Assembly: GCA_048941285.1 (NCBI GenBank)
Contig: JBHLNS010000060.1
Coordinates: forward strand, 1-17,825
DNA length: 17,825 bases
Direction of reading: 5' to 3'
From: Promethearchaeota archaeon
Lineage (GTDB): Archaea > Asgardarchaeota > Lokiarchaeia > Sigyniarchaeales > SOKP01
A model generated the notes under the pieces. The model was not told the origin of the DNA, made no database searches, and saw nothing but the letters and a program-made list of their open reading frames with translations. Every line of letters starts with the position of its first letter. The stretch's first letter is position 1. Positions 1 to 17,825 of the stretch are shown one piece after another. Made by a program: the position numbers and the translations under genes.

Positions 1-422
1 ATCTCATTGCAGTCTTCTTTTTTAATTTGTAAATTTTCGGAGTTTACTAAATCGAGCTTATTTCCAACAAGTACACTGCTAAAATTTTCAATTATTTTTT
101 CAATCTCATCTTTCCAGTATCTAAGATTTAAAAGGGTATTTTTATCTGTTAAATCAAATACATAAACTATCCCTTTTGCTCCTTTATAAAATTCCTGCCT
201 AACCCATTTAAAACGCATCTGACCAGCTAAATCCCATATTTGTAAAGTTATTAGATTACTAATGTTAGGAATTTTGACCCGTTTTACAAAAAAATTAGAA
301 CCTATTGTAGATGCTACATTCGGGGCAAACCTTCTTTCTAAATATTGATGGAGTAGTGTTGTTTTGCCAATTGCATAATCTCCAACTATACAAATTTTGA
401 AAAGAGAAAGTTTTAAACCCAT
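1..422 (-). CDS. Rab-like small GTPase (Ras superfamily), 3' end truncated by window edge
   Basis: Manual translation from ATG at 422-420: MGLKLSLFKICIVGDYAIGKTTLLHQYLERRFAPNVASTIGSNFFVKRV...TLQIWDLAGQMRFKWVRQEFYKGAKGIVYVFDLT...VLVGNKLDL. It has G1 GxxxxGKT, G2 Thr (STIG), G3 WDLAGQ and G4 NKLD. No stop before position 1. Not in the supplied ORF track. Confidence 0.95.
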   Translation of the reverse strand, partial: MGLKLSLFKICIVGDYAIGKTTLLHQYLERRFAPNVASTIGSNFFVKRVKIPNISNLITLQIWDLAGQMRFKWVRQEFYKGAKGIVYVFDLTDKNTLLNLRYWKDEIEKIIENFSSVLVGNKLDLVNSENLQIKKEDCNE

Positions 423-517
423 TTTTTTATCTTATTACATTCTTATCTAAATATTAATGCGAACTCAATTTAATAAATTTATAGCTCAAAATTTATGAAA
501 AAAATGAGAATATTTAA

Positions 518-736
518 TTAATACTTTTTTTTCATCCATATTACATATTGGATTCTTGTTATTAATAATATACCTGCAAGCAAAAGAGCAATGCTAATTG
601 ACATTAACAAAGGAGATGCATTTTCAGGTGAATTTAAAAAAATTATCATCCAAATTATCAGAAGCAAAATAGCAATAGATATAATTAAAAAAGCGATATT
701 TCTAAATTTCTTATCAAATTTATCCAATTCTTCCAT
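518..736 (-). CDS. small two-TM membrane protein, hypothetical
   Basis: 72 aa with two clear hydrophobic helices (IAFLIISIAILLLIIWMIIFL; LLMSISIALLLAGILLI), basic flanks and a short loop. Same strand as, and 95 bp upstream of, the GTPase. Confidence 0.7.
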   Translation of the reverse strand: MEELDKFDKKFRNIAFLIISIAILLLIIWMIIFLNSPENASPLLMSISIALLLAGILLITRIQYVIWMKKKY

Positions 737-854
737 TTTTTTAAAAATGGTAATTCGAAATTGTCAATTTAAATTTAATTAAACCTAATATAATTATTAA
801 AAAGAGAAAAAATATATAGATTCTATATTTACCCTATAATTTATTCTGGAAAAA

Positions 855-2924
855 ATGAATATACAGAAAGAAGGAATAGTATATACCCCAGAAAAAATAA
901 CAGATTTTATCACTAATATTACTGTTAGTAAATTTCTAATAGATAAATTAAATAACAAATTTTCAACCAAACTAACAAACATAGATAAGTTATTTGAAAA
1001 TTATATCCAAGAAGTAAATTTTAAGAAATTTTTCATCAATATCCCTATTAATGAAAATGATAGAGAGAAGTTTGAATACGTTATTGAAATCTTAAAGAGT
1101 TTAACAATTTTAGATCCTGCTGTAGGAAAGGGTCACTTTCTTATTTCCGTATTGAAAGTTTTGGAGAAATTTTTTCACGCATTAAAAATTTTAGAATTGC
1201 TAGATTGGACCGATTATAAAATCAGAGAATATATTATATCGAATACGTTGTATGGTGTCGATATTGAGGATGAAGCTATAAAAAATACAAAAAAGAGATT
1301 ATTACAAGCGCTAACAGATTTGGTTAAGGATACAAATAGTCCTTATACTTTACCCAATATTGATTCCAATTATAAAATAGGCAATGCAATAATTGGTTTT
1401 ACAAAGAATCCAGAAATCAAAAATCCCGATTATACTGACTTAACTGAATGTTTTTATAATGAAATTAAATGTGTATTTCAAACTCATATGGATTTAAAAA
1501 AGACTGAATTAAATGAAAAAAAAAAGAAAGAAATGTTCTATAATTTGAAACCGTTTCATTGGTTTCTAGAATTTCCAGATGTTATGTTAAAAGGAGGTTT
1601 TGATATCATCATTCAAAATCCTCCATACATTTCTAATAGAAAACTGACTGCGCTAGAGAAAGCGATATTTGAAAAGAGGTTTAAAACACCAAAAGGTTTA
1701 ATGAATACATTTGGAATATTTATTGAACGTTCAATTGAATTATGCCATTCATCTTCAAAAATCAGTAATATAGTCCACAAAAATTTGATACGTTCAAATA
1801 ATTATTACTTAATAAGGAAATTATTATTAAAGAATACTACAATTGAAGAGATCATTGATGTGGGGGCTGGAGCTTTTCAATCAATAACAGCCGAAACGGT
1901 AATTATAATAGTGGCAACGAGACCACCTTTAGATGACCACAAAATATTGATAAAAATCAAGTTTCCTTATCACAAATGTTTTTCTCCTGACAATCTATTA
2001 ATTAAGGAAATACCTCAAAAAATCTTTCTGGAACAAGAAAATTATAACATTAATTTAAACCTTCAATATGAAGAACTAGAAATTATTAACTTTATGAAAA
2101 GATATAGGGATAGTGAATTAAGGAGATATTTCGAAGCAAAAACCTGTATAGCTACTGGTAATGATAAGAAATTTTTAACAAATCATAAGATGAATGATTT
2201 CTATAAAAAGACCTTGAGAGGGAAGAATATAGGACGTTTTTACATGGAATTTGATAATTTGTATGTATATTATAATCCTAAAATGTTACATAGAGCAAGA
2301 AATGAAAGTATATTTCTGAAACCAGAAAAATTAATAATGCAAACAATTAGTTCAGATCTTACTGTAGCTTATGATGATCAGAATTATTATCCCTTAAGTA
2401 CTTGTATTTCAATTATACCAAAAGAAGGAACAAATAAAGACATTAGCATAAAATATCTTCTACTTTTAATGAATTCAAAACTTATGAACTTTTATTACGA
2501 TTTTGTATTCAACTTAGGCGCACATTTAACAATAGAGATTTCAGTGAATAATATTAATAAATTACCAGTTATGTTACAGGAAGATTATAGAATTTTTAAT
2601 ATATTGTCAGAGATTATGATAATTCTCAACAGTAAAACTTTAAGAAAACAAAGTAAAAAATATATATCATTCTTTGAGGAATTGATAAATCTTGTAATCT
2701 ATGAGGTTGTATTTATCAAAAAATTTCAATTAGATGGCTTGAATATATGTTTAATTAACAGATTGTCTCAATATTTAATTGATATGAATTTAAGTTCGAT
2801 AGAAAAGATTCAAGAATGCATTGTAAAAATACAAAACGATCAATTTATTTATCTTGAGTCCCAAAAAATTAAAAATCATCTATGGGTGAAAATTATAGAA
2901 AAATATTTTGCTAAAAATGGTTAA
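855..2924 (+). CDS. N6-adenine DNA methyltransferase, gamma class (Eco57I/TaqI-like) with C-terminal target recognition domain
   Basis: Motif X GIVYTP, SAM-binding motif I ILDPAVGKGHF, LYGVDI, FHWFLEFPDV and catalytic motif IV FDIIIQNPPY. The C-terminal KLIMQTIS...AYDD...YLLLLMNSKLMNFYY...INKLP segment resembles a TaqI_C specificity domain. Confidence 0.92.
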   Translation: MNIQKEGIVYTPEKITDFITNITVSKFLIDKLNNKFSTKLTNIDKLFENYIQEVNFKKFFINIPINENDREKFEYVIEILKSLTILDPAVGKGHFLISVLKVLEKFFHALKILELLDWTDYKIREYIISNTLYGVDIEDEAIKNTKKRLLQALTDLVKDTNSPYTLPNIDSNYKIGNAIIGFTKNPEIKNPDYTDLTECFYNEIKCVFQTHMDLKKTELNEKKKKEMFYNLKPFHWFLEFPDVMLKGGFDIIIQNPPYISNRKLTALEKAIFEKRFKTPKGLMNTFGIFIERSIELCHSSSKISNIVHKNLIRSNNYYLIRKLLLKNTTIEEIIDVGAGAFQSITAETVIIIVATRPPLDDHKILIKIKFPYHKCFSPDNLLIKEIPQKIFLEQENYNINLNLQYEELEIINFMKRYRDSELRRYFEAKTCIATGNDKKFLTNHKMNDFYKKTLRGKNIGRFYMEFDNLYVYYNPKMLHRARNESIFLKPEKLIMQTISSDLTVAYDDQNYYPLSTCISIIPKEGTNKDISIKYLLLLMNSKLMNFYYDFVFNLGAHLTIEISVNNINKLPVMLQEDYRIFNILSEIMIILNSKTLRKQSKKYISFFEELINLVIYEVVFIKKFQLDGLNICLINRLSQYLIDMNLSSIEKIQECIVKIQNDQFIYLESQKIKNHLWVKIIEKYFAKNG

Positions 2925-2926
2925 TA

Positions 2927-4027
2927 TTATAACAAAGACAATCTTTCTTCTCGAATTTCATTTCTTAGATTATTTATTTCTACAACTAATTTGTTTCTTT
3001 TTTGTAACCATTCATTCAGATGTTGATCTAAAGTATTTCGACTATTATTAAGCTGATAAAGTGCGTTTTCAGCCCGTTCTCTTGTTCGAGTTATTTTAGT
3101 ATTACCAAACATATCAAAGAAAAAATTATCAAAAAACATATCAAAAAATAAGTTTGGAGCTTCAAAATCAATATAAATATCATCAATAACATCAACTAAA
3201 TCTTTCGCTCGTCTTACCAGACTTTGAGCTTGATTTATTTCATTGCGTGCCTTATCTAGATTACCATGTTTCATTGAATCAACAAAGAAGCCCCCTCCAA
3301 AAAAAGTATCCCATGTGCCAAGACCCTCTGCTGATCTTAGACTATTTGCTGAATTCTGGAGATAATTTCCTGCTTCTTCTAAAAGAGAATCAGCTTGTTT
3401 AAATCTACTTTCAATGTCTTTTACTTTTGCGATCTCCTGTTGTATCTTTCCATAATGTTGTTCTAACTTTTTTAGATTATCAGTTTCCTTACCTGTTGTT
3501 ATTTGAGTTAAAATCTTTTCCATTTCAGCTTCTATAGCTGGGATTTTTGATTTTAATTCTTGAATTTGAGTAATTTGTTTTTGAATATTTTGGACATCTT
3601 CCACGAGGATTTTATATTCTTTTTCTACATATTCGAAATTTGCTAAAGCTTCTAGGTATTCTGTTTCTTCTCTTCGTTTTCTGTCGTCTAATTCTCCGCT
3701 TAGGCGCGCTTTTAAAGAAGAAAAACTTACTTTTAAAAGAGAATCATAATCTTTTTTTTCCTTTAGCATTACATTACGGACCATTTGAAGTTGATTATGT
3801 TTTTGATCTCTTGATTGCACTAATCGATTTAAATAAGCATTTTTCGAATTTAATGTGCTTAATTCATCATTAATGTCCTCTAATTCAAACTCTAATTCAT
3901 GATAACGATTAAGTCCTTCAGATTCACTAATCCATTTAGTAGCATTTTCTTTTCTGATTCTTATCCCACATTGTTCACAATAGATTGCAGAGTCGTCAAT
4001 TTTTTGACCACAATTATGACAAAACAA
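2927..4027 (-). CDS. N-terminal zinc-ribbon, long coiled-coil protein of unknown function
   Basis: TTG start; FCHNCG...YCEQCG zinc ribbon; extended heptad-rich helical body; two Phe-rich segments (WDTFFGGGFF, LFFDMFFDNFFFDMFG). Confidence 0.85.
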   Translation of the reverse strand: MFCHNCGQKIDDSAIYCEQCGIRIRKENATKWISESEGLNRYHELEFELEDINDELSTLNSKNAYLNRLVQSRDQKHNQLQMVRNVMLKEKKDYDSLLKVSFSSLKARLSGELDDRKRREETEYLEALANFEYVEKEYKILVEDVQNIQKQITQIQELKSKIPAIEAEMEKILTQITTGKETDNLKKLEQHYGKIQQEIAKVKDIESRFKQADSLLEEAGNYLQNSANSLRSAEGLGTWDTFFGGGFFVDSMKHGNLDKARNEINQAQSLVRRAKDLVDVIDDIYIDFEAPNLFFDMFFDNFFFDMFGNTKITRTRERAENALYQLNNSRNTLDQHLNEWLQKRNKLVVEINNLRNEIREERLSLL

Positions 4028-4180
4028 AATATTTACCAGTAATTTATTTATTTGATAATAAACATCTAAATGCTTTAATCTTCAAAAAATTTTGTGTATC
4101 TAAATTGAATAGTCTTTTTACCTTTTAGTATCGAAGTTAGTAAATCATAATAGGATTTATTAATTTGATATTAGTGTAGC

Positions 4181-4657
4181 ATGTCAAAAAATAAATCTTC
4201 ATCTCAAAAGATTAAATTAAAAATACAAATAAATAATTTAATAGCGATCTATGAACAAAAAGCAGAATGTGGAATATTTTTTAAGCTTGAACCGGAAAAA
4301 ACTCCTTTAGAGATCCTAGGAGTATTGGAATTTTTAAAAGACAGAATTAAGAAATGGGGAAATTCTAATATCTTCAGTTATAAAGGTAATCTATTTAAGC
4401 GGGGTTCTGTTCTTGTGGTTGGAGCAAGGAATTTGGAAGAAGCTTTAAGTATAATAATTTATATGTATTTAACCAATGTTATTGATAATGAACAAGCAAT
4501 TGAAAGTCTAATCGAAAAATTAGGCTCATTTAGTGATCTTGAAGAGTTTTTAAGAAATCTAATTTCAAAAACCATTGAAATTGGATATCCGAATAATCCA
4601 GATTTGGAATTAAAATTAAAAGATCACATAAACAACATAATTTATGACTATGATTAA
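4181..4657 (+). CDS. hypothetical soluble protein
   Basis: 158-aa ATG ORF that fills the gap between flanking genes, with normal globular composition. No motif recognised. Confidence 0.75.
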   Translation: MSKNKSSSQKIKLKIQINNLIAIYEQKAECGIFFKLEPEKTPLEILGVLEFLKDRIKKWGNSNIFSYKGNLFKRGSVLVVGARNLEEALSIIIYMYLTNVIDNEQAIESLIEKLGSFSDLEEFLRNLISKTIEIGYPNNPDLELKLKDHINNIIYDYD

Positions 4658-4663
4658 AAGAAT

Positions 4664-5932
4664 TTAAACACTGAATTTTTTTAAATTAAATTCTTTTCTT
4701 TTAACATTTCGGGAAATTAAAATTAGGAATATTAAAATTACGGGACCTAGAAATGTTAAAAACCAATGTATTCCATATAGATATATTTCAATGACATATC
4801 CAGCGACGATTGGGGTTAAACCAAAACCTATTCCTACTATTATTTCATTTATTGTAGAATATTTTGATGTGTTTTCCGCAGTCCCGTATTCAAGCATAAT
4901 TTTCATTCCAACACCATGAATTAATCCTAAAAATAACCCAACAACGGGAGTTATAATAGATATATACCAAATATCTCCTATTAGGGCAATAGTAAAGGTA
5001 ATTATAGCAATTGTTATAACACTCAATAATGAGGATATCTTTCTAGTATATACTTTCATGTTATTTATCCAAGTCAAACCAAGAAGTTGGAAAAATTGTA
5101 CTCCACATTGTATAATGTAAGTGAGATAAGAAAAATCATCAGATAATAAGTGATCTACAAGGAATTGATATCCGAAAATAAATATTGATTTTGATATTGC
5201 TAAAAACATTATACTGACCCAAGAAAAAAGAACGGAGTATACAATCATGGGCGTTTGTGAATTAACAGCTAAATCTTCTTTAATATCCAAGTGAGAAAAT
5301 GGATCTTCGGATTGATAAATTACAATTTCCTTTAATTTATCTGGCTTTTTTTCTTTCTTAATGAAGAAACTTATAGGGATTAATAGAAATGATAATAACC
5401 AAGAAATTATCATAGCTAAAAAATCACTCCAAGTAAATGCCCAAACAAAACCAACAATAAGGCCAATAATAAAGCCAGAATTCCATGAAAGATTAAATAA
5501 TGCGAAATTCTTTTTTGATTTTTCAATACTGCTTATTTTTTGCCATCTACTTAATAAATTAAGGCAGTTCGGCCAAAAAAATCCTAATGTTAATCCTAGT
5601 AAAACCCGACTTACAATTAAAAACCACGCCTCAGGATATACTATTTGAAGTCCAGTTAAAAGTGGTGTTAATATTGAAGTTAAAATAAGAGCATTTCTGG
5701 TTCCTAGATATTTTTTTGTAATAATTTGTCCTAGCAATGGAGCAAAAATATAAGTAATTGCTCCTGTTGAAGAAATAAAACCTAATACACTCGGTTCAAT
5801 ACTTATCTCCCATAATAAATAATTTGATAATGCTCTTTCAAAGATAGATACATAAAATAATCTAACAAAAGCTAAAAGAAAAATTGGCCAAGCTTGGTAA
5901 TTTTTTGATGATTGATTATTTATTATGTTCAT
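4664..5932 (-). CDS. MFS transporter
   Basis: 422 aa with about 12 hydrophobic helices in 6+6 arrangement and a charged central loop. Degenerate motif A (GQIITKKYLGTRN) and the TM4 RVLLG motif are present. Confidence 0.88.
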   Translation of the reverse strand: MNIINNQSSKNYQAWPIFLLAFVRLFYVSIFERALSNYLLWEISIEPSVLGFISSTGAITYIFAPLLGQIITKKYLGTRNALILTSILTPLLTGLQIVYPEAWFLIVSRVLLGLTLGFFWPNCLNLLSRWQKISSIEKSKKNFALFNLSWNSGFIIGLIVGFVWAFTWSDFLAMIISWLLSFLLIPISFFIKKEKKPDKLKEIVIYQSEDPFSHLDIKEDLAVNSQTPMIVYSVLFSWVSIMFLAISKSIFIFGYQFLVDHLLSDDFSYLTYIIQCGVQFFQLLGLTWINNMKVYTRKISSLLSVITIAIITFTIALIGDIWYISIITPVVGLFLGLIHGVGMKIMLEYGTAENTSKYSTINEIIVGIGFGLTPIVAGYVIEIYLYGIHWFLTFLGPVILIFLILISRNVKRKEFNLKKFSV

Positions 5933-6054
5933 TGAAAATTGATAATAATGCAGTATTAATTATTGAGACCTTTATCCATAAAATTTAAAAAAAAAAATTG
6001 TACTTTCCTCATATACTTTTTTAAACAAAGAATCGATGAGGATTGTCTTGTTTT

Positions 6055-6672
6055 TTAGTTTTTCTTAAATCTAGGGATAAACATTGGAACTCTTTTCATG
6101 TAATCCTCGTACTCTTTACCGAATTCTTTAATCAATTCTCTCTCTTCCTTCCAGGAAATTAAAAAGTTTAATAAAATAATTATTGGAGTCGTTATTAAAG
6201 AAAAAATAGCAGATAAAAGAATTGTAATTCCAATATGCGCTACGACTCCTCCAAAATATTGAGGATGCCTAATTACAGAATATAAACCTCTTGAAATGAC
6301 TTTTTCGGGTCTATGTGTTTCAGCTACCTTTAAAGTAACTTTCTTCACACCTCCAATTCCAAACCATATACCTATTATGATAAAGGGAATTGATAGAATA
6401 AGATGTAGTATTGATATTGATATATTAATGACTGGAATATTAAATGTTAAGTTTTCAAATATGGGTATAACAAATCTAGGTTGAGGTGAAAGCCAAACAC
6501 CAAACCAGAATAAAAAAAAACCCCATCCAGAAATGAAACTTAAAATAATACCTATTTTAGTTCCTTTCTCCTTTCCATATTTCTGATGTAATCTTAAATG
6601 TTCTACAGATAAAAAATGAAATGGTATCATAAAACACATACCCAAAATTGATATTATAAACAAGAGACACAT
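6055..6672 (-). CDS. isoprenylcysteine carboxyl methyltransferase (ICMT/Ste14/PEMT-like) family membrane methyltransferase
   Basis: Multi-TM protein with the family signatures GLYSVIRHPQY and EERELIKEFGKEYEDYMKRVPMFIP. Confidence 0.9.
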   Translation of the reverse strand: MCLLFIISILGMCFMIPFHFLSVEHLRLHQKYGKEKGTKIGIILSFISGWGFFLFWFGVWLSPQPRFVIPIFENLTFNIPVINISISILHLILSIPFIIIGIWFGIGGVKKVTLKVAETHRPEKVISRGLYSVIRHPQYFGGVVAHIGITILLSAIFSLITTPIIILLNFLISWKEERELIKEFGKEYEDYMKRVPMFIPRFKKN

Positions 6673-6972
6673 TATTATATTCTTTAAAAATTATAATTTC
6701 TGTTCAATCTATTATAAATATTAATTAAATTCTATATTAAATTATTTTCGAACCATACAACTGAGATAGAAAATTATTATCATTTGCTACAAAATAATCA
6801 CTCTTTCAAACTTTAATTGTATCCGTTAATTAGATTGAAAATTGACCATTTAATGCAAGAATTGTTTTAACTTGTTTATATTTTTTTTAGCATAAACTTA
6901 TTATTATCTAATCCTTAAGAATCTTAATTGGTACAATTTTGACCGAATGTAGATAATAATATGGTCGTATCA

Positions 6973-7227
6973 ATGGGAAAAGGAACTGTAAAATGGTTTG
7001 ATAAGAAAAAAGGCTATGGCTTTGTTACGCCAGATGATGGATCTGCTGACATATTTATTCATTATTCTGCGATTCAAGGGGATGCTGAAGAATTTAAGAT
7101 TGTTTATGAAGGGGATATTGTAGAATATCAAATTACAGAGGGAAAAAAAGGGCCACAAGCTAGTAATGTTAAAATAATTGAAAAAGGACCACGAACAAAT
7201 ACCCGTAGCCGCAAATCTTTTTATTAA
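6973..7227 (+). CDS. csp: cold-shock domain protein (CspA family RNA chaperone) with basic C-terminal tail
   Basis: GTVKWF, RNP1 KGYGFV, RNP2 IFIHYS and [10 protein letters not shown]. The start at 6973 (MGKGTVKWF) fits family length; an in-frame ATG also exists at 6961. Confidence 0.95.
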
Positions 7228-7319
7228 TTAGTTAGGATATTAATTAAAAAAAGAACGAATGGTATAAATATAAGGAATTATGGAAGATATGAAATATATG
7301 AAAATGAGTTTTTGAACTT

Positions 7320-7361
7320 AGATTTAATAGTATTTTAAATCTTACAGATTCCCTTTTTTTT
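7320..7361 (+). terminator. candidate terminator after csp: 8-bp hairpin followed by T8 tract
   Basis: AGATTTAA (7320-7327) and TTAAATCT (7335-7342) form an inverted repeat, followed by a T-run at 7354-7361, in the convergent csp/RNase J intergenic gap. The stem is AT-rich and could be chance. Confidence 0.3.
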
Positions 7362-7414
7362 ATTTTTAGTATAGGTTGTTTCAATATATCAGTGATTTCA
7401 TCTACAAGGCATCA

Positions 7415-8935
7415 TTATATTTTATAAGTCTCATGGTCTTTTAAGAGAACAGCATTATCAAATTTTTCAATAAACCAATCAGGATTATCGGTATGTACTG
7501 GAAGTATTATCTCAGGGTCAACAATTTCTATAGCTTTAATTAAATCAGATTTTGAGGCGTGTCCAGAAGCATGGTATCCCTCCATAAATTTAGGTTTAAG
7601 CCGATCCCCTTCTTCAATTATCTCGAATCCGATTATTTCTAGGTTAAGATGTTTTAACCAGTTGTATAACCTAATAAAATCGAAGGTACTCTCTTCCTCG
7701 AAGGCCTCCGATGAAGAATATATATAAGTTCCGTGGTTTGGTTGAATATCCAATAAATTTTTTAAATCAAACAAAGAAAAACAAATTAGATATTTATCTT
7801 GTTGCTTAGAGATCTCAATTGGGTCGATATATTTAATATCGGAATTTTCATTTAGAAGTATTTTTTCCCAATTCTGTTTAACACTTTTTAATTCCCCATA
7901 AACTACAAGATCTTCTATAATTTTCACACCGTTAGCCTTTTCAAGAGCATTAAGTAGGTATATATCTTTAGCAGTAACAACTAGAGATCTTCCTATTCTT
8001 TTTGCTATTTGATTAAAAATTTCTAACCGCTCAAAATTGCGCGCTGTGAAATCCGCCACTATTAAGCCTTTTGATTCTTCAGCTATTTTTAAACAGTTAT
8101 TATATACTATATCTTCTGATTCATCAACATCTTCTCTTGCTGCTCTTGTTCCTTCAATTATTAGAATAGAAGCATCTTTTGCATTTCGAAAAAATATTTC
8201 ACTTTTTTTCCCTTGTTTTCCATGCAAACGGAAATCTCCCGTATAAGCTATAATATTGTCTCCATAAATTAAATACCCCGTAGCTCCATAAATAGAATGG
8301 TCAACTTCGAAAGCTTTAATTTGCATATTAAAAGACCCACTTTCTATATTAGAAATCGTTCCTTCAATGAATTCTTTTCTTGGCTTGACAGATCTAATAA
8401 GAAAATCATTAAATGATTCTGAAAAGTCGTCAATACATACCAGGTCTCTACATATTTCTTTGCCTCTGTGTGATTCTAAAACTCTTCCGTTATCTTTTGG
8501 ATTTTTAGGTGAATAATAAGCAACATCAGAACCTAGCTTTGCAGAAGTAGTATCTAACATAGCTTTAAGAAGTAATAATGTTGTTGCAGAAGCTATTATA
8601 GGGTATTCTGGTTTAAGTAATCCAATATTGCCGCAATGATCCATATGAGCATGACTAATTGCTATTCCTTCTACATTCAAAGATCGAAATAATGAAGTAT
8701 CCAAATCAGATGGAATTAAATCTTTTCGATAAATATTGAGTTTAGGAATTAAGTTTAAGTTGATTAAATCATAGATTCCCCTTGAAGATCGAGGGAGAAG
8801 GTATTCCTGAAAAAACTTTCCGTATTTTTTAAAATTCATACCAAAATCGAGAAATAATCCTTTCCCATTTTCTTCTAAATATATTTTATTTCCTCCAATC
8901 GTATCGTTACCATCAAATATTTGTATGGAAGTCAT
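7415..8935 (-). CDS. RNase J-like metallo-beta-lactamase/beta-CASP hydrolase
   Basis: IGGNKI, LDFG, HxHxDH motif (SHAHMDH), VDHS, YTGDFR, IEGT and C-terminal HASGHA and PVH motifs typical of beta-CASP ribonucleases. Confidence 0.9.
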   Translation of the reverse strand: MTSIQIFDGNDTIGGNKIYLEENGKGLFLDFGMNFKKYGKFFQEYLLPRSSRGIYDLINLNLIPKLNIYRKDLIPSDLDTSLFRSLNVEGIAISHAHMDHCGNIGLLKPEYPIIASATTLLLLKAMLDTTSAKLGSDVAYYSPKNPKDNGRVLESHRGKEICRDLVCIDDFSESFNDFLIRSVKPRKEFIEGTISNIESGSFNMQIKAFEVDHSIYGATGYLIYGDNIIAYTGDFRLHGKQGKKSEIFFRNAKDASILIIEGTRAAREDVDESEDIVYNNCLKIAEESKGLIVADFTARNFERLEIFNQIAKRIGRSLVVTAKDIYLLNALEKANGVKIIEDLVVYGELKSVKQNWEKILLNENSDIKYIDPIEISKQQDKYLICFSLFDLKNLLDIQPNHGTYIYSSSEAFEEESTFDFIRLYNWLKHLNLEIIGFEIIEEGDRLKPKFMEGYHASGHASKSDLIKAIEIVDPEIILPVHTDNPDWFIEKFDNAVLLKDHETYKI

Positions 8936-9108
8936 TTTTCAGACTATTTTATTTTATTTATTTTTTATAATCTTTTGAATCGAAAAACAATTATTCACAA
9001 ACTACTTTATTTTCAATTTTATTGAAATTATGAAAAGATATTGTTCTTTTACTCTATGAATTAATTTAAATGACTTATTATATATTTTTTTATTAACATT
9101 ATAAGATA

Positions 9109-9573
9109 TCATAGTTTTAATTCATAGAATCTGGCTTTCTCAAATGGATTGTAACGATACGGAGGAATTTCTTTAAATCCTAAAGAGATATATAAATTTA
9201 TTGCCTCTTTCATAAATGGTAAAGTATCTAATCGTATATATTTATATCCAAGTTCTTTTGCCCTATTAATAATTGATTTTGAGAGTTCTAATCCAATTTT
9301 CTTTCTTCGAAATTCTGGACGAACATAAAGGCGTTTCATTTCACATATTCCATTTTCAAAATATCTTAAACCTACACATCCAGCTAAGTTATCTTCAAAG
9401 TAAGCTAATAAAAGACAACCCTTTCGGATACTATAATATATTGAAAGCCACCTTAATTCCTGATCAAAGTTTTGAAAATTTAAGTCAATGTTTAAAGATT
9501 CTGCATATTCAATAAAAAGATTCCGCACTTGAGTCATTAAATCTTTACCATATGCCTTTCTGATTAGTATCAT
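9109..9573 (-). CDS. GNAT family N-acetyltransferase
   Basis: Acetyl-CoA-binding motif A (MKRLYVRPEFRRKKIG) and motif B (LDTLPFMKEAINLYISLGF). Confidence 0.93.
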   Translation of the reverse strand: MILIRKAYGKDLMTQVRNLFIEYAESLNIDLNFQNFDQELRWLSIYYSIRKGCLLLAYFEDNLAGCVGLRYFENGICEMKRLYVRPEFRRKKIGLELSKSIINRAKELGYKYIRLDTLPFMKEAINLYISLGFKEIPPYRYNPFEKARFYELKL

Positions 9574-9690
9574 AATTGAATCTTAAAGAAATTAAATAAT
9601 AACCTTTAATTGTTTAACCCATAAATTTATATAAACTTCCTTTATATTAAAAAAGAATACTTTAAATAAGAATTATCAATAGGAAAAATA

Positions 9691-10920
9691 ATGAATCATA
9701 ATATCCAAAAAAATCCTAAGAATTATTCAAAATGGCTTGAATTTATAATATTTTTACTATTTCTATTAGGTCCTTTAACTGGAAATATTATCAATGTTTT
9801 ATTCGCCGTTCTTTCTTCTTATTTTCATGTCTCCCCTGATAATATATTGATTGCTATTCCAGCATTTATGTTCCCATTTGCAATAATACAACTTTTCTCT
9901 GGCGCAATTTCTGATATTAAGGGTAGAATCCCCGTATTAATTACAGGTTTAGTAATATTCGCGATCGCAATGCTAACAGCTGCATTATCTTTAAACCTCC
10001 TGATGTATGTAATAGCAAATGTACTTGGAGGAATAGGTTTTGGTTTTATTAATCCTGTTCTCATAGCTTTAATGACAGATATTACATCTCCTCCACAGAT
10101 TGCTAAAAAAATGGGATATTTGGGAGCAAGTGCGAATTTAGGGGTTGGTTTTGGCCCTTTACTTGCCTCTCAAATGATTTTAATAGGTTGGCAGTCAATT
10201 TATGTATTATTTATCGTAATAACTTGCTTTTGTTTAGTATATTTTATTTTAGCTAGAAGACCTCCACAGAATATTTCAGTACAGTCAGGATTGCATACTT
10301 TTTTGTCTCAACTTTCAAAAGAATGGCGAAGAATTCCAGTTTTTCTAATGATATTATCTGCATTCTTTATCTCATATACATATATAGCAATTAACATCTG
10401 GACGTCTAAAACGCTAGCAGGAGTACTTGATCCAACAATAATAGGAGTTGTACTTTTTTTAGCAGGTTTTGGAGCTGCTATAACTGGAATTCTTACTGGG
10501 TTTTTAATAAAAATGAAAGGCGCTAGATTGCCTTTAATAATTGGCTCATTATTCTTATTTTCCTCACTTCTTATCCTGTTAATCATTGGAGATATTACAA
10601 TTCCAGAAAGATTCATACTTTTAGCTTCGGGTTGGGTTCTAGCTGGATTTTCAGGAGGAATACTTTTTACTACTATAACTTATTATAGTCAAATTTTGTC
10701 TCCTGAACGACGTGGTGCTCTAGCAGGATCATTGACTGCTAGTTATTTCACAGGTATTGCCCTAGTTCCAATGATACTTGCTCCATTTTCTGATAATTAT
10801 GGAATTACTGGAGTTTATATTGCTATACTGATTGCGTCTACTTTTTTTATAATAATCACATTTCTATTGTATATCTGTTCCAAAAGTATTGTTACAGAAA
10901 AACAGAATGCTCATAGTTGA
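9691..10920 (+). CDS. MFS transporter (drug/H+ antiporter-like)
   Basis: 409 aa with about 12 TM helices. Motif A GAISDIKGR and antiporter motif C-like GVGFGPLLA are present, with ERRGALAG in the C-terminal half. Confidence 0.92.
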   Translation: MNHNIQKNPKNYSKWLEFIIFLLFLLGPLTGNIINVLFAVLSSYFHVSPDNILIAIPAFMFPFAIIQLFSGAISDIKGRIPVLITGLVIFAIAMLTAALSLNLLMYVIANVLGGIGFGFINPVLIALMTDITSPPQIAKKMGYLGASANLGVGFGPLLASQMILIGWQSIYVLFIVITCFCLVYFILARRPPQNISVQSGLHTFLSQLSKEWRRIPVFLMILSAFFISYTYIAINIWTSKTLAGVLDPTIIGVVLFLAGFGAAITGILTGFLIKMKGARLPLIIGSLFLFSSLLILLIIGDITIPERFILLASGWVLAGFSGGILFTTITYYSQILSPERRGALAGSLTASYFTGIALVPMILAPFSDNYGITGVYIAILIASTFFIIITFLLYICSKSIVTEKQNAHS

Positions 10921-10966
10921 TTATAATATGCCTTTTATTAATCAAATTTCTAAATAAAGAGAATTT

Positions 10967-11125
10967 TTAATTCCTAAATTTTTTTTTAATTCGTTCTTCC
11001 TTTGTATCTAGAGCCTCTTTCTCATTTCGTATAATTCTAAAAATATCTCTTTTTTTCTCATCATTTTTAAAAGCCTCTTCAAGTTCTTCTTCTAATTCAT
11101 CATCATCGATGTCTTTATTATTCAC
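10967..11125 (-). CDS. uncalled 52-aa highly charged small protein
   Basis: GTG at 11125-11123 to TAA at 10969-10967 gives MNNKDIDDDELEEELEEAFKNDEKKRDIFRIIRNEKEALDTKEERIKKKFRN. It fills the MFS-cupin gap without overlap and has an A-rich BRE plus TTTAAA box about 25 nt upstream. Confidence 0.6.
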   Translation of the reverse strand: MNNKDIDDDELEEELEEAFKNDEKKRDIFRIIRNEKEALDTKEERIKKKFRN

Positions 11126-11171
11126 AAATTTTAAAAATTAAAAAAAAATTTAAATTTTTTTATTTGGGTGT

Positions 11172-11498
11172 TCAAGATTTTATCATTATTAGCATCATTT
11201 TGAATTTCTCTATTGCTTTTAATGCATGTGGTTCATTCGCAGGCATAATAATCATTTGACCACTTTTTAATCTAAATTTTTCATTTGAAATGGTTATTTC
11301 TGATTCTCCATCTAAAATATAAACGAGTGCGTCAAACGGAGCCGTGTGTTCACTTAAACTCTCTCCTTTATCAAATGAAAATAATGTTACGGTTCCAACA
11401 TCTTTATTAATTATTGCTCGACTAACTACAGATCCTTCTTGATAATCAAGTAAAGATCCTAAATTTAAGATATTCTTTTTGATATTTTGATTGTTCAT
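11172..11498 (-). CDS. cupin domain protein (Cupin_2 family)
   Basis: LSEHTAPFDALVYILDGE and GQMIIMPANEPHALKA cupin motifs. Confidence 0.92.
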   Translation of the reverse strand: MNNQNIKKNILNLGSLLDYQEGSVVSRAIINKDVGTVTLFSFDKGESLSEHTAPFDALVYILDGESEITISNEKFRLKSGQMIIMPANEPHALKAIEKFKMMLIMIKS

Positions 11499-11654
11499 AA
11501 ATTTCCCATTATATTATTTCAAATTATGTTATAATAATTAAAAAGCGGAATATGATTTAAATCTAAAACCGAACATGTTTAAAGAGTTAATATTTAACTA
11601 TTTATTATGTAAAGAATAGAACTTTTAGATTTTTATATCATATTATAAATATGT

Positions 11655-12104
11655 CTACATTTCTATGGGTATACGCCACTCTCTTCCACATTCACCGCAC
11701 TTATACTTTTTACCGTAAAGTCTCGGATAAGCACTTATGATGTGTGTTCTGTCAACATTTTCATAGATAAGAGCTTTATTAGTATTTCCACATATTGGGC
11801 ATTCTCTTCTTGACAATCCATCTACAATTTGTGCTTTTACCTTCTCAGATAGAACTGTATCTTGAGAAAATATGGAATTTGAAACAATTACTTCCTTCTC
11901 TAAACTAGGAATTTTTGTCTCATATTCAACTTGAGGTATTTCGATTTCCTTAATTGACTCACTTGAACCTAAAAGTGTTCTAATCTCTTCTTCTAACTTA
12001 ACAATTCTCATTTTTAAGCTCGCATTCTCATTCTTCAATTCTTTTATTAATTTTTCATATTCAATGAGAGTTGCATCCTTTTTATCAATATTTTCTTGGC
12101 TCAT
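11655..12104 (-). CDS. leucine-zipper-like coiled coil plus C-terminal zinc-ribbon protein
   Basis: N-terminal heptads (LIKELKNENASLKMRIVKLEEEIRTL), an acidic linker, and C-terminal CPICG...CGECGREW zinc ribbon. Confidence 0.85.
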   Translation of the reverse strand: MSQENIDKKDATLIEYEKLIKELKNENASLKMRIVKLEEEIRTLLGSSESIKEIEIPQVEYETKIPSLEKEVIVSNSIFSQDTVLSEKVKAQIVDGLSRRECPICGNTNKALIYENVDRTHIISAYPRLYGKKYKCGECGREWRIPIEM

Positions 12105-12354
12105 CTTCCTACAAGTTGGATATTAAATAATAGAAAATTGTAATTTTTCTCTAACAATATAATAGAGTTGGTATTAAAAAGTTTGAGGAATCTTAAAAAT
12201 TTCGAATGATAGTGAAAAATTGTTTAAATCCTTATTTTTTCAGTTCTCAATAAGTAAGGAAGAGAATAAGAGAGATCTTAATAAACAAAAAAGATTTTTA
12301 AACTTTTAATTTATTTATTTCTATAATATTAGAGTTTTCTAAATAGAGAGAGTT

Positions 12355-13197
12355 ATGCAATTATATAGTATAAGTGATAAAGGAGAATTAGTTGAGTTAG
12401 ATAAATTATTATTTGAAGAAAATGATGTTTATCTGATAGATGATGAGGAAAAGAATACAATTTATATTTGGGTGGGATTAGAAGTACCTCAACCAAAAAA
12501 GGATATAACCGCTGAAATTGCTCGAAAAATAGATAAAGAACGTGGGGGATCTATCAAAATTCTAATAATGAAGCAAAAAAGAGAATATGGATCCTTTTTA
12601 GCTATGATGCATAATTTGGAGAAGGGACTAATACCTGGTAAAACTGTTGAAAGAAGGCCAGAATTTGTATTTGAAACGCCCCCAGAGAGAATCAAATCGA
12701 TTGGTCTTAATGGAATTCCAGAAGAGAGAGAAATAAATATTGAGACAAGAATAAGACAATGGTTTCAGCAAATTCAAGCCCACCAAAGAATTGAACCTCC
12801 CAGAAAACCTCAAGAAGCCACTGATACTGTTAAATTCATTAGGTTTGAAAGCTCTAAAGAGAAAAAAGAAGGAAAAATTCAACCTCAAAAAGAAAAACCC
12901 GAAAAACAAATAGTCGACGAAGAACCAGAAACTACTCCAATTAAATTTCAAATTAGAGAAGCAGCATATTATTTTTCATTAAAAGGATATACTTATAACG
13001 AATTATGTTGGATTTTGGCTGAAAAAATTCAAAAAATTAATCTTGATATGCCTTCTATTGAAGATATTAAACAAAAGGCAGAGCAAGTATTCAATTCAAG
13101 CTGTACTTATGATGAATTATGTTGGTTGAATGCAGAAATGGATATTTTAACCAAAGAACGTTTTCTTGAAAAGGAATACAAGTCATTTAAATATTAA
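12355..13197 (+). CDS. single-domain gelsolin/villin-like protein with C-terminal duplicated helical domain (Asgard 1DGelX-like architecture)
   Basis: N-terminal NDVYLID...IYIWVG...long helix...IMKQKREYGSF matches the gelsolin repeat pattern (D-x-F/Y-I/L-L-D...I-Y/F-x-W-x-G...Q-G-x-E). A Pro/Glu/Lys-rich linker follows, then two copies of TYxELCWxxAE. Confidence 0.82.
   Translation: MQLYSISDKGELVELDKLLFEENDVYLIDDEEKNTIYIWVGLEVPQPKKDITAEIARKIDKERGGSIKILIMKQKREYGSFLAMMHNLEKGLIPGKTVERRPEFVFETPPERIKSIGLNGIPEEREINIETRIRQWFQQIQAHQRIEPPRKPQEATDTVKFIRFESSKEKKEGKIQPQKEKPEKQIVDEEPETTPIKFQIREAAYYFSLKGYTYNELCWILAEKIQKINLDMPSIEDIKQKAEQVFNSSCTYDELCWLNAEMDILTKERFLEKEYKSFKY
12991..13137 (+). repeat. intragenic duplication of TY(N/D)ELCWxxAE, period 114 nt (38 aa)
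   Basis: acttataacgaattatgttggattttggctgaa (12991-13023) versus acttatgatgaattatgttggttgaatgcagaa (13105-13137). Confidence 0.85.
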
Positions 13198-13376
13198 AAA
13201 TTGGCATAAGAATTCTAATTCTCTTTTATTTGATAGCATCTCTCAACTAAGAAACATTAAGAGAGATTTTAACTCATGTATTTGAACTTTTTTGCATAAA
13301 AAGCCTAGTCAATTTTAAATACTCTTTTTGATTTCTACTACCTACAAAACTTTAACAAAATTAACGTGAATTTTCA

Positions 13377-13958
13377 ATGGAAAATGAAGTAAGCGATGAA
13401 GTATTTTGGAAAAAGAAAATCAAAGAGTATTTTAAGACTTTTATTGTTATAATTATTGCTGGAGTATGCTTAATTATAGGTGCAGTTTTAGTATTCTTTT
13501 GGTTTATGTACACATCTCCTATCGGTGGACAGGGTTTATGGACTCTTGATCAATGGACGTTAATGCATCTAGTATGCTTTTGTATTCTACTCATTTTATG
13601 GGAATTATTATTTGTAGGATTACCTGCAGCATTATTCTTTGGTGTAGGAGGATATATCTGGTGGAGTAGATTATCAGAAGAAAAAAAGCAAGAATTTAGG
13701 GACAGAGAAAAGAAGAAAACACATAGAGCCAGAAATGCAGGTGGAGGTGGAGGTGGTACTGCTTTTATATTCATAGCCTATTGTATTTACATGGCGATCC
13801 TAGGTTATTATGATGTACCATTTGGCACTTATCGATATAGTTTTTGGATCGAACATTGGTTCTTTACAATAATGTGGATAATAATTGTATTAGGAATCCC
13901 TGCTTGTCTTATTCTACTTATTGTCTATCTCACAGTATGGCGTAAGAGAGCAAAATAA
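13377..13958 (+). CDS. four-TM membrane protein of unknown function with poly-Gly hinge
   Basis: Four hydrophobic segments, a central charged loop ending in NAGGGGGG, and a W-x5-G[LI]PA motif present twice. Confidence 0.85.
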   Translation: MENEVSDEVFWKKKIKEYFKTFIVIIIAGVCLIIGAVLVFFWFMYTSPIGGQGLWTLDQWTLMHLVCFCILLILWELLFVGLPAALFFGVGGYIWWSRLSEEKKQEFRDREKKKTHRARNAGGGGGGTAFIFIAYCIYMAILGYYDVPFGTYRYSFWIEHWFFTIMWIIIVLGIPACLILLIVYLTVWRKRAK

Positions 13959-13970
13959 TAATAATTACTA

Positions 13971-13982
13971 TTTTTTTTTTTT
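13971..13982 (+). terminator. oligo-T archaeal-type terminator candidate
   Basis: T12 run starting 13 nt after the stop at 13958. An A8 run at 14030-14037 directly follows the stop of the convergent gene on the other strand. Confidence 0.45.
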
Positions 13983-14037
13983 ATTTTCTGAATTTTATTA
14001 TAATAAATTAAGTTGAAAAGGAATAAATTAAAAAAAA

Positions 14038-16308
14038 TTATAGAAATTGCATTTTAGGCTGAAATACTTTCTTTTTCAATAAATGGAGAATTATTTCAGC
14101 TTCTTTTGCATAAAAACCTTTTCTAATAGAAAGCAGGTCAGTTACTGTGAAATAGTCTAAATTTTTCTTTTTCATTATTGTTTTGGCCCGATTGACCATC
14201 GACTTTTCGTCAGATTTTAATTTAACATCTTGTTTAACTGTCTGTAATGGATATATCAATGAAGTTTGCAAATGTTGCTCAAGCAAATCTCTTATTCCTG
14301 TGAAAGCGTCAATATTTCCTTTGAAATTTTCGATTTGATTCCCATATTTGTGATCAATATCATATGACAGATCTTTTATTGATTCTAAAAAATCTTGAGA
14401 AGGACTTTCTTTCATGATCAGTAAAATCCTGAAGCTTTTAAATTCTGACATTAAAACTTTAGATTTCTGATATTCCAACTTTATTGTTTGAGATTGCTCA
14501 TCAGCACCTGTAAGCTCAATTCCAAAAGTCCGAATTGCCTCCAAAAAGCCTGTAATTAGTGTCGCATCTATAGTCTTACTTGCCAAAATTTGTTCATAAA
14601 CATTTAATCCTGAATTTTTATGGATTATTATGAAATACTCAAGATTTAAAACATCCATATATTTATTGAATATAGTTTGTCTGTGTGCTTCATGCTTCCT
14701 TTTATTATTTTTAACCAATTTATATGTTGTAAAACTAAAAACTGAGATAAATGCAATTACTCCAACTATGGTAACTATTAGCATTGGATCTAAAACAAAT
14801 GGAATAATAATTTCGAAAGCTTGAGAAATGACTCCTGCCGCAGTTCTATTATGCCAAAAGATATAAGCTGTATAAGTTCCCTCATAAGGATGGTCTGAAA
14901 GTTGATAACTTAGCAATAAATCTTCAGTTTCAATTGTGTGTAATACAATTATATAGTCGGATTGAGCCGGAAAACCTAAAGGATTTATTAATCTAAAAGT
15001 TAGATTCCCAGGAAATATTGGCGCAATAACAGAGAATAGGATTTCTTGACCGCGACCGAATTCAGTTGTAGGCACATTTAAAGATAGACCTATATTTGGA
15101 GAATTTGCCGTTATCCTCCAATCTGCTCCCTCAATTATAGTGCTGTTTGATATAAAAACAAGACGATTTGTTGTATTTATAATAATTTGCGTTGATATAT
15201 CCTCCCAGCCACCGCCTGAATTCCTAAAGACTCTAACATTATACCAACCTTGAGGATATTTAAATTTGAATGAATAATTACTATAACATCTCTGAATATC
15301 AGGTTCAAAAGACCAAATATTTGCTAGATTCTCTTGTATTAACACATTTCCTGTTGTACTCAAATAATTTTGTATTTTAATATGATAACTTAGATTAAAT
15401 AAAAGTGATATTGAACGATTATTGATAACTGAAACATGAAAGATATCACTATTAGGAGATATTTTTTTTTTCAAAATGATGGTTCCATTTTCACTTATTT
15501 GATATAGAGAATCATCAATATTTAATGTCATATTTACTTCTTCCGGGCTGAATGATCTATCAACTCTTTGAATTATTTTGTATAATAAAGGTTCTCCTGT
15601 TGTTTCAACATTCCATTTTGACCCATCATATTTAGATGTATGTAGATTTTCATGAATAGAACTAGAGTCATTAAAATACCAATAATAAGCAGTTTTTTCA
15701 GAAGGTATCAATAGGGATCCATTTATCGTAAGATAGTACTGCCCCGGAGCAAGAGAAATCTCATTTTCAAAAGTTTGAAGATACCAATTAGGAATGGTAG
15801 AAATATTTATTAAAGTTGATCTCATAACGTTTCTAGTAGGTGTATGGGTAAGCCCATTATAACCCGTTAATTGGAAATATATTGGGATAGTTGGGGGGAT
15901 TACACTTCTAAAACCTAAAATGTAGGCACCAAATAGAATTGTTGGTTCTGTAATATTGAGTTGTACACCCCAACCTTTTAATCCATTGCCAATTGTTATT
16001 TTAGAACTACCATCACTAGAATCCTCAACAGTTTTTAGTTCCTTTCCTAGCTTAATATTTGTGAAGTTCATCTCAATATTAGTGATATTCCAGGACGCAG
16101 ATGGTAATTGAATATCAATCGAACTTAAATTTTCCTTATAGCTTAACTGTTCTGAAAATTCAGTAATTCTAAAATCTGAATAAGAATTCAGGGTATCATG
16201 ATTATTTTGAGCATATGAGGAATGAACCAAACTGAACAGGTTCAGAAATAGAAATGATAAAATTAATAATAAAGCAATAAAGTAATCTTTTTGAACCCTA
16301 ACTTTCAT
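14038..16308 (-). CDS. single-pass membrane protein: signal peptide, sequon-rich beta ectodomain, TM helix, cytoplasmic longin/roadblock-like domain
   Basis: N-terminal hydrophobic signal ending in SYA, about 470 aa of beta-rich ectodomain, then TM PMLIVTIVGVIAFISVFSFTTY followed by KLVKNNKRK. The cytoplasmic part YFIIIHKNSGLNVYEQ...DATLITGFLEAIRTFGIEL...KLEYQKSKVLMSEFKSFRILLIM fits a beta-beta-alpha-beta-beta-beta-alpha longin-like pattern. Confidence 0.85.
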   Translation of the reverse strand: MKVRVQKDYFIALLLILSFLFLNLFSLVHSSYAQNNHDTLNSYSDFRITEFSEQLSYKENLSSIDIQLPSASWNITNIEMNFTNIKLGKELKTVEDSSDGSSKITIGNGLKGWGVQLNITEPTILFGAYILGFRSVIPPTIPIYFQLTGYNGLTHTPTRNVMRSTLINISTIPNWYLQTFENEISLAPGQYYLTINGSLLIPSEKTAYYWYFNDSSSIHENLHTSKYDGSKWNVETTGEPLLYKIIQRVDRSFSPEEVNMTLNIDDSLYQISENGTIILKKKISPNSDIFHVSVINNRSISLLFNLSYHIKIQNYLSTTGNVLIQENLANIWSFEPDIQRCYSNYSFKFKYPQGWYNVRVFRNSGGGWEDISTQIIINTTNRLVFISNSTIIEGADWRITANSPNIGLSLNVPTTEFGRGQEILFSVIAPIFPGNLTFRLINPLGFPAQSDYIIVLHTIETEDLLLSYQLSDHPYEGTYTAYIFWHNRTAAGVISQAFEIIIPFVLDPMLIVTIVGVIAFISVFSFTTYKLVKNNKRKHEAHRQTIFNKYMDVLNLEYFIIIHKNSGLNVYEQILASKTIDATLITGFLEAIRTFGIELTGADEQSQTIKLEYQKSKVLMSEFKSFRILLIMKESPSQDFLESIKDLSYDIDHKYGNQIENFKGNIDAFTGIRDLLEQHLQTSLIYPLQTVKQDVKLKSDEKSMVNRAKTIMKKKNLDYFTVTDLLSIRKGFYAKEAEIILHLLKKKVFQPKMQFL

Positions 16309-16512
16309 ATATTATAACCAATTGTATTAAAAAAAAAATAAAACCATATTATTAAGTAATCTAGTAATGGTATAGTTATTTAAATCTTAATTAGATTCTC
16401 TAAAATTGTTCTAGAGTTCAGAACAATTAAAATATATTAAAATTTCTATTGACTAAACTCTTAATTCAAAATTTAAATCAATTAAGTTTTAAGATAAAGG
16501 ACTCAAATTGTC

Positions 16513-17825
16513 TCAATTTTTAAAGTTAAATTCTTGTATTTGAAATATATTTCTTTCAATCATGTCAAGTATGCTTTCTATATCTTTGGGGGTGCATTCT
16601 TTTTCCGGTAATAACGATATCATATAGAAATAACTTGTCTTATTTACTTTCATATAATTAATAGCTCTATTGATCAATGTTCTATCGTTTGGACTTATTC
16701 TAATTTTGTCCAACTTTTCTATTTTAGCCAATGTCATTGGATAAGTAAGAGAAGTATTAAGATGAATTTTAAGCAATTTTTCTATTGATTTGAAAGGTTT
16801 AATATCTCCTACAAAATTATCAACTAAATTCCCAAAATCTTTATAAATGTCATAGGCTAAATCTTCAAGTGAATATAAGAAATTTGAGGAGGGGGGTTCC
16901 TTCATGATTAAAATAATTCTTAAATTTACAAATTCAGTCATGATTATAATGGAATCTTTATATTCCAACTTTATGGTTTGCGAGCTATCTTCAACTTTAA
17001 TCAATTCAATTCCAAATGAATGAATTGCCTGTAAGAATCCCGAAATCATCGCAGCATCAATTTCTTTTTTTGAAAATTGTTGTTGATAAAAATTTAATCC
17101 AGATTTTTTTTCTGATACAATAATATAATCCAAATTCAGAACATCCATACATTTTTTATAGAGTTTTTCACCCTCTTCTATCTTTCTAATCTTATATTTC
17201 TTAATTGTTCGATAAGATATCATTCCTACTGTAATTCCTACAATGACAATTGTAATACTTATTACAATCCAGACGGGATGAATAGTAAAGGGAGGTGGAG
17301 GAATTTCAAATACTTGAGATTTAACACCTGCATCTGTATAACTATTCCAATAGATTATGATTGTATAAGAGCCTGCTCGCGAATTTGATGGGATCATATA
17401 TGTAAAAAGAGTTTCTGAGGATACAACCTCTCGAACCTCCACAGCTTCATCATATCCAAATCCTAATGAATTAATGAGGTAGAATGTTAAATAGCCATCT
17501 ATGATCGGGGCAATAACTGAAAATTGTAATTCTTGTTCAGGTTTCCATACTGATTCTGGTAGATTTATATTAAAATCTAAATTTGGTGAATTTACCATAA
17601 TTTCCCATTCAGCACTTTCAATTATTATGTGATCAGGAAATGTAATAATCTTGTTATATGTATCAAATATTATGCTTGAAGTGATATTTTCCCAGGAAAT
17701 TCCTAATTTTCTATTTATAGTAAAATTGTTCCAACTATCTGGATAATTAAATTGGACTAAATGATAATTAAAAGCTCTAATAAACTCAGGGTTTAATGTC
17801 CAGCTGTTTGTAAGACCTCCATTAA
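16513..17825 (-). CDS. tandem paralog of the 756-aa single-pass membrane/longin-like protein, 5' end beyond window
   Basis: The frame stays open from 17598 to the window edge (NGGLTNSWTLNPEFIRAFNYHLVQFNYPDSWNNFTINRKLGISWENITSSIIFDTYNKIITFPDHIIIESAEWEIMVNSPN). This aligns with the neighbour's NIWSFEPDIQRCYSNYSFKFKYPQGWYNVRVFRNSGGGWEDISTQIIINTTNRLVFISNSTIIEGADWRITANSPN, so the ATG at 17598 is internal. The TM and cytoplasmic domain are shared (MDVLNL, KxSGLN, GFLxAIxxFGIEL, SQTIKLEY). Confidence 0.88.
   Translation of the reverse strand, partial: NGGLTNSWTLNPEFIRAFNYHLVQFNYPDSWNNFTINRKLGISWENITSSIIFDTYNKIITFPDHIIIESAEWEIMVNSPNLDFNINLPESVWKPEQELQFSVIAPIIDGYLTFYLINSLGFGYDEAVEVREVVSSETLFTYMIPSNSRAGSYTIIIYWNSYTDAGVKSQVFEIPPPPFTIHPVWIVISITIVIVGITVGMISYRTIKKYKIRKIEEGEKLYKKCMDVLNLDYIIVSEKKSGLNFYQQQFSKKEIDAAMISGFLQAIHSFGIELIKVEDSSQTIKLEYKDSIIIMTEFVNLRIILIMKEPPSSNFLYSLEDLAYDIYKDFGNLVDNFVGDIKPFKSIEKLLKIHLNTSLTYPMTLAKIEKLDKIRISPNDRTLINRAINYMKVNKTSYFYMISLLPEKECTPKDIESILDMIERNIFQIQEFNFKN

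Follow-up and report, generated by a model that had tools for sequence, protein, structure and literature searches.

How Asgard archaea, which encode many small GTPases and many longin or roadblock proteins, tether these components to membranes and supply them with inputs is a question for studies of how the eukaryotic endomembrane system arose. The question is raised at one locus by two neighboring genes on a 17,825-nt contig of a Promethearchaeota archaeon (GenBank assembly GCA_048941285.1, contig JBHLNS010000060.1), which was analyzed as a whole and is called the window here. We refer to the two genes as gene A (upstream copy) and gene B (downstream copy); both lie on the (-) strand, with an intergenic gap of 204 nt (Table 1).

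A tandem pair of predicted type I glycoproteins

The proteins encoded by genes A and B aligned by BLASTP over 428 aa with 39% identity (E 1e-103), a sequence similarity far above chance that identifies them as paralogs. The original prediction of adjacent same-strand paralogs is thus borne out, and the motifs quoted in it (MDVLNL, SGLN, GFLxAI..FGIEL, SQTIKLEY, ILIMKE.PS and HL.TSL.YP) occur in both translations. Since the window is the whole contig and the contig end cuts gene A, the 5' end of this gene is open; a search of the assembly for its missing N-terminal part found nothing, and the full-length upstream copies in relatives have ~760 aa with a signal peptide. Neither protein matched Pfam, even at E<=1, or NCBIfam. 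Among 214 near-length homologs of the gene B protein, all 120 of those listed are "hypothetical" or unnamed and carry no Pfam domains. The protein encoded convergently with gene B had no Pfam family above cut-off, and its gene lies directly downstream of the gene B counterpart in 11 of 20 related loci.

Table 1. Positions in the window of genes A and B, their predicted parts and the convergent neighbor.
Feature	Position	Strand	Details
Gene A (upstream copy)	16513..17825	(-)	ORF 16513..17823, 436 aa visible; same family as gene B
Gene A transmembrane helix	17212..17271	(-)	residues ~185-204; hydropathy windows 177-207
Gene A predicted cytoplasmic longin + winged-helix tail	16516..17202	(-)	residues 208-436; from alignment to the gene B tail
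Gene B (downstream copy)	14038..16308	(-)	756 aa, complete ORF; predicted type I surface glycoprotein with longin + winged-helix tail
Gene B signal peptide	16210..16308	(-)	residues 1-33; basic n-region, hydrophobic core, end SYA/Q; hydropathy peak 7-33
Gene B ectodomain	14791..16209	(-)	residues 34-506; all-beta, AF2 pLDDT 92.2, strands only
Gene B lectin-like jelly-roll domain	15559..16047	(-)	residues ~88-250
Gene B membrane-proximal macroglobulin/Ig-like domain	14791..15096	(-)	residues ~405-506
Gene B transmembrane helix	14722..14784	(-)	residues 509-529, from hydropathy; then K530, K533, K536, R537, K538
Gene B juxtamembrane helix	14644..14709	(-)	residues 534-555; DSSP H2-23, block pLDDT 95-96
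Gene B longin-fold domain	14254..14643	(-)	residues 556-685; predicted b-b-a-b-b-b-a-a
Gene B winged-helix-like unit, C-terminal	14056..14214	(-)	residues 699-751
193-aa protein, convergent with gene B	13377..13958	(+)	four hydrophobic segments, Gly-rich loop

The topology of the gene B protein was called from sequence rules, namely hydropathy, charges and sequons. Beyond the signal-peptide-like stretch (residues 7-33) there is one further strong hydrophobic segment, and the "AQ" at the cleavage position is also the consensus in an alignment of 50 relatives. The protein contains 16 N-x-S/T sequons, all of them within residues 60-487 and none in residues 533-756; 7.2 are expected, and 0 of 2000 shuffles reached 16. 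Across 49 relatives, sequon density is 3.65 per 100 aa outside and 0.57 per 100 aa inside. With its signal peptide, one helix, positive-inside charges and N-terminal sequons, the gene B product is, by these rules, a single-pass type I (N-out, C-in) glycoprotein with a sequon-rich ectodomain, and the proposed layout of an ectodomain, a single membrane helix and a cytoplasmic domain holds for this complete protein. Besides the jelly roll and the macroglobulin/Ig-like domain, the predicted ectodomain has an additional beta-sandwich.

The original prediction also described strongly conserved cytoplasmic halves and more diverged ectodomains. This description holds only in part. When the two paralog types are compared, identity is 43-51% in the longin part and 29-39% in the winged helix; the ectodomains, with 31-65% (mostly 33-47%) identity between their parts, are still clearly homologous over their whole length.

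The cytoplasmic tail

An AF2 model of residues 533-756 of the gene B protein (pLDDT 90.7, pTM 0.84) consists of a helix, a b-b-a-b-b-b-a-a unit and a three-helix, winged-helix-like unit. The first helix continues from the membrane helix and leads into the first longin strand. By DSSP, the elements that follow in the model are E24-31, E37-42, H50-67, E75-81, E84-91, E94-100, H106-128 and H140-153, which is the five-stranded longin order. In a fold search, the nearest structural neighbors among the matches listed were solved longin domains, with adaptor sigma and mu subunits at the top; Roadblock chains matched at lower Z (8.2-6.8), and the N-terminal helix H2-23, to be compared with the first helix of the Roadblock order a-b-b-a-b-b-b, corresponds to the juxtamembrane helix. 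The modeled tail is therefore a longin at the level of fold, as the original prediction had read from the secondary-structure pattern, and the PAS and GAF domains that it had named as competing outcomes are absent from the fold-search matches listed. Profilin is absent from them as well. Kinship to OST1/ribophorin I, which according to the available part of PMC11417166 is likewise a type I protein of Asgard archaea bearing a domain in the cytoplasm, was dropped, as it too is absent among the matches listed. The putative winged helix that follows the longin domain was overlooked in the original prediction.

At the level of sequence, Pfam searches of the tail region in 42 family members returned scattered matches, none of them to a longin or roadblock family, and the family profile found nothing significant among PDB sequences (two chance-level rows, E above 1). 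One distant soluble paralog matched PF13774 (Longin) with E 0.0034 and 17.7 bits, below the 26.2 cut-off. PF13774 had no match in the own genome, and because 14 control genomes were equally silent, this genome-wide search carries little weight. PF03259 (Roadblock/LC7) did not match the gene A or gene B protein, and none of its 16 matches in the own genome lies at a paralog locus of the tail family.

The combination differs from known longin and roadblock systems. Eukaryotic longins (the N-terminal domains of Sec22b, VAMP7, Ykt6 and the adaptor sigma/mu subunits, TRAPPC1/C2/C4, and the SRX domain of SR-alpha) show no match here at the level of sequence. In longin SNAREs a C-terminal helix serves as the anchor and there is no ectodomain, whereas here the predicted longin comes after the membrane helix of a type I glycoprotein and precedes a putative winged helix, with no SNARE motif. 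Ragulator is lipid-anchored through LAMTOR1, and has a soluble build, roadblock topology and a proven Rag GTPase partner; the putative platform described here would instead have longin topology and a membrane-helix anchor joined to an ectodomain. The soluble longin and roadblock proteins of Asgard archaea (Lokiarchaeota Roadblock-Longin, PDB 8yqg/8yqk; MK-D1 Roadblock, 7yh1 and 9jue) are either small and cytosolic or fused to a GTPase, in contrast to the membrane-spanning proteins with a glycosylated ectodomain predicted here, and the word "transmembrane" is not present in the available part of Tran et al. 2024 (PMC10933270). Asgard multidomain longin fusions with Ig-like, TPR, HTH/PCI, Vps28-C, adaptin-appendage and two-component domains appear in the available parts of Liu et al. 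(bioRxiv 10.1101/2020.10.19.343400) and Makarova et al. 2024 (PMC10936438). These parts do not describe a signal peptide-ectodomain-membrane helix-longin architecture; the fusions in them are similar to two soluble relatives of the present family, P0235 and P0239, in which PCI, DDRGK or UFL1-like winged-helix arrays end in the longin + winged-helix module.

Family spread and the tandem locus

Genes A and B are members of a large family of type I surface glycoproteins that spans the Asgard archaea and lacks annotation. The family comprises 736 representatives at E<=1e-3, with proteins of 122-1887 aa, in which the longin + winged-helix module sits at or near the C-terminal end; many of the short members are probably fragments. 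The tail was found in 145 of 201 genomes of the searched phylum, including 72 of 86 good-quality genomes, and in 47 of 59 genera, with up to 11 matches per genome. Ten matches were found in the own genome. By hydropathy, a membrane segment directly precedes the module in five of these and is absent from the other five; three of the former also have an N-terminal signal-like stretch, and the other two are cut at contig ends. Ectodomains in the family are variable and often giant, some exceeding 1000 aa. The family is missing from current domain databases, and the literature searched contained no paper on a membrane-spanning, longin-tailed Asgard surface protein. It is thus real and undescribed within that literature, and may be catalogued as an asCOG.

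Related loci were found with a single protein as query; such a search covers only close relatives, and the counts of synteny therefore refer to one family-level clade. The same-strand tandem pair occurs in 13 of the 20 related loci, and each copy is nearer to its positional counterpart in relatives than to its own neighbor: gene A is 58-80% identical to the upstream copies of relatives, to which the gene B tail is 41-50% identical. In the tree, a single group (support 94/89) unites the upstream copies, and the downstream copies fall into two well-supported clades; gene A belongs to the "up" and gene B to the "down" orthogroup. Genes A and B therefore represent two old orthogroups that have stayed in tandem. 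In relatives, the neighbors of the pair include genes for aryl- or alkyl-sulfatases, FMN reductase and MFS proteins; of the 12 tandem loci having upstream DNA, 10 carry sulfatase genes beside the pair. The sulfatase link is not visible in the window itself, and the own genome holds no close ortholog of the relatives' sulfatases (best matches 26% and 32% identical, on other contigs).

What the tail may do

The explanation that we tentatively favor, giving it nearly an even chance, is a pair of lectin-like, sequon-rich type I proteins whose ectodomains bind outside the cell while the longin + winged-helix tails dock a cytoplasmic partner. The likeliest ligand of the ectodomain would be a glycan or a surface, and the tail, fixed at the membrane, would serve as a docking platform holding the partner there. 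The sharing of the module with PCI, DDRGK and UFL1-like proteins fits a protein-docking role. Longin domains commonly pair, and the conserved adjacency of the genes suggests by analogy that the tails of A and B probably do so as well. Proteins with a fold in common need not have a function in common, and a small GTPase, the kind of switch for which the longin fold serves as a dock in eukaryotes, is one candidate partner of the tail, by analogy only. The family, which is present in most genomes of the searched phylum and links a glycosylated ectodomain straight to a longin in the cytoplasm, offers expressible proteins for testing a link from outside to inside, and even without a GTPase partner it probably explains part of the unexplained Asgard surface material.

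The alternative closest to the original prediction is that the longin tails of A and B form a heterodimeric platform, comparable to TRAPPC1/C4, Mon1-Ccz1 or Ragulator, that recruits or regulates a small GTPase at the cell membrane upon ectodomain binding. We consider this rather unlikely. The genome is well stocked with possible partners (80 Ras-family and 16 Roadblock matches), but gene order lends the idea no support. The Ras-family gene of the window (3..422) is 13.6 kb from the pair, with 13 genes between them, and a Ras-like gene occurs in only 1 of the 20 related loci, with flanks of up to 10 kb. Paralogs in the own genome show no enrichment near GTPase genes, with 1 of 10 lying within 3 kb of one, compared with a rate of 0.088 for random positions (P 0.60). 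This absence of synteny is weak counter-evidence, because in MK-D1 GTPase genes are generally outside operons with roadblock or longin genes, according to the available part of Tran et al. 2024 (PMC10933270). Longin-GTPase fusions do occur in Asgard archaea, yet a fused GTPase domain was found in 0 of the 41 family members scanned. Furthermore, GTPases are not the targets of many longin domains, among them those of SNAREs and of the sigma and mu subunits of adaptors.

A broader form, in which A and B constitute a heterodimeric type I receptor whose paired longin tails recruit and switch a small GTPase at the cell membrane upon binding of an external ligand by the lectin-like ectodomains, is quite improbable; the ligand could be a sulfated glycan, because sulfatase genes adjoin the pair in relatives. 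If true, the receptor would prefigure, in a prokaryote, receptor-to-GTPase and Ragulator-type nutrient signaling, and would answer how Asgard GTPases without lipid anchors get to membranes.

The sulfatase neighborhood also bears on a membrane-tethered gene regulator, an explanation that we regard as very doubtful. Here the ectodomain would sense, for example, a sulfated glycan, the winged helix would bind DNA, either directly or once the tail has been released, and so control nearby catabolic genes, and the longin would provide dimerization or a switch. Sensors are often encoded next to genes under their control, and the predicted architecture is analogous to that of ToxR/CadC and RsgI, which are single-pass, combine an outside binding domain with an inside regulator domain and are encoded beside catabolic genes. 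ToxR/CadC-type sensors and RsgI anti-sigma factors, the latter with carbohydrate-binding ectodomains, have an N-terminal cytoplasmic part without a longin, whereas the polarity here is opposite, with the putative winged-helix tail C-terminal and a longin present. The sulfatase association may be plain synteny among close kin. None of seven more distant single-copy loci has a sulfatase in its flanks. The winged helix is basic (13 K/R vs 6 D/E), and that of a soluble paralog weakly matches TrmB, MarR_2 and HTH_47; however, the winged helices of genes A and B share the lack of any Pfam match noted above, and the helix at the recognition position starts K-E/D-A-E in sequence and consensus, which we read as unusual for DNA contact. 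In Atlas neighbor clusters, 52% of members carry TrmB, but the score is only 0.81, which makes this a lead only. The PCI, DDRGK and UFL1-type winged helices to which the same module is joined bind proteins, and neither the number of matches per genome nor ectodomains of such size are typical of regulators.

Finally, there is a slim chance that the ectodomain is an envelope glycoprotein, as in a coat or adhesin, and that the tail does no more than attach it to cytoskeletal, ESCRT-type or sorting machinery without passing a signal. The heavy sequon load, the many paralogs with variable and often giant ectodomains, and the Ig/MG and lectin-like folds, which in the fold search also matched S-layer and adhesin entries, are consistent with this. 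As for the machinery, the sigma and mu subunits of adaptors likewise use longin folds in cargo sorting, and weak MIT-like stretches, scoring below cut-off (E 7e-5 and 3e-3), are found at the ends of two soluble paralogs. Close relatives carry genes for a gelsolin-domain protein and a coiled-coil protein immediately downstream, although the gelsolin adjacency is lost in the related loci L016 and L017 and shifted by 5 kb in L023. At middle distances, however, the tail is the best-conserved region, with 58-74% identity compared with 33-64% for the ectodomain parts, which argues for a specific partner over a passive anchor.

A tandem pair with predicted longin-fold tails

In the window, a complete contig of 17,825 bp with a G+C content of 24–32%, the ORF scan revealed two minus-strand ORFs, the complete downstream copy (gene B) and, 204 nt upstream of it, a copy whose 5' end is cut (gene A). 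Their proteins share 39% identity across 428 residues (E 1e-103), bearing out the original prediction of adjacent same-strand paralogs, and the motifs quoted in that prediction were found in both. The contig breaks inside the upstream paralog here (position 17825) and also at position 1 of L011, the locus of the closest relative (tail 91% identical), which suggests that this repeated gene family is a place where assemblies collapse or are split.

Features of the window and of related loci
Feature	Position	Strand	Remark
Gene B ORF	14038..16308	-	ORF scan; 756 aa, complete
Gene A ORF	16513..17823	-	ORF scan; 436 aa visible, runs past contig end
193-aa protein	13377-13958	+	Four hydrophobic segments, GGGGGG loop; convergent with gene B
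280-aa protein with gelsolin repeat	12355-13197	+	E 7e-6; downstream of pair
149-aa coiled-coil protein	11655-12104	-	Cnn_1N-like, E 4e-7; downstream of pair
ICMT/PEMT-family membrane methyltransferase	6055-6672	-	
689-aa Eco57I/TaqI-like N6-adenine methyltransferase	855-2924	+	Type IIG restriction-modification kind by domains
Ras-family small GTPase gene	3-422	-	Ras E 2.4e-33; cut by contig start
Sulfatase-side context in relatives	L013:1229-5758, L018:2183-5765, L023:3060-5872, others		

By signature, gene B is a type I, N-glycosylated surface protein, an assignment made by sequence rules. Its N-terminus has a basic and then a hydrophobic stretch with the end SYA|Q, and five K/R residues come after the only other strong hydrophobic segment, which we place at residues 509–529. 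The 16 N-x-S/T sequons are all confined to residues 60–487; shuffling of the ectodomain gave a mean of 7.2, and 0 of 2000 shuffles reached 16. The sequon rate in 49 full-length relatives was 3.65 per 100 aa outside vs 0.57 inside. The ectodomain model (residues 34–506 with 50 relatives) is all-beta with a pLDDT of 92.2; weak Pfam MG2/MG4 matches that five of 41 relatives show directly ahead of the membrane helix agree with it. Foldseek with the whole ectodomain model gave low-TM, multi-domain matches (Eph ectodomains, phage baseplate proteins, S-layer proteins), which point no further than to an extracellular protein with a binding or coat role.

Neither protein matched Pfam (E<=1) or NCBIfam, Pfam found no longin or roadblock family on the tails of 42 relatives, and the family profile had no meaningful match among PDB sequences. 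The AF2 model of the gene B tail (residues 533–756, 42 relatives) is confident (pLDDT 90.7, pTM 0.84), running from a juxtamembrane helix through b-b-a-b-b-b-a-a to three helices and a strand. The architecture and fold of this Asgard longin-tailed family are well supported by prediction. Longin and roadblock domains in Asgard archaea are already well known: published work counts 41 longin-like domains in Lokiarchaeum (PMC4917890), describes 130 asCOGs of the Roadblock superfamily with numerous fusions (bioRxiv 10.1101/2020.10.19.343400), and reports combinations of longin with Vps28-C, Ig-like and HTH/PCI domains (PMC10936438). What is new here is the receptor-like setting of the longin domain; the searched portions of the literature hold no description of a signal peptide-ectodomain-membrane helix-longin architecture, and supplementary catalogues may list the family.

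Family distribution and age of the pair

The longin-tailed surface proteins form a genuine Asgard family that is widespread and has no annotation. A near-length search returned 214 homologs; the 120 listed carry no functional name ('hypothetical' or unnamed) and no Pfam domain, and their source labels, where present, name Asgard lineages in nearly every case. Among cluster representatives, searched exhaustively, 736 proteins matched at E<=1e-3; in the matches listed, the module (longin-fold domain plus winged helix) sits at the C-terminal end or close to it, in proteins of 122–1887 aa of which many short ones are probably fragments. The tail is present in 145 of the 201 genomes searched in the phylum (72/86 good-quality genomes, 47/59 genera); a single genome has as many as 11 matches. 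By hydropathy, the module closely follows a membrane segment in five of its ten matches in the window's own genome (three also with an N-terminal signal-like stretch, two cut at contig ends), and the other five lack one and look soluble. In the soluble relatives P0235 and P0239 the module is joined to PCI, DDRGK, UFL1-like winged-helix arrays and a beta-propeller, and in others to a weak MIT-like end. Two soluble own-genome paralogs of ~458 aa on contigs C36 and C73 (L033:5572-6942 and L034:3026-4399) have the module near the N-terminus; their MIT-like C-terminal ends, weak and below cut-off (E 3e-3 and 7e-5), hint at a link to ESCRT-III-type partners.

We fetched 20 related loci, all from Asgard MAGs; 13 contain the same-strand pair, two of these with a third copy. 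Upstream copies are 58–80% identical to the gene A tail, vs only 41–50% identity between them and the gene B tail, with the converse for downstream copies. In the ML tree of 39 tails, the upstream copies form one group (support 94/89), the downstream copies fall into two clades, each with good support and united in 56% of bootstrap trees, and the third copies arose late by duplication of the upstream type. The tree and the copy-to-copy identities therefore place the duplication before these genomes, with both copies kept. Mainly from this old duplication with both copies retained, we infer that the pair is non-redundant and possibly heterodimeric. Conservation at middle distances is highest in the longin part (58–74% vs ectodomain parts 33–64%), and at large ones all parts fall to ~30–35%.

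Candidate partners and gene neighbourhood

The hypothesized link of the longin tails to small GTPases found no supporting evidence here. The Ras-family gene of the window lies 13.6 kb from the pair, in a genome of 3.55 Mb with 80 Ras-family matches. With its protein as query, a Ras-like gene was found in the flanks of only 1 of 20 related loci, and none of 41 relatives contains a GTPase domain. Module places in the own genome are not enriched near GTPase-like genes (1/10 within 3 kb vs a random rate of 0.088, P 0.60); an Arf-like gene ~3 kb from the paralog on contig C17, missed by the Ras query, would not alter this. These negatives lower the GTPase idea but leave it standing, because, according to Tran et al. 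2024 (PMC10933270), Asgard GTPase genes as a rule do not share operons with those of roadblock or longin proteins. A second ICMT/PEMT-family methyltransferase (L038:5196-5873) adjoins a soluble longin-module paralog, a MarR-like protein and a Ras GTPase. This is curious, given that the GTPases of these organisms are described as lacking prenylation; it may be chance.

Alternatively, the longin-tailed pair could be a membrane-tethered regulator, a reading motivated by the basic winged helix and by the sulfatase-gene context of the tandem loci. In relatives, genes for arylsulfatase (PF00884), MBL-type alkylsulfatase, NADPH-FMN reductase and an MFS transporter come shortly upstream of the pair: of the 12 tandem loci having upstream DNA, 10 have an aryl- or alkyl-sulfatase within ~6 kb, often accompanied by the FMN reductase and MFS transporter (six loci Pfam-confirmed, the remainder by tblastn). 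None of seven more distant single-copy loci has this context, and the window stops within gene A, so that any sulfatase genes upstream would lie beyond the contig end. On the other side of the pair, the 193-aa protein, with no family above cut-off, is directly downstream in 11/20 related loci, even where other neighbours differ, and the gelsolin-repeat and coiled-coil genes keep the same order in five close relatives.
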